From contig CACNYO010000001.1 in the NCBI GenBank assembly GCA_902624765.1, positions 29,907 to 93,906 of the forward strand: DNA of 64,000 bases. Direction: 5' to 3'. Numbering within the stretch: position 1 is the stretch's first letter; every line of letters starts with the position of its first letter. The translations under genes were made by a program, and so were the position numbers. The notes under the pieces were generated by a model that ran no database searches, was not told the origin of the DNA, and worked only from the letters and a program-made list of their open reading frames with translations. This DNA comes from an uncultured SAR86 cluster bacterium (GTDB taxonomy: Bacteria > Pseudomonadota > Gammaproteobacteria > Magnimaribacterales > AG-339-G14). Of this stretch, positions 1 to 64,000 are shown in pieces.

Positions 1-92
1 CAAGAAAAACATGGGCTATAATGTCACTTGAATTATGGCATCAAAGTTATCATGATAATTTTGCTCAATTTAAGGCTTTAATAAAGGATTAA
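1..92 (+). CDS. 3' end of an upstream CDS that runs off the window (last ~30 aa only; product not assignable)
   Basis: The frame is open from the window edge to TAA at 90-92 (...WAIMSLELWHQSYHDNFAQFKALIKD*). The stop lies 2 nt before the next start. Confidence 0.3.
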   Translation, partial: RKTWAIMSLELWHQSYHDNFAQFKALIKD

Positions 93-94
93 TA

Positions 95-1036
95 ATGAAG
101 GTTTTAGTAACTGGTGCTCTGGGCCAGATAGGCTCACATGTTGTTGAATTGCTTTTAGAACAAGACATTGAAGTTTACGGAATCGATAACTTAACTACAG
201 GTAGGCAAGAACATCTAAGTAAAAACCCTCGCTTGAATTTATCATTTGAATCAATTTCAAATTTGATCAAAATGGAAGAAATTTTTGAGGAGTTCAAGCC
301 TGATGTTGTTGTTCATACGGCTGCGTCATATAAGGACCCCGATGATTGGTACAACGACACTCTTACAAACTGCGTTGGAGGATCAAATATAATTCAACTC
401 TCAAAGAAATTTAATGTAAAAAGATTTATCTATTTTCAAACAGCACTCTGCTATGGATTGAAACCCAACGAACAACCCATAACATTGGATCATCCTAGAA
501 ATCCTGAAGGGAGTAGTTACGCTATCACTAAAACAACAAATGAACTTTTTTTAGAACTTTCAGGTCTTGATTATGTAACTTTTAGACTGGCTAATGTTGT
601 CGGACCAAGAAATGTAGCAGGTCCATTACCTATTTTTTTTAATCGCATCAAAAATAATCAACAGTGTTTCGTTACCAAGGCGAGAAGAGACTTTGTTTAT
701 GTCATGGATCTTGCAAAATGCGTTATCAAAGCTATTCATGGAAAAGGCCACGGCGCTTATCACTTTTCTTCTGGCAAAGATGTTGCAATTCTTGAGCTAT
801 ATGATGAAGTTGTAAAATCAATGAGATTAAATGAGTATCCTCAGCCTGAAATTAAGGATTTAAGTGAAGATGATGTCGAATCGATCTTACTTGATCCCAA
901 AAGGACTTTTAAAGATTTCGGAGATATTGAATTCACCCCAATAGAAACAACGGTTCAAAAAGCTGTAGATTATTTTGAAGAGTTCGGTACTTTAGGTGAA
1001 TACACTCATCTAAGAATAGATTCAGAAAAAAAATAA
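95..1036 (+). CDS. NAD-dependent nucleotide-sugar epimerase/dehydratase (extended SDR)
   Basis: N-terminal Rossmann motif VLVTGALGQIGSH and catalytic YAITK (YxxxK). AAGGA Shine-Dalgarno-like sequence upstream of the ATG. Confidence 0.85.
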   Translation: MKVLVTGALGQIGSHVVELLLEQDIEVYGIDNLTTGRQEHLSKNPRLNLSFESISNLIKMEEIFEEFKPDVVVHTAASYKDPDDWYNDTLTNCVGGSNIIQLSKKFNVKRFIYFQTALCYGLKPNEQPITLDHPRNPEGSSYAITKTTNELFLELSGLDYVTFRLANVVGPRNVAGPLPIFFNRIKNNQQCFVTKARRDFVYVMDLAKCVIKAIHGKGHGAYHFSSGKDVAILELYDEVVKSMRLNEYPQPEIKDLSEDDVESILLDPKRTFKDFGDIEFTPIETTVQKAVDYFEEFGTLGEYTHLRIDSEKK

Positions 1037-1951
1037 GTGAACATATTTATTACTGGAATAGCTGGATGTTTAGGTTCTAACTTAGCTGATAGATTTCTTG
1101 AAATGGGACATATAGTTTCTGGTATTGATAATTTTGCAACTGGTTCAGAAGATTACATAGCTAATCAAAAAAGCATTAATTTTTTTGAGGGCTCAATTTC
1201 AGATATCGATCTTCTTAAGCATGCCATAGAGGAAAGTAACCCTGAAATTATCATTCATTCAGCAGCTTCATATAAAGATCCAAATGATTTTCATGAAGAT
1301 ATAAATACAAATATTTTAGGGATGATAAATTTAGTTAATCATGCAGATAAAATGAAAGTAAAAAAGTTTATTAATTTCCAGACAGCTCTCTGCTACGGTG
1401 TTCCTGAATCAACCCCAATTTCTATTCATAGTAATCTTAAACCATTCACAAGTTACGGTATTTCTAAAACGGCAGGAGAGGCTTATTTAATGAATTCAGA
1501 TTTATCATACGTATCATTAAGATTAGGAAATATCTGTGGGCCTAGACTTTCTATAGGACCGATTCCAACTTTCTATGGGAGACTAAAAGATGGAAAAAAA
1601 TGTTTTTGCACAGATTCAATTAGAGATTTTTTAGATTTTTCGGATTTTATGGATTTCATTGATTTAATTTTTGAAAAAAATATTCAAGGTATATTCAACC
1701 TATCGACAGGTAGAGGAAATACAATCAAAGAAATTTATGAATTAGTTTGTGATCACTTTAATATCAAAGATAAAACAATTGAGGTAAGAGAAATTAATAA
1801 AGACGATATTAAAGAGGTTGTTTTAGATCCACAAGAGGCTTTCAAAGCTGGTTGGAAACCCAAGTTTACTTTTGAGCAAATAATTAAGAGACAATTGAAA
1901 TGGTATGATAATAATTCAATTGACGAAATCTATAGCCATTTAAAAAAATGA
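1037..1951 (+). CDS. NAD-dependent nucleotide-sugar epimerase/dehydratase (extended SDR), paralog of the preceding gene
   Basis: IFITGIAGCLGSN Rossmann motif and YGISK. Shares blocks with the previous ORF (AASYKDP.D, F.YFQTALCYG). GTG start immediately after the preceding TAA. Confidence 0.8.
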   Translation: MNIFITGIAGCLGSNLADRFLEMGHIVSGIDNFATGSEDYIANQKSINFFEGSISDIDLLKHAIEESNPEIIIHSAASYKDPNDFHEDINTNILGMINLVNHADKMKVKKFINFQTALCYGVPESTPISIHSNLKPFTSYGISKTAGEAYLMNSDLSYVSLRLGNICGPRLSIGPIPTFYGRLKDGKKCFCTDSIRDFLDFSDFMDFIDLIFEKNIQGIFNLSTGRGNTIKEIYELVCDHFNIKDKTIEVREINKDDIKEVVLDPQEAFKAGWKPKFTFEQIIKRQLKWYDNNSIDEIYSHLKK

Positions 1952-3009
1952 ATTCTGGTCTTTCACTTGATGGAAAAACTCTTCTTGTAGTTGGAGGATG
2001 TGGATTTGTCGGAAGTAATTTAATTAAGTTAATTTTAAAAAAATATAACCCTAAAGAGATTATTGTGGTGGATAATTTGTTGTCATCTGAGACAAAAAAT
2101 CTTCCTAATGATAAAAGAATAAATCTTATTATTGGTTCGATTTCACAAACAGAAATTTTACAAAAAATTAATCCAGCTTTGGATTATATATTTCATTTAG
2201 CGTGCTTCCATGGTAATCAATCTTCTATTGCTTCTCCCATTCAAGATCATGAAAACAATACATTAACTTCGTTGATGTTATTTGATTTTTTTCATAGTAA
2301 TAAAAATTTAAAAAAGGTAGTTTATTCAGCTGCTGGTTGCGCCGTTGCAGATAAAACTTATGACAACCCAACTGCTACCGAAGAAAATGCACCAGTTTCT
2401 TTATTTCATGACAGTCCTTATTCTATTTCAAAGCTCATAGGGGAAATGTATGGTAACTATTATTTTCATCGTTATGGTTTTCCTTTTGTTAAAGCAAGAT
2501 TTCAAAATGTCTATGGACCGGGAGAATTATTGGGGGCTGGTCGATGGAGAGGAACACCTAATACTGTTTGGAGAAATGTGATACCTACTTTTATTTGGAA
2601 GGCTTTAAATAAGGAAGCCCTTCCTCTTGAAAATGAGGGAGAATCATCTAGGGATTTTATTTTTGTAGAAGATATAGCCGAAGGGTTAATTTCCTGTGCT
2701 TTATCAGGGGTTGATGGAGAAGCATACAATCTTGCAACTGGAGAAGAGACTAAAATAATTGAAATTGCAAAAATTATTAATTCTTTGACTGAAAATGATG
2801 GAAATATAAATCTTTTACCTAAACGAGATTGGGATAATTCCGGTAGAAGGTTTGGGTCAACTAAAAAATCTAAGGAACAACTAAATTTCACTACAACAAC
2901 ATCCATAGATGACGGTTTAGAAAAGACTGTTCAATGGTTTTTAGACAATTTTAACTTTATTAAAGGATCAATAGAAAAGCATGAGCTAAATATGTCCAAA
3001 TTTAATTAA
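1948..3009 (+). CDS. NAD-dependent nucleotide-sugar epimerase/dehydratase (extended SDR, UDP-glucuronate decarboxylase/4,6-dehydratase-like)
   Basis: VVGGCGFVGSN Rossmann motif and YSISK. ATGA start/stop overlap with the previous gene. Confidence 0.85.
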   Translation: MNSGLSLDGKTLLVVGGCGFVGSNLIKLILKKYNPKEIIVVDNLLSSETKNLPNDKRINLIIGSISQTEILQKINPALDYIFHLACFHGNQSSIASPIQDHENNTLTSLMLFDFFHSNKNLKKVVYSAAGCAVADKTYDNPTATEENAPVSLFHDSPYSISKLIGEMYGNYYFHRYGFPFVKARFQNVYGPGELLGAGRWRGTPNTVWRNVIPTFIWKALNKEALPLENEGESSRDFIFVEDIAEGLISCALSGVDGEAYNLATGEETKIIEIAKIINSLTENDGNINLLPKRDWDNSGRRFGSTKKSKEQLNFTTTTSIDDGLEKTVQWFLDNFNFIKGSIEKHELNMSKFN

Positions 3010-3218
3010 TGCTAAAAGTCAAAAGCATCTTTGGATGTAGGACGCAAATTTAAGAGGCATCAGCTTTACTAAAATATATAGGTTAGAAAATTAATAAATT
3101 CAAATAATGAATTAATTTTTCAAAAAAAACTTATGGAAACAGACAGACTAAAAAAAATCTCTTATACCATCTATTGAATCCTTTAAAATACTTATTCGCC
3201 TAAATTTTGCAGGTTCTT

Positions 3219-4124
3219 ATGAAGATAGTCCTTGATAAATTAAAAACTTTTCTAAATAAAATTCGTTCCAAACTAGCTTCTTTTAAAGGTTCTGAATCTT
3301 ATTGGTCTGTTCATATGGTGAACAAAAAAACCTTTGGTACAGTTGAACAATCTTTGGAGCATTTCCATTGGAGAAATTCTATTTATCCTGGTTACATTGA
3401 ACTTATGCCGGTTAATCAAGCTGACGGCTTAGTAGTTTTAGATTATGGATGTGGACCAGGAAACGACTTAGTTGGATTTGGGCATTTTTCAAATCCTAAA
3501 AAGCTTATAGGAGCGGATGTTTCAGCTCCTGCAATGAAAATAGCAAGAAAAAGAACTGATTTGCATGGAATAGAGGTTGAATTTTTAAAAATTGATGAGG
3601 ATCTTAACAACTTATCACTAGAATCGGATTCAGTGGACTTGGTTCATTCATCTGGAGTGTTGCATCATGCAAAAGAAATAAATTTGGCACTCAAAGAAAT
3701 ATACCGAGTCCTTAAACCTGGAGGCAGTTTTCAAGTCATGGTCTATAATTATTCTTCATTATGGCTTCATTTATATACTGCTTATCTAACCCAAATAAAA
3801 AATAAAAAATATTCTAACTTGCCTTTAAAAGAAGCTTTTAGAAAACTTACTGATGGAGCTGATTGTCCAATATCAAATTGTTATAAACCTGAGGAGTTTG
3901 AATCATTAGTAAAATTACATGGCTTTGATGGAGCTTTTATGGATGCTTCAATTTCAACAACCGAACTAAAAATGCTCCCAGAGATTCACAAGGCAATTGA
4001 AGATCAAAGTTTGGCACAAGAGCACAGAGATTTTTTATCTAGCCTAACATTCAACGAAAAAAATCACCCGATTACTCAAGGGTCTATTGCTGGAATAAAT
4101 GCATGTTTTCTCTTTAAAAAATGA
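3219..4124 (+). CDS. class I SAM-dependent methyltransferase
   Basis: Motif I VLDYGCGPGND and post-I acidic residue. The ORF opens at TTG 3207, but ATG 3219 is the more likely start. Confidence 0.8.
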   Translation: MKIVLDKLKTFLNKIRSKLASFKGSESYWSVHMVNKKTFGTVEQSLEHFHWRNSIYPGYIELMPVNQADGLVVLDYGCGPGNDLVGFGHFSNPKKLIGADVSAPAMKIARKRTDLHGIEVEFLKIDEDLNNLSLESDSVDLVHSSGVLHHAKEINLALKEIYRVLKPGGSFQVMVYNYSSLWLHLYTAYLTQIKNKKYSNLPLKEAFRKLTDGADCPISNCYKPEEFESLVKLHGFDGAFMDASISTTELKMLPEIHKAIEDQSLAQEHRDFLSSLTFNEKNHPITQGSIAGINACFLFKK

Positions 4125-4208
4125 AAACTTGATGAGCGACTAACCATCTAATTTAATAATTAACCTTAGTCTAGATAATAAGTTTATAAAGCTTAGATCA
4201 TGAAATAT

Positions 4209-5072
4209 CTATTCACGAAGAAGATATTTCCTAGATAAGATCCAAAATATAGACAAAAATAAACCTAATATGATTCCAGAATATAAGTAAAGCCTTTTTG
4301 CAGGGAGGCTTGGTGAGACTGGTACATAAGGAGAGTCAATATATTCTAAAACATAATCGGTCTTAATGTTTGAAAGGACCAAAGTTCTCAATTTGGCAGA
4401 TAAAACACTTGATAGAGTTTCTTGTATGTCAACGATCTGAATTTTTGGCAGCTCTCTAGAAATATAATCAATGGCATCTTTCGACTCTTTATCATCTCTC
4501 ATTTTAAAGTAAGCATTTGTTTCTTGGACTATTACTTCAAGTATTATCTTAGCCATGATTGGATTTTCATGAAAAGACCTAATCGCAAATGGGCCCATGG
4601 AGGTATCTATTTCAAAAGATGAATCAAAAAGAGAATGTTGCGATAAAAAATTAAGCTTTGAAAGTTCATCTTTGTACTTTTCTCTTACAGATTGAGAATA
4701 AAGTAAACTGTTTATCTGTTCTTCATTCAAATTTTTAATATCTTCATAATTCAATAAGAGAATGATTAAATTAGTTTTTTCGGAAACTAACTTAAAAAAA
4801 TCTCTAGATTTTATATGATCCTGTAGGTATCCTGCCTGACTGCCGCCCTGCTGAAAGAAATTAAATATACCTAAATTAGAAGCTTCAAGTTGACTGGTTA
4901 AATCATTATTATTTACTTTTAATTTGGTTTCTGAAATATAAATGTCTTGAAGAAAAAGAGAGTATAAAAAAAATAATGACCCTAAAGATGCTGAAATAAG
5001 AAGAATTTTTAATTTCTCTTTCCATAGTTCATCTAGTATTTCAAAAAAATTTATTTCATTATTGTTTTCCAT
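4209..5072 (-). CDS. Wzz-like polysaccharide chain-length determinant (PCP family)
   Basis: N-terminal and C-terminal transmembrane segments flank a long hydrophilic, helix-rich region. C-terminal Pro-rich stretch (PYVPVSPSLP) lies before TM2. Located inside the O-antigen-type locus. Confidence 0.6.
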   Translation of the reverse strand: MENNNEINFFEILDELWKEKLKILLISASLGSLFFLYSLFLQDIYISETKLKVNNNDLTSQLEASNLGIFNFFQQGGSQAGYLQDHIKSRDFFKLVSEKTNLIILLLNYEDIKNLNEEQINSLLYSQSVREKYKDELSKLNFLSQHSLFDSSFEIDTSMGPFAIRSFHENPIMAKIILEVIVQETNAYFKMRDDKESKDAIDYISRELPKIQIVDIQETLSSVLSAKLRTLVLSNIKTDYVLEYIDSPYVPVSPSLPAKRLYLYSGIILGLFLSIFWILSRKYLLRE

Positions 5073-5206
5073 ATCTAATTTTACATTACTCTATTAAGAT
5101 TTTGACTGCTCAGTCTAATATAATGCTCAATTAAATGAATGATTTTCAAAGAAATAATGATATTTGTATCTAATAAGATAAATTTCTTTAAACTAAAAAG
5201 GATTCA

Positions 5207-6394
5207 ATGAAATTATTTATTGTTAATTTGTTTTTCTTTTTTTCTTTGATGCCCTTTATTTCCCCTTATCCATTAGGTACTGACGTTCAGCCAGTTAGTA
5301 TTTTATTTGGTTCTTTACTGCTCTTTTGGAGATTCCTTGAAAGAAGAATTACTTTAAATTACCTTAGCTTTTGTTTCATCATGATTGCATTTTTTTCACT
5401 ATTTTATAGCGGGTTTGATCCTCAAAATAGCTTTGAACCTCGGTATAGATTTAGCCTACTCTTTGCATTCATTACTTTTCTGACTATTTTTTATTATTTT
5501 AAGTTTTTCTCACCTTTTGCTTTGAAAGCAGCAATCTATTTGAACTTTTTTGGAATTATCTGGCACTTTATTTCACCGGAAACTTTTGTGCCTTTAGCTG
5601 AAAATATTGTTAGAACAATAAAAGACTCTGCTGGAGGAAGAGGTGTTACTGGATTTGCAGCCGAGCCAAGTTTCAACTCAATTACTGCATTAGTGCAAAT
5701 AGTCATTTCTTACTATTTTTGGAAAAATAAAAAGATTTCATCTTCATCTTTTTTAATTTTAATTTCACTGTGTTTGATAATTATACTTTTAACAAGATCA
5801 GGAACTGGTTATCTTTTAACTTTTTTTCTATTTGGTATCTATTTTTTATCTCAAATATCTTTCAAAAGACTTTTGTCTATAATGATTTTGCTACCAATTA
5901 TTGTTATGAGCTTTTTAAATACTACCTACTCAGATTCAAGAGGTGGGCAACTGATTAAAACTTTATTAACGAATCCATCAATTCTTCTTAAGGATGGATC
6001 TGTTTCTGAGAGAATGCTTGCTGTCGAGATTGGCTATAGATCATTGCTATTAAATCCATTTGGCAATGGAGGGGGATCATATGAAAAAGCCGCTAATAAA
6101 GTAAATGATAAGTTTAATCTGGTGATCAAATACGAAAATCAAGGAATTACTGGAGGCAGAGGAAATAGATACCTAACAGACACTGTTTCAAGTTTTTCGA
6201 GATATTCAATTGAATTAGGATTAATTTTCTTTTTTTTTGTTACTTATTTAATTTACTACTGTACAAGACCTAAGCTATACAGCTTTATGTCTATTCCTCT
6301 AGCTCTAATACTCATCTTAGTATCCTTTTCGATTATCTTTCCCCCTATTTATCTTCTTTTAGTTTCAAGCTTCTATCAGAAAAAAGAATCATGA
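5207..6394 (+). CDS. O-antigen polymerase (Wzy)/O-antigen ligase-family polytopic membrane protein
   Basis: About 10 hydrophobic segments. LLTRSGTGYLL motif followed by a large loop with G-rich NPFGNGGGSY, as in the Wzy_C domain. Locus context supports the call. Confidence 0.6.
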   Translation: MKLFIVNLFFFFSLMPFISPYPLGTDVQPVSILFGSLLLFWRFLERRITLNYLSFCFIMIAFFSLFYSGFDPQNSFEPRYRFSLLFAFITFLTIFYYFKFFSPFALKAAIYLNFFGIIWHFISPETFVPLAENIVRTIKDSAGGRGVTGFAAEPSFNSITALVQIVISYYFWKNKKISSSSFLILISLCLIIILLTRSGTGYLLTFFLFGIYFLSQISFKRLLSIMILLPIIVMSFLNTTYSDSRGGQLIKTLLTNPSILLKDGSVSERMLAVEIGYRSLLLNPFGNGGGSYEKAANKVNDKFNLVIKYENQGITGGRGNRYLTDTVSSFSRYSIELGLIFFFFVTYLIYYCTRPKLYSFMSIPLALILILVSFSIIFPPIYLLLVSSFYQKKES

Positions 6395-6499
6395 AAAATG
6401 TATCTAAACTAAAATTCATTCATCACAGCAGATACTTAATAGAAGAGTCAAAAAGCCTAATAAACTTGCCAAATATTCTAAGGCTTAACTACTAATTTA

Positions 6500-8389
6500 A
6501 TGTGTGGAATTTTTGGAGTTGTAAATTGTTTAGATGAGCAAAGATTTAAAAATGCTCTATCTCTCTTAAATCATAGAGGCCCAGATGATTTTGGTTTGTA
6601 TATTGATCATGATAATCAAATTGCACTTGGCCATACTAGGCTATCGATTATTGATACCTCTTCAAATGGAAAGCAACCAATGGTTTCTGAATCTAAAAGA
6701 TTCATCATTAGCTACAATGGCGAAATTTATAACTATGAGTCACTTAGGTCAGAACTTAATGAATTAGGATACATTTTTAAAAGTACAACTGATACCGAAG
6801 TTATTTTGAATCTTTATGTCCACATGGGATCTGAAATGATTGAAAGATTGGACGGCATATTTTCTATTGCGATATATGATAAAGAAGCAAAAAAAGTTTT
6901 TTTAGCAAGGGACAGATTTGGCATAAAACCTTTATATTTTCACCATTCAGAAGAATCTTTTGTATTTTCAAGCGAGACAAAACCAATATCTTTTTATTTA
7001 AAGCATAAATTGAATTTAAATAAATCATCATTCCTCATGAGCTTGAAGTATTTATGGAACCCATTAAGTTCCTCTTTTATCGAAGGAATTGAAAAGATTG
7101 AGCCTGGATCATTCTTGGAGATAGAATCTTCGAAAATTAAAAAACATAAATTTTCTTCCCCCCCTCTAGTAAACAAAAAAAATAGTTCAAAAAAAATACA
7201 AAGTAGAGATGCTGCAAAAAAAGCCGTCTTCAGCACTCTCAAAAAAACCGTTGAAGACCAAATGGTTTCTGACGTTCCCTTAGGCTCTTTTTTATCAGGA
7301 GGACTAGATTCATCTTCTATTGCTTATTTTGCCAGCAAAATTAATGAAAATTTAGAATGTTTTACAATTAAAACATCAGATGCAAAAGCTGATGGTTTTG
7401 AAGATGATCTTCCTTACGCGAAAAAGGTTGCTAAATTCCTTGGGGTTAATCTAAATATCTGTGAACTTTCTTCCATTAGTCTAATAGACAATATTGAAGA
7501 AACCATATCTATAATGAATGAACCTATTTCTGATCCAGCGATCTTTAATACTTATTTGATCTGCAAGGAAGCAAAAAAAAACAATATAAAAGTTTTACTT
7601 TCAGGAACTGGAGGCGATGATATTTTTACTGGTTACAGAAGACACAGAGCATTACTTCTAAATAACAAAATAAGGAAGTGGGTAAATTTAGGAAATGTAA
7701 ATTTTTTAAATCGCCTTCTTAATGAAAATGTTCCTACTCAGAGAAGAATTAAGAAATTTCTTTCCAGCTTTAAAGAAGGCTCAAATAAAATATCAGATTA
7801 TTTTTGTTGGGCTGACAAAGAAATTTTAAATCTAATTTTAAAACCAAAATATCAGGAAATAATGAATCAGGATCCTCTAATGGATTATTTAGACTTAACT
7901 TGTAAAGATTCTAATTTAAGTGATTTAGACCAGATGTTAAGCTTGGAGCAAAGATTCTTTCTATCAGACCATAATCTTCACTATACAGATAAAATGTCTA
8001 TGGCAGCAGGTATTGAAGTAAGAGTTCCCTTCTTGGGAGAGGAAATCACAAAGCTAGCATCAAAAATAGATGAGAAACTTTTAATTAATTTATTTTCTTC
8101 AAAAAGAATATTGAAATATTCTATGACCGATTGTTTGCCTCAGGAAATAATTCATAGGCCAAAGACTGGCTTTGGAGCTCCAATAAGAAAATGGGTTAAA
8201 TCTGACTTAAAAGCTTATATTAAGGATAAAATCACAATAGAAAATATAAAAAAAACAGATATTCTTGATTATGAAGGCGTAATGAAGCTTATTAAACTTA
8301 ACCAAGACGGGAAGGTGGATGCAAGTTACACAATCATGCAAATACTTTCTCTGATTATTTGGAATGATATTAGAGACAATAATCCATGA
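6500..8389 (+). CDS. asparagine synthase (glutamine-hydrolysing)-like amidotransferase, AsnB/WbpS type
   Basis: N-terminal MCGIFG (Ntn Cys2) and PP-loop SFLSGGLDSS. 629 aa. Confidence 0.85.
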   Translation: MCGIFGVVNCLDEQRFKNALSLLNHRGPDDFGLYIDHDNQIALGHTRLSIIDTSSNGKQPMVSESKRFIISYNGEIYNYESLRSELNELGYIFKSTTDTEVILNLYVHMGSEMIERLDGIFSIAIYDKEAKKVFLARDRFGIKPLYFHHSEESFVFSSETKPISFYLKHKLNLNKSSFLMSLKYLWNPLSSSFIEGIEKIEPGSFLEIESSKIKKHKFSSPPLVNKKNSSKKIQSRDAAKKAVFSTLKKTVEDQMVSDVPLGSFLSGGLDSSSIAYFASKINENLECFTIKTSDAKADGFEDDLPYAKKVAKFLGVNLNICELSSISLIDNIEETISIMNEPISDPAIFNTYLICKEAKKNNIKVLLSGTGGDDIFTGYRRHRALLLNNKIRKWVNLGNVNFLNRLLNENVPTQRRIKKFLSSFKEGSNKISDYFCWADKEILNLILKPKYQEIMNQDPLMDYLDLTCKDSNLSDLDQMLSLEQRFFLSDHNLHYTDKMSMAAGIEVRVPFLGEEITKLASKIDEKLLINLFSSKRILKYSMTDCLPQEIIHRPKTGFGAPIRKWVKSDLKAYIKDKITIENIKKTDILDYEGVMKLIKLNQDGKVDASYTIMQILSLIIWNDIRDNNP

Positions 8390-10482
8390 AGCAACTATTT
8401 CAAAGCCTAAAAAATGGTCAACTTTATTTGGAGGACATTCCAAATAGAAAACCAGACAGCAATAATATCTGCATCAAAACAAGTATTTCATTATTGTCTC
8501 CAGGAACAGAGAAAATGCTTTTAGATTTTGGTAAGTCTGGGATCTTAAAAAAAGCACTTACGCAACCAGAAAGAGTTAAAGAAGTCATCAACAAAATGAA
8601 GATTGAGGGTGTATTTGAGACTTACCAGAAGGTCTTAAATAAATTGGATCAGCCAATTCCATTGGGTTATTGCAATGTTGGTATAGTTGAAAGCGTAGGT
8701 AAAGACGTAAAAAATTACAAAGTTGGCGATAGAGTAGTTTCTAATGGATTTCATGCAGAATTTGTCGAAGTTCCTGAAAATCTTTGCCAAAAAATTCCAG
8801 ATAATGTAACTGATGAACAAGCTGTGTTTACAATTTTGTCATCTATTTCTCTTCACGGGATAAGATTATCTGAGCCAACTTTAGGTGAAACTTATGTAGT
8901 TATTGGTATGGGTTTGGTCGGCCTTCTATGTACTGAGTTACTAATTTTAAATGGATGTAATGTTATAAGCGTAGATATTGATTCAAGCAGGCTTGAACAC
9001 GCTAAAAATCTTGGAGCTGAAACGGTGCACCTTTCTGAAAAGATGAATGTTGATGACGCAGTATCAGCTATATCCGGCAAACATGTAGTTGATGCTGTAA
9101 TTATTTCAACTTCTTCTCAATCAAGTGATCCAGTTGATATAGCAGCAAAAGTTTGCAGAAAAAAAGGAAGAATAATACTGGTTGGAACGGCAGATATTCG
9201 ATTTTCTAGACAAGATCTTTATGAAAAAGAAATAAGTTTTAAGGTTTCTAGTTCCTATGGACCAGGAAGATACGATAAAAATTATGAAGATAAATCAATT
9301 GATTATCCAATAGCATATGTAAGATGGACTCAAAATAGAAACTTTGAATCAATTCTTAATCTAATTGATAAGGGATCATTTAAGCCAGATAAACTAATTA
9401 CAGATAGATTTAATTTTGAAAATTTTGAGCAGGGCTATGAAGCACTCAATAAAAATAATTCTTTAGGTATTATTTTTCAATACAATCTGGAGAGTTCAGT
9501 TCAAAGAGATACTTTAGTACTAAATAACAAAACTAGCGCTCCTAAAGATTCAATGAAAGTTGATTTCATAGGTGCGGGAAACTATGCAACTTCTGTTCTC
9601 ATGCCTAAGTTAGAAAAAAATAATGTCGACTTCAATATGCTTTTGACAAAGTCGGGGTTAAATACTCCAAATGTTTTAAAGAAATATTCTTTCAATGGAG
9701 TTACAAGTAATGCTGATGAAATTTTCAAAAATGGAAATTCCGATATTGTTTTTGTAGCAAGCTCTCATTCTTCTCATGCAAAATTTTTAATACAAGCTAT
9801 TGAAGCAGACAAGAATATTTTTCTTGAGAAACCATTATGTATAAATTTTGAACAATTTAACGAGATTAAAAATAAAATAAATAATTCACCGCAATTACCT
9901 TCAATAATGATGGGGTTTAATAGGCGTTTTTCTCCTTTGGTACAAAAAATTAAAAATGTTCTTTCAACAAATAAATATCCACTAGCAATTGAGTACACTA
10001 TTAATGCAGGAAATATTTCAAATGATCATTGGATTCAGGATAAGGAGGAAGGAGGAGGAAGATTAATAGGAGAAGCATGTCATTTTATTGATTTAGCTGT
10101 TTTTCTAAGTGATTCTGATATTGATGATTATTCAGTTATGCACTCGGATGCTCTAAATAGGGATACCTTTTCAATTTCGGTAAAATTTAAAAACAGTTCC
10201 ATAGCTAATATCAATTACTTTTCAAATGGTAATTCAAAATATCCAAAAGAAATTCTAAAAGTATTTTTCAATGATAAAGTTATTGTTCTGGATAATTTTA
10301 AAAAGCTTAAATCTTATGGAGTCAAATCTTTAAAAAATATAAGTTATTTCAGCCAAAAGAAAGGACAAGCAGAGTGCATTAAAGGTTTTATAGAAACAAT
10401 TAAAAAGGGAGAAAGATCTCCTATAAAACTTCAAGAAATTTTGAAGGTTAGCGAGATTTCTCTTGAGCTCTCACATAATTGA
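8386..10482 (+). CDS. bi-domain oxidoreductase (Zn-alcohol-dehydrogenase-like N-half plus Gfo/Idh/MocA-like C-half)
   Basis: The MDR-like region has VIGMGLVGLL. The second Rossmann region is VDFIGAGNYA...EKPL. ATGA overlap with the asnB-like gene. Confidence 0.75.
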   Translation: MKQLFQSLKNGQLYLEDIPNRKPDSNNICIKTSISLLSPGTEKMLLDFGKSGILKKALTQPERVKEVINKMKIEGVFETYQKVLNKLDQPIPLGYCNVGIVESVGKDVKNYKVGDRVVSNGFHAEFVEVPENLCQKIPDNVTDEQAVFTILSSISLHGIRLSEPTLGETYVVIGMGLVGLLCTELLILNGCNVISVDIDSSRLEHAKNLGAETVHLSEKMNVDDAVSAISGKHVVDAVIISTSSQSSDPVDIAAKVCRKKGRIILVGTADIRFSRQDLYEKEISFKVSSSYGPGRYDKNYEDKSIDYPIAYVRWTQNRNFESILNLIDKGSFKPDKLITDRFNFENFEQGYEALNKNNSLGIIFQYNLESSVQRDTLVLNNKTSAPKDSMKVDFIGAGNYATSVLMPKLEKNNVDFNMLLTKSGLNTPNVLKKYSFNGVTSNADEIFKNGNSDIVFVASSHSSHAKFLIQAIEADKNIFLEKPLCINFEQFNEIKNKINNSPQLPSIMMGFNRRFSPLVQKIKNVLSTNKYPLAIEYTINAGNISNDHWIQDKEEGGGRLIGEACHFIDLAVFLSDSDIDDYSVMHSDALNRDTFSISVKFKNSSIANINYFSNGNSKYPKEILKVFFNDKVIVLDNFKKLKSYGVKSLKNISYFSQKKGQAECIKGFIETIKKGERSPIKLQEILKVSEISLELSHN

Positions 10483-12134
10483 TCTTGAAAATACTTTTCT
10501 TATACTTCTCAACAATTCTGCATTTGAAGAGAGTTCAAATCTTCAACAGATTTTTTAGAAAATTTAAATTCCTGAAATTAATAGATGAAAAAAATGTCCG
10601 TACTAAAAATTTACATTCGAAATTTCCATACATAAAAAATAAAACTTATTCTTTTCATGGAAAAGAGTTCATTTTTTTAAATAAAAGTCTTAAGTTTGAT
10701 GATAATTTTCTAAATCAATCAATTAAATATGAAAAATTGTGGAGATATAATCTTTATTATTTTGATTTTCTAAATTCAAAAGATTCAATGAAATTTAATG
10801 ATCAAAAAAAGGAGATCATTTATCTATTTATTTCAAACTATCAAAAGAATATTAAGCATGAATTTTATGATCCTTATCCTACATCTTTAAGGATTGTTAA
10901 TTTAATTAAATGGGTTGTAAATGAAAAGATTAATGACGACGCTATAACTAATTTTATTTATTTTCAAACAGAAATACTAAAACAAAAAATTGAGTATCAT
11001 TTACTTTGTAATCACTATTTTTCTAATCTAAAAGCTTTATCATTTTCCAGTATTTTTTTTGATCAATATAAGAATAATTCTTTTTCAAAAAAAATACATG
11101 AAGAGCTAGATAGTCAATTAGATGAGCAATTCTTTTTAGATGGAGGCCACTTCGAAGGTTCTCCTATGTACCATTCCATTATTGTTGAAGACTTATTAGA
11201 CATTCATAATCTTTATAGCTCAATTGAAGGTGATTGTTCAGATATTGATAATATCAATTCAAAACTAAGAAATATCATTCCTCTATCTATAGGTTGGTTA
11301 GAAAAAATGACGCATCCTAACAAAGAGATATCTTTTTTTAATGATTCTTCTTTGGGCATATCATTAAGTATAGAAGATATTAACACCTACGCAGCATCAC
11401 TTAACATTGATGATATTCAAGAAGAAAATTACTTGGAAAAAAATAATGTTTTATTAAATGGAAAAGAAAGTGGATATGTTGTTTGTAAAAATCAAAATTT
11501 TTATATTATTTTTGATACTGCAGATATAGGTCCTTCTTATAATCCTGGCCATTGCCATGCAGATTCTCTTTCTTTTGAACTTTCTTCATTTGGCCATAAA
11601 ATTTTTGTAAATAGAGGAACTTCAACTTACGAAAACACAGAAGAAAGAAATCTTATAAGATCTACAATTTCTCATAATACTGTTGTCATTGACGATAGAA
11701 ATTCTTCAGATGTTTGGTCATCTTTCAGGGTTGGCAAAAGAGCAAAAATAATTGATAGAGATTGTAAAAAGCAAGACCAAAAAATCATCATGACTGGTCA
11801 ACACGATGGGTATTCAAAATTTTTAAGCCCAGTATTTCATGAAAGAATTATCTCTTTTGATTTAGATGCCATAGAAATATATGATCAAGTGAGAGGAAGT
11901 ATTAACAAATCTCAAAGTATTCTTTTACTTCATCCAGACATAGACGTGCAAAGAATTGATTCACAAACTCTAGAACTAACTTTTTTTATGAGAAAATTGA
12001 TTTTAATTTCAGAAAACAATGTAGAAATAAATCCAGCTAAATATTCACCTATGTTTAATGAGGATTTAGATACAAAAAGATTATCGGTAAATTTTGAGAA
12101 TAATAATAAATCTATACTAAAAATAATATCTTGA
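10479..12134 (+). CDS. heparinase II/III-like (alginate-lyase superfamily) protein
   Basis: The C-terminal PGHCHADSLSFEL block is typical of the Hepar_II_III family. TTG start overlaps the upstream TGA. This start is less certain. Confidence 0.6.
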   Translation: MILKILFLYFSTILHLKRVQIFNRFFRKFKFLKLIDEKNVRTKNLHSKFPYIKNKTYSFHGKEFIFLNKSLKFDDNFLNQSIKYEKLWRYNLYYFDFLNSKDSMKFNDQKKEIIYLFISNYQKNIKHEFYDPYPTSLRIVNLIKWVVNEKINDDAITNFIYFQTEILKQKIEYHLLCNHYFSNLKALSFSSIFFDQYKNNSFSKKIHEELDSQLDEQFFLDGGHFEGSPMYHSIIVEDLLDIHNLYSSIEGDCSDIDNINSKLRNIIPLSIGWLEKMTHPNKEISFFNDSSLGISLSIEDINTYAASLNIDDIQEENYLEKNNVLLNGKESGYVVCKNQNFYIIFDTADIGPSYNPGHCHADSLSFELSSFGHKIFVNRGTSTYENTEERNLIRSTISHNTVVIDDRNSSDVWSSFRVGKRAKIIDRDCKKQDQKIIMTGQHDGYSKFLSPVFHERIISFDLDAIEIYDQVRGSINKSQSILLLHPDIDVQRIDSQTLELTFFMRKLILISENNVEINPAKYSPMFNEDLDTKRLSVNFENNNKSILKIIS

Positions 12135-12234
12135 GTAAATTTCATCTTTTTAAAACAAGCTGTAATATACATCAAAATTTTTTTGAAGAGCTCTAATTAT
12201 TTCAAAAACTTAATGCATCCTTGTGAATCTATCT

Positions 12235-13368
12235 ATGAGAAATAAAAAAAAGATTCTAATCGTCATAGGAACAAGACCTGAGGCAATAAAAGTAGCTCCT
12301 TTATATAGCGAAATAAAAAGATCAAAAAAGTTCTTCTTAAAACTTTGTGTATCTGGCCAACATAAAGAGATGATAGATCAAGCATTGGAGGCTTTTAATA
12401 TGAATATTGACTATTTTGCCTCTTCTCCCAAAAAGAATCTAAACTTGAATGAACTATCTTCAGAATTATTTAAAGGTTTAGATCGGATTTATTCTGACTT
12501 TAGACCGGATTTAGTATTAGTTCACGGCGATACAACCACGACACAGGTTGCGAGTATGGCTGCTTTTTTAAAAGATATTAAAATAGGTCATATTGAGGCC
12601 GGTTTGAGATCAAATGATAAGAATTCTCCTTTTCCCGAGGAAATAAATCGCAGAGTCGCTTCATTAGTAACAGATTATCACTTTGCTCCTACTGAAAACG
12701 CGAAACAAAATCTTATTCTAGAAAATATTCCTAAAAAAAATATTTTTGTAACTGGGAATACTATTGTCGATTCTTTAAAGAATACTTTACAAAAAATTGG
12801 GTCCAACAAATCTATTTTCAAAAAGCTTGATAAGAATCTCTTAAAAATAATTGAAAAAAATTCTGGTAGAAAAATTATATTAATAACAGGCCATCGAAGA
12901 GAAAACTTTGGAAGAAGTTTTGAGAATATCTGTCTCGCCATAAAAGATTTAGCTGATGAATTCGAAGAGAATGTCTTCATTTATCCAGTTCATTTGAACC
13001 CTAATGTTAGAAAACCAGTTATGCATTTGTTAAAAAATAAAAAGAATATTTTTTTAATAGATCCTCTAGACTATATTAACTTTCTATATTTAATGAAAAA
13101 GTGTTCGTTAGTAATTACTGACAGTGGAGGATTACAGGAAGAATGCCCAAGTCTTGGACTTCCATTAGTTCTTATGAGAAATAAAACAGAAAGGCCGGAA
13201 ATATTTGAGTATGAAGGTTTTTCGATGACAGGTCCGGACAGAAAAAAAATTATCAATGCATCAAGAAAGTATTTAACTTTAGGGAAAAAAATCAAGAAAA
13301 TGAATCTTTTTGGTGACGGAAATGCTTCTAAAAGAATTGTAAAAACACTACTCAAAGAATTCTCATGA
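12235..13368 (+). CDS. wecB: UDP-N-acetylglucosamine 2-epimerase (non-hydrolysing)
   Basis: GTRPEAIK, VHGDTTT, HIEAGLRS, PEEINR and DSGGLQEE motifs. The ORF opens at GTG 12223, but ATG 12235 (MRNKKKILIV) is preferred. Confidence 0.85.
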   Translation: MRNKKKILIVIGTRPEAIKVAPLYSEIKRSKKFFLKLCVSGQHKEMIDQALEAFNMNIDYFASSPKKNLNLNELSSELFKGLDRIYSDFRPDLVLVHGDTTTTQVASMAAFLKDIKIGHIEAGLRSNDKNSPFPEEINRRVASLVTDYHFAPTENAKQNLILENIPKKNIFVTGNTIVDSLKNTLQKIGSNKSIFKKLDKNLLKIIEKNSGRKIILITGHRRENFGRSFENICLAIKDLADEFEENVFIYPVHLNPNVRKPVMHLLKNKKNIFLIDPLDYINFLYLMKKCSLVITDSGGLQEECPSLGLPLVLMRNKTERPEIFEYEGFSMTGPDRKKIINASRKYLTLGKKIKKMNLFGDGNASKRIVKTLLKEFS

Positions 13369-14579
13369 AAAAAATTTCTATATTAGGGTTGGGGTATATT
13401 GGGTTACCAAGCGCTGCATATTATTCAAAATTTAATTATCACATTTCTGGTTATGACATTGACAAAGATCATATCGAGAAACTTAAAAATTCAAAATTTG
13501 ATATTACCGAACCCGGATTAAGTTCTCTTTTAAAAAAACAGATAAAATCCAAAAAGTTAGAATTTGTAGATATATTACCTAAAAGTAACATATATATTGT
13601 TTGCGTTCCCACGCCTTTAAAAAAACAAAAAAAAGTTTTCAAACCAGATTTGAGCTATTTAAGGCATGCTATCAAGTCCATTAAAGAAGCTGGTGTTAAT
13701 GATAAAACCTTAATTTTAATTGAATCCACCTGTCCAGTTGGAACTACAGAAAAAGTATCAAAAATTTTTTCTGCTGATAATTTTCCAATGATTGCCTACT
13801 GTCCAGAGAGGGTTTTACCTGGCAATCTGCTAAAAGAATTGGCATCCAATCAAAGAGTCGTAGGGGGCATTGACTCTAGATCTACGAATGCTGCATTTAA
13901 TTTTTATAAAAATGTTATAAATTCTGAAGTACATAAAACTGACTCTAAAACTGCAGAAATGTGTAAGTTGGTTGAAAATAGCTTTCGAGATACAAACATT
14001 GCCTTTGCTAATGAAATATCTCTCTTATCAGATAAAGTAGGGATTAATGCTTATGAGTTAATTAATCTAGCCAATAAACATCCTCGAGTAAATATTTTAG
14101 AGCCGGGACCCGGTGTTGGCGGACATTGTATAGCTGTAGATCCTTGGTTTCTTATCAACGAGTTTAAATCATCTTCAAGACTCTTAGAAACTAGCAGAAA
14201 GGTAAACGACTTTAAACCAAAATTTGTTTTGAAAAAATTAAATGAAGAAGTTGTAAGTTTTAAGAAACAAAATAAAAGAGAGCCAAAAATTGCAATTCTT
14301 GGAATCTCTTTCAAGCCAGACATAGATGATGTAAGGGAATCTCCATCTTTGGATATCGCTATGGCTGCAAAGAAAAACTATAAAGACGTTTATATATTTG
14401 ATCCTTATCAGAAAGAAAGTCATGACATTGATGTATGTAAAGAAGAAGATATCTTCAAATGTGACCTTTTTTTATTCCTTGTAAACCACACACATTTTCA
14501 TAACTCAAAATTTACTAAAGTTTTTTACACGAAAAATTCTTTAGATTTTTGTAATTTTACTAAGTCCAAAGTTATATGA
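13365..14579 (+). CDS. wecC: UDP-N-acetyl-D-mannosamine dehydrogenase-like nucleotide-sugar dehydrogenase
   Basis: ILGLGYIGLP N-terminus and catalytic-Cys block GVGGHCIAVDP. Directly coupled to wecB by an ATGA overlap. Confidence 0.75.
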   Translation: MKKISILGLGYIGLPSAAYYSKFNYHISGYDIDKDHIEKLKNSKFDITEPGLSSLLKKQIKSKKLEFVDILPKSNIYIVCVPTPLKKQKKVFKPDLSYLRHAIKSIKEAGVNDKTLILIESTCPVGTTEKVSKIFSADNFPMIAYCPERVLPGNLLKELASNQRVVGGIDSRSTNAAFNFYKNVINSEVHKTDSKTAEMCKLVENSFRDTNIAFANEISLLSDKVGINAYELINLANKHPRVNILEPGPGVGGHCIAVDPWFLINEFKSSSRLLETSRKVNDFKPKFVLKKLNEEVVSFKKQNKREPKIAILGISFKPDIDDVRESPSLDIAMAAKKNYKDVYIFDPYQKESHDIDVCKEEDIFKCDLFLFLVNHTHFHNSKFTKVFYTKNSLDFCNFTKSKVI

Positions 14580-15745
14580 AGAGAATTACAGTCATAGGAT
14601 CAGGATATGTAGGCACTGCAGTTGCTTGTCTTCTTTCAACTAAAAATATGGTTGCGGTGATAGATACTGACAAAGAAATAATTGATAAATTATCAAAACA
14701 AATAAGTCACTTAGATGATCCCCAAATTAAGAAATATCTAAAAAAAAATAAAAACAATCTTAAATTTTCTACTGAACTTACTAGTGTCATATCTAAATCC
14801 GATTTATATATTTTATGTTTACCTACAGATTTTTTAGTTTCAAGAAACGAATTTGATACAAAAAATATAGAATCAGTTATTAGTGAATTAACAGAATTAG
14901 ATCCCAAAGTACCCATTCTGATTAAATCAACAGTACCTATTCATTTTACAGATGAAATGAATAAAGAATTTAAAAGAGATGATATAGTTTTTTCACCGGA
15001 ATTCTTAAGGGAGGGGCAAGCTCTTTACGATAGTTTTTATCCTTCTAGAATTATTTTTGGATCAAATAAACCTAGTTTAGTGTCAAAAATAGCTTCAATT
15101 TTTATAGAGGCTGTCAAAAAATCACCACAAGTGCTCTTTTTATCAGCTGCTGAATCCGAGAGTATTAAATTATTTTCAAATTCTTATTTGGCAATGAGAG
15201 TTGCTTTTTTTAATGAACTTGATTCTCTTTGTCTATCAAAATCCTTTGATGCAAAAAAAATAATTGAAGGTGTTTGTTCTGATTCAAGAATTGGCAATGA
15301 TTACAACAATCCATCTTTTGGATTTGGGGGATACTGTCTTCCAAAGGACACCAAGCAATTGATATCTCAATTTAAAGATATTCCAAATTCTTTGATTACT
15401 TCAGTAATCCAATCAAACGAAAAAAGAAAAAAATATATTTCAAATAAAATTATAGAAAAAAAACCAAAGAATGTAGGAATTTATAGGCTACAAATGAAGG
15501 AAGGATCTGATAATTTCAAAGAGTCTTCTGTAATAAACATAATAAAGAAAATTAAAAATCATAAAATTCCTATAATTATTTACGAGCCATTACTAAGAAA
15601 ACAAACATTTCTTAATTCCAAAGTTATAACAAACTTTACTGAATTTGCTGCTTCAGCATCTATTATTCTGGCAAATAGATATAATGAAGAACTCAATCCT
15701 TATTTGGAAAAGACTTTTACGAGAGACATTTTTCAAGAAAATTAA
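14576..15745 (+). CDS. ugd: UDP-glucose 6-dehydrogenase
   Basis: VIGSGYVGTA, catalytic block GFGGYCLPKD, and the C-terminal UDP-binding region. Confidence 0.8.
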   Translation: MKRITVIGSGYVGTAVACLLSTKNMVAVIDTDKEIIDKLSKQISHLDDPQIKKYLKKNKNNLKFSTELTSVISKSDLYILCLPTDFLVSRNEFDTKNIESVISELTELDPKVPILIKSTVPIHFTDEMNKEFKRDDIVFSPEFLREGQALYDSFYPSRIIFGSNKPSLVSKIASIFIEAVKKSPQVLFLSAAESESIKLFSNSYLAMRVAFFNELDSLCLSKSFDAKKIIEGVCSDSRIGNDYNNPSFGFGGYCLPKDTKQLISQFKDIPNSLITSVIQSNEKRKKYISNKIIEKKPKNVGIYRLQMKEGSDNFKESSVINIIKKIKNHKIPIIIYEPLLRKQTFLNSKVITNFTEFAASASIILANRYNEELNPYLEKTFTRDIFQEN

Positions 15746-15756
15746 AAATAATCTTA

Positions 15757-16650
15757 ATGAAGAATGAACTTGATATTGCCGTAGTACCAGTAGCCGGTCT
15801 AGGAACAAGAATGCTGCCGGCTACAAAATCTATTCCAAAAGAAATGCTGCCAATTGTAGATAGACCTGTAATTCAATATGTAGTCGATGAAATTTATTAT
15901 GCTGGATTTAAAAAAATTATTTTCATCACTCATTCTAGTAAAAATGCTATAGGAGAGCACTTCAATGAAGATTCAAAGATTAAACAAGATTTGGCTAAAA
16001 GGATAAACAAATCTCAATTAAAAGATATTAGAAATATTTCAAATAAAAAAATTGATTTAATTTATATAAATCAAGAGGAAGCTTTGGGTCTAGGTCATGC
16101 AATTAAATGTGCAGAACAGGAAGTAGAAAAAAATTCTTTTGCCGTTGTTTTGCCAGATAGAGTAGCCGACGGATCTGTAAAAGATTTGAAGAGATCCAAC
16201 TTGGCAAAGTTAAGAAGACATTTTATGAATACAAGGAATAATTGTTTGCTTTTAGCTAAAATCCCAAAAAATGAAGTCAGCAAATTTGGGATAATAAAAC
16301 CAAAAAATAGTTTTAAAAATGGTTTTGTCGACATTGAGGATATTGTTGAAAAACCAAAATTAAGTATGGCTCCTTCAAACTTAGCAGCTGTTGGAAGATA
16401 TATTTTTACTCCAGATATATTTGAATATATTCCGCCAAAACCTTTAAAAAAATCAAAAGAGATTGAGCTAACACATGCAATACAATTAATGATCAGGGAT
16501 GGTCATAAATTAAACGGCCTTCATTCTGATACAAAGTACTTTGATTGTGGTGACAAGTTAGGTTATTTTGAATCATTTATATCTTTTGCATTGAAGGATG
16601 AAAGTTTAGGAAAGGATTATAAGAAAATTGTTAAAATTTTTAGTAAATAA
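15757..16650 (+). CDS. galU: UTP--glucose-1-phosphate uridylyltransferase
   Basis: VVPVAGLGTRMLPATKSIPKEMLPIVDRPVIQY signature. Confidence 0.85.
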   Translation: MKNELDIAVVPVAGLGTRMLPATKSIPKEMLPIVDRPVIQYVVDEIYYAGFKKIIFITHSSKNAIGEHFNEDSKIKQDLAKRINKSQLKDIRNISNKKIDLIYINQEEALGLGHAIKCAEQEVEKNSFAVVLPDRVADGSVKDLKRSNLAKLRRHFMNTRNNCLLLAKIPKNEVSKFGIIKPKNSFKNGFVDIEDIVEKPKLSMAPSNLAAVGRYIFTPDIFEYIPPKPLKKSKEIELTHAIQLMIRDGHKLNGLHSDTKYFDCGDKLGYFESFISFALKDESLGKDYKKIVKIFSK

Positions 16651-16757
16651 AATTTTCAAAATCTAAATATCCTTTTCTTTGGTAAAAATTAATAAATTAG
16701 AAAACGCAAACTTTTAATGATGAATACGATAACTGTATATTTAACCTTTTAATTAAA

Positions 16758-17930
16758 TTGTCAAAAAAAATACTAGTTTTGTCTTTTTATTATAAGCCTG
16801 ATTTATGTGCAGGATCCTTCCGGTGTACCGCTCTTGTAAACGAACTGTCAAAAAAAGATGTGTCAATACAAGTTGTAACAACCACACCAAATCGATATAA
16901 GACTTTTAATGCGAAGCCAATAAGTCATAAAGATAAGCTAAATGTATCGGTGGAAAGAATAAATGTTCCAAGTCACAATAGTGGAATTTTTGATCAGATA
17001 AAATCCTTTTATTTTTACTATAGAGAAGCAACAAAAATTAGTAATAATAATGAGTATGATCTAATAGTTGCTACCTCATCTAGATTATTTACTGCTTTTT
17101 TAGGCGCAAGAATCTCGCGAAAGAAACAAATTCCACTTTATTTAGATATTAGAGATTTGTTTGTGGATACAGTGCCAAATGTTCTTTCCTCAATAACGAC
17201 TTTGATTATCAGGCCTTTCTTAAAAATGATAGAAAGTTATACATTTTCTTCGGCTAAAAAAATAAATCTTGTTTCTGAAGGTTTTCTTCCTTATTTCATA
17301 AAAGACTACCCTAAAATCTCATTGAGTTTTTTTACCAACGGAATCGATGAGGAATTTATAGAAGTATCTGGCACTAAATATGATTCGAAAGAAAATAACT
17401 TTCCAATAAATATTCTTTACGCAGGAAATATTGGAGAGGGACAAGGCCTTCACAAAATAGTTCCACAAATGGCTCTAATATTAAAGGATAAGGTGAATTT
17501 TAAAATCATAGGAGATGGCGGACTTATTCAAAAGCTAAATTTTTATGTAGAAAAGTTTAATTTAGATAATGTTATCGTCTCTCCTCCTGTAGATAGAGAT
17601 GTTCTTATTGGTGAATATAAAAGGGCTGATGTTCTTTTTTTGCACCTTAATGATTACGATGCTTTTGGAAAGGTACTTCCCTCTAAATTATTTGAGTATG
17701 CAGCAATGAATAAGCCAATATTAGCTGGTGTAAGCGGATATAGCGCTGATTTCATTAAATCTGAAATAGATAACTGCGAAGTATTCTTGCCTGCAAATTC
17801 TAAGGATGCAATAGATAAGCTAAATAATCTCGATCTTTCAATAAAACGTAGAAGTAAATTTATAGAAAAATTTGATCGAAAAAAGATTATGAGTATGATG
17901 GCGCAAGATATATATGACCTATCATCCTAA
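16758..17930 (+). CDS. glycosyltransferase family 4 (WbuB-like)
   Basis: N-terminal ILVLSFYYKPDLCAGSFR is typical of WbuB-type GTs. C-terminal PSKLFEYAAMNKPIL resembles the E-x7-E region. TTG start. Confidence 0.75.
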   Translation: MSKKILVLSFYYKPDLCAGSFRCTALVNELSKKDVSIQVVTTTPNRYKTFNAKPISHKDKLNVSVERINVPSHNSGIFDQIKSFYFYYREATKISNNNEYDLIVATSSRLFTAFLGARISRKKQIPLYLDIRDLFVDTVPNVLSSITTLIIRPFLKMIESYTFSSAKKINLVSEGFLPYFIKDYPKISLSFFTNGIDEEFIEVSGTKYDSKENNFPINILYAGNIGEGQGLHKIVPQMALILKDKVNFKIIGDGGLIQKLNFYVEKFNLDNVIVSPPVDRDVLIGEYKRADVLFLHLNDYDAFGKVLPSKLFEYAAMNKPILAGVSGYSADFIKSEIDNCEVFLPANSKDAIDKLNNLDLSIKRRSKFIEKFDRKKIMSMMAQDIYDLSS

Positions 17931-18861
17931 TGAACCTAAAAAAATAATACTAACAGGCGGTAGTGGTTTCTTAGGGAGTCATTTGCTTAAGAATAAGCTA
18001 TTTGAGAAAGCCTTAGTGATTGGCAGATCTCAGCCAAAAAATCATAAACACTATCAGGAAGTATCATTTTTGGAGGAAGAAAATCTCTCCAAGATTTTAA
18101 GTGGTGTAGAAGTAATAGTTCACGCAGCTGCAAAAGCTCATGAAATGGGCGAGAAAAACAAAAGCTCTTTGGAACTTTATCGAAAGATAAATACTGAAAG
18201 TACCATTGCACTTGCAAGGCAAGCTGCATTAGCTGGTGTTAAAAGATTTATATTCATAAGCACAATAAAAGTTCTTGGAGAAGGTAATAATTCGCATTCT
18301 TTTTTTAAATACGATGATGCCTTAAATCCTCAAGATTCTTACAGCATTTCTAAAGCTGAAGCCGAAGAAGGTCTAAAATTGATCAGTAAATCTTCTAAAA
18401 TGGAAATAGTCATAATAAGACCTCCCTTGATTTATGGAAAGGGTGTTAAAGGAAATTTTAGAAGCCTACTTAAATTAGTCAGAATGAAATTTCCCTTGCC
18501 TCTAGGAAATATAAAAAATAGAAGGAGCTTAGTTAGTGTTGATAATTTAATTGATCTCATTGTTACCTGTATAAACCATCCAAACGCTAAAAATCAAACT
18601 TTCTTAGTAAGCGATGATAATGATTTAAGTACAACAGAATTATTGTCAATGCTTGCAGAAGCAGGAGGTTTTAAAGCTTTTTTATTTCATTTCCCAGATG
18701 CCTTATTATATTTTTTACTCAAATTATTCGGTAAATTGTCTATATATAATAGGCTGTATGGTTCAATGTGTATTGATATTGAACACACAAAATCTAAACT
18801 TGGTTGGTATCCGCCATTTGGAGTCAAAGAATCTTTAAAAGATTGCTGGACAGATGATTAA
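17914..18861 (+). CDS. NAD-dependent epimerase/reductase (extended SDR)
   Basis: ILTGGSGFLGSH Rossmann motif and YSISKAEAE. 17-nt overlap with the upstream GT. Confidence 0.8.
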   Translation: MTYHPNEPKKIILTGGSGFLGSHLLKNKLFEKALVIGRSQPKNHKHYQEVSFLEEENLSKILSGVEVIVHAAAKAHEMGEKNKSSLELYRKINTESTIALARQAALAGVKRFIFISTIKVLGEGNNSHSFFKYDDALNPQDSYSISKAEAEEGLKLISKSSKMEIVIIRPPLIYGKGVKGNFRSLLKLVRMKFPLPLGNIKNRRSLVSVDNLIDLIVTCINHPNAKNQTFLVSDDNDLSTTELLSMLAEAGGFKAFLFHFPDALLYFLLKLFGKLSIYNRLYGSMCIDIEHTKSKLGWYPPFGVKESLKDCWTDD

Positions 18862-18881
18862 TCATAAAAAGGTCTTTAGAT

Positions 18882-20069
18882 ATGAATACATTGGAGCTGA
18901 TTGGAAGAAAAAAAGAATTATTTCATTCTGATATAAAAAAATTTGAAGAAGAACTTAAAGAAAAAATAAATAATTCAAAATTTTTGGTCATTGGAGGTGC
19001 TGGTTCGATTGGACAGGCAGTTTGCCATCAAATATTTAAAAGAGATCCTAAATTACTACATGTTGTCGATATATCAGAAAATAATATGGTTGAGCTTGTC
19101 AGAAATATTCGAAGCACTATAGGTTATGGTTCAGGGATATTTGAAACTTTTGCTATTGATTGTGGATCATCTGAATTCGAGTCGCTTATAAATAACGAGG
19201 GACCTTATGACTATATATTCAATCTATCTGCATTGAAGCATGTAAGAAGTGAGAAAGATCCTTACACTTTGATGAGAATGATCTCAGTTAATATCTTCAA
19301 CACAATAAAGGCAACTAAATTAGCAAAAGACATGAATGCTATAAAATATTTTTGTGTTTCAACAGACAAGGCTGCTAATCCAGTTAATATGATGGGAGCA
19401 AGTAAAAGAATAATGGAAATGTTCCTTATGCGCGAAAGTTTAACCCAAAATATTTCAATGGCACGTTTTGCAAATGTTGCTTTTTCTGATGGTTCTTTAC
19501 TACATGGATTCAATCAGAGGTTTTCAAAAAAACAGCCTTTTTCAGCACCAAACGATGTAAGTCGTTATTTTGTCACACCTGAGGAATCAGGAGAACTTTG
19601 CCTATTATCAGGACTAAAAGGAAACAATAGGGATATTTTTTTTCCAAAGCTAAACGAAAAACTGCATCTGATTAAATTTTCTGAGATTGCTCAACTATAT
19701 CTAAATGATAGAGGTTTCGAGCCCTTTGAATGTGAAAGTGAAGATGAGGCGCGCTCTGAGGCAGCTAAGCTAATTAAAAATAAAAAATGGCCATGTTTCT
19801 TCTTCAAAAGCGATACAACAGGCGAAAAAGATTTTGAGGAATTCTTTACTGAAAGAGAAGATTTAGATATGAGTCGGTTTGATGCTATAGGAGTTATAAG
19901 AAATCAACCTAATTTTGATGAAAATAAGTTAAATAAATTTGAAGAAAGAATTAATAATTTGCTGAATATGAGAAAATGGAACAAAGAAGAAATAGTAGAA
20001 CTTTTTTTAGAACTTTTACCAGAATTTTCTCATAAGGAAACTGGCAAGTACTTAGATCAAAAGATGTAG
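18882..20069 (+). CDS. CapD/PglF/WbpM-type polysaccharide biosynthesis protein (soluble nucleotide-sugar 4,6-dehydratase-like)
   Basis: FLVIGGAGSIGQA and VSTDKAANPVNMMGASKR blocks (Polysacc_synt_2-like). No N-terminal membrane domain. Confidence 0.8.
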   Translation: MNTLELIGRKKELFHSDIKKFEEELKEKINNSKFLVIGGAGSIGQAVCHQIFKRDPKLLHVVDISENNMVELVRNIRSTIGYGSGIFETFAIDCGSSEFESLINNEGPYDYIFNLSALKHVRSEKDPYTLMRMISVNIFNTIKATKLAKDMNAIKYFCVSTDKAANPVNMMGASKRIMEMFLMRESLTQNISMARFANVAFSDGSLLHGFNQRFSKKQPFSAPNDVSRYFVTPEESGELCLLSGLKGNNRDIFFPKLNEKLHLIKFSEIAQLYLNDRGFEPFECESEDEARSEAAKLIKNKKWPCFFFKSDTTGEKDFEEFFTEREDLDMSRFDAIGVIRNQPNFDENKLNKFEERINNLLNMRKWNKEEIVELFLELLPEFSHKETGKYLDQKM

Positions 20070-20071
20070 TT

Positions 20072-20749
20072 ATGGAGCGATTTTTTGATTTAGTTTTTTC
20101 GAGTTTAGCTTTGATAATTTTCTCACCATTACTTTTTCCAATTATTGTCATTTTAAGGTTAAGTGGTGAAGGTGAAATTTTCTTCTTACAAGACAGGGTT
20201 GGAAAAAGTGGGAAGGTTTTTAAGCTTTTTAAATTTGCAACTATGCTTAAAGACAGTCCTAATATTGGTTCTGGCACCTTAACAATAAAAAATGATCCTA
20301 GGATTCTTCCAGTTGGGAAACTATTAAGAAAAACTAAAATTAATGAATTACCACAGCTGTTAAATATTTTTTTTGGAGATATGAGTCTAATTGGCCCAAG
20401 ACCCTTAGCAATTCAAAACTTCAATTCATATTCAAAGGAAATTCGAAATACTATTACATTAGTAAGGCCTGGGCTCTCTGGAATAGGTTCAATAATTTTT
20501 AGAAATGAAGAAGAGATAATCGATGAAAAAGCTGCTTCTATTGATTTTTATAATAATTCAATTGCACCTTACAAGGGTTCCCTTGAAGAATGGTTTGTTT
20601 TAAATAAAGGAATTCTTATTTATTTCATATCTATCTTTGTAACAATTTGGGCAGTTCTCTTTCCAAAAACCAAATTGGCTTGGAAGGTATTCAAAGATTT
20701 GCCTGAGCCACCAAATGAACTCAAAGAAAAACTTTATTATCCTAATTAG
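20072..20749 (+). CDS. small undecaprenyl-phosphate sugar phosphotransferase (PglC/WbaP C-terminal type)
   Basis: Single N-terminal re-entrant helix, KFATM, DPRILPVGKLLRKTKINELPQL and SLIGPRP motifs. Confidence 0.85.
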   Translation: MERFFDLVFSSLALIIFSPLLFPIIVILRLSGEGEIFFLQDRVGKSGKVFKLFKFATMLKDSPNIGSGTLTIKNDPRILPVGKLLRKTKINELPQLLNIFFGDMSLIGPRPLAIQNFNSYSKEIRNTITLVRPGLSGIGSIIFRNEEEIIDEKAASIDFYNNSIAPYKGSLEEWFVLNKGILIYFISIFVTIWAVLFPKTKLAWKVFKDLPEPPNELKEKLYYPN

Positions 20750-20767
20750 ATAGATATTTAATAAATA

Positions 20768-21631
20768 ATGAGAATCTACAACATCCTGAAAGACTTTTTA
20801 CTTCCAAAAGAAGTCATATATCTCGAAGATGATGATTCATTTAATTTTGCATTAAGAGATTTAGAAGCTAACAATATTTTAGCCATAGATACAGAATTCA
20901 TCTGGAGAAATACCTACTTCCCAAAATTGAGTTTAATACAGATATCTACTTATAAAAAAATTTATATAATTGATTGCCTTAAATTAAATTTATCTGGGCT
21001 TGAGAAAATCTTCATAAATAAAAATATCTTAAAAGTTTTTCATTCCATCAGAGGGGATATATCAGTACTCTCAAACTGTTTAGGTTTTAAGATTGAAAAT
21101 ATTTTTGACACACAGCTAGCAGAAGATATTTTAAATCAAAAAACAGGTGATCAAATTAGTTATAAAAAACTTGTAAAGAAATATTTTTTTAAAGACATAT
21201 CAAAATCAGAGACTAATTCTGACTGGGAAAGGCGTCCTTTGAAAAAAAAACAAATTGATTATGCTGCTGAGGATGTAAGGTATCTTCATTCAATAATGGA
21301 AATTCAAAAAAATAAACTTATAAGTTCAAATAAAATTGATTCATTTCATTTCACATGTCAGCAGGAAAAAAAACTCGGAGAAGAAGATTTTTCTACGTCA
21401 AGGCTTAGAAGGTTTCAGAAAAAGAATAAAAATTTATCCGATAAAGAGATAGAAGTTTTCAATTGGAGAGAAAGTCAAGCAAAAAAGCTAAATGTGCCTC
21501 CAAGTCATATAATTGAAGATAAAAATTTAAAAATGTTAAAAAAGATAATAGAAAAAAAAGATCTTAATGAATGCAAGTGGATTATAAAAAAAGATTCCTC
21601 AAGAGATGATTTTATTAATTCATTCTTATGA
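20768..21631 (+). CDS. rnd: RNase D-like DEDDy 3'-5' exonuclease with a single HRDC domain
   Basis: Exo motifs AIDTEF, FHSIRGD, FDTQLA and YAAEDVRYL. The C-terminal region looks HRDC-like. At 287 aa it is shorter than E. coli RNase D. Confidence 0.7.
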   Translation: MRIYNILKDFLLPKEVIYLEDDDSFNFALRDLEANNILAIDTEFIWRNTYFPKLSLIQISTYKKIYIIDCLKLNLSGLEKIFINKNILKVFHSIRGDISVLSNCLGFKIENIFDTQLAEDILNQKTGDQISYKKLVKKYFFKDISKSETNSDWERRPLKKKQIDYAAEDVRYLHSIMEIQKNKLISSNKIDSFHFTCQQEKKLGEEDFSTSRLRRFQKKNKNLSDKEIEVFNWRESQAKKLNVPPSHIIEDKNLKMLKKIIEKKDLNECKWIIKKDSSRDDFINSFL

Positions 21632-21936
21632 TTTATGTAGCTTGGTTTTTGAATTTACTTTTAGCTTTAATCATTGCCATGATTATTAGAAAACTATTTT
21701 CAAACATAATATTGAAAAGGCTATCTTACGCATTATTTTTGAGCTTATTCATCACTTTTTGGTTTTTGTATCCAGGCAGTGAAGATTTCGCACCAATTCT
21801 TTCAATTTATTTATTAGATTTGATTGAATCTGAAAGTTTCATTCAAATGAGGCTAATTAGGCCTTTTACATTGGTATTTTTCTTAATCTTTTTTTTAGAT
21901 TTTGTGATATTTCGTTATAAATCTAAAAAGAAATAA
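21628..21936 (+). CDS. hypothetical small membrane protein (about 3 TM)
   Basis: ATGA-coupled to rnd. Three hydrophobic segments and no recognisable motif. Confidence 0.45.
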   Translation: MIYVAWFLNLLLALIIAMIIRKLFSNIILKRLSYALFLSLFITFWFLYPGSEDFAPILSIYLLDLIESESFIQMRLIRPFTLVFFLIFFLDFVIFRYKSKKK

Positions 21937-22411
21937 TTTCCATCCTTGGCACATCCGTTTCAATAATTCCTATTTTATTCATCCCTTTCATCATTCCAGC
22001 GCACTCGCCGGGATTGAACACATGTGTATCTTTATAAATTTCATCTCTAAATCTATGCGTATGTCCATGAACAATAATATTTCCTTTCTTATAAAAATCA
22101 TCTTCAATATCATCTGGATCATGAACGGCAAATAGAAAATTCTTTTCTGATATTTTTATCTCTAACTTATCTTTAAATAAAAAATCTTTTTGTTTACATA
22201 TTTTGAGTAGATCAACCATTTCGTCTTGGTCGTTATTTCCAAAAACACCTATCAATGGAATTTTAAGTATATCGAAAGCTAACAACGTTTTTGGAAGTGT
22301 TATGTCCCCTGTATGAATAACAAAATCTAAATCATGAGAATTAAAAATGTCGCAAATTCTTGCGACATTTTTTAAATTGTTGTGAGTATCGCCAGTAAGG
22401 CCTATTTTCAA
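21923..22411 (-). CDS. YfcE/MJ0936-family metallophosphoesterase
   Basis: GDTHNN, HTGDIT, GNND and HGHTH metal-ligand motifs. Confidence 0.8.
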   Translation of the reverse strand: MKIGLTGDTHNNLKNVARICDIFNSHDLDFVIHTGDITLPKTLLAFDILKIPLIGVFGNNDQDEMVDLLKICKQKDFLFKDKLEIKISEKNFLFAVHDPDDIEDDFYKKGNIIVHGHTHRFRDEIYKDTHVFNPGECAGMMKGMNKIGIIETDVPRMEIISF

Positions 22412-22414
22412 GAC

Positions 22415-23557
22415 TTAGCTTGTTTTTTCAAGAATATGGATTCCACAAGCAGTGCCTAAACCAATCACATGCGTCATTCCAATCTTTGCTCCTTCAACTT
22501 GTCTTTCTCCTGCTTCGCCTCTCAAGTGAGTACAAACTTCATAAATGTTTGCTATCCCAGTAGCCCCAAGAGGGTGACCTTTTGACAAAAGGCCTCCAGA
22601 AACATTTACTGGGACTTTCCCGCCAAGTTCTACGTGACCTTCATCAATCATTTTTCCAGCTTCTCCATCTTTACAAAGACCTAAATTCTCATAATGAAGC
22701 ATTTCAGCTGTAGCAAAACAATCATGCAACTCAACAAGATTGACATCTTCAGGACCAATTCCTGCTTGTTCATAAGCGTCTTTTGCCGCAAGCCTTGTGC
22801 AAGCATTAACATCTGGCATGACTAGGTCTCTATCAGTATATGGATCACTTGCCATTGCAGATGCTCTTACTTTTACCGCTCTTCTCATGCCAAGTTCTTT
22901 TGCCTTCTTTTCAGAAACGAGAACAGCAGCAGCAGAACCATCTACATTTACGGAACACATTAATTTGGTGTTTGGATAAGAGATCATTTCGGCATTCATC
23001 ACTTCATCAAGAGGAGTTTCAATTTGATACATTGCCTTAGGATTCATGGTTGAATGATGATGATTTTTAACTGATATTTTCGCAAATTGTTCAAAGGTTG
23101 TTCCGTATTCCTTTGCGTGTTCCATTCCAGCTTCTGCGAAAACACAGGGCATTGTTCCTGAGCCAAGCAATCCTTCTTTAGGGATTCCATCGCCACCGCC
23201 AGCACCTCCTAAGAGGCCTTTACCCATTTGTTCCACGCCAACAGCTAATACAACATCATACATTCCTGCTTTGATGGACATCCAAGCTTCTCTAAAAGCT
23301 GTAGCACCTGTCGCACAAGCATTCGCAACATTCACTACCGGCATTCCAGTTTGACCTATTTCTTGAAGAATTCTCTGTCCAACCATTGCATTTGCTTGTC
23401 CTAAATTTCCACAGTAAAGAGCTTGCATGTCTTGAATTCCTAATCCAGCATCATCCAATGCCATTAATGCAGCTTCTGCACCAATATTTGGAACACTTCT
23501 ATCAGGAAATCTTCCAAACTTAATCATATCAACACCCATTACATAAACATCACTCAT
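22415..23557 (-). CDS. thiolase-fold protein (SCP-x/lipid-transfer-type thiolase)
   Basis: The NACATGATA active-site Cys region, the C-terminal HDCF motif and a GLG..CG block indicate the thiolase fold. Paired with a DUF35 protein. Confidence 0.8.
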   Translation of the reverse strand: MSDVYVMGVDMIKFGRFPDRSVPNIGAEAALMALDDAGLGIQDMQALYCGNLGQANAMVGQRILQEIGQTGMPVVNVANACATGATAFREAWMSIKAGMYDVVLAVGVEQMGKGLLGGAGGGDGIPKEGLLGSGTMPCVFAEAGMEHAKEYGTTFEQFAKISVKNHHHSTMNPKAMYQIETPLDEVMNAEMISYPNTKLMCSVNVDGSAAAVLVSEKKAKELGMRRAVKVRASAMASDPYTDRDLVMPDVNACTRLAAKDAYEQAGIGPEDVNLVELHDCFATAEMLHYENLGLCKDGEAGKMIDEGHVELGGKVPVNVSGGLLSKGHPLGATGIANIYEVCTHLRGEAGERQVEGAKIGMTHVIGLGTACGIHILEKTS

Positions 23558-23570
23558 AATTTCACCTCAA

Positions 23571-23987
23571 TTAAGCTGGTTCAAAAAAATAACTCAGATA
23601 AGAATTTCCTTCCTTATCCTTTCTGCCCAAAGCATCGCCATAAGTTATTTTAACTGGCATATTAAATTCTATTTTATCAGGATCTGGCTCAATATTAATC
23701 AAATTTCCTTTAATTGTTCCCCCTCCATCAAGATCTACAATTGCAGAGATGTAAGGAACATCAATTCCAGGGAAAGATCTAAAAACTATTGCGTAACTAT
23801 GTAGAATTCCGGTCTCAGACAATTTTATAACCTCCATCTCGTTTCTTACAAAACATTTAGAGCATACAGTTCTTTCACCTAAGTATGTAGAACTACATTT
23901 TTTGCAACGATAGCCTTCTAAGTAAGGATCCCCGTCATCAGGAATTTTAAGGTAATCGACCACAGGCAATGGTTTTGATTTAGACAT
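23571..23987 (-). CDS. DUF35 Zn-ribbon/OB-fold protein (thiolase partner)
   Basis: CKKCSSTYLGERTVCSKC rubredoxin-like ribbon followed by an OB-fold region. The start is taken at MSKSKPL, which has a G-rich SD. The ORF-track extension to 24035 lacks support. Confidence 0.75.
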   Translation of the reverse strand: MSKSKPLPVVDYLKIPDDGDPYLEGYRCKKCSSTYLGERTVCSKCFVRNEMEVIKLSETGILHSYAIVFRSFPGIDVPYISAIVDLDGGGTIKGNLINIEPDPDKIEFNMPVKITYGDALGRKDKEGNSYLSYFFEPA

Positions 23988-24055
23988 GCTTCCCCCAATA
24001 AAACTTAACCATGTACAATTATTAAACCATAGCAATGCATAAAAATTAAGAAAAA

Positions 24056-24787
24056 ATGAGTTTAATTGGCGGAATTGTAGGTGGAATGATTGGATTCACT
24101 TTGCTTGGACCTATTGGCGCTCTTGTTGGAAGCGTAATGGGCTCAAGAATGACTAGGCAAGCAAAATCTAGAAGAAACCCAAACAACTTAGATCATCAAG
24201 TAGCTTTTTTTACAGCCCTATTTGCATGTTTAGCAAAAATTGCTAAAGCCGACGGAAGAGTAAGCGAAGAAGAAGTCTCGAAAATTGAAAGTTTTATTTC
24301 TAATAAATTCAACTTTAGCGAAGATGAAAGAAATTTTGCTATAAATATTTTTCAAAAAGCTAAATCAGATAGAGTTTCTTTTGAAGCATATGCAGAACAG
24401 CTTTATCAACTTTTAGGCTCTAGTCCAAATTCACTTTTGGTTTTCTATGAACTTTTATTTGAGTTAGCCATGGCTGATGGAGAAATGCATGAAAATGAGG
24501 AGAGGTTATTAAGGAAAATCCCTAACATCTTTGGATTTGATAAAAATGTTTATAAAGATTTATATAACAAATATGTTGGAAAAATTTCAGATGCTTATGA
24601 AATTCTGGGTGTTACTAAAGGCATGACTTTAGAAGAAATAAAAAAAGTCTATAGAGTTAAAAGAAAAGAATTTCATCCAGATGCGCTAATTTCTAAAGGT
24701 CTCCCAGAGGAATTAATTGAAAAAGCTAAAGAAAAATTTATAGAAATACAAGCAGCATTTGAGATAATAGAAAAGGAAAAAAAATGA
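24056..24787 (+). CDS. djlA: DjlA-like membrane co-chaperone (TM, TerB-like domain, C-terminal J domain)
   Basis: Gly-rich N-terminal TM, a central TerB-like repeat (ADGRVSEEE / ADGEMHENEE), and a C-terminal J domain DAYEILGV...EFHPD. Confidence 0.7.
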   Translation: MSLIGGIVGGMIGFTLLGPIGALVGSVMGSRMTRQAKSRRNPNNLDHQVAFFTALFACLAKIAKADGRVSEEEVSKIESFISNKFNFSEDERNFAINIFQKAKSDRVSFEAYAEQLYQLLGSSPNSLLVFYELLFELAMADGEMHENEERLLRKIPNIFGFDKNVYKDLYNKYVGKISDAYEILGVTKGMTLEEIKKVYRVKRKEFHPDALISKGLPEELIEKAKEKFIEIQAAFEIIEKEKK

Positions 24788-25254
24788 TTAGATTTATTTT
24801 AAAAATAGATAATTTTTTAGGTAACTTAAAAGCCTTGGATTTCATTGGTCTATTTTGTTTGAGAGTCTACTTATTCTTCATATTTTGGAACGCTGGGGTG
24901 AGAAAAATAGCTTGGGAAGATGGCATACCAAATGTTGATAGATTTTCAGAGTTTTTGGGTCCAGGAGGAAAAGATAATCTCAATTTAATTCTGCCTGACC
25001 TATTTGCTTGGTTAACGGTTATTGCTGAAGCAGGAGGGGCAGTCCTCTTATTAATAGGGCTTTTCTCGAGATGGGCAACCGTACCTATTTTATTATGCAT
25101 GATTGTGGCTACTTATTATCATTCTCCAAACGGATGGAATGCAGACGCTGGAGGTTATGAGATGTCAGTAACTTATTTCTTAATGACTTCAATCATTTTA
25201 TTATTTGGTCCAGGTAAATATTTATCGCTAGATTTTTGGGTTCAAAGAAAATAA
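24784..25254 (+). CDS. DoxX-family membrane protein
   Basis: Four hydrophobic segments with a GL.R..L...F...G..K-type N-terminus. ATGA overlap with djlA. Confidence 0.55.
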   Translation: MIRFILKIDNFLGNLKALDFIGLFCLRVYLFFIFWNAGVRKIAWEDGIPNVDRFSEFLGPGGKDNLNLILPDLFAWLTVIAEAGGAVLLLIGLFSRWATVPILLCMIVATYYHSPNGWNADAGGYEMSVTYFLMTSIILLFGPGKYLSLDFWVQRK

Positions 25255-25848
25255 ATGAATTTTGATTCCATATCTCAAGAGCCTCTTCTTGAAGTCAAAT
25301 ATTTTCTTGAGCAGGCCAGAGATAAAAATTTGAGAGACTGGAATGGAATGACCGTTTCAACCGTCGATCAAGATCAAAGACCTTCTTCTAGGGTCGTATT
25401 ACTAAAAAAATTTACTGATGACGGTTTATTTTTCTATACCAACTATAAAAGTAAGAAGGGCAAAGATATTTCAAAAAATAATAATGTTTCAGTAAATTTT
25501 TGGTGGAGAGAGTTGCAAGTACAAATTAGAGTCAGCGGATTAATATCAGAAGCCTCCAGATCAGAATCGGAAGAATATTTTAATTCGAGACCAAAAGGTT
25601 CAAGAATTTCAGCTATTGTCTCAAAACAGAGTGAAGAAATTGAATCTTTTGAAAGCTTCCAAAAAATTGTTGAAGAAGCTATTAGTAACTTGGACGAGAA
25701 AGATATAAAACTCCCAGATCATTGCGGAATGTATAAAATCATGCCGTCGCAGATTGAAATTTGGAAAGAAGGAGAATTCCGTAGACATGAAAGAACACTT
25801 TTTAAACTAGAAGGAAAAAAGTGGATTAAATCTTACCTTTCTCCTTAA
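25255..25848 (+). CDS. pdxH: pyridoxamine 5'-phosphate oxidase
   Basis: RVVLLKKF..DGLFFYTNYKSKKG and FWW..LQVQIRV blocks, with a C-terminal ..RHERTLF region. Confidence 0.8.
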   Translation: MNFDSISQEPLLEVKYFLEQARDKNLRDWNGMTVSTVDQDQRPSSRVVLLKKFTDDGLFFYTNYKSKKGKDISKNNNVSVNFWWRELQVQIRVSGLISEASRSESEEYFNSRPKGSRISAIVSKQSEEIESFESFQKIVEEAISNLDEKDIKLPDHCGMYKIMPSQIEIWKEGEFRRHERTLFKLEGKKWIKSYLSP

Positions 25849-25904
25849 AAAATAGTGATATTGAAGTAAAATAACTCTTTAAGGCCCCTCGTATAGGTCA
25901 AAAA

Positions 25905-27833
25905 ATGATAGAAATTACACTTCCTGATAAATCCAAGAGAAATTTTGAAGAGCCTCCTAGTATTTATGAATTGGCTCAAGATATTGGCCCCAGTTTAGCT
26001 AAAGCAACTCTAGCAGGAATTATAGATGGGGTAGAGCATGATGCTTGTGATCTTATAGAAAAAAACTCAGAAGTTGCCATCTTAACCAACAAAGATAAAC
26101 AAGGATTAGATATTATTCGACACAGTTGTGCTCACTTATTTGGCCATGCCATCAAACAAATTTTTCCTGAAACTAAAATGGCAATTGGACCAATCATTGA
26201 AGATGGATTTTATTATGATATTGACTTGGATCATAAAATGACTCATCAAGATCTTGAAAAAATTGAAAAACGAATGAAAGAGTTAGCTAGTTCATCTTAT
26301 GAGGTTGAAAAAAAATTAGTTCCGCATAAAGAGGCTGTGAAAGTCTTTAAGAGTAGAAAAGAAGATTACAAACTTGAAATACTCAAAGATATTGATAAAT
26401 CAGAAAATGTTGCCCTGTACCATCATGAGGAGTACGTGGATATGTGTCGGGGGCCGCATATTCCTAATATGAGTTTTGTTAAAGCTTTCAAATTAACGCA
26501 TGTTGCCGGCGCTTATTGGAGAGGAAAATCAGACAATAAAATGCTTCAAAGAGTCTATGGAACTGCATGGAATTCTAAAAAAGAACTTGATGATCATTTG
26601 CATATCAAAGAAGAAGCATCTAAAAGAGATCATAGGTTACTTGGAAAAAAATATGATTTATTTCATCTGCAAGAAGAGGCTCCTGGCATGGTTTTTTGGC
26701 ATCCTAAAGGATGGAGTATTTATACTGCAGTTGAAAAATATATGAGAGAAAAACAAGTTAATGCTAATTACTCTGAGATAAAAACTCCACAAGTAATTGA
26801 TAGAAAATTATGGGAGAAATCGGGTCATTGGGAAAAATATAGAGAAAATATGTTTATCACAGAAATTGATGAAGAACATGCAAATGAAAAGAGAACAAAT
26901 GCTTTGAAACCCATGAATTGTCCAGGCCACGTTCAAATTTATAATCAATCTTTAAAGTCATACAGAGACTTACCGATTAGGTTTGCAGAGTTTGGCAGCT
27001 GCCATAGATATGAACCTTCAGGGACCATGCATGGATTAATGAGGGTCAGGGGCTTCACTCAAGATGACGGACATATTTTTTGCACCGAAGATCAAATCCA
27101 AGAAGAGACTGCCTTATTTATTTCACTTCTTTATGATGTTTATGAAGATTTTGGCTTTAAAAAAATTGATATTAAGCTTTCAACAAGGCCAGACGTAAGA
27201 GTTGGCTCTGATAAGATTTGGGATAAAGCTGAAAAAGCTCTTAAGAATGCAATCGAGGCGTTAGATATCGATTATGAAATTGCAGAAGGCGATGGAGCTT
27301 TCTATGGACCAAAAATTGACTTTGTTCTTACCGATGCTTTAAAGAGGGAATGGCAATGTGGAACTTTTCAAGCAGACTTTAATTTGCCTGAAAGGCTTGA
27401 TGCTTCCTATGTAGGGGAGGATGGAAAAAAACATAGACCAGTTATGATGCACAGAGCAATTCTGGGATCTTTTGAGAGATTTATTGGAATTTTAATTGAG
27501 CAATATGATGGATCATTTCCTTTGTGGTTGTCTCCTATTCATGCAGTTGTCATGAATGTGTCGGAAAAACATAGTCAAAGAGTTGTTGAAATCACTGAGA
27601 TATTGAAAAAAAATGAAATAAAAGTCATTTCAGACTTGAGGAATGAGAAAATCACTTATAAAATCCGCGACCACTCTATACAAAAGATACCTTATCAAAT
27701 TGTTATAGGTGATAAGGAGATTGAAGAGGGTTCAATTAGTGTAAGAGATAGAGAGTCTCAAAAGCAATCTTCTATGTCAGAGAGTGACTTCTCAAAAATG
27801 GTTTTGAGAAAAATAAGATCTAAGGAGGTCTGA
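25905..27833 (+). CDS. thrS: threonine--tRNA ligase
   Basis: TGS N-terminus, HSCAHL editing motif, class II motifs ([13 protein letters not shown], ...GTFQADF...), and an anticodon-binding C-terminus. Confidence 0.95.
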
Positions 27834-27862
27834 TTGTTAAAATTTTTCGTTAGAGGTTTAAA

Positions 27863-28411
27863 ATAGCTTCTCCCAAACCTAGGCAGACGTCCTTTAAAAA
27901 AAGACAACCTGTAAATCAACAAATTTCCGCCTCAAAAGTAAGGCTTATATCTGAAACAGGGGAACAGTTGGGAATAGTTGCAATAGAAGAAGCTATGGAA
28001 AAAGCTTCAGCAGCAAGCCTTGATTTGGTTCAGTTAGCAAACGATTCTGAACATCCTGTTTGCAAGCTTATGGATTATGGTAAACACCTTTTTGATAAGA
28101 AAAAACAAAAATCTGCTTCAAAGAAAAAACAAAAAAGGACACAAATTAAAGAGATAAAATTTAGACCTGGGACAGAAGAAAACGATTATCAAATAAAGTT
28201 AAAAAGCATAACTAGATTTATTCAAGATGGAGATAAGGCAAAGATTACAATGAGATTTAGAGGCAGAGAAATGATGCATCAGGATTTAGGTCTTGAGCTT
28301 CTAAAAAGAATTGAAACGGACCTTTCCGATCAGGCTGTAGTTGAGCAAGAGCCACAGTCAGAGGGAAGGCAGCTTGTAATGGTTATGTCACCAACTAAAA
28401 AGAAAAATTAA
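27863..28411 (+). CDS. infC: translation initiation factor IF-3, with a probable non-canonical ATA start
   Basis: Full-length alignment to IF-3 (…[14 protein letters not shown]…[17 protein letters not shown]…RFRGREM…) requires about 35 aa upstream of the track's TTG at 27968. An in-frame TAG at 27851 leaves ATA 27863 as the only near-cognate start, 6 nt after AGAGG. Confidence 0.8.
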
Positions 28412-28413
28412 AA

Positions 28414-28611
28414 ATGCCAAAAGTTAAAGTACATAAAGGAGCTGCCAAGCGTTTTAAAAAAACAGGCTCTGGACTCAAAAGAAAACAAGCTAATAAAAGA
28501 CATATTCTTACTAAGATGTCGACAAAATCAAAAAGGCAACTCAGAGGTACAACTCAACTTGCTGCTGGCGATGAAAAATTAGTAAAAAGAATGTTTAGAG
28601 AAAAATCATGA
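28414..28611 (+). CDS. rpmI: 50S ribosomal protein L35
   Basis: [20 protein letters not shown]... is typical of L35. Confidence 0.95.
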
Positions 28612-28964
28612 GTAGAGTAAAACGAGGCGTCCAAGCCAAAAAAAGACATAAGAAAATTCTTAAACTAGCAAAAGGTTATAGAGGAGCACGCAGCAGGACT
28701 TTCAAAGTTGCAAATCAAGCTGTACTAAAAGCTGGCCAATATGCATACAGAGATAGAAAAGTTAAGAAAAGAACTTTTAGATCGCTTTGGATCATCAGAA
28801 TCAACGCAGCTGTGAGAGAGCATGGTCTGAGCTATAGTGTTTTCATGAATGGTCTTAAGAAAGCCAACATTGATTTAGATAGAAGAGTTTTAGCCAACAT
28901 GGCTGTAGAAGACAAAGAAGGTTTTGCATCTCTAGTTTCAAAGGTTAAAGATATTGCTGCATAA
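28608..28964 (+). CDS. rplT: 50S ribosomal protein L20
   Basis: [28 protein letters not shown]... is typical of L20. ATGA overlap with rpmI. Confidence 0.95.
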
Positions 28965-28970
28965 TGGGCT

Positions 28971-29942
28971 ATGGATTTAGCCCAAGAGAAAAAAACTTTC
29001 TTAAATAAATTTAAAGAAGCAGATTCTCAAGATTCTCTTAATTCTCTAAAAATTGAATACCTTGGCAAAAAAGGTGTTCTGTCATCTTTGATGTCCCAGC
29101 TATCTAACGCACCAGCTGAAAAGAAACCTAAGCTAGGTAAATCGATCAATGAATTAAAATCATTAATTGAAGAATCAATCAGTTCATCGCTGGAAAAAAT
29201 TGAACAATCTGCCCTGGATGAACAATTATTTAAAGAAGCAATTGATGTTACTTTACCATTAAGGCCAGCCGTAGGAAGTTATCATCCTGTATCTTTGATA
29301 GCCCAAGAAATCTCAAATTATTTTAAAAATAAAGGTTATGTACTTCGAGAGGGGCCTGAAATTGAATCAGAGTATTTCAATTTTTCTGCATTAAATATTC
29401 CTGAGAATCATCCTGCTAGAGATATGCATGACACCTTTTATTTTGAAGATGGCAATCTTTTAAGAACTCATACCTCGCCCGTTCAAATTAGGTCTATGGA
29501 ATTAGAATCTCCTCCCTTAAAAATATTATGTCCAGGAAAAGTATTTAGATGCGATTCAGATCAAACCCATACACCTATGTTTCATCAGGTGGAAGGTCTT
29601 GTTGTCGATAAAGATGTTAATTTTGCACATCTAAAAAATGAAATCTTGGAGTTTGTCGAATCTTTTTTTAAAGACAATCCAAAGGTAAGGTTTCGACCTT
29701 CATACTTTCCATTCACAGAACCTTCAGTAGAAGTAGATATACTGGGAAAAAATGGCTGGTTAGAAATAATGGGATGTGGAATGGTCCATCCAAATGTATT
29801 GAAAAATGTGGGGCTAAATCCAGAAGTGTATTCGGGTTTTGCTTTTGGTATGGGAATAGAAAGAATGACTATGCTTAGATATCAGATATCAGATATCAGA
29901 ATGTTATTTGAGAATGACTTAAGGTTTGTCACAAAAGGATAA
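28971..29942 (+). CDS. pheS: phenylalanine--tRNA ligase alpha subunit
   Basis: HPARDMHDTFY, LLRTHTSPVQIR, FHQVEG and GFAFGMGIERM motifs. Confidence 0.95.
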   Translation: MDLAQEKKTFLNKFKEADSQDSLNSLKIEYLGKKGVLSSLMSQLSNAPAEKKPKLGKSINELKSLIEESISSSLEKIEQSALDEQLFKEAIDVTLPLRPAVGSYHPVSLIAQEISNYFKNKGYVLREGPEIESEYFNFSALNIPENHPARDMHDTFYFEDGNLLRTHTSPVQIRSMELESPPLKILCPGKVFRCDSDQTHTPMFHQVEGLVVDKDVNFAHLKNEILEFVESFFKDNPKVRFRPSYFPFTEPSVEVDILGKNGWLEIMGCGMVHPNVLKNVGLNPEVYSGFAFGMGIERMTMLRYQISDIRMLFENDLRFVTKG

Positions 29943-31936
29943 TGCAATTCTATAAATCTGACCTCCTTCAATATATATCAGGATCGATCTCTGATACTAA
30001 CCTTTTAGAACAGCTTACAGAGTTGGGGCTAGAAGTTGACCAATCAAAAAAGGAAAAAAATGATTTACTAATCAAACTAGATTTAACTCCCAACAGAGGA
30101 GACTGTTTTAGCTTGATAGGGATAGCTAGAGAAGTTTGTGCAGTTAATAATTTAAAATTAAAACTGCCAAAGTTTAAGAAGCAACAACAAAATCTCGATT
30201 CTAAAAAAACTATTTCTGTAGATAAAATCGCCTGTTCAAGCTATCTAGGTCAAATCATCAAACTAAAGAATAAAGGTAAAACTCCGCAATACATCAAAAA
30301 AACTCTAAAGGCTGCTGATATTGGCCAAGTAAATACAATAGTAGATATTACAAACTACGTAATGCTCCATACTGGACAACCTTTGCATGCTTTTGATAAT
30401 AAAAAAATTGGCAAAAAAATTTATGTCAAATTTCCATCCAAAAGAACAAAGTTAAAACTTCTTGATGGTGCTTCCCATTTTATAACTAAAGACTACCTGA
30501 CAATATGCGATGAAAAAGGACCAATAGCCCTGGCTGGAATTATGGGTTGTGCAAATTCTGAAGTGGATGAAACAACTCAGGAAATTTTTTTAGAGTCAGC
30601 ATGTTTTGCACCAGCTAGCATTAGAGGAAATGCAAGAAAGTTAGGCTTTCAATCTGAGGCATCATTAAGATTTGAAAGAGGAGTTGATAAAGAAATTCAA
30701 GAGTATGCAATTAATTTTGCCGGACAACTTTATGCTGAAATCTTTGGAGGAGACTTTTCAACGATTTTTAGACAATCTAAAAATCATAAAGCAAAGAAAA
30801 TATTGATAAGTAAGGAATTCATTGATTCAAGGCTTGGGACAAAAATTCCTGCTACCAAGGTCATTAAACTTTTAAAGGCTCTGGAATTTAAAGCTCAATC
30901 AAAAAGAAATTTAATCGAGCTAACCTGTCCTCCTCACCGATACGATATAGAAATTAAAGAAGATGTTATCGAAGAGATAGCGAGAATAATCGGATACGAT
31001 AATTTACCTAGCAAAAGATTGAAATTGCTAGCTTCCTCCCCCGAGGATAAATCTATTGAAAAAGAGAAACTGAGTAAAGATATTTTTGTTAATGCTGGCT
31101 TTAATGAAGTTATTAATTACGCTTTTGTTGATTCATCTTTCATTAAAATGCTCGGATTTAATAACGATTCAATTGAACTTACCAACCCTATGTCCAGCAA
31201 TCAGGATGTAATGCGACCTTCCCTTGTTCCAGGATTGTTAAATAACTTTGAATATAATTTCAATAGAGGTACTCAAAAATTTAGAATCTTTGAGGTTGGG
31301 AACGTCTTTACTAAAGAAGAGAGTTGGAAAAGTCTTGCTGGACTGCTCTATTTTGATAAATCTTCATCTGATTGGTCCGGTTCTTTTAAAAGTAGCTTTT
31401 ACGATCTCAGAAAAAGCATAGATTTATTTTTTTCAAGATTAAATATTGAACCCATTTATAACAAAGCTTCCATTAATCATTTGCATCCAGGAATATCAGC
31501 AGAAATAAAAATGAAAACTAAATCAATAGGAAATATTGGTATCTTGCATCCAGCGATTCAAAGAAAACTTAAGTTACCCGATATTGTTTTGTTTGAGATA
31601 AATTTAGACTCTATAAAATTACCTAAAATTAATTCGATAGCTCAACCACCAAAATTTCCAGGAAGTGAAAGGGATTTATCCTTTCTTGTCTCTAAAGAAA
31701 TACCTGCTAATGATTTTATAAAGGAGCTTAAAAACGCTGGAGGCATTAATTTAAGGTCTGTTTCATTGATTGATGTTTATCAAGGTAAAGGAATTGATGA
31801 ATCTTTAAAAAGCATGACTTTTCGACTTTTTTGGCAAGCGACTGGAGCCACATTGGAAGATAAAGAAGTAGATCAATTTGTTGAGAATCAAATTAATCAT
31901 GCGGCTAAAATATTTAAGGCAAAATTAAGATCGTAA
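29942..31936 (+). CDS. pheT: phenylalanine--tRNA ligase beta subunit, short form lacking the N-terminal OB-fold tRNA-binding (B2) domain
   Basis: B1 N-terminus (…LTELGLEVD), then TPNRGDC directly, then B3/B4 (VDITNYVMLHTGQPLHAFD), B5 (…PPHRYDIEIKEDVIEE…), and the B6-B8 and FDX-ACB C-terminus. 664 aa versus about 795 in E. coli. Confidence 0.9.
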   Translation: MQFYKSDLLQYISGSISDTNLLEQLTELGLEVDQSKKEKNDLLIKLDLTPNRGDCFSLIGIAREVCAVNNLKLKLPKFKKQQQNLDSKKTISVDKIACSSYLGQIIKLKNKGKTPQYIKKTLKAADIGQVNTIVDITNYVMLHTGQPLHAFDNKKIGKKIYVKFPSKRTKLKLLDGASHFITKDYLTICDEKGPIALAGIMGCANSEVDETTQEIFLESACFAPASIRGNARKLGFQSEASLRFERGVDKEIQEYAINFAGQLYAEIFGGDFSTIFRQSKNHKAKKILISKEFIDSRLGTKIPATKVIKLLKALEFKAQSKRNLIELTCPPHRYDIEIKEDVIEEIARIIGYDNLPSKRLKLLASSPEDKSIEKEKLSKDIFVNAGFNEVINYAFVDSSFIKMLGFNNDSIELTNPMSSNQDVMRPSLVPGLLNNFEYNFNRGTQKFRIFEVGNVFTKEESWKSLAGLLYFDKSSSDWSGSFKSSFYDLRKSIDLFFSRLNIEPIYNKASINHLHPGISAEIKMKTKSIGNIGILHPAIQRKLKLPDIVLFEINLDSIKLPKINSIAQPPKFPGSERDLSFLVSKEIPANDFIKELKNAGGINLRSVSLIDVYQGKGIDESLKSMTFRLFWQATGATLEDKEVDQFVENQINHAAKIFKAKLRS

Positions 31937-31938
31937 TA

Positions 31939-32217
31939 ATGGCAATAACTAAACTAGAATTAGCAAATCACTTACATAAAAAAATGGGTTTACCAAAAAA
32001 AGACTGCCTAGATTTTGTTAATTCTTTTTTTACTGAAATTTCTAATAGCCTTGAAAAAGGGGAAGAAGTAAAACTTAGTGGTTTTGGTAATTTTTCTCTG
32101 TTGAAAAAGAAAGCGCGTCCAGGCAGAAATCCTAAAACTGGTGAAGAATATGTAGTTTCTGCAAGAACTTCTATTTCTTTTAAACCTGGTCGAAAATTAA
32201 GGGAAAAAATTGTCTGA
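31939..32217 (+). CDS. ihfA: integration host factor alpha subunit
   Basis: HU/IHF fold with GFGNFSL..K.ARPGRNPKTGE. Sits in the canonical position after pheT. Confidence 0.85.
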   Translation: MAITKLELANHLHKKMGLPKKDCLDFVNSFFTEISNSLEKGEEVKLSGFGNFSLLKKKARPGRNPKTGEEYVVSARTSISFKPGRKLREKIV

Positions 32218-32539
32218 TATTGATTTTTCTTCATTGCCCAACAAAAAGTATTATTCAATTTCAGAAGTCTCGTCTCTACTTGGAATCAAGCAGACTGAAA
32301 TAAGATATTGGGAAAAATTTGAACCTAAATTAAGATCTAAAAGTATAACTAGATCCTACGATTTAAAAAAATTAAAACTTTTAATAGAAATAAAAAAACT
32401 TATCAAAGATCAAGGTATAAAACCTGCGAAAGTAAACCTTTATTTATCAAGTAAAAAGATCAGAAAATCAAATAATTTAGAAATCAAAAAAGAATTAACA
32501 AACATCAAGAATAGCATTAAAAAAGCTAGCAAACTTTAA
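32210..32539 (+). CDS. MerR-family helix-turn-helix transcriptional regulator (small)
   Basis: YSISEVSSLLGIKQTEIRYWEKF is an HTH typical of MerR. TTG start overlaps the ihfA end. The same position is occupied by a MerR-like gene after ihfA in pseudomonads, as far as I recall. Confidence 0.65.
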   Translation: MSDIDFSSLPNKKYYSISEVSSLLGIKQTEIRYWEKFEPKLRSKSITRSYDLKKLKLLIEIKKLIKDQGIKPAKVNLYLSSKKIRKSNNLEIKKELTNIKNSIKKASKL

Positions 32540-32578
32540 ATTAAATAGTATTATCAAATATAGGAAAAGGAGAAAAAT

Positions 32579-32815
32579 ATGAAAAATTATGGGTCAATAT
32601 TTTTAATTATCACATTTTTAGTTCTTGTTTCATGCGGAGGCGGAGGAGGTGGATCCTCTTCATCGGTTGGTTCATCAGGATCTTCATCAGGCTCAGGATC
32701 AGGTTCGGGAACAGGAGCTGGCACAGGTTCAGGAAGCTCTACCGGAACTTCAAGCGATATTAATCCAGCAGATTATGTTCTTCCGACAAAAGTTGAAGCA
32801 ATCAAAGTAGAGTAA
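32579..32815 (+). CDS. small lipoprotein with a 40-residue Gly/Ser/Thr linker
   Basis: Signal peptide plus lipobox LVS-C19, and an AAGGAG SD 7 nt upstream. The mature part is G/S/T/A only until the last 19 aa (DINPADYVLPTKVEAIKVE). Confidence 0.7.
   Translation: MKNYGSIFLIITFLVLVSCGGGGGGSSSSVGSSGSSSGSGSGSGTGAGTGSGSSTGTSSDINPADYVLPTKVEAIKVE
32636..32755 (+). repeat. low-complexity G/S-coding tract (cryptic short GGn/TCn/AGC repeats) inside the lipoprotein gene
   Basis: Reiterated ggatc/tcagg/ggttc units encode GGGGGGSSSSVGSSGSSSGSGSGSGTGAGTGSGSSTGTSS. The tract also creates a spurious alternative-frame ORF (32625-32810). Confidence 0.8.
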
Positions 32816-32832
32816 ATCAATAGAGGATAGTT

Positions 32833-35800
32833 ATGAAAATTTTTTACATTATATTTATTTTTTTATCCGTAACGGCTTTTTCACAAAGCTATTCAGAAGA
32901 TAAAGTTGAAATCTATACGGCAAATAATCAAGTTGAGGAAACACTCAACACGGCTAACAATATTCTTTGCATAATTTCCAAGATTAAAGCAGAGCAGTTC
33001 ATAGATAAGGGTCCTTACAAGGCCCAACTCTATGACAGTAGATGTGATACTGCTGGCGCAAGAGCTGATGCTCAAGCTGCGGCACAAGGAGGTCAACAGC
33101 AGTCGGCGGCGCCGGATATTGAAATTGCTAGCACTATGATTGTGGATGTTAAAAGCGCATTTAGCGAAGTTCAAAATACAGATTATCTTGAAGTTAAATC
33201 ATGGTTTTACATGGAAGGAGATTATTCAGAGGCACAAGAGTCTTACGAAGGAATGTGGGATCAAGAACCTGATCAGCTAATTTATGTTTTAACAAAAGTA
33301 TGGTCGGGGGCAACAGAAGAAGATCCTAATGGTGACCTGGAGTTGGATTTTGTAGTGGAATCTAATTGTAAAAATGCTCCTTATCAAGAATACGATGAAG
33401 CCGTAGCCGCAGCTGCAGAAGCAGGCGTGGAGGAAGGCACGCGAGCATTTTGGGAATTCACGGATCAATTTTGGAAATGTCCTCCAATAGGCTATCAGAT
33501 GGGAGCTGGAAAGCTTGATACAACCGACGACAAGGTTTTATTCCTAGGTCCTCAAGGAAGAAGCATTCAACTTACTGAAAACGCCAACGGTAGAGATGGA
33601 GTATGGCAACAAACATATGTAGAATGCATTATAGACGGTGCTCACGTCCAGTACCAAAATCAAGAAGCTGCGGGCTGTGGCGAGACCAGTGATCAAAATC
33701 CTAATTGGTGGTTTGTAGACACTTCTTTAGGTTTTTCTTTCGATGAAACCACAAAAGCATCCTGTAAAAAAATGGTTCAAGCTACCAGAAGACAGTTCGA
33801 TGGTGAGCAACAGGTAGAAACGGATGTTACTGAAGACTGGAAAGCTATCGATTGGAATATTGAACAATATCCCTGGTTGGCAATGGATGGTCCAGCCCAA
33901 GGTATAACTGAGGTTTGTGAATCAACCGCAGCAGAAGATGCTAAGTTAGCTGTATGGGAGTATGGTTTATACACTACGGCTGATGATCTTAGATACGACT
34001 TAAGCAAACCAGGATTTGAACTTAAGTCCGATGAAGAATTTCCTGATCCATACAATGAAGGCAGCACTCATCCCATCTATGCTTGGGCTGACTACTGGGG
34101 AACGCATGTTGGGGAAGAGTGGCGAGAGAATCTTACTGAAACCACAGCTTTCTCTAAAGTAAATTCCGACGACACTGGAACTTACACCCTTAAGCAAAGA
34201 AAAATGAGTCTTCGAAAAATGTCAGTTGACAACGTTTCTTTAGATAGTCTTTCAGGTGTTGAGCTAAACCTGCATATTGAGTGGGACCTTAAGCAAATTG
34301 GCGATGAATGTTGGTGGAATAGGACTGACAACGGAGGATACAGGTTCACCGGCATGATGGATGGAACTAAGCCTGTTCTCAGATCTGCTCTAGATAGGGA
34401 TGGTGATGGAGAAGACGACCGTTGTGATAGGGAAAGATGGCAAAAACTTGGAGTTCCTGTTGGTTCGGTTGATGAAAATGGAAATCCATATACTATATTT
34501 TTGGGTTACTGGGATGCCACTGCAGCACTAGATGGATCTACTGCGGTGGGACAATTTATTTTTGATACCGCGGTAGTTCAAGTCAATAATCGTTGGGTAG
34601 ATGAAGTAGATATCACTCCTTTCGCTTTTACTCCTGCCGAATACTTAGCTGCCTGGGATGATAATTTAGACAGTAGCGATGGCTATGAAGTTTGGAGAAA
34701 TCTTTGGGCTCATGGAAGAGGTCAAGGGTATGAAATTAAAGGGGACGCGCTAGCAGCGCCAGATACGCCACTTGTAAAAAGACGAACAGAAAAGGATCTC
34801 ACTGCAAGCGACATAAGCGGCCTTACTCTAGGTTGCATTGAAAGATGTCTTTCTGGAGCTAGCATGAAACAGTATTTCGATGAGGCTCTAGCGCTTATTG
34901 CAACAGGCACTGCAGAAAACCCTGCTACTGGAAACGTTACCAATCCTTATACCAGTCCAGCAAAATTAGGTGGAGATGCCAGTGCAATCCAAACGGGACC
35001 TTATGTAAGAAGTGGCGATAGAAAAGGGGACTGGACTCAAGAAGGTGTTCTATCTGGAGAGGTGGTTAAGTATCAAGCTTCCACAGACACACTAGTCGTT
35101 ATCGCCGAACAAGATGCTTCTCAAACTCCTCTTGCACTTCCAGCAAAAATGTATGAGCTCGGTAATCCTTGGGAATACTTTGAAGGGAACATATGCATTC
35201 TTCAGCCTAATGGTATAGATACCGATTGTTGGGGGATGAAGAACCACATGACTTTGTTTGACATGGCAAATATTGCAGACGTTGAATGTGAAAAAACTCG
35301 TGATACAGATGCGGATGGTAAAGGAGACGCCTATGAAATTCATGAATCATCCATAGTTCAAAATTCAGAACAATTAAGATTATGTTCAAATAAATTATGG
35401 CAAATGGATGAATTTTACGAAGTTCATTGGGATTCGTGGGTCAACTATCAAGTTTATGATTCTGCAGGTGCCCTTGTAGAGATCTCAAGACCTGAAGGCG
35501 TCACTCTAAGCTTGCCGAAAGATCAAGCCAAATACGGTAAAGATGCTGGTAAGAAAAAGACTCTTGAATACGCCGGATTTGGAAGACTTCATGGATTCGA
35601 ATGGACTAACTTCGACATTAAAAATTGGGTTGATAAAGGTGAATATTTTGACTGGAATAGTGCCACTGAAGAGGAAAGACAAAATATTAGAGGCTTTCCA
35701 ACCTATGTTATTCCCAACGGAACTATTGTGATGGCACAAGACGGTGAAACAGAATTGAAATCAAAATTTTTGAGAGGAGAATATTACCTAAAACCTCTCG

Positions 35801-35970
35801 ATGCTAGTTTGTATGACAATTTATACACCACAAATCCGCAAGTACTAGTGGGTTTACGACCCGAGGTTTACGACACAGCATTCATAGGCCCCGTGCCTGA
35901 TGATTCACTTCTTCTTAACGGAGGTGAAGCTTGTGTTGACCACGGTGAGATAATAGCCGCTTGTCAATAA
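32833..35970 (+). CDS. large secreted protein of unknown function (acidic, Trp-rich, 18 Cys, two DxDxDG Ca-loop-like motifs)
   Basis: 1045-aa ORF with a GAGGA SD and a signal peptide (…LSVTAFS|QS). No other hydrophobic segments. [12 protein letters not shown] (34393-34428) and [12 protein letters not shown] (35302-35337). I recognise no named domain. Confidence 0.8.
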
Positions 35971-35998
35971 TGCTCAACACGCCCTGATATAATATTAT

Positions 35999-36077
<79 letters not shown>

Positions 36078-36085
36078 AAATTTAT

Positions 36086-37258
36086 ATGGAAAGAAAGTAT
36101 CAGATAATTATTTATGGAGCCACAGGATTTACTGGAAGGCTTTGTGCTCAATACTTCAATACCAATTATCCTAATCTAAAATGGGCAATTGCTGGCAGAG
36201 ACTCAAAAAAATTAGAAAATCTTAAATCTGAATTAGGCCTAGATTGCGATAGCTTTGTTGCCTCGGCTAATGATATAGAAGCTATTAATAATTTTGTTTC
36301 GTTAACTAAAGTAGTATTGTCCACCGCTGGCCCGTTCGCTCGTTATAGTGATGAAGTAGTCAGGTCCTGTGTCAAATATAAAACTCATTACACTGACATA
36401 ACCGGAGAAAATCATTGGGTGAAAGACCTAATTGATGAACATCACATTAAAGCATCTGAGGACGATACAAGAATTATTCCTTCATGTGGTTACGATTCTA
36501 TTCCTTCTGATATGGGTGTCTTTTACTCAATTCAACAAATGGGAAAGTCCGTTAAAAAAATCACAGTGTATCATTCAGGTCAAGGAGGGGTAAGTGGGGG
36601 CACAACTGAAACAATGTTTACTATTGGACCCCTTCCAAAAGAAAAAAGAGATCCCTTTCTCTTAAATCCACAAAATAGTGTTTCGGAAATTCAAAGGAAA
36701 CTCAGTAAAGATGGTTTTGAAATCAAACAAATAGAAAATACAGATTCATATTCAGGCATCGGTTTGATGTCTTTTGCAAACACAAGAGTCGTAAGACGAA
36801 GTTCAGCTTTATATGATGAAGATCAAAGGAGTTATGGTTCTGATTTCATTTTTAAAGAGCTTGGAAGTTATCCATCAAAAAGATCGGCAAGATTGGCAAG
36901 TTTCGGATTGATATTTGCTTTTTTAATAATCTCAACACCCTTAAGGCATATAATAAGGAGATTTTTGCCTAAACCAGGAGAAGGTCCTGATGAAGAAACC
37001 CGTGAAAATGGTTGGTTTAAAGGATTATTTAAGGTTGAGGCTGCAGATGGAGAAATTAAATACTTTCAGATTTACGGAGAAGGAGATCCAGGTTACAAAG
37101 CTACAGCTCAGATGGTTTGCGAGTCTGCTATGACTCTAGCTATTTCTGATGAACTTGAGACTGGAGGGGTTTTAACTTCTGCCTACGGACTAGGCAATCC
37201 ACTATTAAAGAGGTTGATTAAGTCTGGAATAAAATTTGAGGAAGTTATTTATAACTAA
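36086..37258 (+). CDS. saccharopine dehydrogenase-like NAD(P)-binding oxidoreductase family protein
   Basis: [15 protein letters not shown] Rossmann N-terminus and overall family resemblance. The start is taken at MERKYQ. The track's longer ORF begins inside the tRNA. Confidence 0.7.
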
Positions 37259-37357
37259 AGATTAGCACTTTATAACCTCAACCTTCATTTTTTTTATATA
37301 GAATGCACCTGTTCAGGTAATCTTTCTCCCCCATAATCTCTCCTATTTCCTGAACAT

Positions 37358-37378
37358 GGCGGGTTTAATAAACCCGCC
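37358..37378. other. GC-rich perfect hairpin in the intergenic region (GGCGGGTTT-AAT-AAACCCGCC). Possible terminator or structured-RNA element.
   Basis: 9-bp perfect stem with a 3-nt loop, about 100 nt downstream of the preceding stop. No U-tract on either strand, so it is not a canonical intrinsic terminator. Confidence 0.35.
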
Positions 37379-37452
37379 AAATTATGGTAGGTTAGTGGGT
37401 ATTAATTTTAATAGGTTGGGCGAAATATTCTCGCTGATCTACCACCAATTTT

Positions 37453-38853
37453 ATGAATCTTTTCATTTTCTCCGAAGACCTAAGAATTGAAGACAATAAA
37501 GCTCTATATGAAGCTTCATTAGATCAAAATGGTTTAGTTGCTTTATACATCATTGATAAAGCAAAAAATAATGACCATGGAGATAGTTTAGCTAAACTAA
37601 AACTAAAACTTTTAGCTCTTGAGAAAATCAAAGAATCTTTGATATCTCTGAATATTTCGTTAAAGATTCTCTATTCCAAAGCTATTTCAGAAGAGCCTGC
37701 TGATATTTTAAATTTTTGTAAGCAAAACGAAATAAAAAATATTTTTCTTAACTCTGAATATCCCTTTAATGAGAGACAACGAAATGAAAAGTTACAAAAT
37801 ATTTGTCACGAATTCGAAATTGATTTTAAAGAATTTGATTCTCAATTAATTGATCCCAATCAAGTTAAAAATAATTCAGGACAACCTTTTAAGGTTTTTA
37901 CACCCTTTTCAAAGAGAATAAGACTGCTAATGTCATCAGATATTCTTAGCGAAACACCTGCGCCTCTTAAACAAAAAAAAATAATACTCGATCAAGACAC
38001 CATTCCTCAACTTCAAGATGCATACGATCAGGAACTTAACTTTTCTTTTGATGATTTCCCTTTTACAGAAAGTTCTGCGAAACGAAGGTTAGATGAGTTC
38101 ATTGATTCTTCAATTCAAAATTATAAAGAATTCAGAGATATTCCAAGCTTATCTGCAACAAGTAACTTATCATCTTCATTTGCAATAGGTTTGATTTCCT
38201 CAAAACAAGCTATAAACAAAGTACTCGCAAAGCTTCCTCATGAAATTGGTACAGGTCAATTCACATGGATAACGGAAATAATTTGGAGGGAGTTCTATAA
38301 ATATATTACCTATCACTTTCCTCAGGTGTCAAAAGGCAAAAGTTTTAATTCAAAATATGATTACATTATCTGGAGAAATGATGAAGTGTCTTTCCAAAAA
38401 TGGTGCGAAGGAAAAACTGGAGTTCCGATTATTGATGCAGCTATGAGACAGTTGAATCAAACTAAATGGATGCACAACCGTTTAAGGATGATAACAGCTA
38501 TGTTTTTGAGCAAAAACTTATTAATTGATTGGAGAAAAGGTGAGAGATACTTCATGGAAAACTTAATAGATGGTGATTTTTGTTCAAATAACGGTGGCTG
38601 GCAATGGAGTGCATCTACCGGAGTTGATTCATCTCCTTATTTTAGGATTTTCAATCCAATTACACAGTCTGAAAAATTTGATCCTGATGGGATTTTTATA
38701 AAAAGGTTTGTGCCTGAGTTAATTGACTGCCCACCTAATGAGATACACAACCCCTCAATTGAAACTAGATCATCTTTAAACTATCCTGAAATGATTGTAG
38801 ACTTGAAATCCTCAAGACTAAGAGCAATAGATGCATTCAAATCAATCAAATAA
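37453..38853 (+). CDS. phrB: deoxyribodipyrimidine photolyase (class I CPD type)
   Basis: N-terminal photolyase alpha/beta domain (FSEDLRIEDNKAL) and FAD-binding C-terminus (TGVPIIDAAMRQL..TKWMHNRLRM, DGDF.SNNGGWQW). Confidence 0.85.
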   Translation: MNLFIFSEDLRIEDNKALYEASLDQNGLVALYIIDKAKNNDHGDSLAKLKLKLLALEKIKESLISLNISLKILYSKAISEEPADILNFCKQNEIKNIFLNSEYPFNERQRNEKLQNICHEFEIDFKEFDSQLIDPNQVKNNSGQPFKVFTPFSKRIRLLMSSDILSETPAPLKQKKIILDQDTIPQLQDAYDQELNFSFDDFPFTESSAKRRLDEFIDSSIQNYKEFRDIPSLSATSNLSSSFAIGLISSKQAINKVLAKLPHEIGTGQFTWITEIIWREFYKYITYHFPQVSKGKSFNSKYDYIIWRNDEVSFQKWCEGKTGVPIIDAAMRQLNQTKWMHNRLRMITAMFLSKNLLIDWRKGERYFMENLIDGDFCSNNGGWQWSASTGVDSSPYFRIFNPITQSEKFDPDGIFIKRFVPELIDCPPNEIHNPSIETRSSLNYPEMIVDLKSSRLRAIDAFKSIK

Positions 38854-39280
38854 ATCAGATAATAGACCTGTTTACCTAGATATTTTTAACGCCAAAGTCG
38901 AAAAAATAGATAAGGCTGATGAAACTTTATTAATGAGCTTTCAAGTATCATCAGACTTTTGCCATACCGGTGGAAGAGTTCTTCAAGGCGGATTTGTTGC
39001 CACTATGCTTGATTGTTCTATGGCTTTTCTGGCTTTTGAGCTTACGGATTATGAAAAATCTCCCATGACGATTGATATGAATATAAATTATTTATCTTCT
39101 GGAGCTCCTGGCAAATATTTAGCTAAAGCAAAAGTAATTAAGATTGGAAAATCAATTGGATTTCTATCTTCAGAATTATTTCAAGACGACAAACTCGTTG
39201 CCTCTGCTTCTTGTTCAGCGAAAATGGCTGATATAAACAAAAAATATCTGAAGCAGATGAAAGAAACTGTAAGAAAATAA
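38831..39280 (+). CDS. PaaI/hotdog-fold thioesterase
   Basis: The GGRVLQGGFVATMLDCSMA block is typical of PaaI-type thioesterases. The start is uncertain (23-nt overlap with phrB). Confidence 0.65.
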   Translation: MHSNQSNKSDNRPVYLDIFNAKVEKIDKADETLLMSFQVSSDFCHTGGRVLQGGFVATMLDCSMAFLAFELTDYEKSPMTIDMNINYLSSGAPGKYLAKAKVIKIGKSIGFLSSELFQDDKLVASASCSAKMADINKKYLKQMKETVRK

Positions 39281-39281
39281 T

Positions 39282-40499
39282 TTAAAAACCAAAGTCCCAA
39301 GAGAGGCCTTCGTGGTATTTTTTTAAGATTTCCTTTGCTATTAAGACCCTATGAACCTCATCAGGTCCATCAGCAAGTCTTAGCGTTCTCGCTCCCTGAT
39401 ACATTCCTGCTAGAGGTAGGTCAGATGAAACGCCTTTCCAGCCATATACTTGAATCGCTCTGTCTACAACTTTGTGCATAGCATTTGGGACGTATACTTT
39501 TAGGGCGGAGATATCAACCCTTGGATTACCCTCGGCTTCCATTACTTCCGCACAATGAATAGTCATAAGTCTAGCTGTTTGAATGTCAATATAGGAGTCA
39601 GCGATAAAGCCTTGAATTAGTTGCTTAGTTTCTAATTTTCCACCATGAACTTCTCGTTCAATAGTTCTTTTGAGCATTAAATCAAAAGCTCGCCACATTT
39701 GCCCTATTGAATTCATACAATGAAAAACCCTACCTGCACCCAATCTATCTTGAGCAGCCTGGTGACCAGATCCTCTTGCTCCAAGAGTATTCTCTATTGG
39801 AACCCTGACATTCTCATATTTAATTTCTACATGATCTCCCCCGGTATGTCCCCATATCGGTACCGATCTAACAATATTAAATCCTTCTGAGTCTGTGGGG
39901 ACAATAATTTGAGACATTCTTGAATTAACTCCCCCAGATCCATCATCTTCCTCTGTTCTGCACATGACAATGGCAAAGTCAGCTCTGATGCCATTAGATG
40001 TCATAACTTTGTGACCATTAATTATCCAGTCATCACCATCTTTTTTTGCAGTAGTTTTAATTGATCTTGGATCTGAGCCAGCATTATCAGGCTCAGTCAT
40101 GGAAAAGCATGATTCCATTTCTCCCTCTATCAATGGGAGCAGCCATTTTTTCTTTTGTTCGTCAGAGCCATATTTTAGGAGAACTTTTTGATTACCCGAA
40201 TTAGGAGCTATGACACCAAAAAGTCTGTTAGATAAAGGAGACCAGGCTAAGATTTCATTCATATAGGCATGAGCTATGAAGCCTATTCCCATTCCTCCAT
40301 ACTCTTCTGGTAGATGAGGAGCCCACAGTTTCTGGTTTTTTACTTCCTGTCTAATATCCTCTCTGAGAGATTTAGATTTATCTCCTCCCGAATAAATATC
40401 TTTTTCGTTGGGAATAATATGTTCAGCAACAATATTTGCTGTTCTGTTTCTTATATCATTTACATCTTCTGAAAGTGTAGGTATTGGTTTTATTTCCAT
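39282..40499 (-). CDS. acyl-CoA dehydrogenase
   Basis: CFSMTEPDNAGSD, a middle beta-domain, and a C-terminal helical domain with ...RLADGPDEVH. Confidence 0.85.
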   Translation of the reverse strand: MEIKPIPTLSEDVNDIRNRTANIVAEHIIPNEKDIYSGGDKSKSLREDIRQEVKNQKLWAPHLPEEYGGMGIGFIAHAYMNEILAWSPLSNRLFGVIAPNSGNQKVLLKYGSDEQKKKWLLPLIEGEMESCFSMTEPDNAGSDPRSIKTTAKKDGDDWIINGHKVMTSNGIRADFAIVMCRTEEDDGSGGVNSRMSQIIVPTDSEGFNIVRSVPIWGHTGGDHVEIKYENVRVPIENTLGARGSGHQAAQDRLGAGRVFHCMNSIGQMWRAFDLMLKRTIEREVHGGKLETKQLIQGFIADSYIDIQTARLMTIHCAEVMEAEGNPRVDISALKVYVPNAMHKVVDRAIQVYGWKGVSSDLPLAGMYQGARTLRLADGPDEVHRVLIAKEILKKYHEGLSWDFGF

Positions 40500-40580
40500 A
40501 ATAATTCTCCTCTAAAAGATTTTATCATTGACCTTGCAACCTGCAAGAATTGAAACAATAATAAGTAAAAAGGAGTTTTT

Positions 40581-41180
40581 ATGAAGGAAGTAGATTTTTA
40601 TTTTGATTTTGCAAGTCCAAATGCCTATCTTTCTTTAATGGCTGGAAAAGAGCTTGAAGATAAGTTGGGTTTTAAATTCAATATTAAATTAGCTTTACTT
40701 GGAGGCATATTTAAGTTGACTAATAATCAACCTCCAATGGTCGCTTTTGCGGGAATCAAAAATAAACTTGATTATGACGGTGTGGAAATGCAGAGGTTTA
40801 TTAACAAACACAATCTTTCAGACTTTAAAATGAATCCAAACTTTCCAGTGATTACTCTTCAGATTATGAGAGCAGCAGTTGTTGCTGAAAAAGAAGGTTT
40901 TTTGATGGACTATGTTCAAAAAATTACAAAATCTATGTGGGAAAGAGAAAAGAAAATGGATGATCCTGAGGTCATCAAGACTGAATATGATCATTGGGGT
41001 TTTGATTCTTCTTTATTAATGGATGGTATGAATGATCCTGATATTAAATCCTCTTTGATGGATAAAACTTCTGAGGCAGTAGAAAGGGGAGTTTTTGGAA
41101 TCCCAACTTTCTTTGTAGGTGAAGAAATGTTTTTTGGAAAAGATAGGTTAGGGCAAGTTGAGGAAGAAATCCTTAAGTAA
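40581..41180 (+). CDS. 2-hydroxychromene-2-carboxylate isomerase/DsbA-like thioredoxin-fold protein
   Basis: VDFYFDFASPNAYL N-terminus and GVFGIPTFFVGEEMFFGKDRL C-terminus. Confidence 0.75.
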   Translation: MKEVDFYFDFASPNAYLSLMAGKELEDKLGFKFNIKLALLGGIFKLTNNQPPMVAFAGIKNKLDYDGVEMQRFINKHNLSDFKMNPNFPVITLQIMRAAVVAEKEGFLMDYVQKITKSMWEREKKMDDPEVIKTEYDHWGFDSSLLMDGMNDPDIKSSLMDKTSEAVERGVFGIPTFFVGEEMFFGKDRLGQVEEEILK

Positions 41181-41185
41181 ATTTC

Positions 41186-41743
41186 GTGGATTTTGATCTC
41201 CTAGAATTATTTAACTCTCTCAGAGGTCAAAGCAATCTTTTAGAGGTTTTAATGCAAAACCTAAGCAATAATCTATTTGGATTATTTTTGGCTTTTTTTG
41301 TTGTCCCATATTTTTTTTATAAATCTCAAGAAAAATTAGTTTGGATTTTTATTGCTTGGATTTTGACTATTGGAATAACTGACTTTAGTGCAAACTTTCT
41401 TAAAAGCGTCTTTTTAGAATTTAGGCCATGTTTTTCAGATTATTCATATCTCTTAGATAGTAATGGCCAAATTTTAAATCAGTGCTCCGCCACTCTAACA
41501 GGAATGCCATCAAATCATTCAGCTAATTTTTTTGCAGGTTCATTGTTTTTGTTAACTATCTTTAAAATCAATAGATATTCACTAATTTTTCTATTAATTT
41601 CTTGCATTGTTGCCCTATCAAGAATTTATCTTGGAAAACACTTCCCTTACCAGGTGCTTGTTGGCGCATCTTATGGCGCTATTCTGGGTGTATTGGGAGG
41701 GTATGTGTATTTAAAGATTTTTTTTAGGAATTCTCTAAATTAA
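41186..41743 (+). CDS. PAP2-family lipid phosphatase (possible undecaprenyl-diphosphate phosphatase)
   Basis: PAP2 motifs K....RP (KSVFLEFRP), PSNHS and SRIYLGKHFPYQV. Multiple TM segments. GTG start. Confidence 0.7.
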   Translation: MDFDLLELFNSLRGQSNLLEVLMQNLSNNLFGLFLAFFVVPYFFYKSQEKLVWIFIAWILTIGITDFSANFLKSVFLEFRPCFSDYSYLLDSNGQILNQCSATLTGMPSNHSANFFAGSLFLLTIFKINRYSLIFLLISCIVALSRIYLGKHFPYQVLVGASYGAILGVLGGYVYLKIFFRNSLN

Positions 41744-43109
41744 ATCTATATCTCAAAAATATTAAGCTTACAAAAACTAAAAGAAGCATGGAAGCTAACT
41801 CAGATACTCCGGCTATTTCAAGAACTACACCTGTAAGTGCAAGCACAGAAGATATAACTAAAACAACGAATGAAACTCTTAACCCTTTTAGTCCTAATCT
41901 ATCAAGCGCATGATGGATATGACTTCTATCTGACACAAGTGGGGACCTCTTATTCACAAGCCGAATAATAATTGTTGATACTGCATTAAATAATACGAAC
42001 CCTACTATCCAAACAGCTGTTATAGGATGCATATAATCTGATCTTTCCATTGCAAAATAAATTAAGCACCAGGCCACAATGTAACCACAAAACATTGAAC
42101 CATGATCTCCCATGAAAATGACAAATCTTTTGCCCATAACTTTTAAATTCATGAGTGCATATGGAAGAAAACAAATGACAAGAAATAAGTAAATTTGCTC
42201 TATGAAAAGAGAATTATTTACAGATAAAAGTATTAAAGGAGCAGTGATGCCTACAAGAAATTGGCTAGTCAAACCTCCGTTAAAGCCATCAATCCAGTTA
42301 AAGGCATTTAGAATGCCTATTACACAAAAAATTGTGAATAAAACACCAAGAGCTGGATTGAGGTCAATGAAACCTAAACCGAATAAATTTCCCAAATTAT
42401 CTATAAATAGGCCAGACTGAGTAATAAGAATTAAACAAGCAAGAGCTTGAGAAAGAAATCTTGTTGGAACACTTAACCCCCATAAATCATCAATTAGAGT
42501 CACAAAAGCTAGAAAGATTCCTGTTATTAGCATCCATATAAAAAAGGGCGGAACATTGACATTAATTTTCTGATAATAAGTTGATTCAATACCATTGATG
42601 TTCACAGTAACCTTTGGAGGTAACAATGCGTCTTGAAAATAATTTGAGTTGGCTTTGAATCCGTTACCCTCTACTTGGAATGATCCAGATTCATCTTTAT
42701 AAATTTCCATCAACTGCGTTTCAAAAGTTTCTTTATTGATGACTACAACTGCCTGAGTGTTTTCACTAATATCTATAATCTGAATATCAAAAGAGTCATT
42801 GCCAATAAGATCAATCTTTTTATCAAGGTTTTGATTGAACGAATTATCTTCTTTAATTGAGTCGCCAACAAAGAAGCCATTCCAAGATAAATTGAAGTTG
42901 ACTCCGGCAAAGAAATCAAAGATTAAAACAGCAAAAATTAAAGATGTTATGAAAGATATCCCACCAGAAAGAGGAATATTATTCTTATGAAGTTTTTTCA
43001 CTCCATCGGGTTTGTCCACCCAACTTAGGGATTTAAAAATTTTTCTAAATACAAAATTTGCAAGGAAAGAAAAGAAAAGAACTATCCCAAGTAGATATAT
43101 TAGGAACAT
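41724..43109 (-). CDS. MraY/WecA-family polyprenyl-phosphate N-acetylhexosamine-1-phosphate transferase with a ~115-aa loop insertion
   Basis: The HKNNIPLSGG loop, the DD motif (LIDDLWG), NAFNWIDGFNG and HIHH all match the family. The hydrophilic segment at residues ~71-187 has no counterpart in E. coli WecA. Confidence 0.75.
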   Translation of the reverse strand: MFLIYLLGIVLFFSFLANFVFRKIFKSLSWVDKPDGVKKLHKNNIPLSGGISFITSLIFAVLIFDFFAGVNFNLSWNGFFVGDSIKEDNSFNQNLDKKIDLIGNDSFDIQIIDISENTQAVVVINKETFETQLMEIYKDESGSFQVEGNGFKANSNYFQDALLPPKVTVNINGIESTYYQKINVNVPPFFIWMLITGIFLAFVTLIDDLWGLSVPTRFLSQALACLILITQSGLFIDNLGNLFGLGFIDLNPALGVLFTIFCVIGILNAFNWIDGFNGGLTSQFLVGITAPLILLSVNNSLFIEQIYLFLVICFLPYALMNLKVMGKRFVIFMGDHGSMFCGYIVAWCLIYFAMERSDYMHPITAVWIVGFVLFNAVSTIIIRLVNKRSPLVSDRSHIHHALDRLGLKGLRVSFVVLVISSVLALTGVVLEIAGVSELASMLLLVFVSLIFLRYRFNLENS

Positions 43110-43112
43110 TTC

Positions 43113-43919
43113 TTAACTGAGAAAACTGGGATCCTTTTCAAGCATTAAATCATAAAGAGGTTGGTAGCTTGCCCACATTGCCATATCCGAACCAACTTGT
43201 GATTTAGTTAACTCTGCAACATCATCAGGAATTCTTTCCATTTGACCAATTGACTCAGCCAAAATTTGAGATTGACAACATCTATCCATCGATAAGAAAG
43301 CCCAGAGAGCTTCATCGACTGTTCCGCCGGTTGTTAAAAGACCATGATTTTTTAAAATGGCAGCTTTTTTATTTCCCAAAGCTTCAGCAATTCTTTTACC
43401 TTCATCACCTTCTAGAACCACCCCAGTATAATCATCAAACAGAACATGATTATCGTAAAAAGCACAAGAATCTTGAGTTATAGGTTCAAGCAGTCTACCA
43501 AAAGTAGAAAAGGTTTTGCCATACATTGAATGTGAGTGAGCTGCCGCGTTTACATCTGGTCTTGCTTCATGCAGGGATGAGTGAATTGCAAAAGCAGCAG
43601 TATTTACTGGTCTATCTCCTAATACTACCTGACCATCCTTATCCACAAGAATTAAATCTGAAACACAAATTTGGTTAAAGTGCATACCAAATGGATTTAC
43701 CCAAAAATGATCTTCATGCTCAGGGTCTCTGTATGTAATGTGTCCAGCGATACCTTCATCAAAACCAAAATGAGCAAACATTCTAAATCCTGAGGCCAAT
43801 CTTTCTAAGTTATATCTTCTTGTTTCCTCTATGGTTTTACATTCTATTGGAAGTAAAGAACCTTTTTCTTTTTGATCTAATTTTCCTTTTGATACATCGA
43901 TATTAAGGTTATTTGTCAT
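43113..43919 (-). CDS. class II aldolase/adducin-family protein
   Basis: FAIHSSLHEARPDVNAAAHSHS metal-binding His cluster and NHGLLTTG. Confidence 0.8.
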   Translation of the reverse strand: MTNNLNIDVSKGKLDQKEKGSLLPIECKTIEETRRYNLERLASGFRMFAHFGFDEGIAGHITYRDPEHEDHFWVNPFGMHFNQICVSDLILVDKDGQVVLGDRPVNTAAFAIHSSLHEARPDVNAAAHSHSMYGKTFSTFGRLLEPITQDSCAFYDNHVLFDDYTGVVLEGDEGKRIAEALGNKKAAILKNHGLLTTGGTVDEALWAFLSMDRCCQSQILAESIGQMERIPDDVAELTKSQVGSDMAMWASYQPLYDLMLEKDPSFLS

Positions 43920-43997
43920 ATATTTCTCCTACCTACTTAATTTCCATATTACAATTTTACTAGTTTAAACTAATCAATAAAAATATACATAAGTCCC

Positions 43998-45401
43998 ATG
44001 GCAAAAAAAGGTTACAGAGAAGAATCGGACAGCATTGGAATAGTTTATGTTCCTAGAAAAGCTTTATACGGTGCACAAACTCAAAGAGCAATAGACAACT
44101 TTCCAGTAAGCGGAATTAAAATGGATTTTCCTTTTACCAAATCTTTTGTCAGCTCCTTAGGAATGATTAAAGATGCTGCAGCCAAAGCTAATCATAAATT
44201 GAAGCTTCTTTCCAATAAGAAGGCCAGAGCAATATCAAAGGCTTCTAAGGAGGTATGGCAAGAAAAACATCATAAAGAGTTTCCTATCGATGTCTTTCAA
44301 ACAGGATCTGGAACCAGTTCGAATATGAATGCAAACGAGGTTATAGCTAATTTAGCATCAGCATTTTCTGGTGAAGAGGTTAGCCCGAACGATGACGTTA
44401 ACATGTCTCAAAGCAGCAATGATGTGATACCAACTGCAATAAAAATCAGTGCACATATGGATTTAACTAAAAAGTTATACCCCAACTTAGAAAACCTTAT
44501 TAATGCAATCGATAAAAAAGCAGTTTCTGTCAGAGGGATAATAAAAACAGGAAGAACTCATCTCATGGATGCAATGCCTGTAGATTTAGCTGATGAATTA
44601 TCTGCGTGGTCCAGTCAATTAAAGACTTCTCTAAAAGCTTTAAAATTTATCGAGGCTAGACTTTTGGAGCTTCCTCAAGGCGGAACAGCTGTTGGAACAG
44701 GAATTAATGCTCACAAAAGATTTGCTAAAGTTTTTGCTCAGGAAATCTCCAAGTTGTCTGGGAACAAATATAGAAGTGTTGCAAGTGATAATTTCTTTCA
44801 TGAGTTAAGTTCTCAAGATACATCAGTACAATTGTCTGGCGAACTTAAAAACTTAGCTGTTGCTTTGATGAAGATTTCAAATGATTTGCGATGGATGAAC
44901 AGTGGACCTTTAGCGGGACTATCAGAGATAGAACTTCAGGCTTTGCAACCAGGTAGTAGTATTATGCCAGGCAAGGTAAATCCAGTGATTCCTGAAGCTG
45001 TAACCATGGTTTCTGCAGATGTTATAGGAAATGATGTGAGCATTACAGTTGCAGCGCAAGCAGGTAACTACCAGTTAAATGTTATGCTTCCCGTTATAGC
45101 CTATAACTTACTTAAAAGTATTAACCTCCTCTCAGGTGCTTGCGATGTTCTTGCTAACAAAGCAATTAAAACCTTCAAGGTGAATAAAAAGAATTTGGAA
45201 TCGTCTTTGGCAAAAAATCCAATACTCGTAACAGCCCTCAATCCAATTATTGGTTACAAGAAAGCTGCTGCAATTGCTAAAAAAGCTTACAAAGAGAATA
45301 GACCGATCATTGATGTTGCTGCTGAAGAGACAAACCTTTCCGTAACAAGATTAAAGAAATTATTAGATCCAGCTAAGCTCGCAAAGGGTGGAATCCAATG
45401 A
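43998..45401 (+). CDS. fumC: class II fumarate hydratase
   Basis: GAQTQRA, QTGSGTSSNMNANEV, SQSSNDVIPTA, GRTHLMDAMP, GGTAVGTGINAH and the signature GSSIMPGKVNP. Confidence 0.9.
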   Translation: MAKKGYREESDSIGIVYVPRKALYGAQTQRAIDNFPVSGIKMDFPFTKSFVSSLGMIKDAAAKANHKLKLLSNKKARAISKASKEVWQEKHHKEFPIDVFQTGSGTSSNMNANEVIANLASAFSGEEVSPNDDVNMSQSSNDVIPTAIKISAHMDLTKKLYPNLENLINAIDKKAVSVRGIIKTGRTHLMDAMPVDLADELSAWSSQLKTSLKALKFIEARLLELPQGGTAVGTGINAHKRFAKVFAQEISKLSGNKYRSVASDNFFHELSSQDTSVQLSGELKNLAVALMKISNDLRWMNSGPLAGLSEIELQALQPGSSIMPGKVNPVIPEAVTMVSADVIGNDVSITVAAQAGNYQLNVMLPVIAYNLLKSINLLSGACDVLANKAIKTFKVNKKNLESSLAKNPILVTALNPIIGYKKAAAIAKKAYKENRPIIDVAAEETNLSVTRLKKLLDPAKLAKGGIQ

Positions 45402-45748
45402 AAGTTGATTACCTTTTAGATTCAAATTGCGAAGCATGTAGGGCAGATGCCCCTAAAGTAACCAAAGAGGAATTAGAAGAACTTAAGCCTTTAGTACCTT
45501 CTTGGGAAATTATTGAAGTAAATCGATTGAATAAACTGGTTTGCTCTTTTGCCTTCTCTAACTATGAAGAATGCGTTAATTTTGCAAACAAAATCGCTGA
45601 TCTAGCTGAAAAAGAAGATCATCATCCAGAAATTCTAATTGAATGGGGGAAAGTCACTGTGACGTGGTGGTCACATAAAATCAAAGGTCTTCACAAAAAT
45701 GATTTTATAGCTGCCGCAAAGACAGATCAGATTTTTTCAGGCTCTTGA
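45398..45748 (+). CDS. phhB: 4a-hydroxytetrahydrobiopterin (pterin-4a-carbinolamine) dehydratase
   Basis: The EDHHPEILIEWGKVTVTWWSH signature. ATGA overlap with fumC. Confidence 0.85.
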   Translation: MKVDYLLDSNCEACRADAPKVTKEELEELKPLVPSWEIIEVNRLNKLVCSFAFSNYEECVNFANKIADLAEKEDHHPEILIEWGKVTVTWWSHKIKGLHKNDFIAAAKTDQIFSGS

Positions 45749-46962
45749 ATTTGACTTGCTAAAACGACTGCAACTAGAGCAACACAACCCATAATATTGA
45801 AAGCCACGAAGTAGGTATCTTGGAAACCTATTAAGATGCTTGTTATCAAGATTCCAATTGGTTGAAGAGGAGAAACTATAGGAGACGAAATGCCTCTAGC
45901 TTTGCCAAGATTATGCGCTCCAAAAGTCCTTAAGTAACATGCAGTCATAAGGGGCATTGCAGCTCCAAAACCTAAGCCAAAGATAAACGCGCTTAAAAGA
46001 AATATGTTCGGTTCATTGAAATAAGTAATTCCAAAGATTCCAAGCGCTTGGAAAAACATTGCCATCATCGAAGGATAAGCTGCCTTCATTACGTCCATGA
46101 GATATCCAAATAGAATTTTCCCCAACACTCCGCCAAAAGCAGACAGAGCGTATGCAAAAACATATTGTTTAACTGGCAGACCTAAAAGATTCCAGGTTTC
46201 GTCTAATCCCATCTTACTTGCGTGTATAGGCAAAAAAGAAAGCACACCCATCATGGAAAGAAATTGAAAAGCAAAAGCTAAAGAAATTATCCAAAAAACC
46301 TTTTTGGACAATAGATCTTTTGCAGTCATCTCTTGAGGTAATGATTCTTCTTCATTTTCTCTCTTAATTCCATCTTTAGCTTGGTTGACGCTCTTTGGAT
46401 CATCAATCACGGTAAAAAAGATAAGAGGTAAAATAATGAATAGAATTATTGAGGCAAAGATTACGTAAACATTTCTCCAGCCTACCAAGTCAAGAAGCGG
46501 ATCAACAACTAAAGGAAGCACAACGCCTGAGAAAGAAATACCAACTGCAGCAATTCCTAGAGCTCTGCCAGCATTTTTATCAAACCAATTTGAGATTAAT
46601 TTTGCTACTGCTAAATTTCCCATCATGATTGACCCCAACGCAAGAATAGTAAGATAAATTGTCAAAAGCGACCAATAAGAATTTATGAAACTTAGAGAGA
46701 AAAGTCCTATGGCATAAATGACAGCTCCAATCATCATAAAATTTTTAACTGAATACTTATCAAGAGCTCGGCCGATAACTATTGCTAAAATGGCTACAGG
46801 CATAAAGTAGAAAGCGGAAACCATTCCTAGCTGACTTTCAGTCATGCCAAGCTCTGATATAAGGTATGGCCAAATCACTGGGAAGCTATAAAAAAGGAAT
46901 CCTATAACAGTGAATTCAACGGTAAGACCCGTAAAAACCATTCTCCAACCAAAAAACTTCAT
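45727..46962 (-). CDS. MFS transporter
   Basis: About 12 TM segments split by a central hydrophilic loop, with a GR.LDK-like motif after TM2. The 3' end overlaps phhB by 22 nt (convergent). Confidence 0.75.
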   Translation of the reverse strand: MKFFGWRMVFTGLTVEFTVIGFLFYSFPVIWPYLISELGMTESQLGMVSAFYFMPVAILAIVIGRALDKYSVKNFMMIGAVIYAIGLFSLSFINSYWSLLTIYLTILALGSIMMGNLAVAKLISNWFDKNAGRALGIAAVGISFSGVVLPLVVDPLLDLVGWRNVYVIFASIILFIILPLIFFTVIDDPKSVNQAKDGIKRENEEESLPQEMTAKDLLSKKVFWIISLAFAFQFLSMMGVLSFLPIHASKMGLDETWNLLGLPVKQYVFAYALSAFGGVLGKILFGYLMDVMKAAYPSMMAMFFQALGIFGITYFNEPNIFLLSAFIFGLGFGAAMPLMTACYLRTFGAHNLGKARGISSPIVSPLQPIGILITSILIGFQDTYFVAFNIMGCVALVAVVLASQIQEPEKI

Positions 46963-47006
46963 TTTTCTGTATTTTTTAGAAATTTATTAAAATTCTTGCA
47001 ATCCTG

Positions 47007-47012
47007 TATAAT
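47007..47012 (+). promoter_or_regulatory. candidate -10 box (TATAAT) 7 nt upstream of the guaB ATG
   Basis: Perfect TATAAT preceded by TG. No Shine-Dalgarno sequence lies between it and ATG 47019. TATAAT is frequent by chance in this AT-rich DNA. Confidence 0.2.
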
Positions 47013-47018
47013 CTATAA

Positions 47019-48485
47019 ATGTTGCGGCTTAAAGAAACAGCTCTAACCTTTGACGACGTCTTATTGCTCCCTGACTATTCAGAAGTCTTGCCCAATAACG
47101 TTGATTTAACCACACGTCTGACAAAAAACCTAAGCATAAACATTCCAATAATTTCTTCTGCTATGGATACCGTCACTGAATCCAGAATGGCTATTGCTTT
47201 GGCAGAGCTTGGAGGTATAGGAATCATTCACAGGAACTTAAGCATTACAGATCAAGCTAACGAAGTTCGGGCAGTGAAAAAATTTGAGAGCGGCATTGTA
47301 AGAGATCCAACAACTATCTCATCAAGCAGCACGGTTGGTGACCTTATTCAGCTAACTAAAGAATTAAACATCTCTGGTATGCCTGTGGTGGACGATGACA
47401 ATCTGGTTGGAATTGTAACCTCCAGGGATTTTCGTAATGAATCAAATATGACAGCCACCGTAAGTTCGATTATGACCCCGAAAGAAAAACTTATTACGGC
47501 TAAAGAGAGCGAAAGCATTGATAATATAAAAACCTTACTCTATCGAAATAGAATAGAAAAAATATTGCTTGTTGATGACACTTTTGGTCTGAAGGGTCTA
47601 ATCACTCTGAAAGATATAAATAAATCAAAAGATTATCCATCTGCAACCAAGGACTCAGAGGGGAGACTTCTAGTTGGCGCAGCAATCGGTAATGCTACCG
47701 ATACAGAAGAAAGAACTGAAAAACTTGTTCAAGCCGGTGTCGATGTTCTCGTTGTTGATAGCGCCCATGGACACTCACAAGGCATTTTAGACAGAGTAAA
47801 AAAAGTAAAAAAAGACTATCCAAATATAGATGTCATTGGTGGCAATGTTGCCACTGCAGAAGGAGCTACAGCCTTAATGAAAGCAGGAGCTGATGGAGTG
47901 AAAGTTGGTATTGGGCCAGGTTCTATATGCACTACGAGAATTGTGACAGGAGTTGGTGTTCCCCAAATAACAGCTATTGCAGATGTGGTATCAAGCACGA
48001 AGAAAAAAGGAATTCCAGTTATTGCAGATGGTGGAATTAGATTCTCTGGTGATTTTGCCAAAGCAATTGCTGCAGGAGCAGACAGTGTCATGCTAGGTAG
48101 CATCTTGGCTGGAACAGAAGAAGCTCCTGGTCAGGTAGAACTCTTTCAAGGCAGAAGCTATAAAGCATATAGAGGTATGGGATCTGTTGGCGCAATGTCA
48201 GGTGAATCCTCCTCTGGGGATAGATATTTTCAGGACAATCAACAAACCGATAAACTGGTACCCGAAGGCATAGAGGGAAGAGTCCCCTATAAGGGTTGGG
48301 TAGAAACTACCATTCATCAAATGCTAGGCGGCCTAAGACAAAGCATGGGCTACACTGGATGCAAAGATATCGATACGATGAAAACTAAACCTAAGTTTGT
48401 TCAAATCACTACTTCTGGAATGAACGAGAGTCACGTGCATGACGTCAGTGTTACTAAAGAAGCGCCAAATTACCGAATTACCTAA
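47019..48485 (+). CDS. guaB: IMP dehydrogenase
   Basis: [17 protein letters not shown]-terminus, a CBS pair, and the catalytic loop [11 protein letters not shown]. Confidence 0.95.
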
Positions 48486-48490
48486 TATAA

Positions 48491-50047
48491 ATGCATAAAA
48501 TTGATCAAGATAAGATAGTTATCCTTGATTTTGGTTCGCAATACACTCAGCTGATTGCCAGAAGGATAAGAGAAATAGGAGTTTTATCTGAAATTGTCTC
48601 ATGCGAAATATCCCCAAAAGAACTTCTAAAATTAAATCCAAGAGGCATTATTTTTTCTGGCGGTCCAGAATCGGTTAATTCCAAGTTTAAACCTAAATTT
48701 AATTCTAAGATTCTCGAAATAAATCGACCTATTTTAGGGATTTGCTATGGAATGCAATTATTAGCAAACCAACATAAAGGAAAAGTAGATTTATCGGCAA
48801 AAAGAGAATTCGGTCACTCAGAATTAGCATTTAACAAAAATATTCTTTTCAAAGGAGTAAATGGGAAAAAAACAAAAATTGATGTATGGATGAGTCACGG
48901 CGATAAAGTTGTAAAGCTTCCGAAACAATTCAAAAAGATTGCCTCGTCGACAAATTCTAAAATTGCAGCGTTCGCTTCGAACGATAAACAACGTTTCGGT
49001 GTCCAATTTCATCCTGAGGTGTCTCACACCGATCAAGGACAAAAAATATTAAGTAACTTTGCTTTGGATATTTGTGGATGTAAGAAAAATTGGACTTCAA
49101 AAAATATTATCGATGATTTGGTTCAAAACATTAAAGATCAGGTTGGAAATAAACATGTTCTCCTGGGAATTTCGGGTGGTGTGGATTCCAGTGTCGTAGC
49201 AGCTCTCATTTCAAAAGCTATCGGTAAAAGGTTGCATTGCATTTTTGTCGATAACGGACTTTTGAGGAAAGACGAATCCATCCAAGTAAATCGTGATTTA
49301 AAAAAAGGTCTTGGCTTGAAGATTACGACGGTAAATGCCGAAGATATATTCCTGAAAAAACTTAAAGGAAAGACAGATCCTGAAGAAAAGAGAAAAATAA
49401 TAGGCAGAACTTTCATAGATGTATTTTCAAAAGAGGCAAAAAAAATAAAAAGTATAGATTTTTTAGCTCAAGGAACTATTTATCCAGATTACATTGAGTC
49501 AGCAGGAAAAAAGGGCGGTAAAGCGCATGTTATAAAATCGCATCATAACGTTGGAGGGTTACCTGAAAAATTAAAGTTTCCTCTCGTTGAACCGCTCAAA
49601 TTTCTTTTTAAAGATGAGGTTAGAAAGATAGGAAGAAATTTAGGATTGCCAGCTTATCTAATCGAAAGGCACCCTTTTCCAGGTCCAGGATTAGGCGTTC
49701 GATTGTTGGGTGCGATAGACAAAAGTAAGTTAGAGATATTAAGAGAAGCAGATGCAATTTTCATGGAAGAATTAATCAAGCAAAAGCTTTACAACAAAAT
49801 CAGTCAAGCCTACGCAGCTTTTCTGCCGGTTAAATCAGTTGGAGTGGTGGGTGACGCAAGAAGGTATGAATATGTAATTGCCTTAAGAGCGGTAGTAACG
49901 CTAGATTTCATGACGGCTAATGTGTTTCCTTTCAAACAAGAATTTCTTAATCATGTTTCAACAAGAATAATGAATGAAATAGATAAGGTTTCTCGAGTTG
50001 TTTATGATATTTCGAGTAAACCTCCTGCAACTATTGAGTGGGAATAA
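48491..50047 (+). CDS. guaA: GMP synthase (glutamine-hydrolysing)
   Basis: GATase domain (GICYGMQ), PP-loop GISGGVDSS, and the C-terminal …PPATIEWE. Confidence 0.95.
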   Translation: MHKIDQDKIVILDFGSQYTQLIARRIREIGVLSEIVSCEISPKELLKLNPRGIIFSGGPESVNSKFKPKFNSKILEINRPILGICYGMQLLANQHKGKVDLSAKREFGHSELAFNKNILFKGVNGKKTKIDVWMSHGDKVVKLPKQFKKIASSTNSKIAAFASNDKQRFGVQFHPEVSHTDQGQKILSNFALDICGCKKNWTSKNIIDDLVQNIKDQVGNKHVLLGISGGVDSSVVAALISKAIGKRLHCIFVDNGLLRKDESIQVNRDLKKGLGLKITTVNAEDIFLKKLKGKTDPEEKRKIIGRTFIDVFSKEAKKIKSIDFLAQGTIYPDYIESAGKKGGKAHVIKSHHNVGGLPEKLKFPLVEPLKFLFKDEVRKIGRNLGLPAYLIERHPFPGPGLGVRLLGAIDKSKLEILREADAIFMEELIKQKLYNKISQAYAAFLPVKSVGVVGDARRYEYVIALRAVVTLDFMTANVFPFKQEFLNHVSTRIMNEIDKVSRVVYDISSKPPATIEWE

Positions 50048-50049
50048 AA

Positions 50050-50631
50050 ATGAGCAAAATAGGAGTTTTGAATTATGGAATTGGTAATTATCTATCAGTT
50101 AAAAATATGATTAATCACATTGGTCATGATTGCTCTGTGATTGAAAACAAGTTGGACATTACAAAATTTGACAAAATTATTATTCCTGGAGTTGGAGCTT
50201 TTGATACCGCTATGGATGCTATTAACCAATACAAATCAGAGCTAGATAATTTTGTTGAAAGAGGGGGGATTATCCTTGGAATCTGTCTTGGTGCTCAATT
50301 GCTTGGTATGAAATCCGATGAGGGTAATCATAAAGGCTTGGGATATATTGATATGCATTCAAAAAGCTTTAGTGAGCTTGGATTGAATGCAAATATTGGC
50401 TGGAAGAAAGTTAAATCTTTCATGCGAGAAGAGCAAGATCTCATGTTTTATCATTTGCATAATTTTTATATCAATTTAAATGAAAAAATTGATAACTATG
50501 AGAACACACATAATGAAAATTTTATATACATAAATGCAGTAAAAAAAAATAATATTATTGGTGTTCAGTATCATCCTGAAAAGAGCAACTCAAATGGTAA
50601 AAGATTTTTCAAATGGTTTTGTGAACTATGA
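50050..50631 (+). CDS. HisH-like glutamine amidotransferase subunit (WbuY-type, glycan-associated)
   Basis: GVLNYGIGN, catalytic GICLGAQL and YHPEKS. Sits in a glycan locus, not a his operon. ATG 50050 (MSKIG) is preferred over the guaA-overlapping ATG 50038. Confidence 0.75.
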   Translation: MSKIGVLNYGIGNYLSVKNMINHIGHDCSVIENKLDITKFDKIIIPGVGAFDTAMDAINQYKSELDNFVERGGIILGICLGAQLLGMKSDEGNHKGLGYIDMHSKSFSELGLNANIGWKKVKSFMREEQDLMFYHLHNFYINLNEKIDNYENTHNENFIYINAVKKNNIIGVQYHPEKSNSNGKRFFKWFCEL

Positions 50632-51350
50632 AAAGATTAATACCAAATTTATTGATTGATGAAGAAAAAGCAATCAAACATAAAAAGTTTAAATACTACA
50701 AATATCTAGGAGATCCTTTTAATATTGTTAAAATTTTAAATGATAAGGAGATTGATGAATTAATAATTACAGATCTATCTGCATTCTCAGATAGAAAAGT
50801 AAAATATATAACTAAGTTAAACGGAACATCTTTTATGCCAGTTTGTTATGGAGGAGGAATTAGAAGCCTCAATCAAGCACAAAAGATTATGCATGCCGGC
50901 GTTGAAAGAATTCACCTAAACACCATCATATACTCCAATCCTGAAGAGTTTCTTAAAATTCTTGATCACCTAGGATCATCAAGTATCGTTGCTGTTTTAA
51001 ATATAAAAAAGAATTTTTTTGGCAAGTATGAATATGTTGATAGTTTTGGTAAGAACAGAATAAGAGAAAAAATTCAGACAAAACTTGATTGGTTGACAAA
51101 TAATCAAGTCTCGGAAATCTTAATTAACATCGTAAATAAAGAAAATTCTAAGTCGGGGATTGATAGAGAATTTATCGATATTATTGAAAATACAGATTCA
51201 AATAACTTCTTGATAAATGGTGGCTTAGTAAAAGAAGATCTCAGTGATTTAAATTCTTTTAGTAATATTTCAGGTTTTGTTGGTGCTAACTATTTTTTCT
51301 GCAAAGGTATTTATGACTCTGTGTTGGTGACATATGATAAAAGAATGTGA
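50628..51350 (+). CDS. HisF-like cyclase/synthase subunit (WbuZ-type, glycan-associated)
   Basis: RLIP.LL N-terminus, the CYGGGIRS phosphate-binding loop, and a (beta/alpha)8-like length. ATGA overlap with the hisH-like gene. Confidence 0.65.
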   Translation: MKRLIPNLLIDEEKAIKHKKFKYYKYLGDPFNIVKILNDKEIDELIITDLSAFSDRKVKYITKLNGTSFMPVCYGGGIRSLNQAQKIMHAGVERIHLNTIIYSNPEEFLKILDHLGSSSIVAVLNIKKNFFGKYEYVDSFGKNRIREKIQTKLDWLTNNQVSEILINIVNKENSKSGIDREFIDIIENTDSNNFLINGGLVKEDLSDLNSFSNISGFVGANYFFCKGIYDSVLVTYDKRM

Positions 51351-52428
51351 CACTTGCCTAATGGACGAAACTTTCCCAAAGTTTCATAAAATTGATCAAG
51401 AATGCAGTTACTGCAAAATTGGTAAAACTAGATTTATTCAAGCAAAACAGAAGCCAAATATTCACGAGTATTTAGATACCACCATAAAATCTCAATCAAA
51501 ATATCAATGCATCTTGGGTATAAGTGGGGGAGTAGATTCATCTTATCTAGCCTTCAAGCTAAAAGAAATGGATATACGTGTTTTGTTGGTGCATGTTGAT
51601 TGTGGTTGGGATACTAATCTTGCATCGCAGAATATCGAGTTAATTATTAATCAAACCGAGTTTGACTACTATACGATGGTTCCTGATTGGAGCTTACTAA
51701 AAAAAATGCAGATCAGTTATTTAAAATCCGGCGTCTATAATCAAGATGTGCCTCAAGATCATGCTTTTGTTGCAGGAATGTATATCGCAGCAAGTAAATT
51801 TAAAATTAAAAATATGATCAGCGGTCATAGTTCTGCAACTGAGAATATCCCGAACTTATGGCAGCATGATGCGATGGATTTTTCAAATTTGCATTCTATT
51901 GCCAATTCATATGAGAAAAATTTAGATTTTACTAGCTATCCATATTTAAATTTCTTTCAATATTATTTTTGGTATCCGCTAATTAAGAAAATTAAATTTT
52001 ATACACCTCTAGATTGTCTTCAATATGATAAGACCAAGGCTATAAATTTTTTAGAGAAAAAGGGATATGTAAAATATAAAGATAAGCATGGTGAATCTGC
52101 CTTTACAAAATATTTTCAAAATTTCTATCTGCCAAAAAAATTTGGTATACATAAAATTAAAACTCATCTCTCATCTCAAATTATAAATGGGGAAATATCT
52201 CGTTCTCAAGCTAAAGAAATTCTTAAAGAGCATTTACAGAGCCTTGAAAACGATGACCATACAGAAAAATATTTTTATGAAAAATTAGATCTCTCAAATG
52301 AAGAATATAAAAAAATAATGCAATCTAATTCTAAACAATATTATGATTTCGCTAACTGGGATCAACTCAAGAAAAGAGCTCAAATAATAAAAAATATAAT
52401 CAGCCCAAATAAGGGGCACAGAGAATAA
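51334..52428 (+). CDS. N-acetyl sugar amidotransferase (PP-loop ATPase, WbuX/PseA-type)
   Basis: N-terminal Cys-rich ribbon (C6..C9…C24..C27) and PP-loop GISGGVDSS. Confidence 0.75.
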   Translation: MIKECDTCLMDETFPKFHKIDQECSYCKIGKTRFIQAKQKPNIHEYLDTTIKSQSKYQCILGISGGVDSSYLAFKLKEMDIRVLLVHVDCGWDTNLASQNIELIINQTEFDYYTMVPDWSLLKKMQISYLKSGVYNQDVPQDHAFVAGMYIAASKFKIKNMISGHSSATENIPNLWQHDAMDFSNLHSIANSYEKNLDFTSYPYLNFFQYYFWYPLIKKIKFYTPLDCLQYDKTKAINFLEKKGYVKYKDKHGESAFTKYFQNFYLPKKFGIHKIKTHLSSQIINGEISRSQAKEILKEHLQSLENDDHTEKYFYEKLDLSNEEYKKIMQSNSKQYYDFANWDQLKKRAQIIKNIISPNKGHRE

Positions 52429-53438
52429 TGATCCTATTTATAATCGGGACAAGACCACAATATGTAAAAATGTTTCCTATTTTTACTTACCTTAAAGACA
52501 ATCTAGATTTTATTCTCATTGATTCTGGTCAACATTACGATCCTCAAATGTCAGAGAAATTTGCAAATGAATTTAACATGCATCCTGATTTTATCTTTAA
52601 TGAATCAAAGTATAGCGGGATGGAATTTTTTGGATATTTTGTAAGTGAGTTAGAAAGATTTTTAAGAAGAAATAAATCTATTACTAAAGTTGTTGTTTTT
52701 GGAGATACTTTGACCACTTCCGCAGGTTCAATAGTTGCAAAAATGATGGGGCTTGAGTTATTCCATATTGAAGCCGGCCTAAGATCATTTAATCGAGAAA
52801 TGCCTGAAGAGATTAATAGAATTATTGCTGATCACATCGCCGATAAAAATTTGATTCTTTCAAGCGCTGGAAAAGAAAATTTAATAAACGAAGGCATTGA
52901 AAATCAAAAAATTATAGAAATTGGCGACCTTATGTATGATAGCGTCAATTTAGTCAAAAAAATAATGAAGCATGATGCAAGGCCTCAAGATAATTTTTCG
53001 TTACTAACAATTCATAGAAAAGAAAATCTTTCAAAAAAAGCTTCAATAAAAGCTATATTTGGATTTATTGAAGGTCTAGAACATAAATTTATTCTCCCAA
53101 TTCATCATAGCCTCAAAAATGCCATGAATGAATTCAAGCTGGAAATTCCAAGAAATGTAAAAGCTGTTAATCCCTTAACCTATATTGAAACGATCAAACA
53201 TATCAATAATTCAGAAATTGTTTTAACTGACTCAGGGGGACTCCAAAAAGAAGCATATTACTGTCATAAGCCAGTTATTGTTTTAAGAAATGAAACAGAA
53301 TGGATAGAGTTAATTGACAACAATTATTCAATATATTTTCGGGATTATAAAAAGGACCACAAATTCAATACAGACTATGAGAATTTGTATTATGTAAATA
53401 CTAATAACATACAAATTATTAAGGATTGCTTATCTTAA
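52428..53438 (+). CDS. UDP-N-acetylglucosamine 2-epimerase-family protein (short, 336 aa)
   Basis: GTRPQ, DSGQHYD, HIEAGLRS, PEEINR and DSGGLQKEA motifs. Hydrolysing versus non-hydrolysing type cannot be decided by eye. Confidence 0.75.
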   Translation: MILFIIGTRPQYVKMFPIFTYLKDNLDFILIDSGQHYDPQMSEKFANEFNMHPDFIFNESKYSGMEFFGYFVSELERFLRRNKSITKVVVFGDTLTTSAGSIVAKMMGLELFHIEAGLRSFNREMPEEINRIIADHIADKNLILSSAGKENLINEGIENQKIIEIGDLMYDSVNLVKKIMKHDARPQDNFSLLTIHRKENLSKKASIKAIFGFIEGLEHKFILPIHHSLKNAMNEFKLEIPRNVKAVNPLTYIETIKHINNSEIVLTDSGGLQKEAYYCHKPVIVLRNETEWIELIDNNYSIYFRDYKKDHKFNTDYENLYYVNTNNIQIIKDCLS

Positions 53439-54370
53439 TGAAAGTCCTTCATATTTTTAAAGCCGATCACAATTATTCATCAAGAATTTTTAATCAAATT
53501 AATATTGATGAGGGCGATGTAATTTCTACAACCTCTTTTCCCAAGCTCACATTTAGAAATTTGTATAATCAGATGCCTCAATATGATATTTTCGTATTTC
53601 ATTGTCAATCCAGCATTATCTTTATGCTATTTGTTTTATTTTTTAAAGATGCAAGTAAAGTCCGTTATGACATTCATGATCTGAATGAATTCAATCTTAA
53701 AAAAGGCATAAAGTTTAATTTAAAATTCTTTTTATTTTATTTTTTAGAAAGGATCATCATAAGAAAAATAAACATTTGCAATGTTTCTGAAGGCAACAAA
53801 AAAGAATACCTTAATAGAGGATATGTATTTTTTAACTTACCAAAAATTGACCCCTTAGTTACTAAAACAATCTATCAACCCTCCAAAGACTTTGTTTTTT
53901 TTGGAACTGAGGAGAGATGTCCAAAAGATCTTTTTCCTCTAGCTAAAAAAAAGGCTATTGATTTATCCATATTTGGCATGTTTTCAGATAATTTCAAGAA
54001 AATCATGCATGAAAATAATATTAGCTTCATGGGAAGATATAAACCCCAAAAACTTGATTTTTTGGAAAGTTATAAGTATTCCATAATTTATAGCCCTCAA
54101 GCAGGCCAGAAAAATATGCAAAACTCTTTACCTAACAAATTTTTTCAATCTATTTTATATTCATTAAACATTTGCCTAAGCGAGAACTTTACAGAGATGA
54201 TTAGTTTTTGTGAGAAGCATGGGGTCAAATTCAATATTATTAGGAGACAAGAAGATTTACTGAACTTGACTTACTACAAATACAACATAGATTTAAACAA
54301 AATTTTTGAGGAAAATAACTTACGATATAGAAAATTCATTTATGGTCCTTTATCAAATGCGAATGTTTAA
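53438..54370 (+). CDS. hypothetical protein, possibly a highly divergent GT-B glycosyltransferase
   Basis: MKVLHIF N-terminus and SLPNKFFQSILYSLNI, which resembles the P.K..E..a.g.P region of GT1/GT4 enzymes. TAATG junction with the upstream gene. The similarity is weak. Confidence 0.35.
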   Translation: MKVLHIFKADHNYSSRIFNQINIDEGDVISTTSFPKLTFRNLYNQMPQYDIFVFHCQSSIIFMLFVLFFKDASKVRYDIHDLNEFNLKKGIKFNLKFFLFYFLERIIIRKINICNVSEGNKKEYLNRGYVFFNLPKIDPLVTKTIYQPSKDFVFFGTEERCPKDLFPLAKKKAIDLSIFGMFSDNFKKIMHENNISFMGRYKPQKLDFLESYKYSIIYSPQAGQKNMQNSLPNKFFQSILYSLNICLSENFTEMISFCEKHGVKFNIIRRQEDLLNLTYYKYNIDLNKIFEENNLRYRKFIYGPLSNANV

Positions 54371-54397
54371 CTTAATCACTAGACTAGAAGTATTTTT

Positions 54398-55486
54398 TTG
54401 AACTTTGATATTTTAGTTTTTTGCGACTACTTTAAGCCTGGATACAAGGCGGGAGGTCCAATCTCTTCAATAGTCAATTTGATGAGTGTGATTGAAGATA
54501 ATTTTTTAATAGCGGTTGTTACCAGAAATCATGATTACAAATCTAAGAAAAAATACTTAGAAAAGGATAAACAATTTTCGCGAAAATATAAAATCCATTA
54601 CTGCTCAAACTATTTGCATCTAATTCTAAATTGTCTGAGACCGTCTTTAATTAGAACAAAAAAAATTTATGTGAATAGTTTTTTTTCTATTCAGTATTCA
54701 CTTATTCCTCTTATAGTTTTTAGTTTTTTTTTGAGAAAAAAAGTATTCATTTCCGTAAGAGGGGAGTTTGCTGACTCAGCAATAAAAAATAGTTTAAAAA
54801 AAAGAATTTACATCAAAGCTTGGCGAGTTTTTTTTCCGCACAGCAATTACTCTTTTATTGCTTCATCTCCTTTTGAAGCAAACGATATAAAAAAATATTT
54901 CCCACATTCACAAGTAGAAATTTTATCCAATATAGGCGCTTTGAGAAAATTTGGAACTATTGATTCGAGTCTTGCTAGAAATCAAGAGTTATTAAGGATT
55001 TGTTTCATCTCAAGAATACACCCAGTTAAGAATCTTGATTTTTGCTTAAGAGTTTTAAAGCAGGTAAACAAAAGTTATATTTTTGATGTTTACGGCCCAA
55101 TAGATGATGAGATTTATTTTGAAAAGTGTTTAAAAATTTTACCTTTTAACTATAAAAATGAGTTAGATCCAAACCTTATTCAAGACACGATGCGTAATTA
55201 TGATCTTTTTTTTCTTCCAACAAAGGGTGAAAATTTTGGGCATATTATCCATGAATCTATTATGTCTTTTGTTCCTTGCCTTATTTCTGATCAAACACCA
55301 TGGGACATTATTCAAAAGTATAAAATTGGTATGTCATACTCGCTTGATAAAATTGATAACTTTGTGAATTTTATAAATAACTATCCCGACGAATTGAATT
55401 TGAATGAAAAAAATTTTTATCAAGTCCATGATGTGATTCGACCTGATGGACTCATTAAAGATTATCTTAAAGTATTTTCGGGCTAA
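54398..55486 (+). CDS. glycosyltransferase family 4 (GT-B)
   Basis: The FDILVFCDYFKPGYKAGGP N-terminus and the PTKGENFGHIIHESIMSFVPCLISD E-x7-E-like block. TTG start. Confidence 0.65.
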   Translation: MNFDILVFCDYFKPGYKAGGPISSIVNLMSVIEDNFLIAVVTRNHDYKSKKKYLEKDKQFSRKYKIHYCSNYLHLILNCLRPSLIRTKKIYVNSFFSIQYSLIPLIVFSFFLRKKVFISVRGEFADSAIKNSLKKRIYIKAWRVFFPHSNYSFIASSPFEANDIKKYFPHSQVEILSNIGALRKFGTIDSSLARNQELLRICFISRIHPVKNLDFCLRVLKQVNKSYIFDVYGPIDDEIYFEKCLKILPFNYKNELDPNLIQDTMRNYDLFFLPTKGENFGHIIHESIMSFVPCLISDQTPWDIIQKYKIGMSYSLDKIDNFVNFINNYPDELNLNEKNFYQVHDVIRPDGLIKDYLKVFSG

Positions 55487-55563
55487 GATATGAGCAACGT
55501 TGTTTCAGCTAAAAAATTTTCATATATCATTCGATAATATCAATTTATGCGCACTGAGATTTC

Positions 55564-56829
55564 ATGAATATACTTTCTCTTCACAGGATGGGAGATCCAA
55601 GAAAAAGAAGGGCAGCTGTAGAATCATTAGAGTATTTTATGGAGTCTAACTTCCCTGAATATAATCATTTTATTCATGACGCTAGTTTAAGACCCTCAAA
55701 ATATATAAAAGATGTTCAATGGGATGCTATTTTATTGGGCTCAACATTTCTATGCAAAGTTCTTAATGATAAAGAATTTAAGCAGACTCTTATTGACTAT
55801 GATTGGATTCATTCATCATCAGCTGCAAAAATTGCACTTCCTCAAGATGATTATAATTGTTCACAAAGGTTGGATGAGCTATTTGTATCTTGGAGAATAG
55901 ATCTTGTTTATACGGTTCTTCCAAAACACCACAAATTATTATATCCAAGGTTTCATGTTAAGGGAGAAATCCGTACAGGCTATACTGGATATATCCATGA
56001 CGAGTTGATTAAAAAATGGAAAAGCCCAAAATCTTTTAAAGAAAGAAAAATTGATGTCTCATATAGAGCTAATAAGTTGACTGCTAACTATGGACATATT
56101 GGATACTTGAAGGGTTCAATTGGGGAGAGATTTATAGAGGCAGTGCAAGGTCAAGAATTAAATTTAGATATTTCTACAAATCCAAAGGACGTTATAGCTG
56201 GAGATAAATGGCATGAATTTCTTGAGGAATCAAAATTTTGCTTGGTTAGCCCCTCTGGAAGTAGCGTACATGATCCTATGGGAACCTTGAGAAATAAAGT
56301 TTTAGATTTCATGAAGAAAAATCCTCGAGCTAACTTTAAAGAAATTTCTGAAAAATGTATTCCTAAAGAAAATGGAAAATATGTATTCACTGCCATTTCT
56401 CCCAGAAATATTGAAGCAGCTCTTGCCGAGACAGTTCAGATTGCTATTCCAGATGATTATTCTGATTTTCTCTCGCCGTATGAAGACTATATTCCACTGA
56501 GAGAAGATTTCTCAAATATAAAGGAGGTACTTTCCATTATGAAAGACGAAGTGAGAGTGAATTCTATTAGAAAAAGTTGTAAAGAGAAAATTTTAAATAT
56601 ACCTTCACTCAAAATTACTTTTTTGGCTAATGAAATAAATGACTTTATTTTAAAGAAAAGGTCTCAAAGCGAGACTCTAAATATAGAAAGTTCAGAAATT
56701 GCTTTTATTAAGGTCAAGAAATATAAAAACCTCAAAATCAGAATATATTGGTACAAAACCTACTTCGTCGATGCTATCAAAAATATCCTAAAATTTTTGA
56801 AGGAAACTTATGAAAAATCTAAAAGATGA
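55564..56829 (+). CDS. hypothetical protein; the C-terminal half weakly resembles CgeB/DUF3880-type glycosyltransferase-like domains
   Basis: The SPRNIEAALAETVQIAIPDDYSDFLSPYEDYIPL…IKEVL pattern resembles the R.fEa.a.g..l…el…f..g.e…f block of the CgeB-like family. This is recognition by eye only. Confidence 0.35.
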   Translation: MNILSLHRMGDPRKRRAAVESLEYFMESNFPEYNHFIHDASLRPSKYIKDVQWDAILLGSTFLCKVLNDKEFKQTLIDYDWIHSSSAAKIALPQDDYNCSQRLDELFVSWRIDLVYTVLPKHHKLLYPRFHVKGEIRTGYTGYIHDELIKKWKSPKSFKERKIDVSYRANKLTANYGHIGYLKGSIGERFIEAVQGQELNLDISTNPKDVIAGDKWHEFLEESKFCLVSPSGSSVHDPMGTLRNKVLDFMKKNPRANFKEISEKCIPKENGKYVFTAISPRNIEAALAETVQIAIPDDYSDFLSPYEDYIPLREDFSNIKEVLSIMKDEVRVNSIRKSCKEKILNIPSLKITFLANEINDFILKKRSQSETLNIESSEIAFIKVKKYKNLKIRIYWYKTYFVDAIKNILKFLKETYEKSKR

Positions 56830-56973
56830 GATAAATTTTTTATGGAGCTTATCTAAGAAAAATAGCTCAAGAGTCTTAAAAATTGTATTATCTTCAGAAA
56901 AAGTAATGAATTTAAAATGCAGCTTCTCCCGAATATTGACATTTATCACGACCTTCAAAGTTATTAGGTTTTA

Positions 56974-58317
56974 ATGAAGCTAAAATTTTACATTCCTCTT
57001 TTAATTGTAGCGATTTTGAGTATATTTTTAATAATCACAATTGCTTACAAGGCAATTAATTACATCAATTATCAAACAAATGCTTTCAATGAACGGCTTC
57101 TCGCTATAGAGCATAACTTAAAGGTTATTAATCAAAAAACAAATGCAGCCATATTAAACATACAAAATCTTTCGTCTGAAAAGATTAAAAAAATTAACAT
57201 AAATTCCAGCCAGTTCGAATTTTTTGTTGACGAAAATACTTCCTTAAATGAATTTACTCTTATGAATGAGGAAAAATATCCAATAACTTTAAAAAATTTA
57301 GTTATTAATGATAGAGCGCTCCCATATAGTCAGAGTGATCTTGTTAAATTGATTCTTAAGGATAAATACATAAAAACAAAAGAGGACGAAGTTATAGAAT
57401 TGTTCAACTTTGTTAGAAATAAAGTTCAATGGGATTACCCTCTGAATTTAACTGAAGAGGTCAGCGAGCCATTAAAACTTTTGTATGTCTATGGTTATGG
57501 TCTTTGCGATGATAAAGCTTCAGCTCTTGTAAATCTTGCAGGAGAAATCGGAGTTCCTGGCAGATTAATTGAATTGGGTCCGCCTGGTTATCATGTAATA
57601 GCTGAGCTATTCTATGATGGCGAGTGGCATTTATTTGATCCAGATGGCGGTGCTTATTATCAGAAAAATGGAAAAGTATTAAGTTTGAACGCAATTAAAG
57701 AAGATCTATCTGTTTTAGATCGCTTTGATGGCAACGACCTAATCTATGAAAATCGTTATTCAAAAAAACTTATTAAAGGCCAGATTGAGGCTGAAGAAAA
57801 TATATTGGATATTACTGATCAGTTCCGCTTCCCAAGTGAGCATAATTTGAAAATAGAGCTTAAACCTGGAATGAGCCTATCAATTAATAAAAACTTAAAT
57901 CCAAACCTGGCTTCAAGAGGATATCGTAATCGCTTACCTCAAGAAGCTTATCTTGCAAAATGGTCTCAAGAAATATTTGTTGATAAAAAAAATGATGATT
58001 TAATATTAGAAAGTTCATTTCCATATTTGTATTTTGAGGCAAATCTAAAAGGCAGGAGAATTGTTTACTCAATTAACGACGAATTACCTATAGTTCACAA
58101 TGTCAACTCGGGCAAAGTAAAACTACTTTTCGATGAAAAACCAGTATATAAGTTAAAAATATATACAAAAAGATCTTCTAGTATTTTAAGTTATGACTTA
58201 TACAGTCAAATTAATTCTAGATTATTTCCATCACTAGAGAGAGGAAAAAACATCATTAAATTTGATGATGTGAATCAACCGATAAACCTTAGTTTGATTT
58301 TAAGTAATAAACTTTAG
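56974..58317 (+). CDS. membrane-anchored transglutaminase-like (papain-fold Cys-His-Asp) protein
   Basis: Single N-terminal TM (IPLLIVAILSIFLIITIAY). Core YGYGLC178DDKAS…GYH207VIAELF…WHLFD222PD has the residue order and spacing of transglutaminase-like cores. Confidence 0.55.
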   Translation: MKLKFYIPLLIVAILSIFLIITIAYKAINYINYQTNAFNERLLAIEHNLKVINQKTNAAILNIQNLSSEKIKKININSSQFEFFVDENTSLNEFTLMNEEKYPITLKNLVINDRALPYSQSDLVKLILKDKYIKTKEDEVIELFNFVRNKVQWDYPLNLTEEVSEPLKLLYVYGYGLCDDKASALVNLAGEIGVPGRLIELGPPGYHVIAELFYDGEWHLFDPDGGAYYQKNGKVLSLNAIKEDLSVLDRFDGNDLIYENRYSKKLIKGQIEAEENILDITDQFRFPSEHNLKIELKPGMSLSINKNLNPNLASRGYRNRLPQEAYLAKWSQEIFVDKKNDDLILESSFPYLYFEANLKGRRIVYSINDELPIVHNVNSGKVKLLFDEKPVYKLKIYTKRSSSILSYDLYSQINSRLFPSLERGKNIIKFDDVNQPINLSLILSNKL

Positions 58318-58408
58318 GGATTTAGATGACTTGAGTCCTCGTTAAAGCCTTTGAGACAATGATTTTAGAGATGATTTTGACAACGTATTTTTGAACTGAA
58401 ATAAAGTT

Positions 58409-59485
58409 ATGAATAGTCTTAAAGATGAAATTAAGTTTCCATGCGGCCTATCTATGAAAAATAGATTTATGCTTGCTCCATTAACTAATACTCAAAGTCA
58501 TGAAGATGGGGTTCTTTCTGACGATGAGTTTAATTGGTTAACCATGAGAGCCAAAGGTGGTTTTGGACTCACTATGTCTTGTGCTTCGCATGTTCAGGCA
58601 ATTGGTAAAGGTTTTCCTGGTCAATTAGGAATTTTTGGTGATGAACATATAGAAGGATTAAAAAGACTAACCGATGAAATTAAGTCTCAACAAAGTTTAG
58701 CCGTTGCCCAATTACACCACGCTGGAATGAGATCGCCCGAGGATATTATTGGAGAGCAACCTGTCTGTCCTTCAGATGATGAGGAGACTAACTCAAGAGC
58801 ATTGACTCTTGATGAGGTTAAAAGATTGAGAGATAACTTTATTGAGGCTGGAGTAAGAGCAAAAAAGGCAGGATATGAAGGAGCAGAAATTCATGGGGCC
58901 CATGGTTATATTTTGTGTCAATTTTTAAGTTCTGATATTAATAGGAGAGACGACGAATACGGAGGAACTTTAGAAAACAGATCCAGAATCATTTTTGAGA
59001 TAGTTGACGGTATTAGAAATGAATGCGGTTCTGAGTTTCTATTGGGAGTTAGATTATCTGCAGAAAGATTTGGGATTAAATTGGGAGAAACAAAAGAAGT
59101 ATGTAAGAAACTTATAGACACCAACAAAATAGATTTCTTAGATATGTCACTTTGGGACTCTTTTAAGGAACCGGTAGAAGAAGAGCACAAGGGTAAGAAC
59201 CTGTTAGAACATTTTACAGAGCTTGATTTCAAAGATGTTCAGTTAACGGTAGCAGGCAACATAAGAACAGGTGAAAACGTTCATGAAATTCTAAATAATA
59301 AAGTAGATTTTGTAACTGTAGGGAGAGCGGCTATTCTCCATCATGATTTTCCTCTCAAAGTTATAGAAAACTCAGACTTTGAACCCATAGAGCTTCCAGC
59401 TCCAAGATCTCACTTAATTAAAGAAGGGCTGAGCGATAAATTCATAGAATATATGGGAGCTTGGCCTGGTTTTGTGGGTGAATAA
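58409..59485 (+). CDS. NADH:flavin oxidoreductase (Old Yellow Enzyme family)
   Basis: APLTN…, QLHHAGM and HGAHGYILCQFLS motifs. Confidence 0.85.
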   Translation: MNSLKDEIKFPCGLSMKNRFMLAPLTNTQSHEDGVLSDDEFNWLTMRAKGGFGLTMSCASHVQAIGKGFPGQLGIFGDEHIEGLKRLTDEIKSQQSLAVAQLHHAGMRSPEDIIGEQPVCPSDDEETNSRALTLDEVKRLRDNFIEAGVRAKKAGYEGAEIHGAHGYILCQFLSSDINRRDDEYGGTLENRSRIIFEIVDGIRNECGSEFLLGVRLSAERFGIKLGETKEVCKKLIDTNKIDFLDMSLWDSFKEPVEEEHKGKNLLEHFTELDFKDVQLTVAGNIRTGENVHEILNNKVDFVTVGRAAILHHDFPLKVIENSDFEPIELPAPRSHLIKEGLSDKFIEYMGAWPGFVGE

Positions 59486-59495
59486 AGAAGTTGAA

Positions 59496-60257
59496 TTAAC
59501 TTTTAAAATCTTCTGAATTTTTGAGCATGTGAGCAGGACCATGATTGAGATAAATGGCTGCATTTTCACCGAATAACATTTCTTTCTGATAGCCAAAGTT
59601 TTTTCTATTGGTTGCCAGCGGTGCCAACTCTTCAGCTTTCTTTAAGGCCAATTCAGGCAACTCTTCAAACGAGCTTGTTGCTTGAATAATCCCAGCATTA
59701 AGCGCATCAGACCCAGTCCATCTTTTTGACAATTGAACTGTTTCATAGAAGGCATTTGCTGGGATTTTATGCTTGAATAAAGATAGCTCAGGTCTAGGAA
59801 TAGATAAGCCTAGTTGCATTTCATTAGCGCATAAAAATCCTCTATCTTCTCTCATAATCCTTACATCGTGGGTCAGAGCAAGCATAAATCCGGCTCCAAA
59901 AGCATGACCGTTAATCGCACAAACTGTAGGTATTGGCAACGTTATAAAACGGCCCATCAGATGCATAAATTCTTTTCCAAAAACATCTCTGTCGCCTCCA
60001 TTAGGATTAGTTTTAGGATCTTGTATCCAATCAAGATCTAAACCATTTGAAAAGAACTTAGGATTCTCGGATGAGGTGATTAATGCTCCAGGACCTTCAT
60101 CTTTTTCAATTTCATCAAGGGCTTTGGATATTTCCCTTACAAAAGTGGTGTTCCAACGATTTTCATCGGCAGCTAGGTTTAAAAAATAGATTGATTCTTT
60201 TTTCTCTATATTTATCACAATTTTTTTAATCAATTTACTGTTTGAAACACTATACAT
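59496..60257 (-). CDS. enoyl-CoA hydratase/isomerase-family protein
   Basis: FFSNGLDL and AINGHAFGAGFMLALTHDVRIM oxyanion-hole blocks. Confidence 0.8.
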   Translation of the reverse strand: MYSVSNSKLIKKIVINIEKKESIYFLNLAADENRWNTTFVREISKALDEIEKDEGPGALITSSENPKFFSNGLDLDWIQDPKTNPNGGDRDVFGKEFMHLMGRFITLPIPTVCAINGHAFGAGFMLALTHDVRIMREDRGFLCANEMQLGLSIPRPELSLFKHKIPANAFYETVQLSKRWTGSDALNAGIIQATSSFEELPELALKKAEELAPLATNRKNFGYQKEMLFGENAAIYLNHGPAHMLKNSEDFKS

Positions 60258-60333
60258 AAAAAACGATATAAATTAGATACAAACTTTCATTAGATGCTTT
60301 AATATCTCGCCCTAAGGAAATATAGGAGAAGAA

Positions 60334-60876
60334 ATGAGTGATCCATTAAATTTAAAAAAACACATTAGAGAGGTTAAAGATTTTCCAATCGAAGGGATTA
60401 ATTTTAGAGACATAACAAGCCTAATTGAAAATCCTGAAGCTTTTCAAACTACCTGCAAGGAATTAATAGAAGTTTCTAAAAATTTTAATGCTTCGGTCAT
60501 CGCAAGCATTGAGAGTAGAGGTTTTATTTTCGCAGGCTCAATCTCTTTTGAGCTCGGTATTCCTTTTGTTCTAGCGAGAAAACCTGGCAAACTTCCTAAC
60601 GCAACATTCAAAAAAGACTTTGATTTAGAATACGGGAGCACTTCTATTGAGATTCAAAAAAATACAACCTTTAAAAGTTCTGACAGAGTCGTCATTGTTG
60701 ACGATTTAGTTGCTACGGGGGGGACCGCGATTGCTTGTGCAGAATTATTGACTGAAAACTTTAAAATTCAGAAATCAAATATTCTTATTTTAGGAGTAAT
60801 AGATTTACCAGAATTAGGAGGTAGCGATCTAATTGCCAAAGAAGGATACAATATTCAAACTCTTATATCTTATTAG
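60334..60876 (+). CDS. apt: adenine phosphoribosyltransferase
   Basis: FPIEGINFRDIT, SRGFIFAG, and the PRPP loop VVIVDDLVATGGT. Confidence 0.9.
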   Translation: MSDPLNLKKHIREVKDFPIEGINFRDITSLIENPEAFQTTCKELIEVSKNFNASVIASIESRGFIFAGSISFELGIPFVLARKPGKLPNATFKKDFDLEYGSTSIEIQKNTTFKSSDRVVIVDDLVATGGTAIACAELLTENFKIQKSNILILGVIDLPELGGSDLIAKEGYNIQTLISY

Positions 60877-60929
60877 TTGAGATAAAAAAAATACCTGATA
60901 ATGTTTAATAATCTAAAAAGGAGAGATCA

Positions 60930-61388
60930 ATGAAAATCTTTTTATCAATACTATTAGTTTTTTCAATCCATATTTTTTCAGATGATCAAAAAAAGCTTGA
61001 TCCAATTATATTCATGCTGGATTTGTCAATTAATGATGGAAAAATAAAAAAGGCAGAAAAATTTACATACGATATTACAAAAAATGTCATGAAAATGGAG
61101 CCCGATACGGTAATTTATCAATACTATTTTGACTCAGAAGAAAAAGTCTTCCTATATGAAGTTTATAAAAGTAATGAAGCTGCCATAAAACACGTCAAAA
61201 ATTTTCGTGGTAGTAAATGGGAAAGTAAATTTGGAGAGTTATTTTCTATCGAAAATTTTGCTGTTCTAGGTGAAGCATCCAAAGACTTGAAGAAGTCTCT
61301 AGAGGGTTATACAACCGATTTTAGGTATTTAAAAGGAGGATTTCATAAGCCTGCGAAAAAGTTATCTAAAGAAATTATGAAACTTTGA
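60930..61388 (+). CDS. secreted hypothetical protein, possibly with an ABM-like (dimeric alpha/beta barrel) fold
   Basis: Signal peptide (…IHIFS|DD). The pattern YQYYFDSEEKVFLYEVYKSNEAAIKHV resembles ABM-domain proteins. GGAGAG SD. Confidence 0.4.
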   Translation: MKIFLSILLVFSIHIFSDDQKKLDPIIFMLDLSINDGKIKKAEKFTYDITKNVMKMEPDTVIYQYYFDSEEKVFLYEVYKSNEAAIKHVKNFRGSKWESKFGELFSIENFAVLGEASKDLKKSLEGYTTDFRYLKGGFHKPAKKLSKEIMKL

Positions 61389-61414
61389 ATTATTCTCTTA
61401 AACAATAATTTTTT

Positions 61415-61759
61415 ATGGCAATCGAAAACACAAGGAAATATTCCACCTATTCTGATTTCTTCCCTTTTTACTTAAGCGAACACAGCAAAAAGAGCACTCG
61501 TCTATTGCATTATTCGGGAACCATTGGATATCAAGTCTTATTTTGGTCTCTTATCTTTAGTCAGAACTACTTATTCCTTCCTTTAATTTTGCTGGCAGGC
61601 TACGGGCCTGCATGGATAGGTCATTTTTTTTATGAAAAAAATAAGCCAGCAACCTTTACTTATCCTCTCTGGTCGCTGATAGGCGATCATCATATGGTTT
61701 TCTTATTGCTCACAGGCAGACTGAAAAAAGAACTAAAAAATGCTGGAGTAAAAGTTTAA
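61415..61759 (+). CDS. DUF962 (Mpo1-like) membrane protein
   Basis: FFPFYLSEHS…TRLLH…GHFFYEKNKPATF…PLWSL.GD pattern, with 2-3 TM segments. Confidence 0.65.
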   Translation: MAIENTRKYSTYSDFFPFYLSEHSKKSTRLLHYSGTIGYQVLFWSLIFSQNYLFLPLILLAGYGPAWIGHFFYEKNKPATFTYPLWSLIGDHHMVFLLLTGRLKKELKNAGVKV

Positions 61760-61777
61760 TAATTCATTTTAATTTCT

Positions 61778-63370
61778 ATGCATCAATCCGATAAAGACTG
61801 GTGGAAAAACGCAGTAATTTATCAGATATATCCAAGATCTTTTCTTGATTCAAATAAAGATGGGATAGGGGATATTAAAGGGATAATCTCAAAAATAGAC
61901 TATTTGAAATCTCTTCAAGTTGACGCTATTTGGCTTTCTCCAATTTTTAAATCGCCTATGAATGATATGGGCTACGACGTGTCTGATTATTTTGATATCG
62001 ATCCATTGTTTGGAAACATGGATGACTTTGAAGAATTAATCAATATTTGTCATAAAAATGGATTGAAATTAATTATAGATCAGGTTTATTCGCATACTTC
62101 AGACGAGCATCCATTTTTCAAACAAAGTAAAAAGGACAAAGAAAATGATAGGGCCGATTGGTACGTTTGGGCTGATCCAAAAGAAGACGGCGGTCCACCA
62201 AATAATTGGCTATCTGTCTTCGGTGGATCAGCTTGGGAGTGGTCATCTAAAAGAAGACAGTATTATCTACATAATTTTTTGAAGTCTCAGCCAGATTTAA
62301 ATTTTCACAACATTGATGTACAAAATTGGGTTTTATCCATAGCTGATTTCTGGTTAAAAAAAGGTGTGGATGGCTTCAGGCTAGACGTGGCAAACTATTA
62401 TTTTCACGATCCTAAATTAAGAGATAATCCCTCAAGAAAAAATATAAAAATCCCTTTTGTAAATCCATACGGAATGCAAGATCATACATATTCTATAAAT
62501 CAAAAAGAAAATTTTAGTTTTTTGAAAAAGCTGCGAAAAGTTTCAGAGAAATACAAAAACTCAATTCTTTTAGGCGAGATAGATAATAAAGATCTACAAA
62601 TTAAATATACCGAAGGTGATGATAAGCTCCATTTGGCCTATAGCTTTGAGTTACTCAGAAAAGAATTATCCACTGATACTATACAAAACAGTATTGATTA
62701 CTTTTATTCATCAACTAAAGACGGATGGCCCTGTTGGAGTTTTTCAAACCACGATGTAAAGAGACATATTTCTAGGTGGTCTAGAGATAAAACTAATCTT
62801 GATGATCTTGCAAAGATATCTTGTGCTTTACTTCTATCCTTAAAGGGTACAGTTTGTATATATCAGGGGGAAGAGTTAGGACAAACGGAGACTAAACTAG
62901 AATTTGAGGAACTCACTGATCCTCCTGGAATAGAATTCTGGCCAGAAGAAGCAGGTCGCGATGGATGCAGAACACCTATGGTTTGGAACTCGCAAAAATT
63001 AAATGCTGGTTTTTCAGAGGTTAAACCTTGGTTGCCTATAAAAAAAGAGCAAAAACAAAAATCTGTCGACCTTCAAGAAGATACAAATGATTCTGTCCTA
63101 AGCTTTTATAAAGAGATGATTAAGGCTAGAAAAAAACACTTTAGGAGGCAAACTTACGATTTCGACTTCATCCCATCAAATGATCTTCTTATTTTTTCTA
63201 AAGGAAGTTCTGAAAAAATTATTTGTATTTTTAACTTGGATAATGAAATTAAAACAATTGAAAAAAATGATTATCAGTACAATTCAGCTTTTCCATCTAA
63301 TAAATTATCCACAGAGAATGATCATTATGTATTTCAGGCATACGGATTTGGCTTTTTCAATTTAAGATAA
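61778..63370 (+). CDS. GH13 alpha-glucosidase / oligo-1,6-glucosidase-type enzyme
   Basis: WWKNAVIYQIYPRSF.DSN.DGIGD, DQVYSHTS, GFRLDVANY, GEI and FSNHD conserved regions. Confidence 0.85.
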   Translation: MHQSDKDWWKNAVIYQIYPRSFLDSNKDGIGDIKGIISKIDYLKSLQVDAIWLSPIFKSPMNDMGYDVSDYFDIDPLFGNMDDFEELINICHKNGLKLIIDQVYSHTSDEHPFFKQSKKDKENDRADWYVWADPKEDGGPPNNWLSVFGGSAWEWSSKRRQYYLHNFLKSQPDLNFHNIDVQNWVLSIADFWLKKGVDGFRLDVANYYFHDPKLRDNPSRKNIKIPFVNPYGMQDHTYSINQKENFSFLKKLRKVSEKYKNSILLGEIDNKDLQIKYTEGDDKLHLAYSFELLRKELSTDTIQNSIDYFYSSTKDGWPCWSFSNHDVKRHISRWSRDKTNLDDLAKISCALLLSLKGTVCIYQGEELGQTETKLEFEELTDPPGIEFWPEEAGRDGCRTPMVWNSQKLNAGFSEVKPWLPIKKEQKQKSVDLQEDTNDSVLSFYKEMIKARKKHFRRQTYDFDFIPSNDLLIFSKGSSEKIICIFNLDNEIKTIEKNDYQYNSAFPSNKLSTENDHYVFQAYGFGFFNLR

Positions 63371-63374
63371 ACCA

Positions 63375-64000
63375 ATGAATGATGTTCAAGAAATAATTTT
63401 TTGGGGAGCTGGAACTGCCAGGACTTTTCGCCCCATATGGATGGCAGAAGAATTAGGATTAAGTTATAGGTTGAATCCTATAGGCCCAAGAACGGGTGAA
63501 ACTCAAACAAAAGAATTTACCAGCTTAAATAGAAAACAAAAAATTCCCTTAATGCAAATAGGGGATTTTTACTTATCGGAGAGTCTAGCAATATGTAAAT
63601 ATTTGCAAAGAGCATTCCCATCAAAAAGACTATTTATTCCAACTTCAGATATAGCACTAGCTAAAGAAGAAGAATGGTGTTGCTTCATTTTAAGTGAGAT
63701 TGATGAGACATCACTATATGTCATGAGACGACATTATGATCTAAAAGAAATTTATGGTGAATCAAAGACAGTAACAAATGCATGTAGAGACTACTTAAAA
63801 AGACAATTTGAGGTCATTGAAGAATACTTAGAAGACAAAAATTTCATTATGAAAGAAGGCTTTGGAATTTGTGATATTTTCTTAATTTCATGTTTAGATT
63901 GGGCTATATTTTATGAGTTTGAATTGACTAGAAATATGACTCAATACAGAGACGATATTATTAATAGGCCAGCATACAAAAAAGCTATGGATATAAACTA
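63375..64000 (+). CDS. glutathione S-transferase (3' end truncated by the window edge)
   Basis: Thioredoxin-like N-domain with KIPLMQIGDFYLSESLAICKYL, followed by a helical C-domain. The frame stays open to the window end. Confidence 0.7.
   Translation, partial: MNDVQEIIFWGAGTARTFRPIWMAEELGLSYRLNPIGPRTGETQTKEFTSLNRKQKIPLMQIGDFYLSESLAICKYLQRAFPSKRLFIPTSDIALAKEEEWCCFILSEIDETSLYVMRRHYDLKEIYGESKTVTNACRDYLKRQFEVIEEYLEDKNFIMKEGFGICDIFLISCLDWAIFYEFELTRNMTQYRDDIINRPAYKKAMDIN

Follow-up and report, generated by a model that had tools for sequence, protein, structure and literature searches.

Two adjacent genes of an uncultured SAR86 cluster bacterium, ORF1 (32579-32815, + strand) and ORF2 (32833-35970, + strand), probably form a cell-envelope module in which one gene encodes a tether and the other a head. 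They were studied within a stretch of DNA of 64,000 nucleotides (referred to as the window) and encode a lipoprotein of 78 aa and a secreted protein of 1045 aa, respectively. In the mechanism that we propose both proteins would leave the cytoplasm via Sec, after which ORF1 would be lipidated at Cys19 and sorted to the outer membrane and ORF2 would fold after export into a large head that is rich in beta structure and stabilised by disulfides. ORF1 is a minimal lipoprotein, in which nothing can be recognised but a lipid anchor, a flexible G/S linker of ~40 residues and a C-terminal candidate docking tag of ~14-19 residues. The tag, as an ordered and extended segment, would bind to the head without a covalent link and so keep it leashed to the membrane. 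Other lineages have anchor, tag and head in a single polypeptide, or the tag forms the end of a long stalk lipoprotein with cadherin/Ig domains. What had initially been described as an orphan pair can thus be recast as a defined and testable module, with a head family that is found in at least four phyla.

The gene pair in SAR86

The two genes are co-oriented and separated by 17 nt, and each of them has its own Shine-Dalgarno sequence on the + strand, as read from the sequence: AAGGAG at 32567-32572 (6 nt 5' of the ATG at 32579) and GAGGA at 32823-32827 (5 nt 5' of the ATG at 32833). Upstream we find ihfA (31939-32217) and, directly 5' of ORF1, a small MerR-family gene (32210-32539, + strand; Pfam MerR_1, E 4.5e-9), and downstream the gene for tRNA-Pro(GGG) (36001-36077, + strand), which is located 30 nt past the ORF2 stop codon. 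Ribosome-binding sites and flanks are therefore as given in the preliminary description of the locus.

The order merR-lipoprotein-ORF2-tRNA-Pro is kept in all 15 syntenic SAR86 orthologs, with a MerR ortholog of 109-112 aa preceding the lipoprotein gene in every case, and the alternative arrangement that had been envisaged, in which merR adjoins tRNA-Pro without the pair, was found in none of these 15 loci. The tRNA-Pro gene was directly 3' of the head gene in the ten clade-A loci that were checked (10/10), and in the clade-C paralog tRNA-Pro(UGG) comes next instead. Few uncultured marine heterotrophs are as abundant as SAR86, which has a streamlined genome and yet retains up to three paralogs of the head (roughly 1000 aa each), all of them without annotation in the databases. 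A lipoprotein gene directly 5' of the head gene was also found in the paralog clade with 36% identity. In the paralog clade with 42% identity it was not found nearby, which implies that the tether is not obligatory. The co-occurrence in the syntenic orthologs and in the 36%-identity clade, together with the split pairs and fused relatives described below, supports the earlier suggestion that ORF1 and ORF2 work together, with the small lipoprotein as the tether of the large protein.

The translation of ORF1 showed the predicted succession of a signal peptide with lipobox (LVS|C19), a 40-residue linker and a 19-aa C-terminal peptide. The signal peptide and lipobox (MKNYGSIFLIITFLVLVS-C19) are encoded at 32579-32635 (+ strand), with the Cys19 codon at 32633-32635, and have the features of a bacterial lipoprotein, i.e. 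a hydrophobic h-region followed by LVS-C19 (pattern [LVI][ASTVI][GAS]-C). Residues 20-59 (32636-32755, + strand) make up the disordered G/S/T linker, which also holds A and V, and the tag DINPADYVLPTKVEAIKVE with the stop codon covers 32756-32815 (+ strand). The lipobox is kept in 17 SAR86 orthologs and paralogs, and L-V-S-C followed by GGGGG is conserved in every SAR86 ortholog of ORF1. The linker drifts among the orthologs in both length and composition (G/S-rich, N-rich in L005 and with TD repeats in L011). Although the linker varies, the tag is near-invariant in the 15 syntenic loci (I[ND]P[AS][DQN][YF][VI][LV]P.KVEAI[KA]V[ED]), the heads of which are only 62-96% identical. The best library match of ORF1 was NCBIfam NF038033 (FEA1-related lipoprotein), with which it has a signal peptide, a lipobox and a G/S-rich start in common, but the match (25.3 bits against a cut-off of 250) does not extend beyond the low-complexity N-terminus of the profile (positions 5-56 of 406) and the FEA1 domain is lacking, so that ORF1 is not to be counted as a member of that family.

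For ORF2 the computations bore out the signal peptide, the lack of other hydrophobic segments, the acidic and Trp-rich character, the 18 Cys and the two DxDxDG motifs that had been noted previously. The signal peptide (32833-32883, + strand) is of the SPase-I type, having by inspection an n-h-c organisation and small residues at -3/-1, and cleavage is predicted before Q18, a residue that like Y20 is near-invariant across the SAR86 family. Outside residues 1-30 the maximum Kyte-Doolittle value for a 19-aa window is 1.06. The mature head (residues 18-1045; 32884-35970 including the stop codon, + strand) has a pI of 4.28, is beta-rich and is rich in Tyr and Trp (the latter 3.2% in ORF2 vs 0.8% in the other long ORFs of the window). 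In the first DxDxDG-type loop (residues 521-532; 34393-34428, + strand) D521, D528, D529, R530 and C531 are invariant in 40 SAR86-family sequences, and in the second (residues 824-835; 35302-35337, + strand) D824 and Y834 do not vary, and T822, G829 and D832 hardly do so. Though kept among the SAR86 paralogs, the loops are absent from the residues conserved family-wide, and since the profiles of TSP_3, EF-hand and other Ca-binding families gave no match even at E = 1, ORF2 does not qualify as a member of the Ca-binding repeat families, and the Ca dependence proposed for it earlier is weakly supported.

Fused and split forms of the head family

Another important finding was that the family of ORF2 is large and widespread, for which reason the label 'orphan' was wrong. 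It comprises ~205 clusters at 50% identity (phmmer, E <= 1e-3) from Proteobacteria, Desulfobacterota, Nitrospirota and Planctomycetota, and the members carry only database names like 'hypothetical protein', 'Lipoprotein' and 'putative periplasmic or secreted protein'. The homology of the large domain spans the SAR86, marine, beta/gamma-proteobacterial and fused clades. Alignment of the SAR86 family with the fused family by hhalign yielded a probability of 99.9% and an E-value of 4e-33 over 698 aligned columns, and paired residue ~18 of ORF2 with residue 65 of the fused protein, from which it follows that residues 1-64 of the fused protein correspond to ORF1.

In the fused loci a lipobox, a linker, a tag resembling the C-terminus of ORF1 and the large domain are indeed found in one polypeptide, for instance in Geobacteraceae (L026), in Nitrospirota (L027) and in P0156, P0184, P0187, P0188, P0167 and P0180. 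A homolog search with a broad alignment mostly recovered the SAR86 set again, and the metagenome scan for head loci was run with a tighter subgroup alignment. Among 80 metagenomic loci (~72 classifiable) the tag was present in cis in ~59, in trans in ~11, where it is the C-terminus of a separate upstream lipoprotein, and unclear in 2. Split forms are also found in two cultured species, Andreprevotia chitinilytica (tag ...IAVAQQVSVVDAK) and Dongshaea marina (tag ...GLESPAAVEVVSET, 18 nt 5' of the head gene), and further in several marine and soil lineages. In yet other loci the gene immediately before the head gene encodes a much larger partner, like a cadherin/Big_9 lipoprotein of 810 aa (ending ...GYKVPTSIDVIETKE) or 867 aa (ending ...GYKLPKAIKVIETS), or an Ig-like protein (ending ...GFALPKLVNIIETKE*), and additional partner or stalk modules across lineages include the InlB B-repeat (PF18998), a dockerin-like repeat and Calx-beta.

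A sequence was counted as a tag if it had the pattern h-x-h-[PA]-x-x-[VI]-x-[VA]-[VI] and was attached to a lipid anchor, whether N-terminal to the head in the same chain (cis) or as the C-terminal end of the lipoprotein encoded directly upstream (trans); ORF1 (ending ...YVLPTKVEAIKVE*) has this pattern. The SAR86 tags (YVLPTKVEAIKVE) and the cis tags (ALTVA.KVSVVDA) have only a short pattern in common, and we consider them equivalent on the basis of their position and of intermediate forms. The occurrence of fused, split and stalk-borne forms suggests that the tag is a portable docking element and that the head is the conserved functional unit, and the pattern of fused and split genes supports the tether idea. 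The naturally fused and split versions also predict a specific protein-peptide interaction, for which A. chitinilytica DSM 18519, D. marina and Geoanaerobacter pelophilus are available as cultured hosts for experiments.

Three other explanations of the tag and of the split were considered. A role of the tag as C-terminal sorting signal was rejected, as the fused forms have it in an internal position. A split caused by frameshift or sequencing error was rejected because the heads of split pairs start with genuine signal peptides and because 15 independent single-cell genomes show the same split. Covalent attachment of the tag (by isopeptide or disulfide) is not favoured since the tag types have no conserved Cys, Lys, Asp or Asn in common; docking in trans would be physical but non-covalent.

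Structure models and comparison with known systems

The AF2 model of the fused protein P0187 has a pLDDT of 87.1 and a pTM of 0.84. Within this model the tag is ordered between disordered flanks: the pLDDT is below 50 for the linker (residues 1-28), 92 for the tag block (31-40), 52 for the spacer (51-60) and above 80 for the body. DSSP did not assign a regular beta-strand to the tag, which suggests that what looks like strand complementation may really be groove binding.

The head structure, confidently predicted as it is, had no Foldseek match in PDB or BFVD, and in sequence searches of Pfam, NCBIfam and PDB no match was found for ORF2, nor for the whole-family profiles and distant relatives. 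A scan of 52 diverse members against Pfam at E = 1 revealed no recurrent family. The preliminary description, which saw no named or catalytic domain in ORF2 and proposed profile and structure searches for one, is in agreement with this outcome, as no characterised family was matched. ORF2 does not classify as a TonB-dependent receptor or outer-membrane beta-barrel either, having no Pfam match of that kind and a C-terminus reading ...IIAACQ; Foldseek matches to BauA and VDAC had E-values of 0.09-0.4 and TM scores of <=0.08 on the query. Literature searches on SAR86 metaproteomics and hypothetical proteins and on lipoprotein strand complementation brought up no description of the family.

The closest likeness in mechanism is with the type V pilins (FimA/Mfa1 with anchors FimB/Mfa2) of Bacteroidota. 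These are outer-membrane lipoproteins in which the lipidated anchor strand stays non-covalently embedded after cleavage of a loop, and the base and stalk pilins donate their C-terminal strands to the next subunit (PMC13655056). In these pilins a short lipidated strand next to the lipid Cys holds the body on the membrane, as the tag would do in the module described here, and the split SAR86 pair may be said to resemble a genetically encoded version of a cleaved type V pilin, i.e. a lipidated peptide plus a body. Nevertheless, there is no relationship in sequence or fold: no pilin Pfam family was matched, no pilin-like neighbours were seen and FimA/Mfa structures were absent among the best 50 Foldseek PDB matches listed for either model. 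The module lacks a polymerising subunit, gingipain-type processing and a fim/mfa-like operon, ORF1 has no folded domain at all, and the head family occurs in Proteobacteria, Nitrospirota and Desulfobacterota, not in Bacteroidota.

Other systems show partial likeness. In donor-strand complementation of chaperone-usher pili a segment given in trans completes or occupies the groove of a beta-rich subunit, and the supply of a peptide segment by another polypeptide is what the two systems would share. In the module, however, the donor is the C-terminus of a lipoprotein, its tag is not called a regular strand by DSSP, and adjacent chaperone or usher genes and an Ig-like pilin fold are lacking. Outer-membrane lipoproteins with long disordered linkers, such as those of the LpoA/LpoB type, and single-chain surface lipoproteins (TbpB, fHbp and SusE/F-like proteins) have a functional module joined to the lipobox by a flexible linker of low complexity, a layout that is also found in the fused members of the head family; in those proteins the module is always part of the same chain, whereas in the split pairs described here a separate gene, with only the tag at its end, can encode the linker protein. 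Cohesin-dockerin pairs, in which a portable docking element with Ca-loop motifs anchors secreted proteins non-covalently to a cell-bound scaffold, are similar in that different anchor or stalk proteins would hold a secreted partner here as well and in that ORF2 has Ca-loop-like motifs too. They dock via a folded domain pair, unlike the module, in which a peptide of ~14 residues would dock, and cohesin and dockerin profiles had no match in ORF1 or ORF2.

Location, role and origin of the module

An outer-membrane or surface location of the module is suggested by the adhesin-type stalk domains of the partner proteins, and the role that we favour for the head is that of a putative surface-displayed binding module. 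A conceivable but clearly less likely arrangement has the same tether in the periplasm, with the head suspended from the outer membrane at its inner leaflet, in the manner of LpoA/LpoB-type lipoproteins with their long disordered linkers, and acting on a component of the envelope. The residue at +2 after Cys19 of ORF1 is Gly, with which lipoproteins of Proteobacteria are by default sorted by Lol to the outer membrane so as to face the periplasm; according to the E. coli rule it implies that there is no inner-membrane retention, and thus outer-membrane sorting of ORF1. A periplasmic head would also be in line with the presence in ORF2 of a Sec signal without a recognisable secretion signal, with the absence of secretion-system genes beside the head gene in any locus examined, and with the many disulfides, which suit folding by periplasmic DsbA (a DsbA-like gene is present at 40581-41180 in the same window). 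On the other hand, the partner and stalk modules found elsewhere are typically extracellular or adhesin modules, and the stalks of the 810-867-aa lipoproteins fit poorly in a periplasm.

With respect to the surface-displayed binding module, our best guess is that the head binds a ligand (a glycan or some other polymer) or acts in adhesion, and that it is not a hydrolase. Over 162 head-family sequences 41 columns are at least 90% conserved, and the residues common to all clades are Cys, Gly, Pro, aromatic (seven Tyr) and aliphatic residues plus D23, N42, R387, R953 and K978, without a conserved His, Ser or Glu. We regard it as unlikely that the head belongs to a new family of tethered enzymes, e.g. 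polysaccharide lyases or other carbohydrate-active enzymes built on a beta-propeller or beta-sandwich, with which SAR86 would process polymers before TonB-dependent uptake. The conserved Tyr/Arg/Lys/Asn set would be compatible with lyase-type chemistry as known for polysaccharide lyases, three paralogs are retained in a streamlined genome, and the weak, non-significant Foldseek matches are mostly to carbohydrate-active enzymes and beta-propeller proteins (GH32, GH43, PL8 xanthan lyase, alginate lyase, GH31, GH36 and S9 peptidase propellers). But all these matches have probabilities of <=0.21 vs PDB, TM scores of <=0.1 on the query and RMSD values of >14 A, no His, Glu or Ser is conserved, the profiles of CAZymes and peptidases match none of the 52 diverse members even at E = 1, and linked transporter or catabolic genes are lacking. 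Outside SAR86 the gene neighbourhood is not conserved (NicO-like, BamD/RecO, GGDEF, DedA, abhydrolase and others).

It is improbable that the tag serves as a folding aid, comparable to a steric chaperone or pro-peptide, from which the head is released after folding. Both in cis and in trans the tag adjoins the N-terminus of the head, release would be possible with non-covalent docking, and the N-terminus of ORF2 (residues 1-60) modelled without the tag has a pLDDT of 28-59 against 84-93 for the equivalent region of the tagged fused model, a contrast that is confounded by alignment depth (40 vs 77 sequences). Still, the tag is always present on a lipid anchor, directly or via stalk domains, which would be needless for a folding aid.

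Extending the tether-and-head reading, we tentatively speculate that tag and head represent a general, hitherto unrecognised means by which diderm bacteria present a large protein module and perhaps also let it go: a portable peptide of ~14 residues on any lipid-anchored stalk would capture a secreted head of novel fold, and gene fusion or fission would toggle between a permanent, covalent leash and a non-covalent one that can be exchanged or shed. The three paralogs of SAR86 might then be major surface proteins by which organic matter, dissolved or particulate, is captured. Real docking would also make the short tag, together with its head, a candidate for a natural capture pair of peptide and protein, and the head would be a new candidate for the interaction of oligotrophic bacteria with polymers or surfaces.

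The atypical composition ascribed to ORF2 was retained in part. Its GC content (0.421) is the highest of the 52 long ORFs in the window (mean 0.328, sd 0.037), but those of guaB (0.416), the thiolase (0.414) and acyl-CoA dehydrogenase genes are equivalent. GC3 is 0.312 (vs 0.248 +/- 0.032) and is exceeded by two genes, and the fraction of NCG codons is 0.115 (vs 0.067 +/- 0.041). By RSCU distance ORF2 ranks 41st of 52, so that its codon usage is within range. The excess sits mainly in GC1/GC2 and hence mostly reflects amino-acid composition, and it is found in all SAR86 orthologs (0.39-0.42 for the head gene vs 0.35 in the flanks). A composition within the range of conserved genes argues against the foreign origin that had been suggested. 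The idea of a horizontally acquired islet inserted beside tRNA-Pro, to which the top GC rank and the adjoining tRNA gene had given rise, was consequently rejected as highly improbable, given the housekeeping-range composition and a locus that has the same neighbours in 15 SAR86 genomes with heads diverged to 62% identity, and the pair lies 5' of the tRNA gene, whereas integrative elements insert at the 3' end.

The gene pair and its protein family

We found the two co-oriented genes exactly as the preliminary description had them. ORF1 (32579-32815, + strand), encoding a lipoprotein of 78 aa, ends 17 nt before ORF2 (32833-35970, + strand), encoding a secreted protein of 1045 aa (the head), and both are preceded by a Shine-Dalgarno sequence that can be read directly (AAGGAG at 32567-32572 and GAGGA at 32823-32827, both on the + strand). 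The details of both products were confirmed as well. ORF1 is made up of a signal peptide that ends in the lipobox LVS-C19, a 40-residue linker of G, S, T, A and V, and a 19-residue end peptide, DINPADYVLPTKVEAIKVE (the tag). ORF2 has an N-terminal signal peptide and no further hydrophobic segment, 18 Cys, a mature pI of 4.28, a Trp content of 3.2% (vs 0.8% across the other long ORFs of the window) and two DxDxDG motifs (residues 521 and 824). No match to ORF2 was found in Pfam, NCBIfam or the PDB sequences, in line with the earlier remark that no named domain was recognised in it, and ORF1 gave only low-complexity matches in Pfam and NCBIfam, far under the family cut-offs.

The pair is preceded by ihfA and a gene encoding a 109-aa MerR_1 protein (32210-32539; Pfam E 4.5e-9). 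In every syntenic SAR86 locus (the window and the fetched loci L004-L018) this MerR-family gene, of 109-112 aa, overlaps the end of ihfA and lies directly 5' of the lipoprotein gene. On the other side, tRNA-Pro(GGG) (36001-36077) starts 30 nt past the ORF2 stop codon. It is overlapped by the mechanically assigned TTG start (36029) of a saccharopine-dehydrogenase-like gene (36029-37258), for which ATG 36089 (MERKYQ...) is the plausible start; counted from that ATG, the match to Pfam Sacchrp_dh_NADP sets in at residue 6. A DsbA-like gene (40581-41180, + strand) is found 4.6 kb 3' of ORF2.

The pair was initially regarded as an orphan, a status it loses. A word-indexed search with ORF2 yielded 40 full-length relatives that make up three SAR86 clades, A (62-89% identity to ORF2), B (~42%, ~1070 aa) and C (~35%, ~1003 aa), two or three of which coexist in single SAR86 genomes. 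An exhaustive phmmer search against 1.84 billion cluster representatives gave 205 relatives at E <= 1e-3 from several phyla, including full-length proteins of 660-1490 aa with 26-33% identity. Named members come from Geoanaerobacter pelophilus, Dongshaea marina, Thiothrix, Burkholderiales, Nitrospirota, Deltaproteobacteria, Desulfofervidus and Planctomycetota, and are labelled only 'hypothetical protein', 'Lipoprotein' or 'putative periplasmic or secreted protein'. Family members had no match in Pfam or NCBIfam except for the accessory domains Calx-beta (matched in our Pfam scan) and PF18998 (listed among the precomputed Pfam assignments of the homolog search), and when 52 diverse members were scanned one by one against Pfam at E = 1, no weak match recurred.

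A lipid-anchored tag in the same chain or in a neighbouring gene

In each of the 15 clade-A loci (15/15), and also in clade C, a small lipoprotein gene was found directly 5' of the head gene, so the two genes co-occur in related genomes. The linker drifts in length and composition (e.g. G/S-rich, N-rich in locus L005, TD repeats in locus L011) and the clade-A tag hardly varies (I[ND]P[AS][DQN][YF][VI][LV]P.KVEAI[KA]V[ED]); the corresponding C-terminal peptide of clade C is INPTAYKLPKKIKVVEIEQ. For the clade-B heads (loci L001, L019-L022 and L024), which carry an SPase-I signal peptide, no tag-bearing lipoprotein was found within ~5 kb, and these heads are either untethered or borrow a partner encoded elsewhere. 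Both lipoprotein-paired SAR86 modules are directly followed by a tRNA-Pro (window 36001-36077; L023:8009-8085; L003:7134-7210), with anticodon GGG in clade A (10/10 loci checked) and UGG, a distinct isoacceptor, in clade C. No tRNA adjoins the head gene in the clade-B loci, and in none of the non-SAR86 loci checked does tRNA-Pro lie beside it. The adjacency may reflect co-transcription, or the tRNA may have been copied along in an ancient segmental duplication.

Outside SAR86, several distant relatives are fused lipoproteins, in which a lipobox and G/S linker are followed by 'ALTVA.KVSVVDA', a spacer of ~20-30 residues and a region homologous to ORF2 from its mature N-terminus onwards. An hhalign comparison of the SAR86 family alignment with that of 77 fused-type proteins showed the heads to be homologous (probability 99.9%, E 4e-33, 698 aligned columns) and paired residue 65 of the fused protein with ORF2 residue 18, so that fused residues 1-64 are the counterpart of ORF1.

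Scanning metagenomes with the fused/split subgroup gave 409 relatives, and 80 fetched loci were classified by script and then by eye. The tag was present in cis in ~59 of these loci (37 with a plain lipobox-linker-tag arrangement, the others with additional N-terminal domains) and in trans in ~11, at the extreme C-terminus of a small upstream lipoprotein (e.g. ...GVATPSSVSVVTATNAQ*) and with a head that brings its own signal peptide; two loci were unclear and the remainder truncated. Split pairs were also found in cultured species, for instance in Andreprevotia chitinilytica (a 67-aa lipoprotein ending in ...IAVAQQVSVVDAK) and in Dongshaea marina (a 66-aa lipoprotein ending in ...GLESPAAVEVVSET, 18 nt 5' of the head gene). 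In marine gammaproteobacteria the partners are large, namely cadherin/Big_9 lipoproteins of 810 aa (...GYKVPTSIDVIETKE) and 867 aa (...GYKLPKAIKVIETS) and an Ig-like protein (...GFALPKLVNIIETKE*), each encoded 2-5 nt 5' of the head gene; on a Tara contig the partner is a 56-aa mini-lipoprotein rather than a long stalk. The marine contig (L111) with the 867-aa cadherin lipoprotein 5' of the head gene carries a second big lipoprotein directly 3' of it (L111:9453-11978; 842 aa, cut by the contig end, with an LVSCGGGGG... start). Accessory modules occur around tag and head (locus L074; proteins P0278, P0282, P0298 and others; P0055 and P0066): in some cis forms the tag comes after PF18998 InlB B-repeat domains or a dockerin-like repeat, and some marine heads have an inserted Calx-beta domain.

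The cis and trans forms are thus equivalent in their parts, and the tag is a portable element, since in every case it is joined to a lipid anchor and placed next to the head, be it within one chain or at the end of the adjacent gene. In several cis forms (e.g. L026:4821-7247, P0184 and P0187) the spacer between tag and head is hydrophobic with small residues last (e.g. KIVPLRFAALSLPANS and PLKIGFFAALASGFSGT) and resembles a degenerate signal peptide, a hint that some of the fused genes, at least, may have originated when a split pair was joined. A role of the tag as C-terminal sorting signal is excluded because fused forms hold it internally, and an assembly or frameshift artefact is excluded as the origin of the split because the signal peptides of the split heads are genuine and many independent genomes show the split.

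Predicted anchoring, location and activity of the head

These comparative data (gene pairing, conserved tag, fused and split forms) strongly support the original suggestion that the lipoprotein tethers the large protein. Both proteins would be exported by Sec, ORF1 would receive its lipid and be directed to the outer membrane, and ORF2 would fold with disulfides, after which the tag of ORF1 may dock non-covalently on the head and leash it via the flexible linker of ~40 residues. The AF2 model of ORF2 (40 sequences) was moderate (pLDDT 74, pTM 0.61), beta-rich and poorly defined at the N-terminus, and that of the fused Geoanaerobacter protein P0187 (77 sequences) was much better (pLDDT 87.1, pTM 0.84). 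In the latter, the tag block is ordered (residues 31-40, pLDDT 92) between a signal peptide and linker below 50 (residues 1-28) and a stretch that falls to 72 (residues 41-50) and 52 (the spacer, residues 51-60), with the body of the protein above 80. This is the expected look of a docked segment and is supportive, not decisive; DSSP did not assign the tag as a regular strand.

The closest precedent is the type V pilin, in which an N-terminal anchor strand that carries the lipid and sits within the fold keeps the subunit attached to the outer membrane, is still bound non-covalently after loop cleavage, and of which the base and stalk subunits donate C-terminal strands (PMC13655056). The anchoring logic would be common to both, whereas fold, operon and taxonomy differ. 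That a secreted protein is held non-covalently by a lipid-anchored partner is a known principle; what would be new is its use on a protein family and predicted fold without known relatives.

With respect to location, the default position of lipoproteins with Gly at +2 is the outer membrane, on its periplasmic side, and the lipoprotein has this residue, so that the module could reside there. However, the partner proteins carry stalk modules (cadherin, Big_9, InlB B-repeat, dockerin-like and Calx-beta) that are typical of cell-surface proteins, and mainly for this reason we favour display of the head on the cell surface.

Among 162 sequences from all clades, the columns that were at least 90% conserved comprise structural residues (seven Cys, at 46, 71, 362, 668, 672, 819 and 851, ten Gly, three Pro and aromatic/aliphatic positions) and a polar/aromatic set of seven Tyr, D23, N42, R387, R953 and K978. 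No His, Ser or Glu was found among them, which argues against a hydrolase-type active site. The conserved set fits a putative binding site lined by Tyr, Arg and Lys; lyase-type chemistry would be compatible with it as well. Both DxDxDG loops are kept in all SAR86 paralogs and are absent from the family-wide conserved residues, so that any Ca dependence would be a feature of the lineage.

Base composition and inheritance

The compositional oddity reported earlier holds in part. Among the window's 52 long ORFs (mean GC content 0.328, sd 0.037), ORF2 has the highest GC content (0.421), but IMP dehydrogenase (0.416), thiolase (0.414) and acyl-CoA dehydrogenase (0.397) are comparable and its RSCU distance to the rest of the window is ordinary (rank 41 of 52). 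The excess resides chiefly in codon positions 1 and 2, and the protein has many A, G, D, E, T, Q and W residues and few of I, K, F, N and L. GC3 is 0.312 (vs 0.248 +/- 0.032 for the window ORFs; exceeded by two genes) and the fraction of NCG codons 0.115 (vs 0.067 +/- 0.041).

All SAR86 orthologs show a GC excess over their flanks (0.39-0.42 vs 0.35), and the order thrS...pheT-ihfA-merR-lipoprotein-head-tRNA-Pro-saccharopine-dehydrogenase is common to 15 SAR86 genomes. The closest genome is the single-cell assembly AG-453-B11 (96% amino-acid identity). Because of this synteny and shared excess, the pair is taken to be vertically inherited. The horizontal acquisition that had been proposed is ruled out by the same two observations together with the housekeeping-like GC content and a codon usage within the range of conserved genes.

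The remaining GC-rich genes of the window encode ordinary housekeeping enzymes, namely thiolase (22415-23557, - strand), guaB/IMPDH (47019-48485, + strand), acyl-CoA dehydrogenase (39282-40499, - strand) and fumarase C (43998-45401, + strand). The kilobase of lowest GC content (10001-11000; 0.249) lies inside the block designated as glycan loci in the preliminary description.
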